64,000 nucleotides of DNA from Alphaproteobacteria bacterium (GTDB lineage: Bacteria > Pseudomonadota > Alphaproteobacteria > Bin95): the NCBI GenBank assembly GCA_964291285.2, contig OZ219788.1, forward strand, positions 608,001 to 672,000, given 5' to 3'. The position numbers and the translations under genes were made by a program. The notes below the pieces were generated by a model that saw nothing but the letters and a program-made list of their open reading frames with translations, was not told where the DNA came from and searched no databases. This document shows, in pieces, positions 1-64,000 of this stretch (the first letter of the stretch is position 1; each line of letters opens with the position of its first letter).

Positions 1-227
1 GGGACGCGGCTCCGGCCCGGACGGAAGCGCCGCGCACGGACAGCCGTGGGCGGCGTTCTTGCTTCCGGAGCACCGCAGGCGCCGCTATTCCCGGCTTGAT
101 ATCAGCCTGCCGGGCGTGGCCGACGCCGATCGGGCAGCGGAGCGAGCGTTCGGAACCTGAAAGTGACGTAAAGACAATAACTTGCGCCGTCATGGGGGTG
201 GCGCAAGGTCGGATTCCGCCGCGCCGT

Positions 228-261
228 TTTATGCGCGATAGCTTTCACTATCGCGCATAAT
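228..261 (+). other. lox-like recombination site 1 (13-8-13)
   Basis: TTTATGCGCGATA-GCTTTCAC-TATCGCGCATAAT: inverted arms around an asymmetric 8-bp spacer, next to a Cre-like recombinase. Confidence 0.85.
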
Positions 262-427
262 CTTGTCAATATTCCATCATGCTCGCCGGCCAGCCGCAAC
301 CGCAACAGGGCACAGCATTTCGCCCCAGGCCGGCATCAACCCGTTGAAACAGGACGATTCTTCAGGCTTGGACCGGTCCCGTCCGGGCCCCGCCGGCACG
401 GCACCGGCCCGCCGGCCCACGCCGATT

Positions 428-442
428 TTTACGCTCGATAGC
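428..442 (+). other. isolated lox-like half-site
   Basis: TTTACGCTCGATAGC is identical to one arm plus 2 spacer nt of site 2 (reverse complement); no partner arm. Confidence 0.6.
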
Positions 443-570
443 ATTTCTTGAATCCACGCCTGTCCGGCGCGCACGGGCCCGATTTCGACTGCTAAACCAC
501 TGCACCCGTCGTCAAAGACCATCCTAGCATTGTGGTCCGACGGCAGCCTCCGTGCATCCCCTGGGGCAAT

Positions 571-1554
571 TCAGCCGCGCCCCTGCATCCGGGCCAACTG
601 CGCCGCACCGCTGCGCCTCGCGAGCAGCCGCTCGCCGTAGCGGTTGACCATCGCGGTCGACTTCCACCGGCCCGCATGAAGGATTGAAGGCAGCTCGATG
701 CCGGCGGCGACCATGTCCTGCGTCGCGCCGACCCGGGCGCTGTGTCCCGACAAGCCCGCCGCCACAGTCTCCGGCAAGCCGGCCTCGCGCGCCATCGTCT
801 TGATAATGCGCGGCACCTGGCAGGGATGCAGCCCGTCGCCGATCCGCCCGCTCTTGCCCACCGAACGGAACAACAGTCCCTCCGAAATCCCGGCGCGGTC
901 GAGCCACGCCCGGACCAGGCGGACGGTGTCCCGCCCGACCCAGACGATCTCGCCCCTGCCTTCGCAATCGGTCTTGGAGCGCCGGACCAGCAGGCTGCCG
1001 TCGCCCGGCATTTCTTCAAACAGGTCGGAGACTTGCAGGGAGACCAGCTCCGTCCGGCGCAGCATCGCATCGTAGGCGACGGCAAGCAGGGCCCGGTTGC
1101 GGTCGTCGAGGAGTCTCTCGCCCGCCGCCTCCAGCAGGCGTTGGCGCAGCGGCCATGTCAGTCCCGTCGCCTGGTCCTGCCGGCGCCCCTTCTTCCGGTG
1201 CATGCGCTGGAGCGCCAGCCGCACCGGCGGGCTCTTGAGCGTCTTTTCCAGCCCAAGCGCCCGGTGGGCGATGGCGATGCTGGTGACGTAGCGGCGCACC
1301 GTGGCGGGCGCCCGCTCCTCCGCCCTGGCGTCGATGAAGGAGGCGACGGTCTCCGGCCTGGCCGGCAGCGCTCGTTCCCCGCGTTCGGCGCACCACTCGG
1401 CGAAGATGGCGAGATCGGACCTGAGCGCCCGTTCGGTGCTGTCGCTGAACGCGCCGCGCGCCGCCCGGACGAACTGTCCGAGCTGTTCGGCGAGCGCCGC
1501 TTCCCGGTCCGCCGCCGACTCCTCACAGGCGTTGAACGGGGGTTCAAGGAACAT
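571..1554 (-). CDS. Cre-like tyrosine recombinase
   Basis: Motifs AMLRRTEL (R), RRSKTD (K), SGHSARVGA (H-x-x-R, as in Cre), AGRW..MVNRY (W, catalytic Y); N-terminal SAM-like core-binding domain. Confidence 0.93.
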   Translation of the reverse strand: MFLEPPFNACEESAADREAALAEQLGQFVRAARGAFSDSTERALRSDLAIFAEWCAERGERALPARPETVASFIDARAEERAPATVRRYVTSIAIAHRALGLEKTLKSPPVRLALQRMHRKKGRRQDQATGLTWPLRQRLLEAAGERLLDDRNRALLAVAYDAMLRRTELVSLQVSDLFEEMPGDGSLLVRRSKTDCEGRGEIVWVGRDTVRLVRAWLDRAGISEGLLFRSVGKSGRIGDGLHPCQVPRIIKTMAREAGLPETVAAGLSGHSARVGATQDMVAAGIELPSILHAGRWKSTAMVNRYGERLLARRSGAAQLARMQGRG

Positions 1555-1592
1555 TCAGGGGCCTCCGGACCGTCCGCACACAGGAGCCCCGG

Positions 1593-1626
1593 ATTACGCG
1601 CGATAGTGAAAGCTATCGAGCGTAAA
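1593..1626 (-). other. lox-like recombination site 2, inverted relative to site 1
   Basis: Reverse complement TTTACGCTCGATA-GCTTTCAC-TATCGCGCGTAAT; 31/34 identical to site 1, same spacer. Confidence 0.85.
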
Positions 1627-1731
1627 CGGATGCAGGACGTGGGGGATGACACGGGGTGTCACGGTCTCGTCTCAGCCAGCGGTGCTCGGGTTCCCGCCGG
1701 GACCGTCCTTGCGTGAAGAAAGACGATCGCC

Positions 1732-2019
1732 ATGGATAGGATGTTCTACCGCTATGGCGGTTTCAGGACGGCGAACCGGATCGTGCTGGAGTTTTACGAC
1801 AGCCTCTTCCGGACGACGCTGAAGCGCTATTTCGAAGACATGGACATGCAGCGCGTCATTCGCCACCAGGTCCAGTTCGTTTCCTTCCTAACGGACGGCC
1901 CGGCCCGCTCCGCCCCGGCAGAGCCTGTCCCGGGTCCATCGAGGGCCTCGCGACGGCCTGACGCCGCACCGGGCGCGGGCGCCCGGCGCGGTTCGGAAAT
2001 CCCCGGGCATGTCCTCTAG
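1732..2019 (+). pseudogene. group 1 truncated hemoglobin, frameshifted/degenerate
   Basis: MFYRYGGF..IVLEFYD..YFEDMDMQRVIRHQVQFVSFLTDGP matches the trHbN pattern; the proximal-His segment (LSRVH) appears in a shifted frame near 1925. Confidence 0.65.
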
Positions 2020-2376
2020 CGGCGGCGGCGAAGGGAGGCCGCCCGGCGGCGGCGCCATGCCCGGCCTGCGCGGACAGCCGCGCGGGCGGAGCTGGTGGGC
2101 GCCGTCCTCCGGGAGCCAGGGGCCCGAACCGTCCGGGGAGGAGGGCAGGCCTTCTGCCGAGCGCCGCAAGCGCACAACGCAGTCGGGACGGCGTGACGCG
2201 GGCGGGTTGCCCCGCTGTGATCGCTCACGCCCTGAATCAACTGAACATCGTCTGGCCGGAACGGATGCCGTCTGGCGCTGCCGAAGGACGGCGGCGACCA
2301 TGAACAGCATGAACATGGCGGGCCTGCGCACGGAGTCCTGACAGGTAGCCATGGCGCCTCTGCCCCTCATCGCACC

Positions 2377-2781
2377 ATGACCGACGTGAACGTCAAGTTC
2401 CTGCGGTCCTTCATCGCGCTGGTCGATGAGGGAACTTCTGCGAAGGCCGCCCGGCGGCTTGGCATTCCCCAGCACCGGGTCCGGGGCCATGTCGCCGCGC
2501 TGGAAAAGGCTTTTGGCATGCGCCTGCTCGAAAGGCGGTTGCCGCCGGACGGGAACCTGAGCGGCCGGACGCAGCTGACGCAGCAGGGCCGCGCCTTGTT
2601 GCCGAAGGCGGTCGATGTCCTGCGCGCCTATGACCGCATGTTGGACCACCGGCCCGTTGGGGTGGATCTGCGGGAGCGCAGCCGGGTCGCGGCGCTCGCC
2701 CTTCTGGAACTGGCGCTGTCATCCCTGAAGCACGACCTCTCGGACGACGACGAGGATCGAATCGAGCGCGCGCTGCGCTGA
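2377..2781 (+). CDS. LysR-type HTH-only regulator (no effector domain)
   Basis: NVKFLRSFIALVDEGTSAKAARRLGIPQ..VAALEKAFGMRLLER..LTQQGRALL is a LysR HTH; only 134 aa. Confidence 0.8.
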   Translation: MTDVNVKFLRSFIALVDEGTSAKAARRLGIPQHRVRGHVAALEKAFGMRLLERRLPPDGNLSGRTQLTQQGRALLPKAVDVLRAYDRMLDHRPVGVDLRERSRVAALALLELALSSLKHDLSDDDEDRIERALR

Positions 2782-2957
2782 GAAATACTCTACCGCGCCG
2801 CAGGAAAAATCTTCGCAGAAGCCCGGAATGCGGCGACGCCGCCACAGCTCCGAATCAATCGACCGCTCGCACCGTCTGCGGCGCTTGCGCCGCCCGGCCC
2901 GGCGGCGTGATGAAGCGTGCTGCAGCCGATGGGCGGCTGTGTCACAGGAGGATATCC

Positions 2958-4040
2958 ATGAAAATCAGAAATGCGCTTCTGACCGGAACCGCGCTGGCCT
3001 TCGCCGGTGCGCTGGCGGCCGGGCCCGCCTCGGCAGCCGACAAGCTGGCGCTCGGCCTCGGCGGCTACATGGAACAGTGGGTCGGCGCTGCCGAACGTAA
3101 GGACGACAACTCGGAAGGTGGCATCGACGTCCAGTCGGACTCGGAAATCTATTTCCAGGGCTCGCTGGAAGCCGACAACGGCATGAAGTTCACGGTCCAT
3201 GTGCAGCTCGAAGCCAACAACGAGGAAGACAAGCATCCCGACAAGACATCCGCGGACAAAGACTATAAGCCCCACAACACCGAGATCGACGAGTCGTTCG
3301 CCCGCATCAGCGGCGACTTCGGCACCGTCGAGATCGGCCAGCGCGACCCGATCCATGCGCGCACGCACTACGGCATCGCCGATGTCGGCGTCGGGCTGAA
3401 CTCGGGCGACACGCAGAAGTGGATCCCGGGCACCTATCTCAGCACCAACGGCTGGTTCCACGACAACCTGAACGTGATCTACATCTCGCCGCGCATGAAC
3501 GGCGTGCAGGTCGGCGTTTCCTACGGGGCGGACGCGGACAGCGAGAACTCGGTCGCCAGCGCGCCGGACGGCAACGACAACGCCGTGGTGGCCGCGGGCA
3601 TCAACCTCAACCAGACCGTCGGGGACGCCGGCGTCAAGATCTCGCTCGGCCACATGAACCGCGAGCAGGCGGGCGACAAGGACGCCAAGGCCTTCACCAA
3701 TGCGGGCCTTGCGGTCTCGATGGGCGCGTTCGGCTTCAATGCCGCCTGGGCCGACATGGACGGCGGCGACGACACCAAACAGACCGATGACTGGTCGGTC
3801 TGGGGCGCGAGCGTCACCTATTCGGACGGTCCGATGGCGGTCAGCCTCGGTCACATGACGCATGAGGAAGACGCCGGCGGCGAGCGCAGCTCAACGATGC
3901 TCTCGGGCAGCTACAAGCTGGCGCCGGGCGTCTCGTGGGCCACTTCGGTGTTCGTGGTCGAGGACGACACCAGCGCGGTCAAGACGCCCACCGGCAACGA
4001 AGGCACGGCATTCGTGACCGGCGTCAAGATCGGCTTCTGA
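2958..4040 (+). CDS. Gram-negative outer-membrane porin
   Basis: RBS AGGAGG, signal peptide, DSEIYFQGS and GDFGTVEIG motifs, amphipathic beta strands, C-terminal Phe. Confidence 0.88.
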   Translation: MKIRNALLTGTALAFAGALAAGPASAADKLALGLGGYMEQWVGAAERKDDNSEGGIDVQSDSEIYFQGSLEADNGMKFTVHVQLEANNEEDKHPDKTSADKDYKPHNTEIDESFARISGDFGTVEIGQRDPIHARTHYGIADVGVGLNSGDTQKWIPGTYLSTNGWFHDNLNVIYISPRMNGVQVGVSYGADADSENSVASAPDGNDNAVVAAGINLNQTVGDAGVKISLGHMNREQAGDKDAKAFTNAGLAVSMGAFGFNAAWADMDGGDDTKQTDDWSVWGASVTYSDGPMAVSLGHMTHEEDAGGERSSTMLSGSYKLAPGVSWATSVFVVEDDTSAVKTPTGNEGTAFVTGVKIGF

Positions 4041-4124
4041 TCCGCACGGCCATCCACACCACGGAGGAACAATCCAAACGATATGCCCGGCTATGACGGT
4101 CCGGGTTGAAAGGAGAAAGGTTCG

Positions 4125-5741
4125 ATGAGAACCATGAAACATTGGGCTCTGGCGGCAGCCGCCGCTGCGGCCTTGGCACTTGCGGGCTGCGGCGGAGGCG
4201 GAAGTTCGTCCTCGGCGCCTCCGGCTGGCCCCACGGCCGCAGAAATGCTCGCCGAGCGGCAAATGGAGCAGCGCAACGCCATTTCGACCGCAATCACCAT
4301 GGCGGAAACCGCCGTTGCCGGTGTGAACGACGACTCCACCGACAGCGAAGTCAGCGCTGCCGATATGGCGGTCACGGCCGCCAGGACGGCGATCACGAAT
4401 GCGGCCGATCTCCCGCCAGAGGAGACAGCCGCGAACACCGGAACGGTCGATGCGATCGCAAACCGTCTGACTGCGGCAAAGTCAAGCCGCACGGCCGCGC
4501 TGGACGAGGCCGACAAGGCGAACCGGGCGGCTATGGCGAAGACCGGCAAGGCGCTGCACGCGGCGCTGGGTCCGAACCAGGGCGGCACGAGCCCGCTCAC
4601 GAACATCGCCACACCTACCTTGTCGTCGGCAGGCCTCGCCATTAACGCCGCTGCAGGGGCGGGAGCACTCCCGGACGCCACAGACCCGGACTCCGTGACC
4701 CTCAAGGCCGGCGATTCCGCTGGTGCGTTGGGCAGTTGGATGGGCACGGACTACGCCCTTACCACAGGTACCGGTGCTTCGAAGGTCACCAACGAGGCCC
4801 GGGTGTACAACAACAAGGGTCCGGGGAAGACGGTCTCATTGGCCGCCGCGGGAATTACCGTGCATACGGCCGCGACAGCAGGTGACGACATCAAGGGCTA
4901 CTACACCGTTGACGAGACTGCTGACCTGGCCAAAATCATGGGCGCCGCCTTCACGCATTCGGGAACGCAGAACCACGCGTACGATTCCGATAATGAAGTC
5001 GCGTTCACTACCCGAGGCACCTTCGACGGTGCGCCAGGCGAGTACCGTTGCACGGGGACTTGCTCCTCGACCAATGACGGCACGGGCAGCCCGAGCGCAT
5101 TGGCCGGGGTGTGGCACTTCAAGCCCGACGCGGGCGCGATGGTGCACCAGCCCGATACCACTTACCTGTACTACGGCTGGTGGGTGAGCAAGGACAGCGA
5201 CGGCGGGCCGACGGCGGCCAGCGCGTTTACTGGTGTCGTGTTCCCGACCACAGGCTCCGCACCTACAGGTGTTGGTGGTGCCACCATCAACGGCTCGGCG
5301 ACCTATGCCGGCCACGCTGCCGGCAAGTTCGCCATGAGCAACGTGCTCGACGGCACGGGCAATGGCGGCCACTTCACGGCGGATGCCGAGCTTAAGGCCA
5401 CGTTCGGGTCCGGCACGACCGCAGGCATGACGGGCACGATCGACAACTTCCGGCTGAACGACGGGTCCGAGGATCCGGGCTGGAGCGTGGCGCTGGCCCG
5501 TGGTGCCTGGGGAGCCGACGGAGCAATCACGGCTCCCACCGCCGACCCCACGGTCTGGTCGATCAACGGCAACAAGGCGCCGGCGTCCGGCACCTGGAGC
5601 GGCCAGATGTATGACGAAATGCCCGGAAACGCTCCGGACGGCGACGGCAGCGACGTCCCAACCACGGTGACCGGAACCTTCTATTCCGAGTTCAGCACCA
5701 TTGGTCGGATGGCCGGCGCGTTCGGTGCCGAGAAGCAATAG
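4125..5741 (+). CDS. surface lipoprotein with TbpB-like C-terminal beta-barrel (Slam substrate)
   Basis: Lipobox LAGC followed by a GGGGSSSS linker; YYGWW, GSATYAGHAAG, FTADAELKATF and terminal GAFGAEKQ motifs; adjacent to a Slam gene. Confidence 0.82.
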   Translation: MRTMKHWALAAAAAAALALAGCGGGGSSSSAPPAGPTAAEMLAERQMEQRNAISTAITMAETAVAGVNDDSTDSEVSAADMAVTAARTAITNAADLPPEETAANTGTVDAIANRLTAAKSSRTAALDEADKANRAAMAKTGKALHAALGPNQGGTSPLTNIATPTLSSAGLAINAAAGAGALPDATDPDSVTLKAGDSAGALGSWMGTDYALTTGTGASKVTNEARVYNNKGPGKTVSLAAAGITVHTAATAGDDIKGYYTVDETADLAKIMGAAFTHSGTQNHAYDSDNEVAFTTRGTFDGAPGEYRCTGTCSSTNDGTGSPSALAGVWHFKPDAGAMVHQPDTTYLYYGWWVSKDSDGGPTAASAFTGVVFPTTGSAPTGVGGATINGSATYAGHAAGKFAMSNVLDGTGNGGHFTADAELKATFGSGTTAGMTGTIDNFRLNDGSEDPGWSVALARGAWGADGAITAPTADPTVWSINGNKAPASGTWSGQMYDEMPGNAPDGDGSDVPTTVTGTFYSEFSTIGRMAGAFGAEKQ

Positions 5742-5801
5742 CCGAACGGGGCCAGGTCTCGTTCCTGTGAGAACCTGACCTGCCCTCCGGCCTTCATTGA
5801 C

Positions 5802-5836
5802 GAGGGTGGCGCCCTGTGTGCGCCACCCTCTTTTTC
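5802..5836 (+). terminator. intrinsic terminator
   Basis: GAGGGTGGCGC-loop-GCGCCACCCTC followed by a T run. Confidence 0.75.
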
Positions 5837-5839
5837 TGA

Positions 5840-7213
5840 TTGCAGAGCCCGGACACCGCAAGGATGCGACAGACACGGACCGTGCGCCGCCCATCCGGCG
5901 GCTCCTCTCCGGGCGGCCGGGAGACGGGCGACGCCCTGACGCGGTTTCTCGCCGGCGTCGGCATTCTGGGTGTGCTGATCCTGCTTCTGGCGGCAATCGG
6001 ATGGGGCCCGAGGCCCGCCTACGGCCAGGACGCGACCGGCCAGCGCTTCCGCGCCGGCATGGAGGCGCTCGCCGCCGCCCGCGCCACAGCGGACCGGGAG
6101 GCCCGCGACGGGAAGCTCGACGAGGCCATCGCCGCCTTCCGCGCCATCCTGGTGGACCGCCCGGAGCTTGTGCGCGTGCGTCTCGAACTCGCCCTCGCCT
6201 TCTTCCTGAAGGAGGAGGACACGCTGGCAAGGCGGCATTTCGAGCAGGTGCTGGCCGGCAGGCCGCCGCCTCCGGTGGTGGCCAACATCGTCCGCTTCCT
6301 GCGCACCATGCGCGCCCGGCGGCGCTGGACGGCGCATTTCGGCGCGGCCATCGCCCCAGACAGCAACCTGAACACCGCCTCCGGCACCCGCACGATCTTT
6401 CTCGACGCTTTCGGGCAACGCCTGCCCTTCACCCTCGACGATCCCGCGACGCCCGAATCCGGCCTCGGCGTCTCCCTCTGGGGCGGCGGCGAATACCAGT
6501 ATCCGCTTTCACAAAATCTCCGGCTCCGCTCCGGGGCGAACGCCAACATCCGCCAATACAAGGGCGGGGACTTCGACCGCCATTTCCTCGCCGCGCATAT
6601 CGGGCCGCGCCGGCTCATCGACGCGAGGACCGAAGCGAGCCTGCTGGCGACGGTGGACCGGCAGTGGACCGCCGGCGCGCCCGAGACCGACCGCTTCGGC
6701 CTGCGGCTGGAGGGCGAGCACCGGCTGACGCCGCGCCTCGCCCTGTTCGCCCGCGCGAGCGCCGCGCGGCGCAACTGCCGCGACTGCGACTGGATCGACG
6801 GCCCGGTGGGCGATGTGATGCTCGGCGCAAGCTGGGCCGCGCTGCCGATCCTGCGCCTCAGCGGCGACGCCGGATACAACTGGGCCCGCGCCAACCAGGA
6901 GCACTGGCGCAACCGCGGGCCCCGGGCCGGCCTCGGCGCCACGCTGGCGCTGCCGCTCGGTTTCACGGTCGGGCTGCGCGCCTCCCTGCAGCGCACCGGA
7001 TACCAGGGCAGCGGCTTCGCCCACAACACCATCGACCGCGAGCCGCGCGAGGACGAGACGCAGACGCTCTCGCTCTCCGTCCACAACCGCGCCGTCACCC
7101 TGGCCGGCTTCAGCCCGCGCGTCAGCCTCGTCCGCGAGGAGCGCGACACCAACGCCCAGGCGCTGGACTACCGGCGCAACCGGGCGGAGCTCTCCTTCGT
7201 GCGCCAGTTCTGA
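5840..7213 (+). CDS. Slam-family surface lipoprotein assembly modifier (TPR + DUF560 barrel)
   Basis: TPR segment (ELVRVRLELALAFF), APDSNLN motif, barrel ending FVRQF; start uncertain. Confidence 0.85.
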   Translation: MQSPDTARMRQTRTVRRPSGGSSPGGRETGDALTRFLAGVGILGVLILLLAAIGWGPRPAYGQDATGQRFRAGMEALAAARATADREARDGKLDEAIAAFRAILVDRPELVRVRLELALAFFLKEEDTLARRHFEQVLAGRPPPPVVANIVRFLRTMRARRRWTAHFGAAIAPDSNLNTASGTRTIFLDAFGQRLPFTLDDPATPESGLGVSLWGGGEYQYPLSQNLRLRSGANANIRQYKGGDFDRHFLAAHIGPRRLIDARTEASLLATVDRQWTAGAPETDRFGLRLEGEHRLTPRLALFARASAARRNCRDCDWIDGPVGDVMLGASWAALPILRLSGDAGYNWARANQEHWRNRGPRAGLGATLALPLGFTVGLRASLQRTGYQGSGFAHNTIDREPREDETQTLSLSVHNRAVTLAGFSPRVSLVREERDTNAQALDYRRNRAELSFVRQF

Positions 7214-7242
7214 GCGGGGCGGCCCTTGCCCGGACCCGCCCG

Positions 7243-8139
7243 ATGAGGCGCGGCGCGCGCCGGCGGCTGCTGTTCGGGCTGCAGACCGTGCTGGGCCTGG
7301 CGCGGCGCGGGTTCTTCATTCCCCATGCGCGGGCGGACGGTGTCGCGCCGCCGGGGCCGATGGCATGGGTCGAGGCGCGCTTCGAGGCGGCCCTGCCGGC
7401 ATTCATGGCGGCGATGGACGACATGGACGGCCTGGCGCCGGCGCTCGCCGCCATAGGCGGGGCGGCGGCGCCGGAGCCGCGCTGGGACCAGGACTGGTTC
7501 CCCCGGCTCGACGCCGCCATGCTCTATGCGCTGGCGCGCCGGCGCCCGCCGCGCCGCGCCGTCGAGGTCGGCAGCGGCCATTCCACCCGCTTCCTGCTGC
7601 GCGCGCTCCGGGACGGCGGCGCAGACGCGGAGGTGACCGCGATCGATCCCCAACCCCGCGCCGCCCCTGCCGGGCCGGGCGGGCGCCTCAGGCTGTTGCG
7701 GCGCACGGTGCAGGAGGCGGGCCGGCAGCCGTTCGAGGCGCTGGAGGCGGGCGACTGGCTGGTGATCGATTCCAGCCATGTCGCCATGCCGGGCACGGAT
7801 GTGGACTTCCTGTTCGGGCATGTCCTGCCGGCGCTGCCGCCCGGCGTGCTGGTGCATGTCCACGACGTCTTCCTGCCGGACCCCTACCCGGAGGACTGGG
7901 CCTGGCGGGGCTATAACGAGCAGTTGGGGGCGGCGCTGCTGATCGCCGGGGGCTGGCGCCCGGTCTTCGCCAGCCGCTACATGGCGACGCGGCACCCGGA
8001 GCGCATCGCGCGCTCGGTCGTCGCCACCCTGCCCCTGCCCCCCGGCGCCCGCGACACCAGCCTCTGGCTCTGCCGGGAGGAGCGCGGCGCCGGTGCCGGG
8101 GCCCCCGGCGAAGGGCACAGGGCCGCAACGAATTCATGA
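7243..8139 (+). CDS. class I SAM-dependent methyltransferase (Methyltransf_24-like)
   Basis: VEVGSGHST, IDSSH, HVHDVFLP..YP, YNEQ motifs. Confidence 0.85.
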   Translation: MRRGARRRLLFGLQTVLGLARRGFFIPHARADGVAPPGPMAWVEARFEAALPAFMAAMDDMDGLAPALAAIGGAAAPEPRWDQDWFPRLDAAMLYALARRRPPRRAVEVGSGHSTRFLLRALRDGGADAEVTAIDPQPRAAPAGPGGRLRLLRRTVQEAGRQPFEALEAGDWLVIDSSHVAMPGTDVDFLFGHVLPALPPGVLVHVHDVFLPDPYPEDWAWRGYNEQLGAALLIAGGWRPVFASRYMATRHPERIARSVVATLPLPPGARDTSLWLCREERGAGAGAPGEGHRAATNS

Positions 8140-8415
8140 AATCAAGGTAATGTTTCCCCTGTTCGGGTCCGGACCGGGAAAACCCGTGATATGATGGCTC
8201 CGGGGGAAGCGGAATCCGGAGCCGCTTCCCGCCCGCGCCGGCACGGTGCGGCCCGGTGCGGCACGGACCCGGTCCGGCAGACAGGCGAGGTGCGCCCCGC
8301 CTCCGCCCCGCGCGCGCCGCCGCGAGACGCGCACGGGCGGGCGCGCGCGCATGAGGGCAGAGAGGAGAAGATATGCAGGAACGGGCAGCAACATATGTCC
8401 TGCGGGCATGCAGAT

Positions 8416-8636
8416 CATGACATTCCATGACATATCGCAGAAGGTCGCGAGGGCCCCGCATGACAAAACATGACATTCCATGACATCCGGGTGGAGTGGG
8501 CCGGCCCCGCCGCCGCCCGCGCACGCCGGCGCGGGCGCGCGGGCGCGGGGGGGGCGCGCATTATGCGCGGGCGGGCGGCGCGCCTCCGGCAACGGGGGCG
8601 TCCGGGACCACGGACCGGCAAGGAGGCTGCGATGCC
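8416..8636. repeat. dispersed element with 10-bp-phased CATGACA boxes, copy A
   Basis: CATGACA at 8416, 8426, 8459, 8469, 8479; 26-nt exact inverted match 8611-8636 to 36429-36454. Confidence 0.75.
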
Positions 8637-9240
8637 CCGGCAGATGCCCGTCGCGCCGAGAGAGCCCCCACCCGGCCTCCCCCGCAAGCGGGGGAGGGGA
8701 AGACGGGAGCAGGCGGCGGGGGAGACGGAGAGGCAGGCGGGGGTGAAGCAGGCAGGCGGGTGGAGCGGCGGCGAGGAAATCCCCTCTCCCCGCGAGCGGG
8801 GAGAGGACGGGTGAGGGGGCCGCCGGCAGGCGGCGGGCGAAGCCCCGGGAGACGCCCGTCGCGCCGAGAGAGCCCCCACCCGGCCTGCCCGCCAAGCGGG
8901 GGAGGGGAAGACGGGAGCAGGCGGCGGGGGAGACGGAGAGGCAGGCGGGGGTGAAGCAGGCAGGCGGGTGGAGCGGCGGCGAGGAAATCCCCTCTCCCCG
9001 CTTGCGGGGAGAGGACGGGTGAGGGGGCCGCCGGCAGGCGGCGGGCGAAGCCCCGGGAGACGCCCGTCACGCCGAGAGAGCCCCCACCCGGCCTCCCCCG
9101 CAAGCGGGGGAGGGGAAGACAGGAGCAGGCGGCGGGGGAGACGGAGAGGCAGGCGGGGGTGAAGCAGGCAGGCGGGAGGGGAGTTGGAAATGCAGGCGGG
9201 GGAGGGGAAGACGGGAGCAGGCGGGTGGAGCGGCGGCGAG
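8634..9240. repeat. tandem ~208-bp REP/BIME-like palindrome array, left of DUF559
   Basis: Units start at 8646, 8854, 9062; each has hairpins such as CCTCCCCCGC-AA-GCGGGGGAGG and CCTCTCCCCGC-TT-GCGGGGAGAGG. Confidence 0.88.
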
Positions 9241-9300
9241 GGAGCCGGAAAGGCAGGATGGGCGGGACAGGGGCGCCGGCTTCGCGCTACAACCCCGGCC

Positions 9301-9687
9301 ATGCCGGCCGACCCGATCCTGCGCGCCCGCGCCCGCCGCCTCCGCAGGGACCAGACCGACGCGGAACGCACGCTCTGGCAGAGGCTGCGCGGCAGGCGGC
9401 TGGGCGGCCTCAAATTCCGCCGCCAGCATGTCGTCGGGCCCTGGATCCTGGACTTCTACTGCCCCGAATGCCGGCTCGCCGTGGAGCTGGACGGCGGCCA
9501 GCACAACGAGGCGGAGAACAGGCGCCGGGACGAGGCGCGCACGGCCCTCCTGGAGGACCGGGGCGTGGCGGTGCTGCGCTATTCCAATCTGGAAGCGCTC
9601 AGGGAGACCGATGCCGTGCTCGAAGACATCGCCCGCCATGCAGCCGGCAGGCGGCCGGCCGCGTCCCCGGAGAAGAAGCGCCCGTGA
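9301..9687 (+). CDS. DUF559 / Vsr-like endonuclease
   Basis: ARRLRRDQTDAERTLW..KFRRQH..ILDFYC..LAVELDGGQH..D..R..L...G..VLRYSN. Confidence 0.92.
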   Translation: MPADPILRARARRLRRDQTDAERTLWQRLRGRRLGGLKFRRQHVVGPWILDFYCPECRLAVELDGGQHNEAENRRRDEARTALLEDRGVAVLRYSNLEALRETDAVLEDIARHAAGRRPAASPEKKRP

Positions 9688-9970
9688 AGCCCCGGCAGAT
9701 GCCCGTCGCGCCGAGAGAGCCCCCACCCGGCCTGCCCGCCAAGCGGGGGAGGGGAAGACAGGAGCAGGCGGGTGGAGCGGCGGCGAGGAAATCCCCTCTC
9801 CCCGCTTGCGGGGAGAGGACGGGTGAGGGGGCCGCCGGCAGGCGGCGGGCGAAGCCCCGGGAGACGCCCGTCGCGCCGAGAGAGCCCCCGCCCGGCCTGC
9901 CCGCCGAGCGGGAGGGGAGTAAGAAACGCAGGCGAAGGAGGGGAAGACGGGAGCAGGCGGAGGAGGGGTT
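9688..9970. repeat. REP/BIME-like palindrome array, right of DUF559
   Basis: Same unit as 8646-9240 in the same orientation, one shortened unit plus a partial unit. Confidence 0.85.
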
Positions 9971-9984
9971 GAAACGGGGGCGCG

Positions 9985-12009
9985 TCAGCGCATGGCGGCG
10001 GCGATGTTGCCGCCGTCCACGGTGAGCACCGCGCCGGTGGTCCTGCGCGCGCGGGCGAGGTCGGTGAAGGCGCGGGCCACGTCCGCCGCCCGCACCTCGC
10101 GGCCGAGCAGGTTGCCGCGCATGTAGCCGGCCTCGCTGACGCCCCGCGCCTTCGCCCTGGCCGCCACCATGGCGCCGTCCAGCAGGCCGCTGCGGATGCG
10201 GTCGGCGTTGACGGCGTTGGACGCGATGCCGTCGCGCCCGTGGTCGACGGCATACTGGCGCATGAGGGCCAGGGTCGCGGCCTTGGCGACGCCGTAGGGG
10301 CCGAAGTCCGGGCCGGGATTGACCGCCTGCTTGGAGGCGTTGAAGAGCAGGCTGCCGCCCGTGCCCTGCGCCCGCATGATGCGCACCGCCGCCTGCGCGA
10401 CCCGCTGGTGGGCGAAGAAGTTGAGCTCGAAGCTCCGGCGCAGCGCCGCGTCCGCGACCTCGCCGATGCGCCCCTGCCAGGCCGCGCCGGCGTTCGAGAC
10501 CAGGATGTCGACGCCGCCATGGCGCCGGCAGACCTCGGCGAAGGCCGCCTCGACCGCCTCCGGGCGGGTGACGTCGCAGGCGATCGTGTCCGGGCCGGCC
10601 TCCAGGTCGAGGCCGACCGGCTCCGCCCCCTCGGCGCGGAACGCCGCCATTGTGGCCCGGCCGATGGCGCCCGCCGCCCCCGTCACCACCGCCACCTGCC
10701 CGGCGAGCGGCGGCGGCGCGGCCCGGCCGAGCTTCGCCTGCTCCAGCGGCCAGTATTCGATGTCGAACAGGTCCGCCTCGCCGATGCTGGCGAACCGCCC
10801 GATGCGCTCGGCGTCGGCGATGATGTCGACCGCGGCTTCGGCGAGGTCGGCGGCGATGGCCGCGGCCTTCGCGTCCCGGCCCGCGGCGAAGAGGCCCACG
10901 CCCGGGGCCAGCAGCACGCGCGGGGCGGGGTCGAGCGCCGTCAGGCCGCCGCCGGCGCGCGCATTGCCGCGCTCGAAATACGCCGTGTAGTCCGCCTCGA
11001 ACCTGCGGACCGCCGCCGCCGCCTCCCTCGCGAACGCCGCCGCCGCGCCCGCCCGCGCCGGCGGCAGCAGCACCGGCCATGACTTGACCCGGAGCGCATG
11101 GTCGGGCGTGACCGTGCCGGCGAGCCCGTAGCGGGCGACCTCCGCCCCGTCCACGAAGCGCCGGACATGCTCGCCGCCCCGGAAGGCGAGCAGGAAGCGC
11201 GCCGGCTCGCCGTCCGGCTCCGGCGCGGGCCGGGCGAGCAGGCCGCGCAGGACGGGCGCGACCTCCTCCGGCGCGGCCGGCCGGTCGGGCAGCCGGGCGC
11301 TCTGGAAGACCTTCGCCGGGGCGGCGGCCAGGCGGGCTTCCGCGAGGCTCGCGAGGCGGATCATGCGCTCATAGGATTCGCGCGCCGTCTCGCCGAAGGT
11401 GAAGACGCCGTGGTTCAGCAGGACCAGGCCCTCGCAGTCCGGCTGCGCCTCGAAGAGCTCGGCGGCTTTCCGCGCGAGCCGGAAGCCCGGCATGATGTAG
11501 GGCACGAGCGCGACCTTTTCGCCGAAGACCTCGCGGCAGAGCGCCGCCCCGTCCGGCTGGTCGGTCAGCGCCAGCACGGCGTTGGCGTGGGTGTGGTCGA
11601 TATAGCGGTGCGGCAGGAAGGCGTGCAGCAGGGTCTCGACCGAGGGCGCCGGCGCGGCGGGGTCGAGCAGGTTGGCGCGGTGGGCGGCCACCATGTCCCC
11701 GTCGGAGAGCGCGTCGCGCTGCCGGAGGCGCCGGAGCGGCTCCAGCCGGACCGCGGGCAGGCCGGGCGGCTCGATCCGCGCCATGTCCCAGCCCGAGCCC
11801 TTGACGCGGAGCACCTCCACCTCGTCGCCGGCGAGGTCGGTCATGCGGGTCTTGAGCGAGGTGTTGCCGCCGCCGTGCAGCACGAGGCGCGGCTCGCCGC
11901 CGAGGAGGCGCGTCGTATAGACCCGGAGCGCCAGGTCCCGGTCCGCGCCCTCCGCGCCGTAGCGGGCGACCGCCGCCTCCGCCTCCCGGTCGGACCAGAG
12001 ACTCTCCAT
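9985..12009 (-). CDS. bifunctional class II aldolase / short-chain dehydrogenase
   Basis: LVLHGGGNTS, PSVETLLH, HTH, NHG aldolase motifs; TGAAGAIG, NAG, YGVAK SDR motifs. Confidence 0.92.
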   Translation of the reverse strand: MESLWSDREAEAAVARYGAEGADRDLALRVYTTRLLGGEPRLVLHGGGNTSLKTRMTDLAGDEVEVLRVKGSGWDMARIEPPGLPAVRLEPLRRLRQRDALSDGDMVAAHRANLLDPAAPAPSVETLLHAFLPHRYIDHTHANAVLALTDQPDGAALCREVFGEKVALVPYIMPGFRLARKAAELFEAQPDCEGLVLLNHGVFTFGETARESYERMIRLASLAEARLAAAPAKVFQSARLPDRPAAPEEVAPVLRGLLARPAPEPDGEPARFLLAFRGGEHVRRFVDGAEVARYGLAGTVTPDHALRVKSWPVLLPPARAGAAAAFAREAAAAVRRFEADYTAYFERGNARAGGGLTALDPAPRVLLAPGVGLFAAGRDAKAAAIAADLAEAAVDIIADAERIGRFASIGEADLFDIEYWPLEQAKLGRAAPPPLAGQVAVVTGAAGAIGRATMAAFRAEGAEPVGLDLEAGPDTIACDVTRPEAVEAAFAEVCRRHGGVDILVSNAGAAWQGRIGEVADAALRRSFELNFFAHQRVAQAAVRIMRAQGTGGSLLFNASKQAVNPGPDFGPYGVAKAATLALMRQYAVDHGRDGIASNAVNADRIRSGLLDGAMVAARAKARGVSEAGYMRGNLLGREVRAADVARAFTDLARARRTTGAVLTVDGGNIAAAMR

Positions 12010-12090
12010 CAGCCGCCGCGCCCCCTTGCCCGCCGCCGTCGGGGCGGAGAGTAGCACGCCCGGGCCCGCAAGCTGCTAGTCTCGCGCCCC

Positions 12091-12780
12091 ATGCCCTTCA
12101 TGCCGATCCATGACGACAACGAGCGCACGCGCATCGAGACGCCCTTCGTCACCTGGGGGGCGATCCTCGTCTGCGTTGTCGCGTTCATCTGGCAGTCGAG
12201 CCTGCCGGAGGCGGTGGAATACCGCCGGCTGCTGGCGCTCGGCTTCGTGCCGGGGCGGCTGCTGGGCGAGCTGCAGCTGCGCCCCGACCTCGCCATCCTG
12301 CCCGCGCCCTTCTCGCTGGTGACGACGCAGTTCCTGCACGGCGACTTCGCCCACCTGCTCGGCAACATGGCCTTCCTCTACATCTTCGGCGACAATGTCG
12401 AGGACGCGATGGGCCATCTGCGCTTCGCCCTGTTCTTCCTGCTTTGCGGCGTGCTGGCCGCGCTTGCGCACGGGGTGACGGACCCCGCCTCGGCCGTGCC
12501 GCTGATCGGCGCGAGCGGGGCCATATCGGGCATATTGGGGGCCTATCTGGTGCTGAGCCCGCGGGCGCGCATCCTGGTGCTGTTCTTCGTCGTGCCGCTG
12601 CGCCTGCCGGCCTGGCTGCTGGTCCTGGGCTGGTTCGCGGTGCAGTTCTTCTTCGGCCTCTCGACCTTCGGCGAGGACGCGAAGGTCGCCTACTGGGCGC
12701 ATATCGGCGGCTTCGCGGCCGGCATTGCGCTGCTGCCCCTCTTCAGGGCCTCCTGGCCACGCCCGGACGAAGCCGGCTGA
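12091..12780 (+). CDS. rhomboid intramembrane serine protease
   Basis: HLLGNM, GASG, AHIGG motifs; hydrophobic. Confidence 0.93.
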   Translation: MPFMPIHDDNERTRIETPFVTWGAILVCVVAFIWQSSLPEAVEYRRLLALGFVPGRLLGELQLRPDLAILPAPFSLVTTQFLHGDFAHLLGNMAFLYIFGDNVEDAMGHLRFALFFLLCGVLAALAHGVTDPASAVPLIGASGAISGILGAYLVLSPRARILVLFFVVPLRLPAWLLVLGWFAVQFFFGLSTFGEDAKVAYWAHIGGFAAGIALLPLFRASWPRPDEAG

Positions 12781-14215
12781 AGGCGAGCGCGCCCGGATCG
12801 GCCGCCACTGGGCCCGGCGCAGCCGCGATCAGCACCTCGCCCGCGATCGGCCCGAAATCGGCGCGGAAATGCACCGAACTCTTGAGCGCGAGGATGCGGC
12901 AGTCCGAAGGCTCCACGCCCAGATGGCGGAACATCTCCCTGTCCGCCGCCTGCACCTTGCGGCTGGCGACGGCGACCTGCACGCCGCCCGGAAGCTCCAG
13001 CAGCGCCATCGGCCCGAGCTGCATCCGGTTGCCGCCGTAGAACGGCCCCGTGCAGGTGAAGCTCCCGTCGCCGAGCTTGCGCACGACGGCATCCGTCTCG
13101 AACGGCGCGTCGCCCGGTATGCCGGAACGCCCGCCGAGCGCCAGCGCGAGCCGCCCGCCTTCGCCCGCCTCGTGAGCGGCGGTGGCGGCTTCCGGGTCGA
13201 TCAGCAGGCCCAGAACCGCGCCTTCGGGCCGTGCGGCCGCGAGCGCGCGCAAGAGGCCCGTCGTGTCGCCGTCGCCGCCGCCGCCCGGATTGTCGCAACT
13301 GTCCGCGATGACCGCGGGCCGGCCGGGACGCCCGGTCCGGTCCGCGCGCGCGACCGCCTCTTCGGGCGAGAGGAAATCGGCGTCGAACCGCCCGCGCGCC
13401 GCCAGCACCGCCTCCGCCAGCGCGTCCGCAGCCTCCATGGCGCTTCGCTCGTCGCCGGCATAGGCGAGCGCGGCCGGGCCGCAGTCCGGCGTGTCGGCGA
13501 GCGGGAAGCCGCCGGCGAGCGACACGGAGCGGACGGCGCCCCGCTCGCGCCCGTCGAGGCCCGCATAGAGGCCCGCCGCCGGCTCGACCAGCGTGCATTG
13601 CGCGGTGAGCGGGATGAGGAAGGGGATCTGCCGGAACCCCTTGGCCGGCCGTCCCTCGGCGAGGATGCGCTCCAGCAGGCGGGCCGTGCGCGCGCCCGTC
13701 TCCGCCATGTCGACATGCGGGTAGGTGCGGAACACGACCAGCGCATCCGCCCGGTCCGCCATCGTCGGCGAGACATTGGCATGCAGGTCGAGGCTCGCCA
13801 CCAGCGGGATATCCGGGCCGATGACGGCGCGCACGCGGCGCAGCAGCTCGCCCTCGCCGTCCTCCAGATGCTCGGCCACCATCGCGCCGTGCAGGTCCAG
13901 ATAGACCGCGTCCACCGGCCCGGCGTCCCGGAGGCCGTCCACGATCATGCCGGCAATGCGCTCATAGGCCTCCTCCTCGACCTGGGCCGAGGGGCTGGCG
14001 TTCGCCCAGGCCAGCGGCGCGAAGTCCCGGCCCGATGCCCGCGCCGCCTCCAGGAAGCCCGCTATCGGCAGGTTAATGCCGGCCGTGTCGGCAAGAACGG
14101 CCTCGCCCCGGCAGAGCCCCGGCCAGCCGTCCGCCCGCCGGAACATCTCGAAGCTTGCCTTTGTCGGCGCAAAAGTATTGGTCTCATGGTGAAATCCGCC
14201 GACCGCAATCCGCAT
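12743..14215 (-). CDS. M81 family metallopeptidase (MlrC-like)
   Basis: HETNTF, LDLHGAM, DLHAN, YPHVD, DNPGGG, KSSVHFRA motifs. Confidence 0.93.
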   Translation of the reverse strand: MRIAVGGFHHETNTFAPTKASFEMFRRADGWPGLCRGEAVLADTAGINLPIAGFLEAARASGRDFAPLAWANASPSAQVEEEAYERIAGMIVDGLRDAGPVDAVYLDLHGAMVAEHLEDGEGELLRRVRAVIGPDIPLVASLDLHANVSPTMADRADALVVFRTYPHVDMAETGARTARLLERILAEGRPAKGFRQIPFLIPLTAQCTLVEPAAGLYAGLDGRERGAVRSVSLAGGFPLADTPDCGPAALAYAGDERSAMEAADALAEAVLAARGRFDADFLSPEEAVARADRTGRPGRPAVIADSCDNPGGGGDGDTTGLLRALAAARPEGAVLGLLIDPEAATAAHEAGEGGRLALALGGRSGIPGDAPFETDAVVRKLGDGSFTCTGPFYGGNRMQLGPMALLELPGGVQVAVASRKVQAADREMFRHLGVEPSDCRILALKSSVHFRADFGPIAGEVLIAAAPGPVAADPGALAFSRLRPGVARRP

Positions 14216-14261
14216 GGGCCCCGCCTCCCGCCGCCGCCCGCGACGCTAACAGAAAGGCCGA

Positions 14262-15608
14262 TTGCCGCCCATGCGCCTGCGCCGCCGCCTCGTCCTCGGC
14301 CATCTGGCCGACCTCTACCGGCTCGCCCTGCCCGTCGTGGTGAGCCGGGCCGGCGTGCTGGCGATGACGGTGGCCGACACGATCATCGTCGGCCGCTACT
14401 CCTCGGCGGAGCTCGGCTATCTCTCGCTCGGCGTCGCGGTCTATCTGCCGCTGCTGCTGACCGTGATGGGGCTGCTGACCGGCACCACCGTCGCGGCGGC
14501 GCAGGCCATGGGGCGCGGCGAGGAGGCCGAGAGCGGGGCGGCCTGGCGGCGCGCGCTGCCGGTCGCGTTCGGTTTCGGCGCTCTCGGCCTGTTGCTCGGG
14601 CTGTTCGGGCGGGAGGTCCTGCTGCTCACCGGGCAGAGCGGGGATGTGGCGGCGGGCGCGGGCCGGGTGTTCTTCATCCTCGCGCTCGGCTATCCGGCCG
14701 CCTTCCTCTATTTCGCCACCGCCTTTTTCCTCGAAGGCGTCCGGCGCCCGCGGCCGGCCGCCTGGGCCATCGTCGCCGCCAACCTGGTGAACATCCCGGC
14801 CGATCTCATCCTCGTGCATGGCTGGCTCGGTGCGCCGGAACTCGGCGCGGAAGGCTCTGCCTGGGCCACCACCGGCATACGCTGGGGGCTCGCGTCGTTC
14901 CTGCTCGCCTGGGCCTGGTGGATGCCGGACCGGGCGCGGCTGGGCGTCCGCGCCCGCGCCGGCTGGGCCTGGCGGCGCTGGCGGGTGCAGCGTGTGGTGG
15001 GCTATGCCGCGGCCGTCGCCATCGCCGTCGAGATGGGGGCCTTCACCGCCATCCACCTGTTCGCCGGCTGGCTCGGCACGGTCCCGCTTGCGGTCTTCAC
15101 CATCGTGCTGAACGTGATTTCGGTCATCTTCATGGTCGCCAACGGCGTCGGCATCGCCACCAGCGTTCGCATCGGCAATGCCTGGGGGCGCGGCGACCGC
15201 CGGCGCTGGATCGCGGCCGGCTGGATGGGGCTTGCGGTCACGATCTTCCTCATGGCCGTCGCGGGCGCGCTCATGGCGCTGTTCGCCCGGCCGCTCGCCG
15301 CCATCTACTCGTCGGAAGCCGCCGTGCTTGCAGCCGCCGTCCCGGTGCTGGTGCTGGCCGGACTCATGCCCCTCTTCGACGGCGGGCAGACGCTGATGCT
15401 GAACGCGCTGCGCGGCTGCGCCGACGCCTGGGTGCCGACGGCGCTCCAGGCCTTCGCCTTCATCGGCTGCATGGTGCCGCTCTCGCTGCTGCTCGCCTTC
15501 GGGCTGGAGCGCGGCGTGGCCGGGCTGTTTGAGGCGGTGATCCTCTCGACCGCCCTTTCGCTGGGGCTTCTGTGCGCGCGCTTCGTCATGCTATCGCGAC
15601 GGCCGTGA
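14262..15608 (+). CDS. MATE family efflux transporter
   Basis: About 12 TM helices; DTIIVGRY, PELGAEGSAWAT, RIGNAWG motifs. Confidence 0.9.
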   Translation: MPPMRLRRRLVLGHLADLYRLALPVVVSRAGVLAMTVADTIIVGRYSSAELGYLSLGVAVYLPLLLTVMGLLTGTTVAAAQAMGRGEEAESGAAWRRALPVAFGFGALGLLLGLFGREVLLLTGQSGDVAAGAGRVFFILALGYPAAFLYFATAFFLEGVRRPRPAAWAIVAANLVNIPADLILVHGWLGAPELGAEGSAWATTGIRWGLASFLLAWAWWMPDRARLGVRARAGWAWRRWRVQRVVGYAAAVAIAVEMGAFTAIHLFAGWLGTVPLAVFTIVLNVISVIFMVANGVGIATSVRIGNAWGRGDRRRWIAAGWMGLAVTIFLMAVAGALMALFARPLAAIYSSEAAVLAAAVPVLVLAGLMPLFDGGQTLMLNALRGCADAWVPTALQAFAFIGCMVPLSLLLAFGLERGVAGLFEAVILSTALSLGLLCARFVMLSRRP

Positions 15609-16066
15609 CGCATCCGGTTGAGAAGATCGTTTCCGGCGGGCAGACCGGCGCGGACCGGGCCGGGCTCGACGCCGCGCTGGCGCTCGGCCTCGCCGTCGGC
15701 GGCTGGTGCCCGCGCGGGCGGCGCGCCGAGGACGGGCCGATACCTCCGCAATATCCCCTGGAGGAGACGGCGAGTGCCGCCTACCGCGTCCGGACCCGGA
15801 TGAATGTCCGCGACAGCGACGCGACGCTGATCCTCTGCCGGGGGCCGCTCACCGGCGGCACGAAGCTGACGGCCTCCATCGCGCGCAGGATGGGGCGCCC
15901 GCTGCGCATCGCCGACCTCTCGCGCCGCGTGCAGGCGCCCGCCGCCGCGGCATGGCTGCGCAAGCACAATGCCGTCCGGCTCAACATTGCCGGCCCGCGC
16001 GAGAGCCAGGCGCCCGGCATCGGCGCCGAGGCCCGGCGCTTCCTCATGCGCGTCCTCGCCCCGTGA
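15605..16066 (+). CDS. putative molybdenum carrier / SLOG-family protein
   Basis: KIVSGGQTGADRAGLD, GGWCPRGR, RTRMNVRDSDATL, LNIAGPRES. Confidence 0.9.
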   Translation: MTHPVEKIVSGGQTGADRAGLDAALALGLAVGGWCPRGRRAEDGPIPPQYPLEETASAAYRVRTRMNVRDSDATLILCRGPLTGGTKLTASIARRMGRPLRIADLSRRVQAPAAAAWLRKHNAVRLNIAGPRESQAPGIGAEARRFLMRVLAP

Positions 16067-17556
16067 ACGGAGAGGAGGAGTTCGGCGGCAAGGACCTTTC
16101 GGCGCTCAGGCGGGCGTCGATCCTCGCCGCCGTGACGCTCTCGACGACGCTCTACGGCACCACCGTGCTCGTCGTCTCGACCGTGCTGCCGCAAATGCAG
16201 GGCTCGCTCTCCGCCACCCAGGACCAGATCGCCTGGGCGATGACCTTCAACATCGTCGCGACTGCCATCGTGACGCCGATGACGGGCTGGCTGACGGGCC
16301 GCTTCGGACGCCGCGCGGTCATGCTCTGGGGCATGGCGATCTTCGGCGCGGCGACGCTCGGCTGCGGTTTCGCGACCTCGCTGGAGACGCTCGTGGTCTT
16401 CCGCGTCATCCAGGGCGCGGCGGGGGCGCCGATCATCCCGCTCGCCCAGGCCATCACCCAGGACAGCTATCCACGCGCGCAGCACGGCACCGCCATGGCG
16501 GCGTTCGGCATGGGCGTCGTCGTCGGGCCGGTGATCGGCCCCGTCGTCGGCGGCTATCTCACCGAGGTCTACAACTGGCGTTGGGCCTTTTTCATGGTTG
16601 TGCCGGTGGCGGGCGCGAGCTGGCTCGCCATGTGGCTGGTGCTGACCGACGGCGGCAGGCTCCGGCTCGCGCGCCTCGACTGGACGGGGTTCCTCGCGCT
16701 CTCCGTCGCGGTCGTCTGCTTCCAGCTGATGATGGACCGGGGCGAGCGCCGCGACTGGTTCGACTCGACCGAGATCCTGCTGGAAGCCTGCCTGGCCGGT
16801 ATCGGCCTCTACCTCTTCCTGGCCCACAGCCTGACCACCCGGCGCCCCTTCCTGAACCTGAAGCTGCTGCTGGACCGGAACTATGCGCTCGGGCTCTGCA
16901 TCGTCGGCATATACGGCATGCTCAACTTCACCCCGATGGTGATGCTGCCGCCGATGCTGCAGGACCTTGCAGGTTTCCCGAACGCGGTGGTGGGCCAGCT
17001 GGTGGCCGCGCGGGGCGTGGGCGCGATCCTGGGATTCTTCCTCGCCATGTATGTTGGCAGGCTCGACCCGCGCATCGGCATGAGCGCGGGCTTCTCCATC
17101 ATGGCGGCGTCCGGCTGGATCATGATGCAGTTCGACGCCAACGCCACCTGGTGGGACGTGGCGCTGGTCTCCTGGATGCAGGGCATCGCCGTCGGCATCA
17201 CCTGGGTGCCGCTCACGGTCGCGACCTTCTCGACCCTGCCCCCGCGCTACCTGGCGGAGACCTCCTCGGTCTATCACCTGATGCGCAACCTGGGCTCCAG
17301 CTTCTTCATTTCGGTGAGTGTGACCGTGCTGGTGCGCACCGGAGGCGAGAACTACGGACGGCTCACCGAATTCGTCTCGCCCTACAACGAGGCGCTGGCG
17401 GTCATCGACACGGGCACGGCGTCGGGCCTCGCCGCGCTCAGCAGCGAGATCGGGCAGCAGGCCGCGATGATCGGCTATCTCAACGCCTTCACCGCCTACA
17501 CGGCCGTCGCGCTCGCCGCGCTCCCGCTGCTCCTCCTGATGCGCATAAGGCGCTGA
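16063..17556 (+). CDS. DHA2 family MFS efflux permease (EmrB/QacA-like)
   Basis: About 14 TM helices; GWLTGRFGRR, RVIQG, GPVIGPVVGG, WRWAF, DRGERRDWF. Confidence 0.9.
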   Translation: MNGEEEFGGKDLSALRRASILAAVTLSTTLYGTTVLVVSTVLPQMQGSLSATQDQIAWAMTFNIVATAIVTPMTGWLTGRFGRRAVMLWGMAIFGAATLGCGFATSLETLVVFRVIQGAAGAPIIPLAQAITQDSYPRAQHGTAMAAFGMGVVVGPVIGPVVGGYLTEVYNWRWAFFMVVPVAGASWLAMWLVLTDGGRLRLARLDWTGFLALSVAVVCFQLMMDRGERRDWFDSTEILLEACLAGIGLYLFLAHSLTTRRPFLNLKLLLDRNYALGLCIVGIYGMLNFTPMVMLPPMLQDLAGFPNAVVGQLVAARGVGAILGFFLAMYVGRLDPRIGMSAGFSIMAASGWIMMQFDANATWWDVALVSWMQGIAVGITWVPLTVATFSTLPPRYLAETSSVYHLMRNLGSSFFISVSVTVLVRTGGENYGRLTEFVSPYNEALAVIDTGTASGLAALSSEIGQQAAMIGYLNAFTAYTAVALAALPLLLLMRIRR

Positions 17557-17571
17557 CGGGCGGCGGGCGGC

Positions 17572-17886
17572 TTACGGCTCGCTGTCTTCCCGAAAGCGCT
17601 CGGCCCGGTGCATGCGTTCGTGGAGCACCGTCACGATGCCGATGGCTCCGTCGCCCAGGGTCTTCCAGTAAACGAAATGCCGGCGATAGCGGAAGACAAA
17701 GCCCTCCACCCCGAGCTCCGCCGGAACGGGGCGCGACAGGACCGCGCCGGTCGCGATGCCTTCGAAGGCTTCGAACAGTCCGGTAACGTAGGCTTGCGCC
17801 TGTTCTTCGCCCCAGCGTTCGCGGCTGTAGCGGTAGATTTCCTCGATGCGGACTGCTGCGGCTCTCTGGACGCGCACCAGCGTCAT
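17572..17886 (-). CDS. parE: ParE/RelE family toxin
   Basis: IYRYSRERWGEEQAQAY..HFVYW..IVTVLHERM; overlaps the antitoxin stop. Confidence 0.88.
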   Translation of the reverse strand: MTLVRVQRAAAVRIEEIYRYSRERWGEEQAQAYVTGLFEAFEGIATGAVLSRPVPAELGVEGFVFRYRRHFVYWKTLGDGAIGIVTVLHERMHRAERFREDSEP

Positions 17887-18149
17887 GCGCCGGGCTGCAC
17901 CCCGCTTCGCGCGATTACGTCCTTGGCGGTCAGCGCGTGGTAGGTGTCGTCCGGCGCTGCAAAAGCGCGTTCCAGCTCCGCCTTGAGACGGTCGAAGGCC
18001 TCCTGCTCCGAGCGGGCCTTGTCGCGCCGTATCAGGTCGCGGACATACTCGCTGACGCTCTCATAGTCGCCGTTCTCGCCGACATTGGCCGCAACGAAGT
18101 CTCTGAGCGGGCCGCTCAGGCGAACCGTCATCGTCATTGCGCGCCCCAT
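17883..18149 (-). CDS. parD: ParD-like RHH antitoxin
   Basis: MTVRLSG..GDYESVSEYVRDLIRRD; directly upstream of the toxin. Confidence 0.88.
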   Translation of the reverse strand: MGRAMTMTVRLSGPLRDFVAANVGENGDYESVSEYVRDLIRRDKARSEQEAFDRLKAELERAFAAPDDTYHALTAKDVIARSGVQPGA

Positions 18150-18279
18150 GGACCGGCCCTCCCGCTCAATGCGTGTTTATATTGACCAATATCGAATACA
18201 TACGCAACGCGCCGCTTTCCCCTTCCGCACCGGCCGTCGGCGTGTCAGAATTCCGGCGTCAGGCGAGGGAGACGGGGCG

Positions 18280-19863
18280 ATGGCGCGGCGGAAGTTCTGG
18301 GGGTGGGGCAAGGTCGGCGAGGGCTTTACCGACGAGGAGATGAAGCCCTTCGAGGCGGATTATGCGGCGGTCTTCGGCGTGGACGGGTTCGAGGCCCGGC
18401 CGTTCCCGACCATCGACGAGATCGAGATCGCCCCGCCGCGCCTGGAGCCCCCGGCGTCGCTCGCGCCCGTCTGCACGGACGACAAGTGGGACCGCCTGGT
18501 GCACACCTTCGGCCGCTCCTTCCACGAGCAGGTCCGCATCATGGACCGCGACTTCACCGGCGCGCCCGACCTGGTGGCCCGCCCGCGCGACGAGGGCGAG
18601 GTCGCGGCCCTGCTTGACTGGTGCGCGGATGCGGGCGCGGCGGCGATACCCTTCGGCGGCGGCTCCTCGGTGGTTGGCGGCGTGCATCCGGATGTGGGCG
18701 GCGGCTTCAAGGGAGCGGTCTCCATCGACATGGGCGCTATGGACCGGGTGCTGGAGATCGACCGGACCTCGCGCGCCGCCCGCATCCAGGCGGGCGTCTA
18801 CGGGCCCCACCTCGAAGACCAGCTCCGCCCGCACGGCCTGACCTTGCGCTACTACCCGCAGAGCTTCGAATACTCGACGCTCGGCGGCTGGATCGCGACG
18901 CGCGGCGGCGGCCACTACGCCACCATGCTGACCCATATCGATGACGTGACCGAGAGCGTGCGCGCCGTGACGCCGGCCGGCCTGCATGACAGCTTCCGCC
19001 TGCCGGGCTCCGGGGCCGGCCCCAGTCCCGACCGGCTGTTCCTCGGCTCCGAGGGCGCGCTCGGAATCATCACCGAAGCCTGGATGCGCATTCAGGACCG
19101 CCCGACCTTCCGAGCCGGCCATTCGGTCGAGTTCGAGCGTTTCATGGACGGGGCGGAGGCCGTGCGCGCCATCTCGCAGGCCGGGCTCTATCCCGCCAAC
19201 CTGCGCCTGCTCGACCATGCCGAAGTGCGCTGGTCGGGGGCGGGGGACGGCTCGGCGGCGGTGCTGGTGCTGGGCTTCGAGAGCGCCGACCACCCGCTCG
19301 ACGCCTGGATGGCGCGGGCGCTGGAATGCTGCCGGGACCATGGCGGCCGGCTTCCGGAAGAGGCCGGCGGCGGCGGGAATGCGGCAGCGCGCTGGCGCGA
19401 CGCCTTCATCAAGGGCGGGCACATGCGCGAGATGCTGACCGCGCGCGCCATCATCCGCGAGACCTTCGAGACGGCGATCACCTGGGACCGGTTCGAGGAC
19501 TTCCACCGCGATGTGGCGGGCGCGGCGGAGCGCGCGCTCCGAGAGGCGACGGGACGGCCGGGCATCGTCGCCTGCCGCTTCACGCACGTCTATCCAGACG
19601 GGCCGGCGCCCTATTTCACCTTTATCGGCCTCGGCGAACAGGGCCGGCTTTCCGCGCAGTACGACACGGTCAAGAACGCGGTCTCCGACGCGATCATCGA
19701 GGCCGGCGGCACCATCACCCATCACCATGCCGTCGGGCGGGACCACATGCCCTGGTACGAGCGCCAGCGCTCCGACGTCTTCGCCGCCGCGCTCAAAGGC
19801 GCCAAGGCCGCGCTCGATCCCGCCGGCATCATGAACCCCGGCGTGCTGCTCCCGGCGCCCTGA
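18280..19863 (+). CDS. FAD-binding oxidoreductase (alkyl-DHAP synthase-like)
   Basis: PFGGGSSVVGG, YPQSFEYSTLGGW, GSEGALGIIT, THHHAVGRDH, DPAGIMNPG. Confidence 0.92.
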   Translation: MARRKFWGWGKVGEGFTDEEMKPFEADYAAVFGVDGFEARPFPTIDEIEIAPPRLEPPASLAPVCTDDKWDRLVHTFGRSFHEQVRIMDRDFTGAPDLVARPRDEGEVAALLDWCADAGAAAIPFGGGSSVVGGVHPDVGGGFKGAVSIDMGAMDRVLEIDRTSRAARIQAGVYGPHLEDQLRPHGLTLRYYPQSFEYSTLGGWIATRGGGHYATMLTHIDDVTESVRAVTPAGLHDSFRLPGSGAGPSPDRLFLGSEGALGIITEAWMRIQDRPTFRAGHSVEFERFMDGAEAVRAISQAGLYPANLRLLDHAEVRWSGAGDGSAAVLVLGFESADHPLDAWMARALECCRDHGGRLPEEAGGGGNAAARWRDAFIKGGHMREMLTARAIIRETFETAITWDRFEDFHRDVAGAAERALREATGRPGIVACRFTHVYPDGPAPYFTFIGLGEQGRLSAQYDTVKNAVSDAIIEAGGTITHHHAVGRDHMPWYERQRSDVFAAALKGAKAALDPAGIMNPGVLLPAP

Positions 19864-20079
19864 CCGGACTCGCATCCCCGCTGTCTCCGGAACTGCGCAG
19901 GCCCGGCGCCGAAAACGGCCCGGCATGCTGTTGCGCAGGAAAAGCGGGTCTTTCCGGTTCCGGAGAACGGCGGAGCCAAAGAGGCATGTCTGGCAGGCCC
20001 GGTAATTCAGGCCGCTCCGTCTTGACCGGCAGGCGGCGCGGGGCGTCTAATCAGGATCGAGTCTGGAAGGAGGCTGTGC

Positions 20080-20964
20080 ATGGAACCGGTGCGCTATATC
20101 GACCGCACGCGCGACGACTATATCCGGCAGGGCTATGAGAAGGCCTATGAGTGGGCGCACTTCGAGGAGGCGCCGTTCACGCGGCTCTCCAAGCCGCTTT
20201 CGGAATGCCGCGTCGGGCTGATCGGCACCAGCGAGATCGCGGTGCGCTACGACCCGGAGACGGAAGAAAACCCCGTGGTCGAAGAGGACTTCCGTGGCGT
20301 CTATTCCTTCTCGGCCGACACGCCGACGGAGAAGCTCTACAGCCGCACCGCCTCGTTCGACCGCTTCGCCACCCATCTCGACGATGTCAACGCCTACTAC
20401 CCGGTGGACCGGCTGCGCGAGGCGGTGGCCGACGGCCGGGTCGCCGGCATGCCGGACCGGTTCTACGGTTGCTACAACAATTACAGCAAGCGCAAGGTGA
20501 TGACCGAGGAGGCGCCCAAGGCGCTGGCCTGGTGCCGCGAGGACGGCATCGACGCGCTGCTCATGGTGCCTGTCTGACCCGTCTGCCATCAGACCGTGAG
20601 TCTGATCAGCAGGCATATCGAGGCGGCGGGCCTCCCGACCGTGGTGATCGGGGCGGCGCGCGACATCGTCGAGCATTGCGGCATCGCCCGCTATGTCTTC
20701 ACCGACTTCCCGCTCGGCAGCCCCTGCGGCGAGCCCTGGGACACGGACCAGCAGCGCGCGATCTTCCAGATGGCGCTCGACCTGCTCGAGGAGGCGGAGG
20801 GCCCCCGCACCACCCGCGAGGCCGGCTTCCGCTGGAGCGCCGGCGAGGACTGGAAGCGCCTCGTTTTCACCGCCGAGCAGCCCTGGCAGGACGAGGCCAC
20901 GCACGCCCAGTGGATGGCGCGCAAGGAGGAATACCGGCAGCTCCGCGCGGCGGGCAAGGTGTGA
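20080..20964 (+). CDS. selenoprotein, glycine/betaine/proline reductase selenoprotein B-like (Sec at 20575-20577)
   Basis: Two track ORFs are in frame across a single TGA, giving LMVPV-U-PVCHQTVSL; SECIS-like hairpin directly follows. Confidence 0.88.
20581..20614 (+). promoter_or_regulatory. bacterial SECIS-like hairpin
   Basis: Upper stem ATCAGAC/GTCTGAT, loop CGTGA starting 18 nt after UGA, lower stem GTCTGC/GCAGGC. Confidence 0.8.
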
Positions 20965-21218
20965 ACGCCGTGGCGGCGACGCCCGGGGTCACGCTCTACA
21001 CCACGCCCCTCTGCGCGCCCTGCGAGCAGGTGAAGCGCTATCTGGAGTCGCGCGGCGTCGCCTTTCTGCGGCGCGACCTGATGATGGACGAGGAAGCGCA
21101 GGACCGGCTGGACGCCGCGCGCATCCGCAGCACGCCCGCCATAGAGGTCGACGGAACCTTCCTCGCCGGCGACGCGCTCACCCGCGAGGCTCTCGACCGG
21201 CTGCTGGGGCTGGACTGA
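20961..21218 (+). CDS. glutaredoxin/NrdH-like protein
   Basis: VTLYTTPLCAPCEQVKRYL..STPAIEVDG; GTG start overlaps the selenoprotein stop. Confidence 0.85.
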   Translation: MNAVAATPGVTLYTTPLCAPCEQVKRYLESRGVAFLRRDLMMDEEAQDRLDAARIRSTPAIEVDGTFLAGDALTREALDRLLGLD

Positions 21219-21225
21219 CCGCGCC

Positions 21226-22107
21226 GTGGCGGAGTCCGTCGTTCTCTACGAGGAACGCGGCAGCACCGCCATTGTCTCGCTCAACCGGCCGGAACGGCTC
21301 AACACGCTGACCGAGGAGATGGTCGAGGGCGTGGCGGACGCCATCGACCGCGCCGCCGCCTCGCGCCCCGTGCGCGCGGTCGTGCTGCGAGGCGAAGGGC
21401 GCGCTCTCTCCGCCGGCTACGACCTGGAGGCGACCGGCGCCTCGCTGGAGGCTGGCTGGTCCCAGCCTTACGATGCGCCGCGCCCGGAGCCGCGCCTCGG
21501 CGCCTGGGACCCGGTGCGCGACCACCGCGCCATGGGCCGCAATGTCGAGCGGTTCATGAAGATATGGGACTGCCCGAAGCCGGTGCTGGGCGCGATACAA
21601 GGCTGGGCGGTCGGCGGCGCGACGGATCTCGTACTCTGCTGCGACTTGCTGTTCATGGCCGACGACGCCTATATCGGCTATGCGCCGTCGCGGATTTTCG
21701 GCACGCCGACCACCATGCTCTGGGTCTATCGCCTCGGGCTCGAGCACGCCAAGCAATTCCTGTTGAGCGGCGACGCCATCGACGCGGAGACGGCGCACCG
21801 CATCGGCCTCGTTTCCCATGTCTGCCCGCCGGAAGAGTTGGACGAGCGTATCGAAGCCCATGCGCGGCGCTTCGAGCACATTCCGGGCAACCAGCTTGCG
21901 CTCAACAAGCTGCTCATCAACCAGGCCTTCGAGAATATGGGGCTCAGGACGACGCAACTGCTCGGCACGCTGTTCGACGGCATGACGCGCCACACGGAGG
22001 AAGCCTATCGCTGGGCGGAAAGCCTTGGCGAACAGGGCCTGCGCCGCACCGCCGCCGCCCGCGACGCCCCCTTCGGCGACTACAGCGCCAGGCCGCGCAA
22101 GGACTGA
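21226..22107 (+). CDS. crotonase / enoyl-CoA hydratase family protein
   Basis: LNRPERLN, SAGYDL, PKPVLGAIQGWAVGG. Confidence 0.92.
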   Translation: MAESVVLYEERGSTAIVSLNRPERLNTLTEEMVEGVADAIDRAAASRPVRAVVLRGEGRALSAGYDLEATGASLEAGWSQPYDAPRPEPRLGAWDPVRDHRAMGRNVERFMKIWDCPKPVLGAIQGWAVGGATDLVLCCDLLFMADDAYIGYAPSRIFGTPTTMLWVYRLGLEHAKQFLLSGDAIDAETAHRIGLVSHVCPPEELDERIEAHARRFEHIPGNQLALNKLLINQAFENMGLRTTQLLGTLFDGMTRHTEEAYRWAESLGEQGLRRTAAARDAPFGDYSARPRKD

Positions 22108-22131
22108 ATGCCGCAAACGGGAGGAACGCCG

Positions 22132-23481
22132 ATGAAAGCTGGGGGCAAGGGTCTTTGGGGCTGGATGTCCTTCGATTGGGCGAACCAGCCATTCCACACC
22201 GTCATCGTATTGTTCGTGTTCGGCCCCTATTTCGCGTCCCAGGTTGCAGAAGACGTTGTCAGCGGCCAGGCGATATGGGGCTATGCGATTGCGACGGGGT
22301 CGGTGCTGATGGCGCTCTCGGCCCCGGTGCTGGGCGCGGTCGCGGATGCCCAGGGGCCGCGCAAGCCCTGGATCCTGGTCTTCTCGCTGGTCTATGTCAT
22401 CGGCGCGGCCGGGCTCTGGTACGCCGAGCCCGGCATGGCGGACCCGCTGCCGATCCTGGTGCTGCTGGCGGTGGCGCTGATCGGGGCGGAAATCACGCTT
22501 GTGTTCGTGAACTCGCTGCTGCCGGAAGTCGGCCCGCGAGAGGAGCTCGGGCGCATATCGGGCTCCGGCTGGGCGTTCGGCTATTGGGGCGGCCTCGTGG
22601 CGCTCGCCATCGTGCTCGGCCTGATGACGCCGGCGCCGGGCTCCGACAAAACGATACTCGGCATGGCGCCGGTTCTCGGCCTCGACCCGGCCATGGGCGA
22701 GGGCGCGCGCGCGGCCGGGCCGTTCTCGGTGCTCTGGTATGTCGTCTTCATGGTGCCCTTCTTCCTCTGGTCGCCGGATGCGAGCCGGCGCCCGAGCGGA
22801 ACCGCCGGCGCGGTCGCCGAGGGGCTGCGCGGCCTGAAGGCAACGCTGGCCGGCCTGCCGTCAAGGCCGAGCCTGCTTGCCTATCTGCTCTCGTCCATGT
22901 TCTACCGCGACGCGATCCTCGGAATCGGGACCTTCGGCGGCATCTACGCCACCGGCGTGCTCGGATGGGGCATGTTCGAGCTCGGCATCTTCGGCCTTGT
23001 CATCCTCATCGCCGGCGCGCTCGGCGCCTGGGCAGGCGGATTGCAGGACAGGCGCCGCGGACCGAAACCGGTGATCGTGTTCAATATCGTCCTGCTGACG
23101 GCCGCCGCGGCCGCCATCATGACCATCGCGCCGAACGAGGTGCTGTTCATCGCTGTGGGCACGACGGAAGCGCCGTCCGCGCTGCCGGCGGTCACCTTCT
23201 ATTTCTGCGGCGCGGTCATCGGCGCCACGTCGGGCTCGCTGCAGGCGGCGTCGCGCACCATGCTCGTCCATCAGGCAGACCGGGAGCGGATGGCGGAGGC
23301 GTTCGGCCTGTTTGCGCTGACCGGCAAGGCCACGTCGTTCCTCGCCCCCTTCTTCGTGGCGCTGGCGACCGACCTGTCCGGCAGCCAGCGCCTGGGCGTG
23401 GTGCCGATCCTGGTCCTGCTCGCCATCGGCCTCGTGCTGATGGCATGGGTCCGCCCGGAGGGCGACCGCCGCGAGGCGTGA
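22132..23481 (+). CDS. MFS transporter (ATG22/UMF1-like)
   Basis: WMSFDWANQP, GRISGSGWAFGY, QAASRT, FGLFALTGK. Confidence 0.9.
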   Translation: MKAGGKGLWGWMSFDWANQPFHTVIVLFVFGPYFASQVAEDVVSGQAIWGYAIATGSVLMALSAPVLGAVADAQGPRKPWILVFSLVYVIGAAGLWYAEPGMADPLPILVLLAVALIGAEITLVFVNSLLPEVGPREELGRISGSGWAFGYWGGLVALAIVLGLMTPAPGSDKTILGMAPVLGLDPAMGEGARAAGPFSVLWYVVFMVPFFLWSPDASRRPSGTAGAVAEGLRGLKATLAGLPSRPSLLAYLLSSMFYRDAILGIGTFGGIYATGVLGWGMFELGIFGLVILIAGALGAWAGGLQDRRRGPKPVIVFNIVLLTAAAAAIMTIAPNEVLFIAVGTTEAPSALPAVTFYFCGAVIGATSGSLQAASRTMLVHQADRERMAEAFGLFALTGKATSFLAPFFVALATDLSGSQRLGVVPILVLLAIGLVLMAWVRPEGDRREA

Positions 23482-23485
23482 CGGA

Positions 23486-23830
23486 ATGCCGGCCCTCCGA
23501 ATCGACTATGTCGAGTTCGCCGTGGCCGATACCGTCCGGTCGAAAGCCTTTTACGGCCGCGCCTTCGGCTGGACCTTCACCGATTTCGGCCCCGGCTACA
23601 CCGAGTTCACGGACGGGCGCATGAAGGGCGGTTTCAATGCGCTGGAGGACGGTCCCGCGCCGGGCGGCCCGCTGGTCGTGCTCTACAGCGACGACCTGGA
23701 CTCGATCCGGCAGCGAATAGAGGAGGCCGGCGGGCGGATTACCAGGCCCGCCTACCCCTTCCCCGGCGGCCGCCGCTTCCACTTCGCGGACCCCGATGGC
23801 CATGAGCTTGCCGTTTGGACCGAGAACTGA
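23486..23830 (+). CDS. VOC/glyoxalase family protein
   Basis: IDYVEF..FYGRAFGW..FPGGRRFHFADPDGHELAVW. Confidence 0.92.
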   Translation: MPALRIDYVEFAVADTVRSKAFYGRAFGWTFTDFGPGYTEFTDGRMKGGFNALEDGPAPGGPLVVLYSDDLDSIRQRIEEAGGRITRPAYPFPGGRRFHFADPDGHELAVWTEN

Positions 23831-23849
23831 ACGGCCAGGAGCGCGAGGC

Positions 23850-24845
23850 TTATCCCCTGCCGCCGGAGAGCAGCGCCGGGTCGATCCGCATCCTGAGCGG
23901 TTTGCCGGCGAGGAAGCGGTCCAGATTGTCGAGGAAGAGTTCGTCGTTGCGCCGGACGGTGCCGGGCGAGGCGCCCGCGCAATGCGCGCTCATCCGGACG
24001 CGCGGGTGAGACCAGAACCGGCTCCATGCCGGCAGCGGTTCCTCCTCGAACACGTCCAGCACCGCATGCGCCGGCCGGCCCCGGTCGAGCGCGGCCAGCA
24101 GCGCCCGCTCGTCCACCAGCCCGCCGCGCGCGATATTCACCAGCACGGAGCCCGCCTTCATCGCGTCGAGGAAATCCGCATCGACCATGCCGCGCGTCTC
24201 GTCCGTCAGCGGCGCCGTCAGCACGACGACATCGGCGTCCGGCAACGCGCGGGCAAGCTCCGATGGGGCAATCATGGCATCGGCCGGCTCGCCGCCGGCC
24301 GGGCTGCGACGCACGCCCGTCACATGCGCGTCGAACCCTTTTGCGCGCCTTGCCACCGCCCGTCCGATATGGCCCATGCCGACCACCAGCCAGCGCGTGT
24401 CGGCGACCTCCCGGAACTCGACCCGCTGCCACAACCGGCCGCGCTGTTGTTTCCGCCGCTCCTCACCGCGATGGAACGCTTCCATGACGCCCGCCAGCAC
24501 ATAGTCCGCGACCGCAGGGCCGGCGGCGTCACTGTTGCAGATGACGGCGCCCCCGCGCGCCAGCAGCGGGAAGACCGGCGCGTCGTGACCTGCGGCGCCG
24601 GATTGCAGCCAGCGCAGCGTCCCCGCATGGCGCAGCACGCCGAAGAAGGCGCGCACCGGGCCGTGCGTGTAGAGGCCGCTGGAGGCATAAGCGGCTTCCG
24701 GCGCGACGGCATGGCGGTCGATTGCCCTTCCACCCGGGCCGCGAACCGCTTTTCCGTCATCCATGACGGCAATATCGAGACCCGGAAACGCCTCCAGTCG
24801 GGCGGCAAGCCGCTCACGGTCGGGCCGGTAGAGGAAAAGACGCAT
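23850..24845 (-). CDS. D-2-hydroxyacid dehydrogenase
   Basis: GMGHIG, NIARG, LDVFEEEPLP, SAH motifs. Confidence 0.9.
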   Translation of the reverse strand: MRLFLYRPDRERLAARLEAFPGLDIAVMDDGKAVRGPGGRAIDRHAVAPEAAYASSGLYTHGPVRAFFGVLRHAGTLRWLQSGAAGHDAPVFPLLARGGAVICNSDAAGPAVADYVLAGVMEAFHRGEERRKQQRGRLWQRVEFREVADTRWLVVGMGHIGRAVARRAKGFDAHVTGVRRSPAGGEPADAMIAPSELARALPDADVVVLTAPLTDETRGMVDADFLDAMKAGSVLVNIARGGLVDERALLAALDRGRPAHAVLDVFEEEPLPAWSRFWSHPRVRMSAHCAGASPGTVRRNDELFLDNLDRFLAGKPLRMRIDPALLSGGRG

Positions 24846-24970
24846 GGAGGCCGCCCCCGGTTCGCAGGATGCTGCGCCTCTTCGACGCCCCGGGGACGCC
24901 CTCGCCAACGAAGCGCCCGGCAGGGTAGCATCCGGCCCGGAACGAGACAAAGAACGGCAGGAAACCGGCC

Positions 24971-26518
24971 ATGAACTGGCAGCCCGAACTCGACGAACTG
25001 CGCCGGCGCGAAGCCTTCGCGCTCAAACTCGGCGGCGAGATGCGCGTGCGCCGCCAGCGCGACGGCGGGCGGCTCAATGTCCGCGAGCGGATCGCGGCCC
25101 TGGTCGATGATGGCAGCTTCCACGAGATCGGCGCCATTGCCGGGCTGGCGCAGTATGACGGCCGCAACGACCTGAAACATTTGCTGCCGTCCAACTTCGT
25201 CTTCGGGCGCGCACGGCTCGACGGGCGGCCCGTGGTCGTCGGGGGCGACGACTTCACCGTGCGCGGCGGGTCGGCCGACGCCACCATCAAGGAAAAGCAC
25301 ATCATGTGCGAGCAGATGGCGAACCAGCTCCGCCTGCCGCTGGTGCGCATGGTGGAGGGCTCGGGCGGCGGCGGCTCGGTCAAGACCATCGAGACCGAGG
25401 GCCGCTCGAACGTGCCCGGCGTCAAGGGCTGGGAATGGGTGGTCGAGAACATGGGCACCGTGCCGCGCGTCGCGCTCGGGCTGGGCTCCGTGGCCGGTCT
25501 CGGCGCGGCGCATCTGGCGGCGGCGCATTTCTCGGTGCTGGTCAAGGAGCAGGCGGCGCTGTTCGTCGCCGGCCCGCCCGTGGTCGAGCGGCTCGGCGAG
25601 AAGCTCGACAAGCAGGAGCTCGGCGGCTGGAAGATCCATGCCCGCAACGGCGCGATAGACTATGCCGCCGACAGCGAGGAGCACGCCTTCGACCTCGCGC
25701 GCCGGTTCCTCTCCTACCTGCCCTCCTCCATAGACAGCTTGGCCGAACAGGGGCCGCAGACCGACGATCCCGACCGGCGCGAGGAGTGGCTGATCGAGGC
25801 CGTGCCGCGCGACCGGCGCAAGGTCTACCGCGTCCGGCCCATCGTCGAGGCGGTGGTGGACCGGGGCAGCTTCTTCGAGTTCGGGCGGGAATGGGGCCGG
25901 TCGGTCGCCACAGGCTTCGCGCGGCTCGACGGCTGGCCCGTGGCGGTGATGGCCTCGGACCCCTATTTCTTCGGCGGCGGCTGGACCGCTGACGCCTGCC
26001 GCAAGGTGCGCCGCTTCGTCGATCTCGCCCAGACCTTCCACCTGCCGATGGTCTATCTGGTCGACTGTCCGGGCTTCCTGATCGGCTCCAAGTCCGAGCG
26101 CGAGGCGACGATCCGCTACGGCGTCGAGGCGATGTCGGCCATCTGGCAGACCACCATCCCCTGGTGCGCGGTGATCCTGCGCAATGTCTTCGGCGTGGCG
26201 GGCGCGGCGCACCAGAACGGCGGGCGGCTCTCCTACCGCTACGCCTGGCCCTCGGGCTTCTGGGGTTCGCTGCCGCTCGAAGGCGGCATCGAGGCGGCCT
26301 ACCGCGCGGACCTCGACGAGGCCGAGGACCCGGACGCCAAGCTCACCGAGATCGAGGAACGGCTGGAGAAGCTGCGCTCGCCCTTCCGCTCGGCCGAGAC
26401 CTTCTGGATCGAGGAGATCGTGGACCCGCGCAACACCCGCCCGCTGCTCTGCGAGTTCGCCAACCTTTCCGCCCCTCTGCGCGAAACCGGCCCGAGCTGG
26501 TTCCGCATGCGGCCCTGA
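24971..26518 (+). CDS. acyl-CoA carboxylase carboxyltransferase subunit
   Basis: RERIAALVD, DDFTVRGGS, VAGPPVV, DCPGFLIG motifs. Confidence 0.92.
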   Translation: MNWQPELDELRRREAFALKLGGEMRVRRQRDGGRLNVRERIAALVDDGSFHEIGAIAGLAQYDGRNDLKHLLPSNFVFGRARLDGRPVVVGGDDFTVRGGSADATIKEKHIMCEQMANQLRLPLVRMVEGSGGGGSVKTIETEGRSNVPGVKGWEWVVENMGTVPRVALGLGSVAGLGAAHLAAAHFSVLVKEQAALFVAGPPVVERLGEKLDKQELGGWKIHARNGAIDYAADSEEHAFDLARRFLSYLPSSIDSLAEQGPQTDDPDRREEWLIEAVPRDRRKVYRVRPIVEAVVDRGSFFEFGREWGRSVATGFARLDGWPVAVMASDPYFFGGGWTADACRKVRRFVDLAQTFHLPMVYLVDCPGFLIGSKSEREATIRYGVEAMSAIWQTTIPWCAVILRNVFGVAGAAHQNGGRLSYRYAWPSGFWGSLPLEGGIEAAYRADLDEAEDPDAKLTEIEERLEKLRSPFRSAETFWIEEIVDPRNTRPLLCEFANLSAPLRETGPSWFRMRP

Positions 26519-26641
26519 CGGCACCGCAGGGTTCCGGCGGAGGCGGGGCGGAGCTGCGGCCGTTGCCCGTCGATTAAACCGGATCGGCTCCTGCGCTAAG
26601 TTCGTCCCGGATACGAGGGTGAAAACAGGAGGCCAGACCCC

Positions 26642-27538
26642 ATGACCGATGCAATCCGGGGGATCGACCACGCCATTATCGGCGTCCGCGACCTCGATGC
26701 GGCGCGCGCGCAGTTCGAGCGTCTCGGCTTCACCGCCGCCCCGCTCGGCAACCATGTCGGCAAGGCGACCGCGAACCACTGCATCATGTTCGCCGACAGC
26801 TACCTGGAACTGCTCGGCATCAACGAGCCGGACAAGCCCGACACGCTCGGGCTCGACGCCTTCCTGGCGGCGCGCGGCGAAGGGTTGGTGAAGATCGCGC
26901 TCGGCACGCCGGACGCCGACGCCGCCCGCGCCGACATCGAGGCGCAGGGCTTCTCCCCGACCGGGCCGGACGACCTCGCCCGCCCGCTGACCGACCGGCC
27001 CGACGCCATCGTGCGCTTCCGCAACCTCCAGATCCCGGCGGCGGAGACGGGCGGCCTCGGCACCTTCCTCTGCGGCCACAAGACGCCGGAGCTGATGCGC
27101 CCGCCGGGCTCGATGGACCATGCGAACGGCGCGCGCAACCTGGTGTCCGCCGCTGCCGTCGTGGACGATGTGGGAGCGGTGGCGGGCCCCTGGGCGCGCC
27201 TGCTGGGCCGCCCGGCCGAAGAGACCGGATACGGCAGCGCTGTCCTGGATACCGGGCGCGGCCATGTGCTGGTGGGCACGCCCGAGAATGTCCGCATGGA
27301 CCCCAGGAGCGCCGGCCTCCTGCGGATTACGCCACTGCCGGATCCGCTGCCGGCGCGGCCCTTCTATTATTATCTTCGGATCGAGGTGCCGTCCGTAGCC
27401 GACGTAATGAGAGTCCTGCAACGCAACGGCATTCAGCCGGCCGCCATGGGGGGCGGTATGGGCGCGAGCCGGAGCGGTTCCGGTCCTCGCCTGCTGGTTG
27501 AAGCCTGCGGGGTGCCGCTCGAATTCGCGCAGGCGTAG
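26642..27538 (+). CDS. VOC family protein (Glyoxalase_3-like)
   Basis: IDHAIIGVRDL..LGF..H..TANHCIMF..YLELLG..HANGA. Confidence 0.88.
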   Translation: MTDAIRGIDHAIIGVRDLDAARAQFERLGFTAAPLGNHVGKATANHCIMFADSYLELLGINEPDKPDTLGLDAFLAARGEGLVKIALGTPDADAARADIEAQGFSPTGPDDLARPLTDRPDAIVRFRNLQIPAAETGGLGTFLCGHKTPELMRPPGSMDHANGARNLVSAAAVVDDVGAVAGPWARLLGRPAEETGYGSAVLDTGRGHVLVGTPENVRMDPRSAGLLRITPLPDPLPARPFYYYLRIEVPSVADVMRVLQRNGIQPAAMGGGMGASRSGSGPRLLVEACGVPLEFAQA

Positions 27539-27543
27539 CCCGC

Positions 27544-29055
27544 TCAGGGAGTCGACGGCTCGATGCCGCGCCAGGCCCAGTCGTTGTAACCGTCGGGCGC
27601 GCGCAGGCAGGACGCCCGCACGGGGTCGGTTTCGAGCGCGTCCCACACCGGCGCGGGGCCGTGCCCGTGCGCCGCCTGCACGAGGCGGCGCTCGCACTGG
27701 CTCCGGCGGATGTCCTCCTCCAGCGCCGCCGCGTCCCAGGTCTCTTCCGCGAGGCGGCGGAGAGCGGCGAGCGCGTCTCCGCTGGCCGGATCGGCGGCGA
27801 GGTCGTTGCGCTCCTCGGGGTCAGCCTCGAGGTCGAACAGCAGGTCGGGCGCGCCGCCGCCGGTCATCAGCTTGAAACGCCCGCGGCGGACCATGAACAT
27901 CGGCGAGGGCACCCCCTCGGAGGTCATCTCCACGAATACCGGCCGGTCCCGCGCAGCGGCCTTGTCTTCGCAGAGCGGCAGCAGGCTCGCGCCGTCGGGC
28001 GGCCGCGGCGCGCGGTCGGCGAGGTCGATCCCCGCCAGGCCGCAGAGCGTCGGCAGCAGGTCCACCAGCGAGACGGGCTCGGCCCGGCGGGCGGCGGCGA
28101 AGCGCCGGGGGTCGTGGAGGATGAGCGGCACGCGCGCCGCATGGTCGAAGAAGTGCTTCTTGAACCAGAGGCCCCGCTCGCCGAGCATGTCGCCATGGTC
28201 CGAGGTGAACAGGACCGCCGTGTCGTTCGCGAAACCCGCCGCCTCCAGCGCCTCCAGCAGCGTCCCGACCATGTCGTCGAGCCAGGAGCAATTGGCGAGA
28301 TAGGCGTGGCGGGCGGTCCGCACATGGGCCTCGGTAATGTCGCCTTCGAGCAGGCCGTGATGGGCGAGCATGCGCCGGCTGTGGAGGTCGCGTTCCGGCT
28401 CGGGCGGGAGCGGGGTCGCGGGCATCGGGACGTCCTCGTGGCGGTAACGCTCCCAGTGCTCGCGCCGGGCGAAATAGGGCTCGTGCGGATGCGTGAACGA
28501 CACCGCCAGGAAGAAGGGCTGCCGGTCCGCGGCCTCGTGCAGCCATGCCACGGACCGCGACAGGACCGCCTCGTCATGGTCCATCTGCATGCTGCGCTCG
28601 GAGATGCCGGAGCGGATGACGCCGCTGGAATCGTTGTTCGACTCCATGCGGGTCTCGTCCCAGTCCGGCGTCCAGTGGAAATCCGTCGGGTATAGCTCCG
28701 GCAGGAGGCGTTCGTGGAAGCCGTGCAGCATGTCCGGCCCGACGAAATGCTGCTTGCCGGCAAGCGCCGTGCGGTAGCCAGCGAGCCGCAGATAGTGCGC
28801 CATGGTGGGGGTGGCGGCGGCGAACTCCGCCGCATTGTCGAAGGCCCGCACGCGCGAGGGCAGCATCCCGGCCAGCATGGAGAAGCGCGAGGGCGCGCAG
28901 AGCGGGAAGTTGCAATAGGCGTTCTCGAACACCACCCCTTCCCCCGAGAGCCGGTCGAGATGCGGGGCCGCCGCCGGGCCGCCATATGCCGGCAGCACCT
29001 GGGGTTTCAGCTGGTCGGCCTGGATCAGCAGGATGTTGGGCAGGTCTCGGGCCAT
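27544..29055 (-). CDS. betC: choline sulfatase
   Basis: QADQL, formylglycine motif CAPSR, DNAAEF, GKQHFVGPD.LHGF, SFTHPHEPY, SDHGDMLGERGLWFK. Confidence 0.8.
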   Translation of the reverse strand: MARDLPNILLIQADQLKPQVLPAYGGPAAAPHLDRLSGEGVVFENAYCNFPLCAPSRFSMLAGMLPSRVRAFDNAAEFAAATPTMAHYLRLAGYRTALAGKQHFVGPDMLHGFHERLLPELYPTDFHWTPDWDETRMESNNDSSGVIRSGISERSMQMDHDEAVLSRSVAWLHEAADRQPFFLAVSFTHPHEPYFARREHWERYRHEDVPMPATPLPPEPERDLHSRRMLAHHGLLEGDITEAHVRTARHAYLANCSWLDDMVGTLLEALEAAGFANDTAVLFTSDHGDMLGERGLWFKKHFFDHAARVPLILHDPRRFAAARRAEPVSLVDLLPTLCGLAGIDLADRAPRPPDGASLLPLCEDKAAARDRPVFVEMTSEGVPSPMFMVRRGRFKLMTGGGAPDLLFDLEADPEERNDLAADPASGDALAALRRLAEETWDAAALEEDIRRSQCERRLVQAAHGHGPAPVWDALETDPVRASCLRAPDGYNDWAWRGIEPSTP

Positions 29056-29094
29056 GACGGTCTCCGGCGCGGGGTTCGGGCGGGACCCGCTGCC

Positions 29095-29946
29095 TCACCC
29101 GTAGCGGGGCTCGTCCCACCAGGGGTAGAAGCCCGGCATCGCCTCGCCGGGCGTGGACGCGAAGGCGGGCGGGCGCTTCTCCAGGAAGGAGGCGACGCCC
29201 TCGCGCGCATCGGCCGAGGCGCCGGTATAGGCCATGCCGAGCGAGTCGACCCGGTGCGCGGCCATCGGGTGGCCCTCGCCCAGCATCTTCCACATCATCT
29301 GCCGGCAGAGCGCGACCGACATGGGCGAGGCGTTGTCCGCGATCTCGCGGCCGAGCGCGCGCGCCGCCGGCAGCAGCTCGTCGGGCGCGTGCAGCGAGCG
29401 CACCAGCCCGCCCTCGAACGCCTCTTCGGCCGAGAAGACGCGGCCCGTCGCGACCCATTCCATCGCCTGCTGCATGCCGACAAGGCGCGGCAGGAACCAG
29501 GAGGACGCGGCCTCCATCACCACGCCACGCCGGGAGAAGACGAAGCCGAACCGCGCCTCCGTCGAGGCGAGGCGGATGTCCATCGGCAGGATCTGCGTCG
29601 CGCCGAAGCCGACCGCCGGGCCGTTCACCGCCGCGATCACCGGCTTCTTCATGTCGAAGAGGCGGAGCGCCACGAGGCCGCCGCCGTCGCGGTGGCGCGC
29701 GCCCGGCTCAGGCGGCGCGCGGTCGAAGGTGCCCGGCCCGCCGGAGAGGTCCGCCCCGGCGCAGAAGGCCCGCCCCGCCCCGGTGACGATGACCGCCCGC
29801 ACGCCATCGTCGCGGTCGGCCGCGTCCAGCGCCTCCAGATACTCGCCGATCATCACGGCGTTGACGGCGTTCAGCCGGTCCGGCCGGTTGAGCGTCAGCG
29901 TGAGCAGGCCGTCCTCGACCTCGGCCCTGAGCGTCTCATAAGACAA
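29095..29946 (-). CDS. enoyl-CoA hydratase/isomerase family protein
   Basis: LNRPDRLNA, FCAGADL, KPVIAAVNGPAVG, EKRPP; start uncertain. Confidence 0.92.
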   Translation of the reverse strand: MSYETLRAEVEDGLLTLTLNRPDRLNAVNAVMIGEYLEALDAADRDDGVRAVIVTGAGRAFCAGADLSGGPGTFDRAPPEPGARHRDGGGLVALRLFDMKKPVIAAVNGPAVGFGATQILPMDIRLASTEARFGFVFSRRGVVMEAASSWFLPRLVGMQQAMEWVATGRVFSAEEAFEGGLVRSLHAPDELLPAARALGREIADNASPMSVALCRQMMWKMLGEGHPMAAHRVDSLGMAYTGASADAREGVASFLEKRPPAFASTPGEAMPGFYPWWDEPRYG

Positions 29947-30058
29947 ATGCGCATCCCCCCGAAGAGACATGCGCCGTCCCCTACAGCATTTCCGCTGCGG
30001 GTGGAACCGCCGCCCCCTTCGCCCGGCCGGAGACCGGGGAAGGGGGTGCCGTCTTTCG

Positions 30059-32446
30059 TTACATCGCCGAGGTGCGGCCGTAGATGGAGAGCGCCACCGC
30101 CTCGAACTCCACGCCGTCGCCGGTGATGTCGTCGAACATGAAATCGTCGGGCCTGGAGGTGGACTGCAGCACCTTGCCTTCCGGGCCGCGCGGCAGCTCG
30201 TTGGTCGGGCCGAATTCCGCCTCGAGCGCCGCCACCTCGTCCGCCGTCAGCGCGGCCAGCGAGCACGGCATGCCCTTCATGTGCGGGATGCCCTGTTCGC
30301 GGTCGATCAGCGCCTCCTCGTCGTCGGGCGTCACCTGCCCGTCATTGAAGGCCCACATGCCGGACATGTTCTCCAGCCCCGGCCGCGATTCCGGTTTCCA
30401 CCAGCCGTGCGGCACCCGCACAAGCCCCGCCGGCATGGAGGAGCGGCCATAGACGCGGGCGACCATGGCGCCGGTCGAGGTCTCGAGCCGGGCCCAGGCG
30501 CCTTCCTCGAAGCCGAGCCGCTCCATCTCCGACGGGGCGATCATGAACATCGGGTCCGCCGCGCGCCGGCGCAGTTCCGGGATATGGCGGTGGCCGGAGC
30601 GGAAATACTCGTCCTCGGGCCAGCCGATGAACATCGCCATCGGGAAGCGCTCCGAGGGCTCCGCCGCCTCGCGGTAGTAGGGCAGCGGATCGAAGCCGAG
30701 ATTTTCCAGCACCCCGGAATAGAGCTCCACCTTGCCGGACGGCGTGGCGAAGCCGGTCTTGAGATACTGCCTCTCCCCGGGGTCGGGCGCCTGGCCGCGA
30801 TGCAGGTTGGGCGCGCGCCCGGCCGCGACGACGTCCGTCCAGACCGCCCCGCCCGGCTCCAGCCGGTAGTTGATGAAGTCCTCCTGGTTCGTCCAGGGGA
30901 AGGCGTCGCCGAACCCCATGCGCCTGGCGAGCATATGCCAGAAATATGTGACATTGCGGCACTCGCCCGGCGGCTCCATCGCCTGGTCGCTGATGCCGGA
31001 CTGCATGGAGGGCCGCTCCAGCCAGGAGTCGCCCGGCAGTATGTAGTCCGAGATCTGCGCGCTCGGCGTCATGTTGTGCTCGAAGGAGACGAGCAGGTCC
31101 TGCTTCATCATCGCCCGGTACACGCGGTCGCCGTTGGCGTAGGCCATCAGCGCGTTGTTGGCCATCATGAAGAAGGCCCGGACCGGGTAGGGGTCGCTGT
31201 CCTCCATGGCCGTGAACACCGCCATCGGGTTGGCCATGTAGCAGCCGTTGACGAGGTTGATGTAGCGCTGGCCCCAGACGCGCTCGGTGGCGTCCTCGAA
31301 GGCCTTCATGCCGCGGAAGGTGAAGACCGGGTGCCGGTCGGCGCCCAGCTGCTTGGCCTTCTGCTCCTCGGACAGCAGGTGCGCCATCTCGATCTCGGAG
31401 TCGGAGCGCACGACCGGGCTCGGGCCGACGAACACGTCGCCGCCCTTGATGTCGACATTGCCGGTGACCGCGCGCAGCATGGCCTGCAGGCGGATCGCCG
31501 AGGTGCTGGACACCTGCTGGTCGGTGATCGGCGACCAGGGGATGCAGGCGGGCCCGGCCGTCGCATACATGCGGGCCGAGTCGCGGATCTGCTCTTGCGT
31601 GAGGCCGGTGATCTCCGCGACGCGCTCGACGGGATACTCCTGCAGGCGCTCGACCAGCTTGTCGAAGCCGACCGTCCAGTCGCGCACGAACTCCTTGTCG
31701 TAAAGCTCCTCATCGACGATGACCCTGAGCCAGCCGAGCAGCAGGGCCGCGTCGGTGCCGGCGCGCAGCGGCAGCCAGATATCGGCGCGCTCGGCGTTCC
31801 CGCTGCGGCGCGGATCGGCCACGATGAGCCTGGCGCCCGCGGCCTGCGCCATGCGGATCGCCTTGTATTCCATCGTCCAGCTGTGCCGGCGCGGGTCGTG
31901 GCCGAGCAGCACGATGCATTTCGAGTTCAGGATGTCGCCGCGCGGGAACCAGCCGTAGACATAGCGGTTCACCGCCGCCGTGTTGCCGGCGCAATAGGCG
32001 ACGCCGCTGATCCAGTTGGGCGAGCCGACATGGTTCATGAAGCGCCGGCAGAGGCCGTGGTCGGACAGGCCGGTGGCGCCGCTCTGGCCGACCGCGAAGG
32101 CTTCCGGCCCGTAGCGGTCGATCACCGCCCGGAGGCGCTCGGCGATGTCGTCCATCGCCTCGTCCCAGGTGACCCGCTGCCACTGGCCGTCGCCGCGCGC
32201 GCCCACGCGCTTCAGCGGATAGAGGATGCGGTCGGGATGCGCGAAATGCTTCGGCGCATAGGCGCCCTTCATGCAGATCACGTCCTTGAGGATCGGGTGG
32301 TCGCGCGTCGTGACCTTGACCACGCGCCCGTCCTCGACCTTGGCCGCGACCGGGCAGAACCCGTCGCAGCTCGTGCAGACCACGTTCTTGAGGACGCCGC
32401 CGCTCCCGTTCCCGAACCTCTCCTGTCCTGACAAGCCGTCGGGCAT
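30059..32446 (-). CDS. bis-MGD molybdo/tungstoenzyme, acetylene hydratase-like
   Basis: CTSCDGFC..ICMK Fe-S motif, RRFMNHVGSPNW..YCAGNT, MANP, PGDSWLERP, TPSGKVELYS, PHGWW. Confidence 0.85.
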   Translation of the reverse strand: MPDGLSGQERFGNGSGGVLKNVVCTSCDGFCPVAAKVEDGRVVKVTTRDHPILKDVICMKGAYAPKHFAHPDRILYPLKRVGARGDGQWQRVTWDEAMDDIAERLRAVIDRYGPEAFAVGQSGATGLSDHGLCRRFMNHVGSPNWISGVAYCAGNTAAVNRYVYGWFPRGDILNSKCIVLLGHDPRRHSWTMEYKAIRMAQAAGARLIVADPRRSGNAERADIWLPLRAGTDAALLLGWLRVIVDEELYDKEFVRDWTVGFDKLVERLQEYPVERVAEITGLTQEQIRDSARMYATAGPACIPWSPITDQQVSSTSAIRLQAMLRAVTGNVDIKGGDVFVGPSPVVRSDSEIEMAHLLSEEQKAKQLGADRHPVFTFRGMKAFEDATERVWGQRYINLVNGCYMANPMAVFTAMEDSDPYPVRAFFMMANNALMAYANGDRVYRAMMKQDLLVSFEHNMTPSAQISDYILPGDSWLERPSMQSGISDQAMEPPGECRNVTYFWHMLARRMGFGDAFPWTNQEDFINYRLEPGGAVWTDVVAAGRAPNLHRGQAPDPGERQYLKTGFATPSGKVELYSGVLENLGFDPLPYYREAAEPSERFPMAMFIGWPEDEYFRSGHRHIPELRRRAADPMFMIAPSEMERLGFEEGAWARLETSTGAMVARVYGRSSMPAGLVRVPHGWWKPESRPGLENMSGMWAFNDGQVTPDDEEALIDREQGIPHMKGMPCSLAALTADEVAALEAEFGPTNELPRGPEGKVLQSTSRPDDFMFDDITGDGVEFEAVALSIYGRTSAM

Positions 32447-32598
32447 CGCGCGCCTCCTCATGCGATCATGACTGCGGCCGGTCCACGGCCAATCTGCCAG
32501 CCAAGCAGGAAAATTGCGCCGGGTCAACGGGTAAGCCAGGGAAAATTTTTAGTCGAACCGCGGGCTTTGTCTGAGTGATGTCGGTCTGGCTGCCGGTG

Positions 32599-33014
32599 TT
32601 TGCCGTGAAAATTGTTGGGGATCGGGCGCAAAAAAAACCTCCCCGCCAAAGCACTGCTCCCGAGGCGTCCGATACTCGCCATCTGCGGCGCCCGTCTTGC
32701 GGACCCTGACCGGTAGGCAACCCCGTAAAAGCCCGAAGTCCCGCCCGCGCGGCCGGCACCTGTTTTCATGATACGGGGTGGCCGACCCGCCCGACAATGA
32801 AGGTTTTGCCGTGAAAATTGTTGGGGATCGGGCGCAAAAAAAACCTCCCCGCCAAAGCACTGCTCCCGAGGCGTCCGATACTCGCCATCTGCGGCGCCCG
32901 TCTTGCGGACCCTGACCGGTAGGCAACCCCGTAAAAGCCCGAAGTCCCGCCCGCGCGGCCGGCACCTGTTTTCATGATACGGGGTGGCCGACCCGCCCGA
33001 CAATGAAGGTTTTG
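32599..33014. repeat. 206-bp tandem duplication inside the ISAs1 element
   Basis: 32599-32804 and 32805-33010 read as identical, bounded by TTTG microhomology. Confidence 0.9.
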
Positions 33015-33151
33015 GGGAACCCCAGACGTTTCTGGCCGCCGTCATGGTGGTTTCTTGATGCCGCGGTCCAGTGTTTTCGTCCTCGACGGGCGCAGTTGTT
33101 TTGCTGCGCCGTTCTTCGGCCCGAGCCTGTATTGCGGTGGGGGGTGGGGTA

Positions 33152-34948
33152 TCAGCCTCTGGGCGCGATCATAATCGCGTCGAGGGCCTCTTGGGCGCGG
33201 GCGGCGTAGTGCCGGTTGGCCTCGGGTACATATCGGAAGCGTCCGTCGCAGCGCACGATAGCGATGGCCGCGTTGCTCAAGCAGGCCAGATTTCCGGGCA
33301 GGTGGCGCACATATGCCCGGCAACGGTCTTCGTCATAGGTGAAGTCACGCACATAGTGCACACGGTTCTCAATGTGCCAGTGGTTGCGCACCAGATCGAG
33401 AAGCTCCTTGGGGCCGGCTCGCTCTGCGCCAAGCGACGTCAGGCTCCAGGTGACCTCGATGCTGCGCTTGCCGGTTTTGAGCATCTTGCGCTCGCGTTCC
33501 ATGCGCATTGCCTGGCGGCGCCCGTGAAGGTGGGCGTAGCCGTCCCACTCGGCAGCGCAGAGGTCGACGACGGCGCAGCGTCGGCGCTCAATGCGACCAT
33601 GGCCCTTGTCGACGGTTTCGTGCCAGGGCGCATCGCTGAAGTCGATCGCCTTGAGGTCTTCGAGGATGGTCTGCTGGTTGCCCTTCACCGCGCTGACCAC
33701 GTAGTCGGCACGGCGTTCGAGCAGGCAACGCGCGGTCTCGTGCTGGGCGTGCATCGCATCGATGGTGACGATCCGGCCTGTGAGGTCGAGACCGCTGGAG
33801 AGTTCGCGCACGGCCGGGATTTCGTTGCTTTTGGAGCTGACTTCGACCTGCCCGAGGACCACGCCGGTGTCATGCGCCACCGCAGCGACCATCCTCCTGC
33901 GCCGGTCTTCGCTCTGCTTCGAGGCACCGCGCAAATCCTTTCCGTCCATGGCCACAGGCGCGTGCGCACTGCTGTGCTGTCCGGCCCACTGGCCGATGGC
34001 ATTGTCCAGGGTCTGTGGCGGCAGGGCGGCGAGGATGTTGTGGAAGGTGGTGACCGCCGGCGGCGTGTAGCACTGCCTGGATGGGCTCCAGAAGGCGCCC
34101 ACCGCCTTGAGTTGCTTCTGGGAGAGCAGGGCGGCGAACTGGGCGAAGGCGTTCACACCCCGGTATCCGGCAAGCCGGGCGGCAACGGCCAGCGTCAGAA
34201 TGGTGGTGAGCGCATAGCGCTTGCCCCGGGCATGGCGGTATTCGGGCACCTCGCCCAAACACTCGAACAGGCTGCGCAGCCGGGGCGCCGCCATCGGCTC
34301 GGTGTGCTGCTCAGCGTTCCAGTCTGCCGGTATCTCGGGATGGCTCAGCGCCTCGGGGGCGCCGTGTGTCAGTTCGAACACGAAGACCTCCTTGGGCTGG
34401 CCGTGGTGACGCCAGCGCGCCACCCCTCCGGGCTCGCGGGCAAAGCCGCGCGTCAGACCCAAAGAGCGCCAGTTGGCCGCGCGGTAGCAGGTGCCGGCGA
34501 AGCGCGAGACGTCCACAAACGTCTCCGCCACAACAGCCGGATAGCCATGCGCCGCCCGCAGGTCCTGCGACAGCCGCCGCACGCTCAGCCCCAGCACCCG
34601 CGAGGCAAGGTTGGGAACCCGCTCAGGCGTCAGGATGACAAAGCGCGAGTTGTTGGCAACCAGATGCAGGCGACGGAACTGCTGCTCCGCCGACCACCCG
34701 ATCCAGCGGTCCCGCGCTCCCACCTTGAACGCTCCAGGCTGCCAGCCAACCAGGGCAAGCCAGGCCTCGCCATGAACCGCGACATGGCGCAGACCCTTGC
34801 CGATGATGCCGTGGAACCGCAGATAGTGGTGCGCCGCTACCAAATCGTCCCAGCGCCGGTGCTCCCGTGCCCCCCAGGTCGGGCGCACCGTGACCGCGCG
34901 AAGATCAACCCAAACACCCGCAAACAGAAACCTCGCCATGACCGGCAC
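33152..34948 (-). CDS. ISAs1 transposase with N-terminal DUF4338 domain
   Basis: N-terminus: HHYL, RDRWIGW, NNSRF, NLASRVL, ETFVD..RFAGTCYRAANW. C-terminus: MDGKDLRG, KSNEIP, IDAMHAQ, VKGNQ, HGRIE, RNHWHIEN, EDRCR. Confidence 0.92.
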   Translation of the reverse strand: MPVMARFLFAGVWVDLRAVTVRPTWGAREHRRWDDLVAAHHYLRFHGIIGKGLRHVAVHGEAWLALVGWQPGAFKVGARDRWIGWSAEQQFRRLHLVANNSRFVILTPERVPNLASRVLGLSVRRLSQDLRAAHGYPAVVAETFVDVSRFAGTCYRAANWRSLGLTRGFAREPGGVARWRHHGQPKEVFVFELTHGAPEALSHPEIPADWNAEQHTEPMAAPRLRSLFECLGEVPEYRHARGKRYALTTILTLAVAARLAGYRGVNAFAQFAALLSQKQLKAVGAFWSPSRQCYTPPAVTTFHNILAALPPQTLDNAIGQWAGQHSSAHAPVAMDGKDLRGASKQSEDRRRRMVAAVAHDTGVVLGQVEVSSKSNEIPAVRELSSGLDLTGRIVTIDAMHAQHETARCLLERRADYVVSAVKGNQQTILEDLKAIDFSDAPWHETVDKGHGRIERRRCAVVDLCAAEWDGYAHLHGRRQAMRMERERKMLKTGKRSIEVTWSLTSLGAERAGPKELLDLVRNHWHIENRVHYVRDFTYDEDRCRAYVRHLPGNLACLSNAAIAIVRCDGRFRYVPEANRHYAARAQEALDAIMIAPRG

Positions 34949-35045
34949 ACTGCCATATCAAGAAAAAAATAGCCACCCCGGACCCCACCTCAACATGGCC
35001 CAAAGGCAGACAATTAATTCGCCCTGCGGGTAAGCGAAACCGGCG

Positions 35046-35834
35046 TCAGGGCCAGACGGCGGGGAATTGCCCGCTGTCGAGCGGGTCGCCGTCGGCGAGC
35101 GCCGGGTTGCGCAGGTCGGCGTTCGGGCCGGGGCCGGCGAAATAGCTGCAGCCCTCGCCGCAATAGCGCACCGCATAGCCGCGCCGGCGCGTGTCGGAGG
35201 TCAGGTTCCCGCCCGCGCCGTGGACGGTCATGGCGTGGAAGGCGAGCGCGTCGCCCGGCTCCATGTCCCAGGAGAGGATGTCGTAGCCGCCGGCGTCGAT
35301 GTCCGGCATCGGCTCGTAACCCTCGCCGCGCTCGTATGCCGCGGCGCCCTTCGCGAAAGGCTCCGGCTGGAACCAGCGCTCCCAGCGGTGCGAGCCGGCG
35401 ACGAAGGAGAGCGCGCCGCTCTCGCGCGTCACCGGGTCGAGCGGCAGCCAGAAGGACATGACCGGCCAGCCGCGCACCGGCCAGTAGGGCTGGTCGTTGT
35501 GCCAGCGGGTCGGCTGCGGCGTGCCCGGCTCCTTCACGAACAGCTGGTCGTAGAAGAGGTTGAGCCGCCTGGCCCCCAGGAACCGCGCCGCGACCTCCCG
35601 GAGCGGGCCCTCGCAGCAGAAGGCGCGGAAGCCTTCATGCGTCTCCCAGATGCGGAGGTTGCCGTGGAAGCGCCCGGCGTCCGGCATGTAGCCGTTGAAG
35701 AAGGGGCCCGGCTCGGCGATGTCGCGCTCCACCGCGTCGGCCAGCACGTCCAGCCACGCGCCCGGCACGACGCCCTTCATCAGCACCGCGCCGTCGCGGT
35801 CGAAATCCGCCTGTTCGCGTTCCGTCGGGCGCAT
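35046..35834 (-). CDS. phytanoyl-CoA dioxygenase (PhyH) family Fe(II)/2OG oxygenase
   Basis: DQLFVKEPG..WHNDQPYW (HxD), GSHRW, PGDAL.FH..TVHG. Confidence 0.92.
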   Translation of the reverse strand: MRPTEREQADFDRDGAVLMKGVVPGAWLDVLADAVERDIAEPGPFFNGYMPDAGRFHGNLRIWETHEGFRAFCCEGPLREVAARFLGARRLNLFYDQLFVKEPGTPQPTRWHNDQPYWPVRGWPVMSFWLPLDPVTRESGALSFVAGSHRWERWFQPEPFAKGAAAYERGEGYEPMPDIDAGGYDILSWDMEPGDALAFHAMTVHGAGGNLTSDTRRRGYAVRYCGEGCSYFAGPGPNADLRNPALADGDPLDSGQFPAVWP

Positions 35835-35931
35835 GGGGCTCCTCCCTTTCCGGCCGGTATCGCGGGCCGGGCGCTATACCACCCTTCGCGGGTCGGAGCC
35901 GGCGGCCGGCGGGACGGTGCGGCCGGTCCGG

Positions 35932-36261
35932 TCAGTTGCAGGGCGGGTTGGTGGAAAAGGCGCCGTTGCAAACGAACAGCTTCTTGACGTCATACCATTG
36001 CACCGACGTCTCGATCCATATCCTGGTGTTTGCCAGAAAGGTGGGTTTGCAATGGGCCCGGACCCTGCAGCCGCTTGTCCACGGAACGGAAATTTCGGCG
36101 TTGATGCAGAAATTGGCCTCTGCGGGAGACTTGTTCCACTCCTGGGTGCAGTGCTGAACGGTCGCGGAAACCTCCCGGCCCGGCAGGCAGGCCAGCGCAA
36201 GCGCCAGGACGGCAAACGGGAGCCTGAGGCGGCGAAGGGCTGCGGCTGGCGGGTTCGGCAT
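35932..36261 (-). CDS. small secreted Cys-rich protein
   Basis: RBS AGGAGG, signal peptide ending REVSA, six Cys in the mature region; lower GC than flanks. Confidence 0.7.
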   Translation of the reverse strand: MPNPPAAALRRLRLPFAVLALALACLPGREVSATVQHCTQEWNKSPAEANFCINAEISVPWTSGCRVRAHCKPTFLANTRIWIETSVQWYDVKKLFVCNGAFSTNPPCN

Positions 36262-36428
36262 GGACTTCCTCCTGTCAGAAACGTCACGGCCTGCCCGACA
36301 TGGCCCGCTGCCGGGCGGGCCGAAAGAGCATGCCGATGACGATACATGTTTCAGGCGGCGCCCTCCACCGGCCCGGCGCCGGGTCGTTCGGGCGGTCCCC
36401 GCAGCGTCTCCGCCCCGGTCGTCCGCAA

Positions 36429-36644
36429 GGCATCGCAGCCTCCTTGCCGGTCCGCGGTCCCCGGCGCCCCCGTCGCCGGCGGCGCGTCCCTCGCCCGCGC
36501 ATAATGCGCGCCTGCCCGTGCGTGCGCGCCCGCCCGCGCGAGGCGGCGGGACCGGCCTCCCCACCGTGGACGTCATGGAATGTCATGTTCTGTCATGAGA
36601 GACCCCTGCCGCATGTCATGAGATGTCATGTTTTGTCATGCGGC
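36429..36644. repeat. dispersed CATGACA-box element, copy B (inverted), abutting the IS3 end
   Basis: TGTCATG at 36581, 36591, 36614, 36624, 36634; homologous to 8416-8636. Confidence 0.75.
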
Positions 36645-37214
36645 TGGAGTGGGCCCCTTGGGTCGGACAGTTTCAAGCGGCATTTTTTGACAGGGTTGCG
36701 ATGTTGTTTTTCCTCGAAGCGGTTTGGGCTCAGATATCCGAGCGCGGAGTGCAGGCGTCTGTGGTTGTAGCTGTCGATGAAGCGTGGCAGTTGCCTTGCG
36801 ACGTCTTCGGCGGTCTCGAAGGCCATGGGATAGACGCCCTCGACCTTCAGGGTTTTCATGAAGCTCTCCATCATGGCGTTGTCGTAGGGGTTGGCTCGTC
36901 GTCCCATGGAGCCGACCATCCCGTGTTTGTCGAGCCGGGTCCGGTAGGCATGGGCGGCGTATTGCGAGCCCCTGTCGGAGTGGTGGATGCAGCCGGGCTG
37001 AGGGCTTCGGTTCCCGATCGCCTTGTCGAGCGCCGCGAGCGTCAGGCGCGCGTCGATGCGTTGCCCGAGCGCGTAGCCGACAATGCGGCGCGACCAGGCG
37101 TCCATGACCGCCGCCAGATAGACGAAGCCGTCCAGGATGGCGATGTAGGTCAGGTCGGCGACCCAGAGCCGGTTCGGGCCCTCGACCTCGCAGTCCCGGG
37201 ACCGGTCCGGGAAG
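36645..37214 (-). mobile_element. IS3-family remnant (3' part of OrfB), truncated by IS21
   Basis: WVADLTY, DAWSRRIVG, HHSDRGSQY, NPYDNAMMESFMKTLK, YNHRRLHSALGY; end begins TGGAGTGGGCCCC. Confidence 0.88.
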
Positions 37215-37274
37215 TGTTAGCGACGGTTACAGAGCGCGCCTATTCGCTGACATTTTTCGGCCGGTTGCGGTTTT

Positions 37275-38147
37275 TCAGTTGATCTGTTGGTCATCGGTTT
37301 CGATTGGTTCGCCGGCTCGGTCGCGGATGAGCATGTCGTTCCAGTCCCGGTTGTCGAGTGCGGGTCGCAGCCGGACGATTCTGGTGTCGTTGCGGGCGAG
37401 GCGCCTTGCGGCGTGATCGCCGTTTGTGGTGGCGTCGTATGCACAGAAGATGAGGCGCGGGTTCCATGCCTCGATCCATTTGGGGACTTTGGTGGCGACG
37501 GCGCCGGTGGAGACGGTGGCGCATTCGGTGCGTTTTACCGGGCCGAGGTGGAGGGAGAGGATGGAGAGTGCGTCGAGGGCGTTGCCGGCCAGGATGACGG
37601 CGTGTGGCCATTCGGTCTCCCAGGACATCCAGAAGCCGCCGCCCGCGGTCGTTTTGCGGTCAGCGGTGACGGTTTCGATGCCGGTAGCCTCGCCGGCGGC
37701 GTTTCGGCGGACGAACACGGGGTTGCCGTGAGGGTCGGCATGGACCAGGCCGAGGTCGCGGCACAGGGTGACGAGCGCGTCCGCGAGGCCGCGCCGCTCG
37801 ACGAGGTATCGCCGGAGGTTGGGCCAGCGGGGGTCCTTGGCCGGCGCCTGCCGGCGGCCGCCTGGGGGCATTGAGAGGTCGGACAGTTCGGCGAGGAAGT
37901 CGATGGCGTCCGGCGGGGTGCATCCGAGCGCATGGACCGCCAGTTCGATAGCCCCGGCTCCCTCCTCTGCGCGCAGATGGTCGTAGAACATGAAGCGGTT
38001 GATGGAGAGGACCGATCCTGGCCGTCTCCAGCGCACGGCATTGTCGGGATCGCTGCGGTAGCCGAGGGCTCGGGCGACGGGTTCGAGGGGATAGCCCCGC
38101 AGGCTCTCGGCCCGCACCCGCCGCTCGCGGGGGCGGGAGGGATGCAT
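37275..38147 (-). CDS. DUF3991/toprim-like protein (primase-like, degenerate acidic motifs)
   Basis: GAGAIELAVH, YLVERRGL, NALDALS, CAYDA, RLRP..DWNDML; starts 3 nt after the istB stop. Confidence 0.72.
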   Translation of the reverse strand: MHPSRPRERRVRAESLRGYPLEPVARALGYRSDPDNAVRWRRPGSVLSINRFMFYDHLRAEEGAGAIELAVHALGCTPPDAIDFLAELSDLSMPPGGRRQAPAKDPRWPNLRRYLVERRGLADALVTLCRDLGLVHADPHGNPVFVRRNAAGEATGIETVTADRKTTAGGGFWMSWETEWPHAVILAGNALDALSILSLHLGPVKRTECATVSTGAVATKVPKWIEAWNPRLIFCAYDATTNGDHAARRLARNDTRIVRLRPALDNRDWNDMLIRDRAGEPIETDDQQIN

Positions 38148-38149
38148 GG

Positions 38150-38944
38150 CTATGGCGACGGGACCGGGTTCGCCTTTCCAGTGCTTTGCCCGGCTTTCGG
38201 TCCGCGCCGGCGGCGGCGTTCGGCGCTGCGCTGCTTCTGACGTTCCTCGGCTTCCTTGCGGCGCCAGGAGTCGCCGTCGATGGCGACGATCTCGGCGTTG
38301 TGGACGAGCCGGTCGACGAGGGCGACCAGGCAGGCGGCGTTTGGGAAGGCCTCGCTCCACTCGGCGAAGGGGCGGTTCGTGGTGATTATGGTTGAGTTCT
38401 GCTGGCTGCGGCTTGAGACGATGTTGAACAGCAGGTCGGCGTGGCGGTTGGAGTAGGAGAGATATCCGACTTCGTCGATGACCAGCAGGTGCTGTCGGGC
38501 GTAGAAGCGCAGCCTGCGCTGGAGCAGGGTGTCGGAGTCGATGGCGGCGAGTTCGCCGAGCAGGCTGGCGGCGGTTGCGAAGCGCACGATGTGGCCTTCG
38601 AGGACGGCGCGGTGGGCGATATTGGCGGCGATGGTGGACTTTCCGACGCCGTTGGGTCCGACCAGTACGAGGTTTGCGGCCTCCTTGAGGAAGTCGAGGG
38701 TCATGAGGTCCTCGACGGCCATGCGGTCGCAGCGCCTTGGCCAGTCCCAGTCGAAGTCTGCGAGCGGCTTGAACTGTCCGAGGCGGGCGTCGGCGAGGCG
38801 GCGTTTGAGGCTTCGGGCGCGCTTCTCATCTTCTTCCCACGCGATCAGGGAGGCGAGCCAGTCGCGCTCCGCGACTTCGCCCCAATGGGCGAGGAGGCCG
38901 TGCAGGCCCAGCGCGCGGGCGCGGTTCATGAGGGTGTCGGTCAT
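38150..38944 (-). CDS. istB: IS21 helper ATPase IstB
   Basis: FDWDW, Walker A GPNGVGKS, Walker B LVIDEVGY, TTNRPFAEW, DRLVH. Confidence 0.95.
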   Translation of the reverse strand: MTDTLMNRARALGLHGLLAHWGEVAERDWLASLIAWEEDEKRARSLKRRLADARLGQFKPLADFDWDWPRRCDRMAVEDLMTLDFLKEAANLVLVGPNGVGKSTIAANIAHRAVLEGHIVRFATAASLLGELAAIDSDTLLQRRLRFYARQHLLVIDEVGYLSYSNRHADLLFNIVSSRSQQNSTIITTNRPFAEWSEAFPNAACLVALVDRLVHNAEIVAIDGDSWRRKEAEERQKQRSAERRRRRGPKAGQSTGKANPVPSP

Positions 38945-40446
38945 TCTTCGCTGTCCTTTTCATGGTAGCCGGCCAGCCCGTCGTATCCGCCGAGATCGTG
39001 ATCGCGCACGGCGATGTCGCGCACGCGCGGGTCCCTGGGCAGGTCGATGGGGATCGGCGGCGGCCTGTCCTGCAGTTCGCGCCGCCGTGTGAGGCTGAGG
39101 CGCACGGCATTGGGATGGGGGACGCCGCGTTCGAGGGCCTCGTCGATGGCGGCTTCGAGCTCGGCGGCGCCGTATTGGTCGAGCAGGCGCAGCAGGGCGG
39201 CGACGGTGGCGCCGATATAAGCGCCGCGGGGGGCGGCCTCGGCGATCAGGCGCTCGCTGTTGGGCGCGGCCTGGAGCAGCCGGCTCTGCCCGCGCAGGCT
39301 GCGGGCGTGACGCTTGCGCCTGACCAGCTCCTCAATGTGTTCGGGGTTCTCGATGCGGGCCGCCTTGTCGAAGCTGCGCGGATGGCGGGCGATGACCTCC
39401 ATGCCGTCGAGGATGCGCACCTCTTCCAGCGTCGCGGCCACGGTGAGGGTGCGCCGGACATGGGTATGCGGGACGCTGTAGTCATTGAGGTCGAACCTGG
39501 CATAGGGGGTCTTGGCGATCCTGACCTCGACCCTCTCGTCGACGGGGGGACGGTCGTCGGGCAGCGCCATCAGGGAGCCGCGCTCGCGCTCGAAGGCCTC
39601 GCTCACGGTGAGGGAGCGGTCGTCCGGCCAGGGGCGGTCGGCGGCGACGCCCTCGCACCACTCCCGGGCCTGGGCGTTGAGATCGTCGAGGTCACGCCAG
39701 GCGCGGGCGGCGAAGAAGCTGTCGCGCACATAGCGTATGGCCCGCTCGACGCGGCCCTTCTCGTTGCCTCGGGCGACCGCGACCGGCTTCGGCAGGAAGC
39801 GGTAGGCGCCTGCGAAGTCGAGAAGCCGGGGATTGAAGCGGATGGCGTCGCCGCGCCGCTCCAGCACGACGCTCTTCAGATTGTCGTACCAGAGCTCGCG
39901 GGGCACGCCCTGCCAAGCCTCGAAGGCCTCGACATGGCCGCGCAGGAAGTTGTCCATCCCGGCGTTGAGGTAGAAGCGCAGGAAGAGGCGGCGCGAGTGG
40001 CCGAGCACCATCACGAAGGCCATCAGCGGGCGCTCCGCACGCCCGATCCTCACCTTGCCGAAGTGGGCCCAGTCGACCTGGGCCTGCTCGCCGGGCAGGG
40101 CCTTGAGGCGCAGATAGGCCTCGGCCACCGGCCGCGGACGCCCGGGCGCGATCATGCGCCGGAAGTGGCTCTCGCACCCCCGGTAACCGCGCTCGACCGC
40201 CATCCGGTAGAGCCGGCTGGAGGGCAACTTCGGCCAGACCGCCAGGGTCTGGCGGACGAAGGGCAGGAACGGATCGATCATCGAAGATCTGCGCCGCTTC
40301 TCAGGCGTGGGCGCCCCGGCGGCCGCCACCGCGCGCTCGACCGTGCCGTGGTGGACGCCGAGCTGGCGCGCGATCGTGCCGATCCGCCACTTCTCGGCAA
40401 AATACAGCCGCAGGATCTCGGCCCGGGTCTGCTGGTCGATCGCCAT
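38941..40446 (-). CDS. istA: IS21 transposase IstA
   Basis: N-terminal HTH, PGEQAQVDW, YDNLKSVV, KGRVER, NDYSVP. Confidence 0.95.
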   Translation of the reverse strand: MAIDQQTRAEILRLYFAEKWRIGTIARQLGVHHGTVERAVAAAGAPTPEKRRRSSMIDPFLPFVRQTLAVWPKLPSSRLYRMAVERGYRGCESHFRRMIAPGRPRPVAEAYLRLKALPGEQAQVDWAHFGKVRIGRAERPLMAFVMVLGHSRRLFLRFYLNAGMDNFLRGHVEAFEAWQGVPRELWYDNLKSVVLERRGDAIRFNPRLLDFAGAYRFLPKPVAVARGNEKGRVERAIRYVRDSFFAARAWRDLDDLNAQAREWCEGVAADRPWPDDRSLTVSEAFERERGSLMALPDDRPPVDERVEVRIAKTPYARFDLNDYSVPHTHVRRTLTVAATLEEVRILDGMEVIARHPRSFDKAARIENPEHIEELVRRKRHARSLRGQSRLLQAAPNSERLIAEAAPRGAYIGATVAALLRLLDQYGAAELEAAIDEALERGVPHPNAVRLSLTRRRELQDRPPPIPIDLPRDPRVRDIAVRDHDLGGYDGLAGYHEKDSEE

Positions 40447-40447
40447 C

Positions 40448-40882
40448 TCACTCCCTTCGCGCCGGGCGCAGGCCCGGATAGACCGCCCGGGCGCAGAACC
40501 GCCCGCAGTGATCGCAGCGGAACACTCCGGCGGGACGGTCGGGTCCGAAGGGCCTCCTTCCCGAGCGCCCCGCCGGCATGCCCGCCACAACAGGACGGCG
40601 CGGTGAACGGGTCAAAGGGTGATGCGTCACTTTCTGCGCACGGCGCCCCTCCTCAGGCGCACGGACGCGACGGCGCTCGCGGTAGCGCCGCTGGCGTTCG
40701 GCATGCTTGTGACGGCCCCGCCGGCTGTTCTGGTAGCGACGCCCGGCAAGGCGCAGCGAGCGCCGCCGCGCCCGGCCGCTGCACGGACGCGAGCAGTAGA
40801 TGTTGCCGTGGTCGCACCGCCGGCACAGCACAACCTGGCGATGGCACGAAGCGCAGGTGAACAGGCGGGCGGCGTTCCTCAT
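40448..40882 (-). CDS. Cys-rich Zn-finger-like protein upstream of istA
   Basis: CASC, CRRC, YCSRPC, an Arg-rich helix and CDHC; stop 1 nt before the istA start. Confidence 0.72.
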   Translation of the reverse strand: MRNAARLFTCASCHRQVVLCRRCDHGNIYCSRPCSGRARRRSLRLAGRRYQNSRRGRHKHAERQRRYRERRRVRAPEEGRRAQKVTHHPLTRSPRRPVVAGMPAGRSGRRPFGPDRPAGVFRCDHCGRFCARAVYPGLRPARRE

Positions 40883-41411
40883 CGCAAAGACCGATGAGAA
40901 CGGGGTGGACCCACGCCCGAACGCCTACGATACTGCGCATACGGGCCGTGCCTTGCATGGCTCGGGGGGTGCGGCGCCGGTCGTTGCCACCTAGCAAACG
41001 GGGCCGGCGCCGCATCGTTCTCAGCAGCCCCAGTCTACCCCCTCGCGCAGCCCGGCGACCCCCGCCGACAGCGCCAGGACACCCTCCCCTCGGCAGGCGA
41101 AAATATCAACGCGACGGGGGCCGGCGACTCCAGTCGGGCTACGCCCTCCTTCCGTCCCAGGCCCCCGTCACAAACACCGCCGCACCACAATCACTGCGAT
41201 CATCACGCCCCGCAAAAACGCGCAACGCCAGCAAATAAGCGCCTTTTACGACCGTCACCTACACAGGGCGATCTTCCGCACCACTCGCCGACTTTCCGCA
41301 CCACTCCGCCCAGGAGCTTCTACGCCCGGGTGCTTCTGCTGCGCGCGCGTGCCCCGACAGGACATCACAACGGGGATCGGCCCCGAACGTGAAAACCGAA
41401 AGGAAAACGAC

Positions 41412-42338
41412 ATGACCTTCCATACCGACGCCACCGAAACCGCAGCGCAGTCCGCAACCGCGATCGTCTGCGACAACGCCGCTCTCTTCGGCGCAACCCC
41501 CGAGCGCGACGAGTTCGACACCCGCGAGATCTGGGACCAGGACGAGGCCATCACCGCCGTCGCCGAAGCCTTCCGCATCCTCAGCCGGGGCGTCGCGCCC
41601 GATGGCTACCAGATGGCAGACGAACGCGAACACCTCCTCTGGGGCTTCGTCAACATGCTCCACGCCCAGACGCAGCGCCTCGACCGCAGCGTCGACAGGC
41701 TCACCCCCGAACTCCAGGACCTCCAGCGCACCCAGGACGGCTCCGAGATCAGGTCACTGGAACTGGAACTCACGACCGACCGCGCACAGTGCCTCACCGC
41801 ACGCCGCGACGCCTTCGAGACTCTCCGCGACGAGGCCGTCGAAGCCTACCGCGCAGACACCGGCGATACTTGGCGGCCCCGGCGCGGCAGCCACGCCAGC
41901 CAAACCGGACATCTGACCTCCGCTGCCATCGACGCCCGCGACTTCGTCCGCGCCCGAAAGGACCGCAAGACACAGGCCCACCTGCCCCAGGGAACCCTCG
42001 TCGCCATCGCAGGCGGCAAGGACATCGCAAACCCGGCGGCCGTCATCGAGCGCCTCGACAAGGTCCGCGCCAGGTATGCCGACCTCGTCCTCGTCCATGG
42101 CGGCGGCCTCGGCGTCAAGAAGATCGCCGCCAGCTGGGCCGAGCGCAACGGCGTCCACCAGGTCGTCTGCAAGCCCGACTGGGACCGCCACGGTCGCGCC
42201 GCCCCCTTCCGCCGCAACGACGAACTGCTCAACCTCCTGCCCAGGGGCGTCATCGCCTTCCCCGGCTCCGGCATCACCGAAAACCTCGTCGACAAGGCGA
42301 AGCAGCTCGGCATCCCGGTCATGCGCTGCCCCGCCTGA
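41412..42338 (+). CDS. DUF2493 / YspA-like SLOG protein
   Basis: LLWGFVNMLH, LVHGG, WAERNGV, PDWDRHGRAAPFRRND, FPGSGITENL. Confidence 0.88.
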   Translation: MTFHTDATETAAQSATAIVCDNAALFGATPERDEFDTREIWDQDEAITAVAEAFRILSRGVAPDGYQMADEREHLLWGFVNMLHAQTQRLDRSVDRLTPELQDLQRTQDGSEIRSLELELTTDRAQCLTARRDAFETLRDEAVEAYRADTGDTWRPRRGSHASQTGHLTSAAIDARDFVRARKDRKTQAHLPQGTLVAIAGGKDIANPAAVIERLDKVRARYADLVLVHGGGLGVKKIAASWAERNGVHQVVCKPDWDRHGRAAPFRRNDELLNLLPRGVIAFPGSGITENLVDKAKQLGIPVMRCPA

Positions 42339-43557
42339 CACGCAGCACCCACGGGCCGCGTCGTCTCCGCTCCGGCGGCGGCGCGGTCCGTCTCCGTATG
42401 CGCACACCCGTCGCGCTGCGCCGCCGACACCTCGCGCGCGCTTCGCGCCGCGTTCGTGCGGCGCCTGCCCCGGACTGCGGTCCGGGGCTGCCGCGTCACG
42501 CGCCGCTGCACCATGCTCCGCATGGGTGCATCGCGGGCTGCGCCGGGCCCGGCGCAGGGCCGCCGGCACTGCTGACCCGCCCACTGCCGGCGCTGCTGCC
42601 GGACCGGCACGACACCGTGCTTCGCACCGCTGCCCGCAGTCGTGCAGGCGCCGCCGTCGGCGCTTCCGATCGCAACGGCTATCGCAACCGTCACCGCACC
42701 CGCGCGGCTGACGCCGCGGTAACGGGTGCGCCATCACCGTCTGCGTCTGCGGTAATGTGTGAGCAGCACGCGATCACCCTGAACAGCCCCGCTTTCGTCC
42801 AGCACGCCTGTATCGCGGTAACATGTGCGCGGCGTCCTTCGGCTCCGCGGAACATGTGCGGCGGCGCCCGTGCCGCCGAGGTAACGCCGCCGGCTCCGGT
42901 GCGCCATGTGTGAAGACTGCCCTCCGCCGTTTGCACTCCGCGCCGCGTTCTGTTACCTCTGCGACCGAACGACAACGCGGAACGCGCCCGAAGATCGCGG
43001 ACCGGTCGTCTCGCTCAATCGCCGCGACGGCTCCCGTCCCTTGTGACGCCGGCGTTTCAGGCGATGGTGGTGTGCAGGGCAACCTCGCCCGATCTCGACT
43101 CCGTTCGGAGTTTTACCGTCACACCCGACGCATCCTTGATGCAGGCGTTGCCATGGCTGCCCGTGTCCGCTGCTGGCTGCCCATGCCGCGGGCGGGCGCA
43201 GGACTGTCCGCTCCTGTCACGCCGGGAAAGGTCGCACCGGATTGGTAGCTCCCGTGTTTGCCGCAAACACATGCGCGATATCAGGAGGTTGGGCGCCGCC
43301 TCGCCGGACTCCACCGGACATGGAGGCCCCTTCCGCCCCCGCTGGATATGGACTTGCTCCTGCGAAACTACCAGTCTGGTATCGCCCTCGCATACGCTGC
43401 ACCATGACAGCTACCGGTCCGGTAGCTGTCCGAAGGCCGCGTTCGCCCGCGAGTTCGGTCCGCCACGCCGGACGACCGGGGCGGCGCGGCTCCGGGGATC
43501 TGAAAGAACCGGAACCGGAACTCTCCCGAATCCATACGCAAGAACGGGCAAAACCGC

Positions 43558-43908
43558 ATGGCATCGTCACTCCAGAAGAACATCCGGGTCACCGCAGACC
43601 AATGGAAGCGTATCGAAACGGCGGCAAGGGAGCGGCAGGTTTCGCCCAATCGGCTCGTCGTCGAGCTCGCCATCGAAGCCCTCGACCGGCGCGAATGGCC
43701 CGATACCGAGGCCGAAATCAAGGTGGCCAGGGCCTCGCTGTTCGCCGCCCAGGCCATCGCCCGGGACCTCATCGCCGACGGGCGCCAAGCCGAAGTCGAG
43801 GAAATCCGGGAGTTCATCTCGACGATCGTGCCGGACCCCGATGCGGAGCGCCCTGCCGATGGCGTTCTCACAGCTCCGTCCACGCTTGCGGACCATGACA
43901 CCGGGTGA
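43558..43908 (+). CDS. ribbon-helix-helix-like protein (possible relaxosome accessory factor)
   Basis: KNIRVT beta strand followed by helices WKRIETAA..SPNRLVVEL. Confidence 0.55.
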   Translation: MASSLQKNIRVTADQWKRIETAARERQVSPNRLVVELAIEALDRREWPDTEAEIKVARASLFAAQAIARDLIADGRQAEVEEIREFISTIVPDPDAERPADGVLTAPSTLADHDTG

Positions 43909-44089
43909 GTCTCCGCGCCGCGGCGCTGCCCGATCGCGCCACCTTATCGCCCGGGTCTGGACCGCAGCGTCCCCGTTCCGGCCACTTCGTTCGTGGTCTC
44001 CAGCGTCGGCAACATCCCGATTGCCGCCCGGAACGACCCGGGTGCACGCCGCCACGCGCCGGCTCCTGCGAATGCGGTCAGCCGGAACT

Positions 44090-44152
44090 GCCAAATCGTG
44101 GGTTCGAGCTCCTGAAGCTCAATGCGTACCCGCGCGATTCGTTCGCTCACCA
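44090..44152 (-). pseudogene. pRiA4b ORF-3-like N-terminal fragment
   Basis: VSERIARVRIELQELEPTIW resembles the family N-terminus; similarity is then lost. Confidence 0.45.
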
Positions 44153-44278
44153 CCCGGCTCCGTCGGCCTGCCCTCGGTCCTTGGGGGGCATAGGACCGCC
44201 GCCGCGCAACGTCAACTGGCACCGAAAATCTCGCATCCATCGTCGCAGACTTTCATGAAATGTCGGGACTTATGAGGG

Positions 44279-45010
44279 CTAATAGCGCTTGCAAATTTCA
44301 TCAAGTTGGGACTGGATGACGAGCTCCTGACCCCACTCTGGACTGATCAGACGTGCGATTTTCAGGGCACAGATCCCAACTTGGACAGTTTCCTTCAGGT
44401 GTACGTCCAGCTTTGGCCCAACACCGTGAAGATGAACATAGGTTACTTCGTACTGATTCCCTTTACTTGAGGAATGCTCTATCGCGGAGCTCAGAAATAC
44501 GCCCCGTTCATTTGGGTGAGCACCATAGTCTATCGTCATATCGTATAGCCTTTTATAGATATTGCCCAAGGTAGCATCTGCTGCGGCGAGAGTATCAGAG
44601 ACCTTGCGGTGGGTGAACTCGGCGCGCACGGCCTTGCGCGTATCAGTATCGTCATGGCGGTTCAACCATCGCTTATATCGCTCGTGGTTGCCGTTGACGA
44701 AATAGCCGTAAGCCGCCAGCTCGAGACAGACTCGCAGCAAGCTTTGCGACTCGAACAATTGACCTGCCAGAACCGCGCCTGTAGCAGACAAATGGGCGCT
44801 GTGCGCTCGGGACAGAAACGACATCGGTAGTAATGCTTCTTCGTTGGAGATATGGCCTGGCAGACTCCGGAACATATTGTCGATAGCGATAAGGTCTTCA
44901 AATTGCGAACGCTTGTTTGCAAATGTCGCAAATTGGTTGGTCCGGCAATCGTCGAGATATTGCGACACGGGGTCCTGTCCCCATCCGGGCGGTGAATGCT
45001 GAGTGATCAT
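44279..45010 (-). CDS. hypothetical protein, DUF5677/HEPN-like
   Basis: Helical; LLRVCLE and Y..LY....DYGAHPN motifs; low GC. Confidence 0.6.
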   Translation of the reverse strand: MITQHSPPGWGQDPVSQYLDDCRTNQFATFANKRSQFEDLIAIDNMFRSLPGHISNEEALLPMSFLSRAHSAHLSATGAVLAGQLFESQSLLRVCLELAAYGYFVNGNHERYKRWLNRHDDTDTRKAVRAEFTHRKVSDTLAAADATLGNIYKRLYDMTIDYGAHPNERGVFLSSAIEHSSSKGNQYEVTYVHLHGVGPKLDVHLKETVQVGICALKIARLISPEWGQELVIQSQLDEICKRY

Positions 45011-45193
45011 GATAAGTATTGTACACGCAATTCGTAGCTGCAACAGAGATTACGGAGAGCAGGGCTCGATCGCGGCTCGTGGCTGCCGGTATCGAAGAAC
45101 GCCGCGTCCTGAATGCCGACCGTCTCCACGGCGAGTGCACTCCCGCCGGATAGCGGAATCCCGGCTTTGCTGCGCGCAGGCATTGCGTTCGGT

Positions 45194-48100
45194 TCACCCG
45201 TTCGGCTTTTCGGCCCCGCTCAAGCGCAGGCCGGGGTTGGCGCTTTTCAGGATATCGTTGATGGATGCCGCCGTTTCGGCGTGCAGTTCGCCACCGTCCC
45301 CCAGCGTCATGCGAAGATGGAACCGCAAGGGGACGCCAGCGGCGGCAGTGATGACTTCCGGCAGCGCTTCGACCAGATCCTGCAACTCGTTGGGCGCAAG
45401 ATCGGCAGAGCCGATGTGCAGGCCCTTGCGAACCGACGCGGGTTCGCTGCCGCCGTCCTCGAAGCCGGCGGGTTCGGGTTCCTGCAGCATGACGGTTGCC
45501 GCACCTGCGGCCGGGCACGGCCAGGCGCCGCTTTCGGGCGCCAGGGCGAGCCACCGTCCGTCGAGCGCGTCGTTGATCGCCCGGCGCAGGATCGCCCAGG
45601 GCAGCGGTGCGCCGGCCTGCACCGAGAGCGCAGCGGAAAGGGCCAGGGCGCTGGCCTGTCCGTCTTTCCATGCCTCCGGCACCGAATCCTTCGTCAACCG
45701 GTTCACTGATAGCGGCGGCAAAGGCGCGCGCAGTTCGGCGGTGTCCGACAGGATGCCGGGCGGCAGCGTTTCGTCCTGGAAGCTTGCGGGGCCGTTCACG
45801 AGCCACAGCACACCCTGGCGGACGGCTTCCGCGACGGCTGCTTCGACGGCGGCGCGGGGACAGGCCGGAATACCGACCGGTTCCGCATAGCCCTCCCGCT
45901 GCACAGTTACCATCCGCCCGCCGGCGAAGTAGGCGGCGAGGTCCGCCACCGCGACGGAGGCGCCAGTCCACAGTTCCGGCAGCACATCCGGTGCCAGCGC
46001 CTGCGGGTCGAGTTCCGACAGCGTGGCCCTGTCGGGCAGGAACAGCTCCAATGCCGGATCCGACCGGGCCTGCTCGTCGACCGGCGTCCGCCACCAGGTT
46101 CTGACCGATCCGTCGGGCCTGACCAGCGACGCAACGAAGACGCCGTCGCGCACACCCCGGTCGATCGTGCCGAGGATATCCCTTCGCCGGAGCATCTTCG
46201 GCAGTTTCGGATTCTCCGCGAAGGCGCCGGCAATATCCTTCACGCGGCGCGATACCTCGTCGGCGCGCCAGAGATCGTAGGGGCCGCCGGGCAGCATCGC
46301 TTCGGCGCTGATCGCGGTCTCCTGGATGCGCGCACGCCGGTCCGCCTTGACGACCGCAAACAGCGGTTCCGCGCCGATGGTTGTCTTGAACGCCTGGATG
46401 TCGTTGTGCTCGTTGACGGCGACGACCATGGCCCAGGCTTGGCGGATCGCATCGGGGATGCGCTTGCGCGCTTTCTCCGTCGAGGCGGCGAGCATCCCTT
46501 CACGTACCGGATCGCCGCCCTGGCCGTCGAGCTGGCGGCGCACCTCCTCCCAGCCGAGATATTCGCGGATGCTTGCCCGGGCGGCGTCCAGGCCGTCGCG
46601 CGAAGGTACCGCCAGAACCACGGCGTTGCGTCGGATTCGCGGCCGGTCCGGCCCCGTCGTCTCGTCGATGAAGCGCCGCGCTTGCGCGCTCGGCCGGCCC
46701 GAATCGGAAACCGCGTCCGGCCCCAGGACGGCGAAATGGAACTCTCCGTCGTCGCCGATGTCGCGCGGCCGCTCCGGCAGCATGTGCACCCTTGCGCCTG
46801 CCGCCGCCGCACCCTGGGTGAGGCTCTTCGCCCGCCGCACCTCCTCCAGCAGCGCCTGTTCCACCTGCTCCGCCGCGACCCGGTTGGCGCAGGCGTCGTC
46901 ATGCATCTGCCTGAGGTTGGGCCTGTTGCCGAGACGCCACGCCCGGGGCAGCGTCGCGGCGTCGGCGAACTCCGCCTCGTCGAGGAACCAGGAGAGTTCG
47001 GTCCAGCGGCGCAGGCCCTTCTCGACATCGATCCGGTCCGGGCCTGCCGCGCCGACAAGAGCCATCAACTCCGGCGTATGCGCCTTCTGGCCGATAGGCT
47101 GCGAACTCAGGAACACGGCGCACACCGCCTGCTCCATTTCGCGGAACTTCAGCGCCGGGTGGTCGTCCTGCACGGCCCGCGCCTTCGCAAGCTCGCCCTC
47201 CAGCACAGCGCTCCACACATTGCCGGCGCCCTCCGTGACCTCGCGCGTGGCGGTGCCGGCAAGCTCGCGCGCCGCCTCGGAGAGAGCGTTTTCGCCGGGT
47301 GCGGGCAAAAGGACATTGGGGCCGACCAGCGGCGCCCTGTCCCACTTCTCGGCGTCGCGCAGCGCGATGGCGAAGGTCCTCAGGATGCCGCGCGTACGCT
47401 GGAACCCGTCCAGCTGGGTCCACTTGGCATAGAAAATATCGGTCAGCCCTGGATGGAAGGGGTAGCTGTCGAGGAAACGCTGTTCCTCGCCCGCCCTGTT
47501 CTTGCCGACCGTTTCGTCGACCCCGGCGATATTGGCGACCGCCGCCGTGACATGGGGGCGGAAGGCGTCGGGATCGGCGATCGAACCGGACTCGAAGAAG
47601 CGCCGGCGCAGCACTTCGGCCACATCCTCCTTCTGCACCGGCTGGATCCCCTCTTCGCGCTGCCGGTTGAAAATGTCGAAAATCTGCCGGGTCAGCTGCT
47701 TGCCGAGCGCGTCGCTCTTCGCGGGATCGGAGGCGAGCAGCGAGGCGACGAGGGCGCAGCGGTCCACCCTGACCGCCGCCTGGCACAGATACTGGAAGAA
47801 GTCGGTCAGCCGCGCATGCCAGCCCTCCTCCATCGCCGCCTTCTCGCGGGCATACATCAGCACTTCGTCGATCAGCACCAGGGTGGCGAGCCCGCTTGCC
47901 TGCGGCCGCGACAGCAGCTCGGCGAGCAGCGGCTCGGCAGGCGCCGTTTCCCGCTCCTCGTTCGCGCCGTCGGGATGAAGCGCGCGCAGGCCCTCCTCGC
48001 CCGCCAGCTGAAACGCCAGCACGCTCCAGGGATGCTTGAGCCAGCGCAGCCCGCTGCCGGGGCCGCGCACCTCCATGCCTTTTTCCACATCGAGCTTGTC

Positions 48101-48511
48101 GAAGCAGAGCGCCGCGACACGCGCCGCCGGCAGGGGTGCACCGACATGGGAGCGGAACTGCTCGACTGCCGGGAGCGTCGGCAACGACTGCGGATCGTGC
48201 GCCAAATGGTAGAGCGTCACCAGCGTATGGGTCTTGCCTCCGCCATAGGTAAGTTCGAGCTGGCGGATCGCTTTGGTGTTCCTGCCGGCGAGGCGCAGCG
48301 CCACGTCGCGCGCGAGTTCCCGCAACGGGAAGGTCGGATAGGTCAGCGCAAAGAACCGGCCCGGATCCTCATAGACCGGCCGCGCGCCCTTCTGCATCGC
48401 TACATCGTGAAGGTCGGCGGCAAAGTCGGCCAGCGAGAGCGCGCCCGTGCGCACATCCTCGCGCAGCGTCACGACCTCATGCCAGGGCGTCCGGGGTGGT
48501 CTTTGCGCCAT
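45194..48511 (-). CDS. DUF499 AAA+ ATPase
   Basis: PWHEVV..REDV, FAADL, FFALTYPT, YGGGKTH, LIDEV, SYPFHP, FQRTRGILR. Confidence 0.9.
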   Translation of the reverse strand: MAQRPPRTPWHEVVTLREDVRTGALSLADFAADLHDVAMQKGARPVYEDPGRFFALTYPTFPLRELARDVALRLAGRNTKAIRQLELTYGGGKTHTLVTLYHLAHDPQSLPTLPAVEQFRSHVGAPLPAARVAALCFDKLDVEKGMEVRGPGSGLRWLKHPWSVLAFQLAGEEGLRALHPDGANEERETAPAEPLLAELLSRPQASGLATLVLIDEVLMYAREKAAMEEGWHARLTDFFQYLCQAAVRVDRCALVASLLASDPAKSDALGKQLTRQIFDIFNRQREEGIQPVQKEDVAEVLRRRFFESGSIADPDAFRPHVTAAVANIAGVDETVGKNRAGEEQRFLDSYPFHPGLTDIFYAKWTQLDGFQRTRGILRTFAIALRDAEKWDRAPLVGPNVLLPAPGENALSEAARELAGTATREVTEGAGNVWSAVLEGELAKARAVQDDHPALKFREMEQAVCAVFLSSQPIGQKAHTPELMALVGAAGPDRIDVEKGLRRWTELSWFLDEAEFADAATLPRAWRLGNRPNLRQMHDDACANRVAAEQVEQALLEEVRRAKSLTQGAAAAGARVHMLPERPRDIGDDGEFHFAVLGPDAVSDSGRPSAQARRFIDETTGPDRPRIRRNAVVLAVPSRDGLDAARASIREYLGWEEVRRQLDGQGGDPVREGMLAASTEKARKRIPDAIRQAWAMVVAVNEHNDIQAFKTTIGAEPLFAVVKADRRARIQETAISAEAMLPGGPYDLWRADEVSRRVKDIAGAFAENPKLPKMLRRRDILGTIDRGVRDGVFVASLVRPDGSVRTWWRTPVDEQARSDPALELFLPDRATLSELDPQALAPDVLPELWTGASVAVADLAAYFAGGRMVTVQREGYAEPVGIPACPRAAVEAAVAEAVRQGVLWLVNGPASFQDETLPPGILSDTAELRAPLPPLSVNRLTKDSVPEAWKDGQASALALSAALSVQAGAPLPWAILRRAINDALDGRWLALAPESGAWPCPAAGAATVMLQEPEPAGFEDGGSEPASVRKGLHIGSADLAPNELQDLVEALPEVITAAAGVPLRFHLRMTLGDGGELHAETAASINDILKSANPGLRLSGAEKPNG

Positions 48512-48731
48512 GTCGTCCTCGCTCGATGGGTTCAGGCGGCGTCGAGGCGCCGGGCGAGCGCGTCGGAGCCGTTGCGGCGCGCCCGGCGGGCCGTCAGATC
48601 GTTGTGCACGGATCGCGCAATTCCGAGGGCTTCCCGGCCGATGCAGGCTCGGCTTGCGGGGACTGCGCCTGCTCCAGCCGAATGGAATCCGCGATCGCCG
48701 CCTCCAGGCATCAATGAAATCGTGGTGCCCA

Positions 48732-49940
48732 TTATCGGGCGAAGAGGCGTACGACGAACCGCTCGCCGTCCTCGACGAGATCGGGTTCCGTTCCGTTGTG
48801 CTGCTTCATGCCGCGAACGATCTTTCTCGGCACTCCCATCCCCATATGCTCAAGATAGCCATAGTCCCGCATCACGTCCTTCAACAGCTGGTTTCGGGCG
48901 GCTCTGGTCCCGGCGCGCATGCGTTCGGTCGTTATGCCGTTGGGAAGCCTCCCGGGCGAGACGATCTCCAGCCGGTTTCGATATATTGCCAGTTCGATAT
49001 CCGTATTCGCCAGGAGATAGTCCCGGTGGATCAGGGCGTTCACGACAGCTTCGCGCACCGCTTCATCCGGATAGGCCGGGCGCTGCGCGCGGCGCGCGCC
49101 GTCCTTGAGGCCGCCGCCCACCGGCGTGTTGCGCCCGACGAACGCCAGCGCCTGCTCGACGAGGCCGGCTTCCAGAAGATTGCCCTTGCCGTCCATGAGG
49201 GGGGTCATCGGGCCGCGCAGCGTTTTCCGCTCAAGTGCCGCGTAGTCCTTTTCCAATCCGGGAAACGCCGCTGCATCGATGCCCGCCTGCGGCAGGAAGC
49301 GATTAGGCGCGGTCCCGAAGAGCAGCAGGCCTGAAAGGCTCGCGCTGCCCTCGACCATGATCTCCGTGTTGACCAGCAAGGTCCGCCAACCCGTTTCGTC
49401 GTCGTCAGCGGGGACATCCTGTTGACGGATCGACCTGAAATACTCTTCGAGCCGACGACGGTCCAGATCGCCGACAGCCGCCCCGTGCACCGGCCGCAGG
49501 TCGACGCGGAAGGCGCCTCGCTGCTGGAAGAGCCGGCTCAATTCCTGGGGCGTCGGCTCCCGGCTCTGCGTACCGACCCGGATGAAATAGGCGTTTCTGT
49601 TGTTGTGCCACTGGCTGTGCACATCGACACCGCGTGGCGCCCGCACGATCGCCACGTCAGCGCCGGGGCGCACCTCCCTGACTGTCTCGAAGAACGGGAT
49701 AATGCCCGGCCTGATCTTGTCCCGGCACGCAGTCATCACCCATTCCTCCAGACGGTCCCGCGTCAGCCCGACGACGGACCCGTCATCGTCCACACCGAGC
49801 AGGACCATGCCGCCTTCGAGGTTGGAGAATGCGACCAGTTCCCTGGCGAGATCGTGGTTTCGTACATCGTCGCGCTTGAACTCGACGCCGGAATTCTCGC
49901 CGTTCGCAATGATCTCCAGAAGCTCTGTCCGTGTCGTCAT
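48732..49940 (-). CDS. AlbA_2 (Schlafen-like) + HATPase_c_4 protein
   Basis: GENSGVEFK, AFSN.EGG..LLGVDDDG, REAVVNALIHRDY, SPGRLP, RNQLL. Confidence 0.9.
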   Translation of the reverse strand: MTTRTELLEIIANGENSGVEFKRDDVRNHDLARELVAFSNLEGGMVLLGVDDDGSVVGLTRDRLEEWVMTACRDKIRPGIIPFFETVREVRPGADVAIVRAPRGVDVHSQWHNNRNAYFIRVGTQSREPTPQELSRLFQQRGAFRVDLRPVHGAAVGDLDRRRLEEYFRSIRQQDVPADDDETGWRTLLVNTEIMVEGSASLSGLLLFGTAPNRFLPQAGIDAAAFPGLEKDYAALERKTLRGPMTPLMDGKGNLLEAGLVEQALAFVGRNTPVGGGLKDGARRAQRPAYPDEAVREAVVNALIHRDYLLANTDIELAIYRNRLEIVSPGRLPNGITTERMRAGTRAARNQLLKDVMRDYGYLEHMGMGVPRKIVRGMKQHNGTEPDLVEDGERFVVRLFAR

Positions 49941-49942
49941 GC

Positions 49943-52669
49943 TCAGAACCCGTATTTCGAGCGGCGCATCTCGAAGGCGTTCCTGCCGCCTTCCAGCGTC
50001 TCCTCGACCAGTTCACGGACAGCTTCCGAGTCGATGGATCCCATATGCTCGGGCGCGATATTCGCTTGACCGCCGCCGGCCTCGCCGGACGCGGCGAGGC
50101 CGAGGATCAGTTCGGCGTCGCCGAGGACGGGAATGTTGGCGTTATGCGTCGAGAAAACGAACTGCCGCCGCCGCTTCTCGCGCCGCACGATCGGAACGAT
50201 CCTCTCGGCGATGAACCTGTTGTCGAGATCGTCTTCAGGCTGGTCGATCACCAGAGGCGCCTCGGCGTCGAGCAGCAGAAGCAGCAGGACCGCCGTCGCC
50301 TTCTGCCCCTTGGAGAGCGCTTCCAGCGGGCGCCATGCCTCCGGTTCGCCCTTGGGAGCCGTGTTCAATTCGATATGGGTTGTCGCGGGTAGTTCGAGCT
50401 CCTCGATTTTCATGTGCAGGTCCCGGCCGGCGTCGGCGATCCGTTCCGCAGCGCCCGGCGGGAGGTCGTAAGTCGAGATCAGGGAGTCCTTGCCTTCCCG
50501 GCAGCATTGCGAAAGCCCGGGCAGCGATAACGGGTCGGACTTGTGCAGGCGCTCAAGCGCGGCCGCAAGGTTTCCCCCGACGACCGTCCGAAGCAGATTT
50601 TCCAGAGGTTCGCGGTCGCCCGCCATTCTGACTTCGACCTTGACCTGCTGGCGGAGCTTGCCGTTTATCTCCTTCGCCGCCTTCGCCAGCGCACGATATT
50701 CCCGTGCCTTGATATCCTCCCATTCCGAAACCAGATCGCGGCGGTGCGCTTCGTGCATCTCCATATCCTTGCGGAGATGTTCCAGCCGGTCCTTCAGCGG
50801 GCGCAGATATTCGAGCTGCTTGCGCAGCTCGATGAATTCCGCGCCGTCGATGCCGGATTTCTGGTGATCGCGCAGCAGTTTTTCATACGCGCTTTCGATA
50901 GCGCCGCGCCGCTCGTCCCAGCGTTCCCGGATATCTGTAATCGCCGCATCGGCCTCGGTCAGGGCAGCGGCGAACCCGGCGCGGGCCTCGTCGAGCCGTG
51001 CGCCCAGGGTTTGCAGGACATCGCCCGTCTCGCGCAAGATATCCGCGTTCGGCAGAGAGGCCAGCGCCCTGGCGGAAACGAATGCGGCGTCGATGGGAAG
51101 ATCCTCCCCCAACGCCCTGAGCAACGCCCGAAAGGGTTCGAGCCGTTCGTCCAGAATCGAGAACAGCCGCTCCTCCCTGACGAGGAGGCTTCGCTCCCTG
51201 AACCGCTCTTCCAGCCCCGCTTCGCGAAAGCGCTTCTGTGTCTCTTCCAGGCCGGGCAGGGCGTCAAGCCGGGCCATCAATTCCTCGATTTCCCGCCAGG
51301 TTTCCACGATACGCAGGCGCGATTTCTCGAGCACCAACCTCATTTCCGCCTTGTGGGCCGAGAGCGATGCATCGCGTCCCGCACGGCGCTCGATAAAGCT
51401 TGTCAGTCTTTCCGGGCTCCCTGTCAGTTCGGAGATTTCGTGCTGGCCGAACACCTGCGCGCCCGGCATCAGCTCTCTCGGCGCCATGGCCAGCAGGTTG
51501 CCCGCATCGTCCCTGACGACCGGCGGATTGGGCACGGTGCGCTCGATTGCATAATGCGCTTCGGACGGGTGATGCGAGCGGACCAGAAGCGAGACCTTCG
51601 TTCCCGGTTTCAGGACATGCCTGACCGTCTCTTCATGCATCTTGCGCGCCTCGTCCCCCAGGGGGTCGAGGCCGAGCGCGTAGCGTATGCTCTCGATCAC
51701 CGTGGACTTGCCGGTGCCGCGGCCGCCGATCAACGTGTTGAGATTGCCGTTGAAGCGAACGGACACGCCGTCCAGAAACCCGCCTTCCCACGCTGCGGCG
51801 ACCAGTTCGGCATGGGGTTCAGACGGTGGGTCGCTGTGCAACCGGATTCGCGACCACGAATCGAGGAACGCCTGGCGGAATGCCTCGACCGAGACTTTCG
51901 ACATCTTGATGAAGCAGGATGCGCTGTCTTTCTCCAGATCCGCCGGGTCGTTGACATCCGAGGCGTTGACAACCGCTACCGCGCGGGTGCGCCGGTGCTG
52001 GGGATCCTTGTTCTCAAGGATTCGTCGGATCCCATCCGGCGCCTTCACGGTCGCTCCCGGCAGCGCGCAGGCAAGCAGATCCGGCGAGGTCCAGGCATTG
52101 ATCCGGGGCTGCCCGCTGAGGGTTTTCAGCAATCCGCCATTGGAAGCCACATGCGCGGCGATGGCGACCGCGCCCCACTCACGCGCCTTCGCCAGTAATT
52201 CAAGAGAGTCGAGGCTTCCCACGGGAGAAGCTGCGCTCGAATCGTGGACGCCGCAGTCCCCGATCACTCTTTCCAGCCTTGCTTCCTGCTCCGGGTCGAA
52301 AATGCAAAGGAAATGGACGCCGTCCTTCGTAACCGCCTCGAAGCCGGTGAACGCGAAAAGGCCGGCCTCGCGGCAGGCCCGCAAGAGCGCCCGGGACGTC
52401 TCGACGCGGTAGTGGTCGGTGACCGCCACGACTTCGATACCGGCCTTGCAACAAGCCCGGACGATCGCCGCATTGTAGTCCGCCTCCGAACGGAAGTTGG
52501 TCGATTTGCCGTGGCGCTCGAGATAGGCGAACGGATTGACCTGCAGGGCGCAGCGGTAGAAGCGCGCGCCGTTCGGCAGCAGCCGGGCGGCTTCCAATGG
52601 CTCGGATCCTGCAATTGTCGGACTGGTCGCCGCCTTCGTCTTGCGTTGTCTCTCGCCGCTGGTGCGCAT
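49943..52669 (-). CDS. PHP-domain + ABC/SMC-type ATPase (TrlF/Ppl-like)
   Basis: AVTDHY, IAAHV, SDV PHP motifs; GGRGTGKST, LSKGQK, IDQPEDDLDN, STHNANIPV; coiled coil. Confidence 0.88.
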   Translation of the reverse strand: MRTSGERQRKTKAATSPTIAGSEPLEAARLLPNGARFYRCALQVNPFAYLERHGKSTNFRSEADYNAAIVRACCKAGIEVVAVTDHYRVETSRALLRACREAGLFAFTGFEAVTKDGVHFLCIFDPEQEARLERVIGDCGVHDSSAASPVGSLDSLELLAKAREWGAVAIAAHVASNGGLLKTLSGQPRINAWTSPDLLACALPGATVKAPDGIRRILENKDPQHRRTRAVAVVNASDVNDPADLEKDSASCFIKMSKVSVEAFRQAFLDSWSRIRLHSDPPSEPHAELVAAAWEGGFLDGVSVRFNGNLNTLIGGRGTGKSTVIESIRYALGLDPLGDEARKMHEETVRHVLKPGTKVSLLVRSHHPSEAHYAIERTVPNPPVVRDDAGNLLAMAPRELMPGAQVFGQHEISELTGSPERLTSFIERRAGRDASLSAHKAEMRLVLEKSRLRIVETWREIEELMARLDALPGLEETQKRFREAGLEERFRERSLLVREERLFSILDERLEPFRALLRALGEDLPIDAAFVSARALASLPNADILRETGDVLQTLGARLDEARAGFAAALTEADAAITDIRERWDERRGAIESAYEKLLRDHQKSGIDGAEFIELRKQLEYLRPLKDRLEHLRKDMEMHEAHRRDLVSEWEDIKAREYRALAKAAKEINGKLRQQVKVEVRMAGDREPLENLLRTVVGGNLAAALERLHKSDPLSLPGLSQCCREGKDSLISTYDLPPGAAERIADAGRDLHMKIEELELPATTHIELNTAPKGEPEAWRPLEALSKGQKATAVLLLLLLDAEAPLVIDQPEDDLDNRFIAERIVPIVRREKRRRQFVFSTHNANIPVLGDAELILGLAASGEAGGGQANIAPEHMGSIDSEAVRELVEETLEGGRNAFEMRRSKYGF

Positions 52670-52670
52670 G

Positions 52671-55600
52671 TTAGACTTCCAGCCTTGCCTGGCGCGGGGC
52701 GGCGAGGCCGGCGCGGGTGGCGAGGTGGTTGGAGAGGGATTCGAGGATCGCGCGTTCCTCCGAGCCGGCTGGCGCCAGTTCGATCAGCGCCTGCAGCAGC
52801 CGCGCGAACAGGGCGTGGCGCGCGAGGCCGCTGTCGTCGATATAGGCGTTCACCTTCGCCTCGTCGCCCGCGCGCCAGAGCTGCATCAGCCGGTGCGCCC
52901 GGTCGATCAGCGGCGCGGGGCGCCCGCCCGGACCTTCGAGTCCCAGCCCTCTGGCCTTGCGCCGGTTCCAGGGCAGCAGCTTCGCCTTGCCGCCCCCGCC
53001 GCCGGCACCCGCAGCGCCGCCGCCGTCCTCGTCTTCCTCGCCGGTCCCGTCGTCATCTGATTCGTCGGATTGGACGCGGCCAGGTCGTGACAGGATGGCG
53101 AATCGGTCGGAGAGGTCGCGGTCGGACAGGTTGCAGGACAGCGCATAGAGGATGCAGGCCCCGGCGGGGGCCTCGCCCAGGCCGAAATCGCCGCGGTGCA
53201 GCAGGTAATAGGTCGTCACATCATCGAGGCCGCGCACCGCCTCGGGGTCGCCGTCGCCGGTCAGCACCCGGCCGACGACGAAATCGACCACCATGCGGCG
53301 CACCTCGCGCAGGAATTCGGAGACCGCCATGGTCTCGCCGGGCGCATCGGCCTTCTTCACCGCCGGATGCCGGGAGAAGGCTTCGAGCGCCGGCCCCGTC
53401 GCGGCCCACACGAAGTCCGGCCCGCGGATGCCGGCATCCCAGAAGCCGCGCAGCCGCCGCACGATGTTCTCGCGCATCTCGGCCAGCACCGCGCTGTCCC
53501 AGCCCGGCCGGGCCGGCGGGCGCTTGCGGCAGACGAGCCAGACCGAGGAGGCGAGGGCGGCAGAGGACAGCGAACGCTGCCGGGTCTGCATCTCGGTCTG
53601 GATCGGCCAGGAGCCGGTGACGACGAACCCGGCGCGGATCAGCGCCGCGACCAGGGTCTCCCAGGCGTCGGGGGACTTGTTCGCGAAGACGACGACCAGC
53701 CGGCCCTCCGGCTTCAGCGCCTCGTGGCAGGCCTGGAAGGCGCGGGCCATGCCGTCTTCATAGGCCTGCTTGGACGCCGCCCGGTCGCCGCCGAACCGGC
53801 TGGCGTCGTCGATCAGTTCGCCGTCGCTGCCGGCCGCATTCCATTTCGGGCCGAGAGGGTCGGCGAACGCCGGTTCGGCGTCCGGCACGACGCCATGCAG
53901 CGCCCGGCGCAGCCAGACATGGAAGAAATCCATCAGGTCCGAATAGGGGATGGCGTCGTAATAGGGCGGGTCCGTGACGATGGCGTCGAAACCGCCGGGA
54001 ACGGATGCGAGGGCCGACTGCCGCAGCACCGTTACGCTGGGCGCGCCGTTTGTCGCGTCTTGCAGATGTTCGACGACGCGGGCGATCCACTCGACGGCCT
54101 GGACGAAGCCGCCGGTGGTGTCGGCTAGCGGACAGGATTCGGCGAAGTCCCAGACGACGGGCAGCGCGAAACGAGCGAACGTGCTGCGGATTTTCTCCGG
54201 GTCGTTGGTCCAGGTCGCAAGCGCGCTGCCCCGGTCGGCGAGGCGGCCGAGCGACGGGGCCAGACAGGCCAGGATAGCCTCCCGCCATTCTGGCGGGAGG
54301 TCCGCCATCGCGTCGGCGCACCGGCGCATCTCCCGCAGCACCGAACCCAGCGCCAGAAGCTGCCGGTCGGTGAACAGCTTGCCCCAGCGGTCGAGGCCGT
54401 AATTCTCCACCGAGAAGGCGCGGGCAGCGCCCCGCCCCTGGCGCGGTGTTAGCTCCATCGGCAGCCCGAAGGGAATGTCGGCATACAGCGCTTCCAGTTC
54501 GTCGGCGGAGACTTCCGCGGCGCGCAGTTCCTCGTCTTGCGGCAGCCGGTATTCCTTGCCCTTCGGCCCGTCCACGACCACGGCGGTCATGATAGCGCCC
54601 AGCCGCCCGGCGCGGCCTTCGAGGCGGATATCCTCCATGGTCATGATCGTTGGGCAGCAAGGGCAGCGCGCACCGCTGCGGCTCATCGTGCCTGCGCCGA
54701 GCCGTTTGTCGTGCTCGCGCTGCTGCGCCGCATTGCCGCCAGCCCGTGGCACGTCGGTCTCGACGCCGAAATCGACGCCGGTGCCGTCCGCGTTCGACGC
54801 CATCGTGAGCAGGATACGCTTGTTGTCCTTCTTGCAGAGCCAGCGCGTCTTGAGCAGGGGCAATGTCGCCCGGCAGCCCTTGCAGCGCACCGTGCGCGCC
54901 CACAGATACGCCACTGTCGGTTTCGGCACCCAGCGCGGGTTGCGCGGGTCCTCCAGATGTGCCCCGTCGAACCTGTCGTTCAATGGCCCGGCGTCAGTCT
55001 CGCCCCTTTCATCCGGCGCCAGCAGCGCGAGCGGCCGTTCCTCACAGGACTTGCCGCCGGGCACGAGCGCCTGGAATTCGGCATAGGTGGGATAGCGCTC
55101 CGCCAGCGCCGCGCGGACGCGGGCCAGCACATATCGGCCCCAGGCGCGCAACTGCCAGGCGAGGTCGGCCTGGAGAAGATCGCCGCCGGTTTCCGGGGCG
55201 TCGTCGAGCAGCCCCGGCTCCGCATCGCCAGCGTCCTCGCCTAGGCCGAGCGCGGCAAGTTGGCGGGCCAGGGCCTTGCCCTTGAACCCCCTGGCCTTGA
55301 GGAACGCCGCCATGAAGTCGCTGTCGGCGCGCGCAAAATCAGGCAGCGGGAGGGCCTCGCCAGCAAGGCGGTACGGATAGTCGAGCGTGCATTTCAGGAT
55401 GAACCAGGCGACCGGGTTGATGTCGATGGCGGTGGCCTCGCAGCCCAGCCGCATCGCCTCCAACGGAATCGCGCCGCCGCCGGCGAACGGGTCCAGCACC
55501 CTGGGCGCGCGTCCGCCATGGGCCTGGCGGATGCGCTCGCGGAACCATTGCAGGTCCGGGCCGTCCTCGCGCCCCCAGTGCAGCAGGCCGCCTGAGGTCT

Positions 55601-55892
55601 CGCGTCGGTGCTGATCCAACGCGCGGCCGCCGCGGCGTTCGGCCTTGACCGTCTCGATGACCTCGCCCGCCAGCCGGCTGTAGAGGGCCTGCCGTGCCGC
55701 CGCATCACCGGGATCGGGCAGCAGCGTCGCCACCAGCGCCGCCCGGCACGCCGCCAAGGGTCGCCGCGCCGGCCAGATATGCAGGGTCGAGATATGCCCG
55801 TGCCGGACGTTCTTCTCATGCACGGAGTCGATCGAGACCCGCTCCAGCGGAAAATCCACCTCGATCAGGCGGGTGTCGCGCTCGGCGGTCAT
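52671..55892 (-). CDS. DUF1156 adenine-specific DNA methyltransferase
   Basis: LHIWPARRPLAACRA, DPFAGGGAIPLEA (motif I), TDPPYY (motif IV), CxxC. Confidence 0.92.
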   Translation of the reverse strand: MTAERDTRLIEVDFPLERVSIDSVHEKNVRHGHISTLHIWPARRPLAACRAALVATLLPDPGDAAARQALYSRLAGEVIETVKAERRGGRALDQHRRETSGGLLHWGREDGPDLQWFRERIRQAHGGRAPRVLDPFAGGGAIPLEAMRLGCEATAIDINPVAWFILKCTLDYPYRLAGEALPLPDFARADSDFMAAFLKARGFKGKALARQLAALGLGEDAGDAEPGLLDDAPETGGDLLQADLAWQLRAWGRYVLARVRAALAERYPTYAEFQALVPGGKSCEERPLALLAPDERGETDAGPLNDRFDGAHLEDPRNPRWVPKPTVAYLWARTVRCKGCRATLPLLKTRWLCKKDNKRILLTMASNADGTGVDFGVETDVPRAGGNAAQQREHDKRLGAGTMSRSGARCPCCPTIMTMEDIRLEGRAGRLGAIMTAVVVDGPKGKEYRLPQDEELRAAEVSADELEALYADIPFGLPMELTPRQGRGAARAFSVENYGLDRWGKLFTDRQLLALGSVLREMRRCADAMADLPPEWREAILACLAPSLGRLADRGSALATWTNDPEKIRSTFARFALPVVWDFAESCPLADTTGGFVQAVEWIARVVEHLQDATNGAPSVTVLRQSALASVPGGFDAIVTDPPYYDAIPYSDLMDFFHVWLRRALHGVVPDAEPAFADPLGPKWNAAGSDGELIDDASRFGGDRAASKQAYEDGMARAFQACHEALKPEGRLVVVFANKSPDAWETLVAALIRAGFVVTGSWPIQTEMQTRQRSLSSAALASSVWLVCRKRPPARPGWDSAVLAEMRENIVRRLRGFWDAGIRGPDFVWAATGPALEAFSRHPAVKKADAPGETMAVSEFLREVRRMVVDFVVGRVLTGDGDPEAVRGLDDVTTYYLLHRGDFGLGEAPAGACILYALSCNLSDRDLSDRFAILSRPGRVQSDESDDDGTGEEDEDGGGAAGAGGGGGKAKLLPWNRRKARGLGLEGPGGRPAPLIDRAHRLMQLWRAGDEAKVNAYIDDSGLARHALFARLLQALIELAPAGSEERAILESLSNHLATRAGLAAPRQARLEV

Positions 55893-55963
55893 GGGGCGGC
55901 GCCGCGCGGCTGTGCGGGTCCGGTCGGCCCGGTGATGATCAGAATCTTGCGGCGCGCGGTCAT
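55889..55963 (-). other. 24-aa linker mini-ORF coupled at both ends
   Basis: MTARRKILIITGPTGPAQPRGAAP; ATGA overlaps with the UvrD stop and the methylase start. Confidence 0.45.
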
Positions 55964-57894
55964 ACGCCAATCCCTGTTTCGAGCAGTTGCGCGCCTTTGA
56001 CCGGATTCGGTCTTCTAGGACCCAGCTCGTGGATGAAGCGTGAGGTAATGGTCGGAACAACATTCTTTCGACCGGTTATACGCACTTTAAGTTGATAAGC
56101 CAAGTTTCGAGGCAAGTGTGTGACGCTCGACAGAATTAGTGTATCACGTGAACGAGTCACGGCAACATAGAACAGTCGCCGTTGTTCTTCGAGATCCTTG
56201 TTCTTCTCTGCCTCCGATAGCGAATCACCAACGTGTGAAGTTAGTCCTTCAACACAACCCATCACGATTACGAGATCGGCGGTCAGACCCTTTGATTTGT
56301 GCAGACTCATTACGCGAACATAATTGACATCTGTCGGCAATTCAGGTTGGGTGATGCGTGTGCGAAGTATATCCAGGAGAGATTTGGCATCGGCACCCTC
56401 AGGAAGACTAGAAGTCAGTTCGCGAAGCTCCTCAAAGTCGGAGTCGTCCGCTGGAAACAATGCATCCACAAAAGCTTGGCCAACCAAATTCTCAAGAACC
56501 TGTAGCCGCTGTCGAAGTTCAGAAAGCCTGTCGCGGAGAGAGTTGCCATAACACAACGAAATGCGCTCATCCCGAATGCCTTCAAGCACATCCGTTAGGG
56601 AATGGTCCGGTTGCTGACACAATTCGCGAATCCGTCCCCAAGCGGGGGCGTGAAGAGAGTGATTGCCGAAACCGCACCAGCAGCGAAGCGCTGCTGCGTC
56701 AGTTGGATCGGCCGCAAGCGTCAAAAGGGTAAATACCTGCTGCTTCTTGCTACCGTCCCTGCTCTTTGGATCGCCTTCGAGCGCCTGTTCCTGAAAGAAG
56801 CTGTGGGCCGGCACATCTAGCGCCGTCAAGGCATCACGAACCGCATAGCCGAACACCCGGCGTGGAGCGAGAACGAGAACCCGACCGGGATGGACTCGTT
56901 CATCGACGATACGCTGTCGGATGAATTGAGCTAACCCGTTCGCCTCCGCCTCGATATCTGTCCATTGGACGATATGGACTTCCCCTTGGCCGTTTTCCAC
57001 ATGCGGCAACAGAGATCGATTGACTCTATCGTTATTGTTGCTGATTAATTCATTGGCCGGTGCGACAATTGTGGTTGGGCACCGCCGAAATACCTCCAAC
57101 GTTTCGTCTGCAGTTCCGGTATTTCTCAGGTCAAACTCCTCGATCCCTTCCGGGTGTGCGCACTTGAAAGAATAGATCGATTGATCTTCGTCACCAATAA
57201 CTGTCAACTTCGCGTCTATGGCAAGTAGATCGATCACCTCCTGCTCGGCGACGTTCAGGTCTTGATACTCGTCAACGAGAATCTCCGTGAACTGATCAAA
57301 GTCCCGTGCCGCGGGGTTGTTCCGAAGATAACGCAAGACTTCCGGTACAAGTTCGCCGATCAACATTGCCCCATGAAAGCGCAACCAATCAAGAAGCGCG
57401 GCTTGGAAAGCCTTATCCGTTGCATCGTTTGGCCAACCTGGCTGCTCGTCTTGGAGTCTCGCCCAAGCCGCCTCAAAGGCCATGAGCCGTTTCCGCTTGC
57501 CGTGGATCGTGCCGAAGGCGTTTCCCGGTAGATCCTCCAAGAGAAAGCGCCGCTCAAACTCCAATAGCGGCCGAGGAACCCGAGAGGTCGAAGCCAAAAC
57601 ATCATCTCGCATGAGGATTCCGAAACAATGGCCATGGATGGTAGTCGTTTTTACACTATCTGCTCCAGGCGCATTCAACGCAACGACGGCTTCTTTCAGA
57701 TCAGCCGCGGCTGTCCGAGTAAATGTACATACAAGAATGCGCTCTGGTTCGATTCCCTGCTCCAGGAAACGCGCGATCCGGCGCATCAACGTAAAAGTCT
57801 TGCCGGTGCCAGGGCCTGCACGTACACGCAGGGGTGATGCGTCTGACGCAGCAATGTTAAGCGCGGCACCGTGTAAATCGTCATTCCACGGCAT
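55960..57894 (-). CDS. UvrD/Rep-family SF1 helicase
   Basis: AGPGTGKT, TFTRTAA, VDEYQD, GDEDQSIY, SLHKSKGL, RRLFYVAVTR; TAATG-coupled to the upstream gene; lower GC. Confidence 0.92.
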   Translation of the reverse strand: MPWNDDLHGAALNIAASDASPLRVRAGPGTGKTFTLMRRIARFLEQGIEPERILVCTFTRTAAADLKEAVVALNAPGADSVKTTTIHGHCFGILMRDDVLASTSRVPRPLLEFERRFLLEDLPGNAFGTIHGKRKRLMAFEAAWARLQDEQPGWPNDATDKAFQAALLDWLRFHGAMLIGELVPEVLRYLRNNPAARDFDQFTEILVDEYQDLNVAEQEVIDLLAIDAKLTVIGDEDQSIYSFKCAHPEGIEEFDLRNTGTADETLEVFRRCPTTIVAPANELISNNNDRVNRSLLPHVENGQGEVHIVQWTDIEAEANGLAQFIRQRIVDERVHPGRVLVLAPRRVFGYAVRDALTALDVPAHSFFQEQALEGDPKSRDGSKKQQVFTLLTLAADPTDAAALRCWCGFGNHSLHAPAWGRIRELCQQPDHSLTDVLEGIRDERISLCYGNSLRDRLSELRQRLQVLENLVGQAFVDALFPADDSDFEELRELTSSLPEGADAKSLLDILRTRITQPELPTDVNYVRVMSLHKSKGLTADLVIVMGCVEGLTSHVGDSLSEAEKNKDLEEQRRLFYVAVTRSRDTLILSSVTHLPRNLAYQLKVRITGRKNVVPTITSRFIHELGPRRPNPVKGAQLLETGIGV

Positions 57895-60800
57895 TACGCC
57901 ACCCTCTCGTCCGTGCTTGCCGACAAGATTTCCGACGCCGAGATGACGACGCCGCCTTTCGTCCGGGCCAGCAGGCGGCCGAAGGGGTCGCGCACCCTGA
58001 CCAGGCGGGGGCGCGGCCCGGCGCAATCGAAGACGACATAGAGCCAGTAGCGCTCGCGCAGGTTGCAGGCCGCCGCCCATTCGTTTTCGCTCACTTCCAC
58101 CGCGCCCGATCCGGCGCGGCCCTTGACCTCTATGGCGCGGTCCTCGGCCGGCCCGCCCGCTCCGGCCGGGCGCAGCGAACGAAGGTCGAAGCCGGGCCAG
58201 TCGCCCAAGCCGGCGCGCCGCGCCAGCGCGGGCCGCGACACGTCTCGAACCGAAGCCCCCGCCGCTTCCTCATGGGCGCGCGCATGGGCCATGGCGATCG
58301 CCTCGACTTCGGCGTCGTGCCGCTGCCGCTCTTCCGGGTCACCGGTCGGCAGGACCAGTGCATGGGCGATCATCGCTGCCTCGCCGGGCCCGATCGAGGC
58401 AGGCTCCGCCTCCAGCGCCGCCAGATGGCAGCGCTGCTCCGCGACCAGGCGGTTCTGCTCTTCCTTCACGATGGCGAGCTCCGCTTGCGCTTGCGAATCG
58501 CCCTGGCGGGCCTCCCCGCTCATGCTCCGGCGCCTCGTCATCAATTCGGCGGTCTTGTAGTCGTAGCCGCGCGCGGTCCAACGGCGCCGTTCCGGCAGCG
58601 CCTCCTCAAGGCGCACGCGATGTTTCGCCGCCATGCGCAGTGCAGTCTCCTTCAGCGACGCCCTGGCGTTCTCCGTGAGCCTGTGCGCCGCGCGGGCCAG
58701 CGGTATGCTGCCGGGCGCGACGCCGCCAATGCCGCGCAACAAGAGCAGATGCTCCGGCGGGCAGGGCGAAACGGCGCCGTCGCTCTCCTGCCGCAGCCCG
58801 ACCGGGCGTATCTCGACCGTCTCCACCCGGTTCCGGCCGCGCCGCACCACCGAGACCCGGGCCAGGTGAAAGAGGTAGGGTTCCTCGGCGTGGGGATCGA
58901 CGAATATCGCGCCGCGCAGCGCCTCGCCGCCGTGGCGCGCCAGCAGAGCGGCGTGAAAGCACTCGAACACCGGCTCGCCGGGATGCATCCAGATGGTGTC
59001 GCCGCCAGATTCCGGACGCTGGAACGTCAACCGGCCCCGCATCGCTTCGGGGTAGACGTCCATCGCGGCGCGCATATCGTCGGCGGCGCGCGGGCGTTGG
59101 GGCACGAAGTCGAACACGCCGCCCGCGTCGCCCTCCAGCCGCAGGTCGATCAAGGGGGCCGCGGTCTCGACGAAGTGGCGGACATGGCCGGGGAGCAGGC
59201 GGCGATACTGTTCCCGCTCCATGGTCGCGTTGAGTTCGGGAAGGCGGGCGCGGACCTCGCCGCTGCCGTAGAGGCCACGCTCCCGCGCTTCAATGGCGAC
59301 CGCCCGTTCCGGCGTCAGATTGGCCTCGAACGCCTCGACAGCGGCGCGGGCGCCAGCCTCCGTCACCGCCTGCTCCAGATAGTCCTTGAGCGGCAGATTC
59401 TCGAACAGGTGCCCGACGACATCGAACACCTTGTCCGAGCGGAGTTCCTTGCGGATCGCCTCGAGCTTGTCGAGCAGCACCTTGAGGACCCGGCCTTCGC
59501 GCGTCTCCCCGGCGACCAGGTTGACGATCACCACCGGGTCGCGCGTCTGCCCGTAGCGGTGGATGCGCCCCATCCTCTGCTCCAGCCGCGCCGGGTTCCA
59601 GGGCAGGTCGTAATTCACCATCAGCCAGCAGAACTGGAGATTGATGCCCTCGCCGGCGGCATCGGTCGCGACCAGATAGCTGGCGCCGCCGCGCTCCGCC
59701 GGACGCCGGAACAGTTCCACCTGCGCCTCGCGCGCGCGGTAGTCCAGCCCGCCGTGGACCAGGGCGACCCGCCCGGCGAAGCCGAGACCTTCCAGGCGGC
59801 GCACCAGAAACGCCGCCGTGTCGCGGTGCTCGGTGAAGACGATGAGCTTCTCCCGGGCGAAGGCCGGATCGCCCATGACCGCGCGCAGCTTCTCGAACTT
59901 GGAGTCCTCGCCAGCTTCGGCGAGGCGGCGCGCCTGGAACAGAAGGACCTCGACCTCCGCCCGCTCCTCCCGGAGTTGCGTCAGGGTGAGCGCGGCGAAA
60001 CCGCCGAGCGCGGCCTCTTCGAATTCCTCGTGGCGCTCCCGTTCGCCGCTGTCGTCCGCCTCCTCGTCGGCGGTGCGGGATTCGAAGAAATCCGGTGTCT
60101 TACCGAGCCGGGTCTGGCCCCGCTCCAGCTCCTCGCTGCGGCCCGCCCGGACGAGCGCGACGGCCTCGTCCAGGCGGGCGAGGCGGCGCTCGAACGAGCG
60201 CATCACGGCATAGGTCGAGCTGGCGAGCCGACGCTGGAACACGCTCATCGCAAGACGGGCCGCGGAACGGTTCAGAATGCGCGCCTTGTTGTAGGTTTCC
60301 TCAATGTACTGCGTCGTCGCGTCGTAGAGTTCCTGCTCGGCCGGATTGAGCGCGTAGCTGAGGGTGTCGCACTTGCGTTGCGGGTAGAGGGGTCGGCCGT
60401 CGGCGTGGACCATCTCTTCCTTGGTGCGGCGGATGAAGTGGCGGCGGCGCTGCGCTTCGGGGAAGTCCGCGAACGCCTCGAAGGTCGCCAGCGCGTCCGG
60501 CGCGAGCAGGCGCCACAGGCAGTAGTAGGGGAAATCCTTGCCCATGTGCGGCGTCGCGGTCAGCAGCAGGATGTTCGGCGCCGACCAGCCCAGGCGCCAG
60601 CGCGCACAGTCTACGGGCAGGCCGGCCAGAGCTTCGGCGAGGCGGTAGCGGTCGGTCTTGCGGACTCGGAAATCCTGCTCGCGGGCGGCGGCCAGCTTGT
60701 GGGCCTCGTCGAACACCACGAGGTCATAGGGCCGCGCGGCACCCGATTCCACCGCCTCGCGAAGGCGCCCGAACATGCGCTCGCCGACAAGCGTGTCGAT

Positions 60801-61448
60801 GCTGACGACGATGCGGTCGCCCCCCGGTCCGGCGAACGGGTTCCCGGCGCGGGCGTCGGTGCCGCGCACGATGCGGAAGGGGAGGCGGAACAGCATGCGC
60901 ATCTCGCGTTCCCAGTTGCCGACCAGCCCGGCCGGCGCCGCCACAAGCACACGGGTCACCAGCCGTCGCACGAGCATCTCGCGGAGATACAGCCCCGTCA
61001 TGATCGTCTTTCCGGCGCCGGCGTCGTCGGCAAGGAGAAACCGCAGCGGCGACTGGCCGATCATGTGCTCGTAGACGGCGATACGCTGGTGCGGCAACGG
61101 GTCGATCGAGGATATCTCGCTGGCGAAAGCCGGGTTGGACAGGTGGCCGTAGGCGAGCCGCGTCGCCGCCGCAACGGCAGCCACCGCTGCCGGCTCGGAG
61201 CCAAAGTCGAGTGTTGGCGTCGCCGAAGCGGCGGGCGGCTCGGCCGGCCGGGTCAAGTGCCGGACCTCGGCTTCCAGATCGACGATCCCGCGCCACGCCA
61301 GGCGCCCGGGCCTGGACTGGCTGTTCTCCCAGCGGTTCACTGTCGCGAACGACACGCCGACGCGCTCCGCCATCTGCGCCTGCGTGAGCCCCAACCGCCC
61401 ACGCAAGTCCTTGACCCGGAGTGGATAGTCTTCCGGAATGTCGCCCAT
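57894..61448 (-). CDS. XRE-HTH + SNF2 helicase + DUF3883 nuclease fusion
   Basis: LGLTQAQMAERVGVSFATVNRWE; LADDAGAGKT, DEAH, TATP, EGINLQ, QRMGRIHR; GFDLRS..IEVKG..NEW..YWLYVV. Confidence 0.92.
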   Translation of the reverse strand: MGDIPEDYPLRVKDLRGRLGLTQAQMAERVGVSFATVNRWENSQSRPGRLAWRGIVDLEAEVRHLTRPAEPPAASATPTLDFGSEPAAVAAVAAATRLAYGHLSNPAFASEISSIDPLPHQRIAVYEHMIGQSPLRFLLADDAGAGKTIMTGLYLREMLVRRLVTRVLVAAPAGLVGNWEREMRMLFRLPFRIVRGTDARAGNPFAGPGGDRIVVSIDTLVGERMFGRLREAVESGAARPYDLVVFDEAHKLAAAREQDFRVRKTDRYRLAEALAGLPVDCARWRLGWSAPNILLLTATPHMGKDFPYYCLWRLLAPDALATFEAFADFPEAQRRRHFIRRTKEEMVHADGRPLYPQRKCDTLSYALNPAEQELYDATTQYIEETYNKARILNRSAARLAMSVFQRRLASSTYAVMRSFERRLARLDEAVALVRAGRSEELERGQTRLGKTPDFFESRTADEEADDSGERERHEEFEEAALGGFAALTLTQLREERAEVEVLLFQARRLAEAGEDSKFEKLRAVMGDPAFAREKLIVFTEHRDTAAFLVRRLEGLGFAGRVALVHGGLDYRAREAQVELFRRPAERGGASYLVATDAAGEGINLQFCWLMVNYDLPWNPARLEQRMGRIHRYGQTRDPVVIVNLVAGETREGRVLKVLLDKLEAIRKELRSDKVFDVVGHLFENLPLKDYLEQAVTEAGARAAVEAFEANLTPERAVAIEARERGLYGSGEVRARLPELNATMEREQYRRLLPGHVRHFVETAAPLIDLRLEGDAGGVFDFVPQRPRAADDMRAAMDVYPEAMRGRLTFQRPESGGDTIWMHPGEPVFECFHAALLARHGGEALRGAIFVDPHAEEPYLFHLARVSVVRRGRNRVETVEIRPVGLRQESDGAVSPCPPEHLLLLRGIGGVAPGSIPLARAAHRLTENARASLKETALRMAAKHRVRLEEALPERRRWTARGYDYKTAELMTRRRSMSGEARQGDSQAQAELAIVKEEQNRLVAEQRCHLAALEAEPASIGPGEAAMIAHALVLPTGDPEERQRHDAEVEAIAMAHARAHEEAAGASVRDVSRPALARRAGLGDWPGFDLRSLRPAGAGGPAEDRAIEVKGRAGSGAVEVSENEWAAACNLRERYWLYVVFDCAGPRPRLVRVRDPFGRLLARTKGGVVISASEILSASTDERVA

Positions 61449-61502
61449 TCCCGGTCGCCCGTCGTTTCTCGATTACATGGGGCGCAAGGATTAGACCATC
61501 TC

Positions 61503-61530
61503 GTGCGACATAGCAAATGCTATATCGCAC
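61503..61530. promoter_or_regulatory. palindromic operator candidate upstream of the defence operon
   Basis: GTGCGACATAGCA-AA-TGCTATATCGCAC, 12 of 13 pairs. Confidence 0.6.
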
Positions 61531-62032
61531 TTTCCATGTCCCGATCATGCCGAGCGAAGAGACGGCCCTTGCCATAGGAGCGCTGCGGCAGTCCCAATTC
61601 CGACAGAGGTACCCAACCTTCCGCCAATCCGCCGTTCATACGGCCCGGTTCGGCTCAGGGAGCCGTTCGTCGGCCCTGTCGGCAGCGCAGGCCTGAGCGG
61701 CGCCGGGAATCCGGCTGTTGCCGGTCGTTCGAGCGTCCGCGCAGGGCTTCCGCCTCGCGTGACAACTCCTCCACAGCACGGCCAGCCCGCGGGGGGCAAG
61801 ATGCCCGGGATGAATGCTCCAGAGACACATGTCCGCATTCTCAATGCTGGAGGGTCGCCGGGCAACACGAGCCTTATGAGACCCGCGGGTTGCCTTCCCC
61901 GCACAGCTTTCCGCGACGATGCGGTCTTCGTGATGACATAGTGTTGATACGTTTCTGGAAATATCCTGTGTTCTCACTGTAATATATTGTAATTACTGTA
62001 TTAATTCAGCCCATTATCCGTCATGCCATTCA

Positions 62033-62147
62033 AATCAAACGCTTCAAACGCATCGCCCTGCGCTGCGAAAAGACCGCCACAAACTTCAGCTCCTTCGTCG
62101 CACTCGCCGCTGCCTTCATCTTGATCAAATCCGTCCACAGGACCTAA
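62033..62147 (+). mobile_element. IS5-family terminal remnant
   Basis: IKRFKRIALRCEKTATNFSSFVALAAAFILIKSVHRT* is a typical IS5 transposase C-terminus. Confidence 0.75.
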
Positions 62148-62177
62148 AAATTTTCCCTGGGGCCGGAATTTCATATG

Positions 62178-62205
62178 TTGACTTCGCCGCCCCCCCCCGT
62201 ATTTG
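62178..62205 (+). promoter_or_regulatory. putative sigma70 promoter with C9 tract in the spacer
   Basis: TTGACT-16 nt (containing C9 at 62190-62198)-TATTTG, about 40 nt before the RTX gene start. Confidence 0.45.
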
Positions 62206-62244
62206 GGGACGACATTGTTCATCTGACGAGCGGAGATATCCGAG

Positions 62245-64000
62245 ATGGCGACGAAACCCATGGAGTATTTTGTTGACAGCGAGGAGACGCTGGATCTGTC
62301 CCGCACTACCGGGGTGAACCACATCTCGCGCGCGGAGGGGCACTACGGCTCGATGCACGTCCTGGGCGGGCAGGGCCACGATTCCTTCACAGGGAACTGG
62401 GGCGACGACTACTTCAAGGATGCCGGCGGCGGCAGCCTCGCGAAAGGCGGCGAGGGGCAGGACTATCTCGAAGGCGGCTACGGCATGAATGTCCTCCATG
62501 GCGGCCGGGGCAGCGACACCCTGGTCGGGAACCGGGAGGACGCGTTCTCCGACCGTCTCTACGGCGGCGCCGACAGCGACTATCTGATTGCAGGCCGGGT
62601 CAAGGACAGCAGCCGGGTGGACGACGGCACAGGCGCGCTCACCGGCACAACGAGGGGCAGGGGTCCGCAGAGCGACCAGGAGGTCGAAAACCCGCGGGGG
62701 AACATCCTCAACGGCGGCACGGGGTTGGACAAATTCATCCTGAACCCCGACAGCTACGTCTACATTGAGGACTACGAGCGTCCGTGGGGATCGAACAACA
62801 CCAGGGACTCCATCATTGTGACCGGTCTCGGGGACGGACCGAGGCCCACGATCGTTCACCACCCCGATGGCGTCTACGGGAATGCCCACTTCCGGATCAT
62901 GCTGGGCGACAAGGTGCTCGCCGAGCTCAACTACGGGGTGGATGTCGATCCCGAGGACCCGTATGCCGTCGATGCCGCGATCGACTGGATCGGCCAGAGC
63001 CTCTCGCCGCAGCGCGGGGAGTGGGTCCAGGGTACGCAGGCGGGCGATAACCTTTCGGGCAGCGCCTTCGAAGACAAGATCTATGGCCATGGCGGCGATG
63101 ACCGGATCGACGGCGGCGCGGGCACTGATCATATTGATGGCGGCCGCGGCAACGACATCCTCCGCGGCGGGGACGGTTACGACTTAATGCTTGGTGGTCG
63201 CGGCAACGACACGCTTTACGGCGGTGCGGACGATGACGCGCTTGTTGGCGCTGGCGGCAACGACCTGCTCTACGGCGGCGCCGGCGAGGATGAGCTCATC
63301 GGCGGCGACGGCCACGACCGGCTTGACGGCGGTGCGGGCCAGGACAAGCTCTATGGCGACAGTGGCCGGGACATCTTCGTCATCAGCACGACCGACGAGG
63401 CTCCCGACATCATCGCGGACTTCAATGTGGCTGAGGACTATGTCCGGCTGCCGTTCGGTCTCGCATGGGACGATGTGCGGTTCGAGGCGGGCACCCTCGA
63501 CGCCCCGCTGTGGGGCATCGAAGGCGAGAAGGCGCATTTCCTCGTCACCGGTACAGGGGAGGCGAAGAAACAGCTTGCCGCGTTCCAGGGTCTCGACGAG
63601 AACGACCTGTCGAAGGTCGAGTTCATCTGGGACTTCGATCCGACCGAGGAACGGCCGGATCCGGATGCCGGGAAGACGATCACGGGCACGAACAGGAAGG
63701 ACCTGCTCGTCGGCGGCAGCGGTAACGACACCATCAATGGCAAGGGCGCGTTTGACGTGCTCTACGGCCGCGGCGGCGACGACACGCTGTATGGCGGCAA
63801 TGGCAAGGACACGCTCCATGGCGGCAGCGGCAACGACCTCCTGTTCGGGGATGGCAACAACGACATCCTCCACGGCGGCGCTGGCCGCGACACGCTGAAC
63901 GGCGGCAACAGCGCCGACCGGCTATACGGCGAAGACGGCGACGACACGCTCAATGGCGGCAATGGCGACGACATGCTGTATGGCGGCGCCGGCAGCGACA
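62245..64000 (+). CDS. RTX/hemolysin-type calcium-binding repeat protein (3'-truncated by window edge)
   Basis: Frame from MATKPMEY with many GGxGxDxLx nonapeptides (GGRGSDTLV, GGAGEDELI, GGNGKDTLH); absent from the ORF track. Confidence 0.92.
   Translation, partial: MATKPMEYFVDSEETLDLSRTTGVNHISRAEGHYGSMHVLGGQGHDSFTGNWGDDYFKDAGGGSLAKGGEGQDYLEGGYGMNVLHGGRGSDTLVGNREDAFSDRLYGGADSDYLIAGRVKDSSRVDDGTGALTGTTRGRGPQSDQEVENPRGNILNGGTGLDKFILNPDSYVYIEDYERPWGSNNTRDSIIVTGLGDGPRPTIVHHPDGVYGNAHFRIMLGDKVLAELNYGVDVDPEDPYAVDAAIDWIGQSLSPQRGEWVQGTQAGDNLSGSAFEDKIYGHGGDDRIDGGAGTDHIDGGRGNDILRGGDGYDLMLGGRGNDTLYGGADDDALVGAGGNDLLYGGAGEDELIGGDGHDRLDGGAGQDKLYGDSGRDIFVISTTDEAPDIIADFNVAEDYVRLPFGLAWDDVRFEAGTLDAPLWGIEGEKAHFLVTGTGEAKKQLAAFQGLDENDLSKVEFIWDFDPTEERPDPDAGKTITGTNRKDLLVGGSGNDTINGKGAFDVLYGRGGDDTLYGGNGKDTLHGGSGNDLLFGDGNNDILHGGAGRDTLNGGNSADRLYGEDGDDTLNGGNGDDMLYGGAGSD

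What the first reader, a model, noticed from the sequence alone, without database searches (positions are those of the whole stretch)
228..1626. Cre-like recombinase enclosed by its own inverted pair of 34-bp lox-like sites
Seen: site 1 (228-261) is TTTATGCGCGATA-GCTTTCAC-TATCGCGCATAAT. Site 2 (1593-1626, minus strand) is TTTACGCTCGATA-GCTTTCAC-TATCGCGCGTAAT. They are 31/34 identical, share the asymmetric spacer, point in opposite directions and enclose the recombinase gene. Known: loxP has this 13-8-13 architecture, and inverted sites with matching spacers give inversion. The protein shares Cre's SGHSARVGA motif and W..Y catalytic pair. Inference: this is a self-inverting ~1.36-kb cassette, and a recombinase/target pair whose arms differ from loxP, so it is potentially orthogonal.
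Basis: partly seen in the sequence, partly recalled or inferred. Interest (0 to 1): 0.92.

Follow-up and report, generated by a model that had tools for sequence, protein, structure and literature searches.

The report
Cre-like self-contained invertible gene switch
A relative of the Cre recombinase sits between two mirror-image lox-like sites. In related bacteria this same unit lies directly in front of giant surface-adhesin genes, so it is most likely a flip-switch for them, although the copy in this window has lost its adhesin gene.

Summary
Two 34-bp 13-8-13 sites (228-261 and 1593-1626) are 31/34 identical, inverted, and enclose a 327-aa tyrosine recombinase (571-1554, minus). Its best solved relative is Cre (E 1e-24), and all six catalytic residues are present.

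It is not a one-off. The same genome has a second cassette on another replicon. I located both sites in 37 related cassettes from alpha- and gammaproteobacterial genomes. In 37 of 37 the central 6 bp of the two sites are identical in inverted orientation, although 13 different spacers occur (a 14th in the L063 variant). This is concerted evolution, which implies that the two sites recombine with each other.

New points:
- An accessory half-site (428-440) co-varies with the arms.
- A near-invariant TTGACA lies just inside site 1 and points outward.
- In 21 of 30 loci, a giant outward-reading ORF starts outside the other site. All 12 ORFs over 850 aa that I tested (of 16 outward ORFs tested) carry adhesin-type repeats. 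Several leaders contain (CCTG)n tracts.

Best reading: a Hin-like phase-variation switch built from a Cre/lox-type system. The window copy is an orphan, because its target gene is truncated.

Main weakness: no flipped copy was seen in any assembly, and the contig-level read data were uninformative.

The parts
1..227 (.). Conserved flank outside site 1, the 'parking' side. It holds a strong hairpin at about 22-67 followed by a T-rich tail on the + strand, and a GC-rich inverted repeat at 181-207 followed by TTATTGTCTTT on the - strand.
   Evidence: It is 77-87% identical in 13 related loci and always lies on this side of the cassette. The fold of 20-75 (+) has z = -3.84. The fold of 150-227 (-) is not significant, z = -0.42.
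228..261 (.). Lox-like site 1 (13-8-13; central 6 bp CTTTCA as read on the + strand). It lies next to the TTGACA end of the cassette.
264..269 (-). TTGACA hexamer (-35-like) just inside site 1, reading out of the cassette through the site.
   Evidence: ATTGACA is invariant in 13 of 13 aligned loci. It is also present next to this site in most other cassettes; the exceptions are L041, L047 and L048. No full sigma-70 consensus was found.
428..445 (+). Accessory half-site: a single recombinase-binding arm (TTTACGCTCGATA) plus conserved GCATT.
   Evidence: It is conserved in 13 of 13 loci and changes together with the full-site arms, for example in L032 and L055. In L063 a full site occupies this position.
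571..1554 (-). Cre-family tyrosine recombinase, 327 aa. Catalytic residues R166, K194, H271, R274, W297, Y306.
   Evidence: Pfam Phage_integrase 6e-13. The best PDB match is Cre, 1.2e-24 over residues 31-312.
1555..1592 (-). 38-nt leader of the recombinase gene with GGAGG (complement of 1561-1565). It has no room for a promoter of its own.
   Evidence: The spacing of 37-39 nt between site and ATG is constant in nearly all cassettes.
1593..1626 (.). Lox-like site 2, inverted relative to site 1, with the same spacer.
1627..1822 (+). Remnant of the target-gene leader. A purine-rich stretch is followed by ATG at 1646, and the 58-aa ORF begins MTRGVTVSS. In relatives the same start (MTRDVTVGS) opens adhesin ORFs of 720 aa or more (L043, L044). 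Here it stops after 58 codons.

Best explanation
This is a self-contained DNA-inversion switch (inverton) of the Hin type, built from a Cre/lox-type system. The recombinase binds the two inverted 34-bp sites, and also a single accessory arm inside the cassette, and exchanges strands in the central 6 bp. This flips the roughly 1.4-kb segment that carries its own gene. The segment ends with an outward-facing promoter element (TTGACA) next to site 1. In the orientation seen in all assemblies, this end faces a conserved flank that carries hairpin and T-tract structures (OFF, or 'parked'). After inversion it would face site 2. In relatives, a ribosome-binding site and the start codon of a giant adhesin gene lie 5-190 nt outside site 2 (ON). 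Shown here: the sites, the enzyme family, the conservation of the pair, the spacer co-variation and the adhesin neighbourhood. Inferred: that inversion occurs now, that TTGACA is the promoter, and which orientation is ON. The window's own copy on the 797-kb replicon keeps an intact enzyme and both sites, but its target ORF stops after 58 codons, so it is probably an orphan switch. The paralogue on contig C3 still abuts a cadherin/Calx-beta protein gene.
For: (1) The enzyme is Cre-like: Cre is the best PDB match at 1e-24 and the six catalytic residues are present.
(2) A second cassette lies in the same genome, with the same 1365-bp site spacing, an 85% identical protein and a different spacer that is again shared by its two sites.
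(3) In 37 of 37 cassettes where both sites were located, the central 6 bp are identical in inverted orientation, across 13 spacer types (CTCTAT in L046 is the 13th; CTGTGA in the L063 variant makes 14). Of 200,000 shuffles of 35 of these pairs (12 types), none matched at all pairs; the mean was 8.7 matches.
(4) The arms and the accessory half-site change together between lineages.
(5) In 18 of 30 loci, an outward ORF of at least 600 aa, or one running off the locus, starts within 200 nt outside the recombinase-proximal site. The count is 21 of 30 within 1.6 kb. All 12 ORFs over 850 aa tested carry Calx-beta, cadherin-like, fn3, SWM, He_PIG or Big domains.
(6) An SD-like GGTGGAG lies about 8 nt and start codons about 16-22 nt outside the site, so the promoter has to lie within or beyond the site.
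(7) TTGACA is invariant in 13 of 13 aligned loci.
(8) L063 is a 69% identical relative. Its two inverted sites flank only a 320-bp segment whose TTGACA end faces the opposite way from the standard cassettes, and a gene with fn3, SWM and He_PIG domains follows.
(9) (CCTG)n tracts of 2 to about 19 copies occur in the adhesin leaders, a second hallmark of phase-variable loci.
Against: No cassette was seen in the flipped orientation. Flank homology lies on the same side in all 13 loci that have it. All 19 TTGACA ends in four further genomes are followed by flank-type sequence rather than a GGTGGAG leader, and the four ends printed (L093, L096, L100, L101; L096 and L100 belong to cassettes already counted) likewise show no leader after the site. 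The two predicted flipped junctions were found in 0 of 37 genomes of the family. Logan contigs of three runs of the same organism show the assembled orientation only, but contigs drop rare variants. No full sigma-70 promoter consensus was found in 1-2400; the would-be -10 falls in the variable spacer. The terminator-like hairpin just outside site 1 is not significant by folding (z = -0.42 in the window, -1.27 in L026). The window copy has no adhesin gene. Which orientation is ON is therefore a guess based on one hexamer.
Confidence: 0.6

Rival explanations
1. The two sites are the ends of a small mobile element (a tyrosine-recombinase transposon), or are att-like junctions left by integration. 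On this view the recombinase moves the unit rather than flipping it.
For: The unit is multi-copy: 2 intact copies and 1 remnant in this genome, and 9 TTGACA-plus-site ends in G061. Neighbouring genes differ between copies. Homology between the C3 and C4 copies stops at the outer edge of site 2.
Against: Homology runs about 700 bp beyond site 1. Among other loci it also runs about 100 nt beyond site 2, in two leader types. The sites are therefore internal, not terminal. Sites in inverted orientation cannot excise the segment between them. No lox-like site was found at the far end of the conserved block.
Confidence: 0.12
2. The sites serve replicon maintenance, as loxP does for the P1 plasmid: they resolve dimers or cointegrates of the large secondary replicons. 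The second, inverted site is a by-product or an operator.
For: Cre's natural role is recalled from memory and comes from no call. Both G000 copies lie on multi-replicon contigs, and a TrwC relaxase gene lies near the C4 copy.
Against: One site would be enough for resolution. Several genomes carry many cassettes per contig: three on contig 5 and two on contig 3 of G061. The relaxase neighbourhood is not conserved: only L016/L030 have one, and on the other side. The strict association with adhesin gene starts is left unexplained.
Confidence: 0.08
3. The sites are only operators. The recombinase, or a catalytically idle descendant, binds them to repress its own gene and the divergent adhesin gene, perhaps by looping, and inversion no longer occurs.
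For: Site 2 lies between two divergent start codons. All assemblies show one orientation. An accessory arm suggests a higher-order complex.
Against: Binding alone does not need identical crossover spacers, yet the spacers match in 37 of 37 cassettes across 13 types. All catalytic residues are kept.
Confidence: 0.1

Closest known systems
Cre/loxP of phage P1 and the Cre-type Y-SSR toolbox (Dre, Vika, VCre and others; Jelicic et al. 2023, PMC10250229; passages read)
   Same: It has the same enzyme fold and catalytic residues. The target is 34 bp, with 13-bp inverted arms around an 8-bp asymmetric spacer. The target lies within 1 kb of the gene, which is exactly the criterion that paper used to nominate about 500 recombinase/site pairs.
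   Different: Here there are two sites in fixed inverted orientation enclosing the gene, plus a conserved single accessory arm. The natural role appears to be gene switching. In the passages I read, the paper does not mention paired inverted sites, alphaproteobacteria or Defluviicoccus. Its supplementary list could not be opened.
Hin/hix H-segment of Salmonella (named as the example of a recombinase within its invertible segment in PMC5903667; passage read)
   Same: The layout matches: site, recombinase gene, outward promoter, site, then the target surface-protein gene, with the recombinase inside the flipping segment.
   Different: Hin is a serine invertase that uses an enhancer and Fis (recalled). 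This enzyme is a tyrosine recombinase of the Cre type with lox-like sites.
FimB/FimE-fimS and other tyrosine-recombinase invertons (MrpI, RecV, Bacteroides Tsr; search listings)
   Same: A tyrosine recombinase flips a promoter-bearing segment next to an adhesin or surface-structure operon.
   Different: Those recombinases sit outside short (about 200-400 bp) invertible elements with short inverted repeats. Here the cassette is 1.4 kb, carries the enzyme, and uses full 34-bp Cre-type sites. The L063 variant does have the classical outside-recombinase layout.
FLP/FRT of the yeast 2-micron plasmid (recalled, no call)
   Same: A simple tyrosine recombinase acts on two inverted copies of its own target in the same molecule.
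   Different: FLP inversion serves copy-number amplification of a plasmid. Nothing here suggests that.

Membership tests
Cre-type tyrosine site-specific recombinase system | C-terminal tyrosine-recombinase catalytic domain | tested here: met
   Pfam PF00589, E 6.3e-13, residues 138-306.
Cre-type tyrosine site-specific recombinase system | Closer to Cre than to Xer or integrase-type recombinases | tested here: met
   In the PDB search, 17 Cre or Cre-derived sequences score 1e-24 to 9e-23, against XerD at 1e-4. NCBIfam Xer models score far below their cut-offs.
Cre-type tyrosine site-specific recombinase system | Catalytic R-K-H-R-W-Y residues | tested here: met
   R166, K194, H271, R274, W297 and Y306 align with the Cre motifs LLRIAE, RTKT, SGHSARVGA and W...Y in the alignment. 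The Cre residue numbers are quoted from PMC10250229.
Cre-type tyrosine site-specific recombinase system | 34-bp target: 13-bp inverted arms around an 8-bp asymmetric spacer, close to the gene | tested here: met
   conserved in 37 cassettes.
Cre-type tyrosine site-specific recombinase system | Simple system: no accessory sites or factors needed | tested here: inconclusive
   A conserved, co-varying single arm lies inside the cassette. This hints at an accessory site, but whether it is needed cannot be told from sequence.
Cre-type tyrosine site-specific recombinase system | Recombination of the nominated sites by the protein | not testable with these tools
   Only indirect evidence is available: spacer co-variation in 37 of 37 cassettes.
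Inverton (phase-variable invertible promoter) | Segment bounded by inverted repeats, with a dedicated recombinase at the locus | tested here: met
Inverton (phase-variable invertible promoter) | Target gene starts next to one repeat and lacks room for its own promoter | tested here: met
   Met in relatives and in the C3 paralogue. In the window copy only a 58-codon remnant is left.
Inverton (phase-variable invertible promoter) | Promoter inside the segment, reading outward | tested here: inconclusive
   TTGACA is invariant next to site 1, but no matching -10 was found and the scan made no consensus call.
Inverton (phase-variable invertible promoter) | Both orientations present in populations | tested here: not met
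   No flipped copy was found in the assemblies. Logan contigs show one orientation. Raw reads were not available.
Serine invertases (Hin/Gin/Cin) | Serine-recombinase catalytic domain | tested here: not met
   Only the tyrosine-recombinase domain was found.
Transposable element with terminal inverted repeats | Repeats mark the ends of the mobile unit | tested here: not met
   Conserved sequence continues beyond both sites.

The most novel reading that the evidence does not exclude
This may be a natural, portable Cre/lox-type 'switch cartridge': enzyme, two sites, accessory arm, outward promoter and parking flank together, about 2.1 kb. It has diversified into many mutually orthogonal versions, with 13 crossover spacers and several arm types. 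One genome can then run up to seven or more independent flip-switches, each gating a different giant adhesin, with tetranucleotide-repeat slippage layered on top. Because the enzyme gene flips with the promoter, its own expression would depend on orientation, which could explain the extreme bias towards one state.
Probability: 0.35. Interest if true: 0.8.

Novelty: new variant of a known kind. Interest (0 to 1): 0.62.

Why it matters
Cre-type recombinases are known mainly as phage and plasmid maintenance enzymes and as laboratory tools. Here a whole family appears to work as built-in phase-variation switches for giant adhesins in environmental alpha- and gammaproteobacteria. These include Defluviicoccus-like organisms known from wastewater and sponge metagenomes.

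Evolution has already made a set of recombinase/arm/spacer combinations that coexist in one cell. For genome engineers this is a ready source of candidate orthogonal lox-like systems, and a natural experiment on spacer and arm specificity.

For microbial ecology, it suggests that floc- or host-associated bacteria vary their adhesins stochastically by two layered mechanisms, inversion and repeat slippage.

Tried and rejected
Relaxase/oriT idea. A TrwC relaxase gene (L012 5571-9905) lies 160 bp beyond the conserved block X in C4. However, tblastn found relaxase pieces near only L016/L030, and on the other side. Rejected as a conserved partner.

Coding potential of the 700-bp flank plus X. Candidate small ORFs do not keep their frame across 13 loci, because of single-base indels. 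Pfam found nothing for the 60-aa ORF. The region is treated as non-coding and its function is unknown.

Rfam, run on L026 3800-6400 at E up to 1. Only a chance miRNA match far below threshold was found.

Promoter and terminator scan of 1-2400. It found 0 promoters and 1 terminator-like site inside the gene, no more than in shuffles.

Folding. The hairpin just outside site 1 and the recombinase leader hairpin are not better than shuffles. Only the hairpin at 20-75 (+) is. The fifth fold in that call (L075) used the wrong strand and is discarded.

Reads. Only Logan contigs were available. Contigs are broken by k-mers shared with the C3 paralogue. The loose end at 1625 is the C3 flank, not a flipped junction. 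The small-share sponge and marine runs were not used as evidence of habitat beyond the one run laid.

Integron-like array. There are no further sites outside the cassettes in G000.

Alignment of the L063 segment to standard 3' regions. It is not above shuffles, except for the last 25 nt or so next to TTGACA.

Contig-length lead. Among full-length homologues on contigs under 2 kb, 6 of 13 contigs are 1332-1375 nt, which is roughly site to site. It remains a lead only.

Earlier claim that paralogues always differ in spacer. This is dropped, because G061 has three cassettes with CTATTA and two with CTATCG.

An X-like partial copy on C1 beside a LuxR-type gene gave no insight.

Literature. Searches found no paper describing a Cre-type recombinase inside its own invertible segment, or phase variation in Defluviicoccus. 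The supplements of PMC10250229 (about 500 candidate pairs) were not opened and could contain members of this family.

Full report
WHAT IS THERE. The window is G000 contig C4, positions 608001-672000. Site 1 (228-261) and site 2 (1593-1626) are 34-bp 13-8-13 palindromes. They are 31/34 identical, share the asymmetric spacer GCTTTCAC and point in opposite directions. Between them lie three elements on the minus strand. The first is a 38-nt leader with GGAGG. The second is a 327-aa ORF (571-1554). The third is a 309-nt non-coding stretch (262-570). That stretch contains a single extra arm (428-440), identical to the outer arm of site 2, and it ends with ATTGACAAG directly against site 1.

The protein has a Phage_integrase domain. 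Its best solved relatives are 17 Cre or Cre-derived sequences (E 1e-24 to 9e-23), against XerD at 1e-4. In that alignment the Cre catalytic motifs are matched by R166, K194, H271, R274, W297 and Y306. The arm pattern occurs 9 times in the 6.1-Mb genome, and all 9 lie in this cassette or in one paralogous cassette.

IT IS A FAMILY, AND THE TWO SITES CO-EVOLVE. Contig C3 carries a second cassette with an 85% identical recombinase and the same 1365-bp site-to-site spacing. Its spacer is different (central CTGTCG, not CTTTCA), and again both of its sites share it. A third, truncated copy lies at C3:1415198-1415791.

I collected loci from the genus, from species-representative genomes, from JGI metagenomes and from five plus five further genomes by handle. 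Both sites could be located in 37 distinct cassettes. These include gammaproteobacterial MAGs whose recombinases are only 63-67% identical. The recombinase-proximal site ends 37-39 nt before the ATG in nearly all of them. Most cassettes are 1387-1409 bp long.

In 37 of 37 cassettes the central 6 bp of the two sites are identical in inverted orientation. Across cassettes, 13 different spacers occur: CTGTCG, CTGTTG, CTATTA, CTATCG, CTGTCA, CTATTG, CTGTTA, CTGTAA, CTGTAG, CTGTAT, CTTTAA, CTTTCA and CTCTAT. CTGTGA occurs in the L063 variant. In 200,000 random re-pairings of 35 of these cassettes, none matched throughout; the mean was 8.7 matches.

Relatedness inflates such a test, but the point stands. 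At least a dozen spacer changes have happened, and each is present at both sites. In Cre-type systems the spacer is where strands are exchanged, and it must match between partners (PMC10250229, passages). The simplest reading is therefore that the two sites of a cassette recombine with each other, which for inverted sites means inversion. The arms also change in concert between lineages (GCGCGATA, CTCGCGATA, CTCCCGATA, GCTCGATA, GGTTC.ATA), and the accessory single arm follows them.

WHAT THE SWITCH IS ATTACHED TO. Beyond site 1, homology continues in 13 loci for about 227 nt, and then for about 480 nt of block X. In C4 an IS256-family element has been inserted between these two parts, just left of the window start. 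This region does not keep a reading frame and matches no Rfam family.

Beyond site 2 there is a short conserved leader of two types. It has a GGTGGAG-like ribosome-binding site about 8 nt from the site and a start codon about 16-22 nt from it. In 18 of 30 loci, an ORF of at least 600 aa, or one running off the locus, starts within 200 nt and reads away from the cassette. In 21 of 30 a large outward ORF lies within 1.6 kb. I tested 16 outward ORFs with Pfam. All 12 that exceed 850 aa carry Calx-beta, cadherin-like, fn3, SWM-repeat, He_PIG, Big or LapA domains. One 646-aa ORF and two small ORFs gave no hit.

The C3 paralogue in this genome abuts such a gene (L013 1793-4924: Cadherin-like plus Calx-beta). 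Several leaders contain (CCTG)n tracts of 2, about 5, about 15 and about 19 copies. In L032 the tract is in frame with the giant ORF; in L040 it is not. This is the signature of slipped-strand phase variation.

The window's own leader keeps the start (ATG 1646, MTRGVTVSS, against MTRDVTVGS in L035 and L044), but the ORF stops after 58 codons. It is followed by gene fragments, including a LysR HTH-only ORF, and then by a porin gene. The C4 switch has therefore lost its target.

MECHANISM PROPOSED. The layout is site, recombinase, TTGACA, site, with the target gene start pressed against the far site. This is the layout of the Salmonella H segment, which PMC5903667 cites as the example of a recombinase inside its invertible segment. 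The difference is that this enzyme is a tyrosine recombinase of the Cre type.

ATTGACA is invariant in 13 of 13 aligned loci. It is present next to the distal site in most others; the exceptions are L041, L047 and L048. In the flipped state it would sit 36 nt plus the leader upstream of the adhesin start codon. In the observed state it faces the conserved flank.

L063 supports this indirectly. There the two inverted sites bracket only a 320-bp segment downstream of the recombinase gene, at the position where the standard cassettes keep the accessory arm. The TTGACA end of that segment faces the recombinase gene. A (CCTG)12 tract and an fn3/SWM/He_PIG protein gene follow.

WHAT IS NOT SHOWN. 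No flipped copy was found anywhere. The flank is on the same side in all 13 loci that have it. All 19 TTGACA ends in four more genomes are followed by flank-type sequence rather than an adhesin leader. The four ends printed (L093, L096, L100, L101) likewise show no leader after the site; L096 and L100 belong to cassettes already counted. Patterns for the two predicted flipped junctions match 0 of 37 family genomes. Logan contigs of three runs of this organism show only the assembled junctions, and contigs cannot show minority states.

The scan found no full promoter consensus. The would-be -10 falls in the variable spacer. The hairpin immediately outside site 1 is not significant by folding. 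So the claim that the sites recombine rests on co-variation, and the claim about which state is ON rests on one conserved hexamer and on geometry. The one-sided orientation could mean a strongly OFF-biased switch, a very low switching rate, or a system that no longer flips.

COMPARISON AND NOVELTY. By sequence and site architecture this is a member of the Cre-type Y-SSR group. Finding a lox-like palindrome beside such a gene is routine: Jelicic et al. nominated about 500 pairs this way. What I did not find in five literature searches, or in the passages I read, are these features:
- a conserved pair of inverted lox-like sites enclosing the gene;
- an accessory arm;
- a dedicated role in front of giant adhesin genes;
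- many diversified copies per genome (G061: nine TTGACA-plus-site ends, seven of them with intact recombinases and four spacer types).

Functionally it is a phase-variation inverton, which is a well-known kind. I therefore rate it as a new variant of a known kind.

VERDICT. The likely biological role, a Cre/lox-type flip-switch for giant adhesins that is orphaned in this window, is new to the finding. Confidence in the full mechanism is about 0.6; confidence that the two sites recombine with each other is about 0.8.

Noticed in passing
L012 10543-11995 (C4:606543-607995, ending 5 bp left of window position 1): A 1.45-kb IS256/Mutator-family insertion sequence (transposase L012 10614-11879, minus) splits the conserved flank from block X. 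Copies at 96-100% identity lie at L013 8243-9695 and 10043-11494, and at L014 5017-6414. The L014 copy truncates the third recombinase copy.
   Followed up: partly
L012 5571-9905 (minus), about 2.1-6.4 kb left of the window start: A 1444-aa TrwC-type relaxase/helicase gene, suggesting that this part of the 797-kb replicon is or was conjugative.
   Followed up: partly
L032, L040, L034 and L063 leaders (for example L063 2601-2656): (CCTG)n tetranucleotide tracts of 2 to about 19 copies lie between the switch and the giant adhesin ORFs. The tract is in frame in L032 and out of frame in L040. This is a likely second, slippage-based layer of phase variation.
   Followed up: partly
G000 C3:1415198-1415791 (L101, L011, L014): This remnant switch has only the last 94 residues of the recombinase, plus a TTGACA end and a site. 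The site's central spacer (TGAAAG) equals that of the window cassette, although the arms differ.
   Followed up: partly
window 470: One run of the same organism (X21) carries a 23-bp tandem duplication (copy of 471-493) inside the non-coding part of the cassette. The other two runs do not.
   Followed up: no
G061 (loci L069, L073, L077, L080, L082, L084-L087): One MAG carries nine TTGACA-plus-site ends: seven with full-length recombinases and two remnants, with four spacer types among the intact ones.
   Followed up: partly
L044 with L071 (G064 contig C7), and L043 with L078 (contig C10): Two cassettes are expanded to about 7.3 kb and 2.7 kb by extra DNA between the recombinase gene and the TTGACA end. 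Their spacers still match.
   Followed up: no
L051 / L018 (G007 C3): This cassette lacks the recombinase-proximal site. The sequence diverges at the inner edge of where the site should be. It is possibly a locked copy.
   Followed up: no
window 1732-2019, 2377-2781, 2907-4040, 4125-5741: Downstream of the orphan leader lie four ORFs: a 95-aa ORF with no Pfam hit, a LysR-type ORF with only the HTH domain, a Porin_4 gene, and a 538-aa lipoprotein-like ORF with no Pfam hit. The region looks like one of gene decay.
   Followed up: partly
homologue contigs listed: Among full-length homologues on contigs under 2 kb, lengths pile up at 1332-1375 nt (6 of 13), at about 1200 nt (2) and at 1538-1589 nt (4). 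This is as if metagenome assemblies break at the sites.
   Followed up: no
L068 (G000 C1:509157-509448): A 67% identical partial copy of block X lies beside a LuxR-type regulator gene, away from any cassette.
   Followed up: partly
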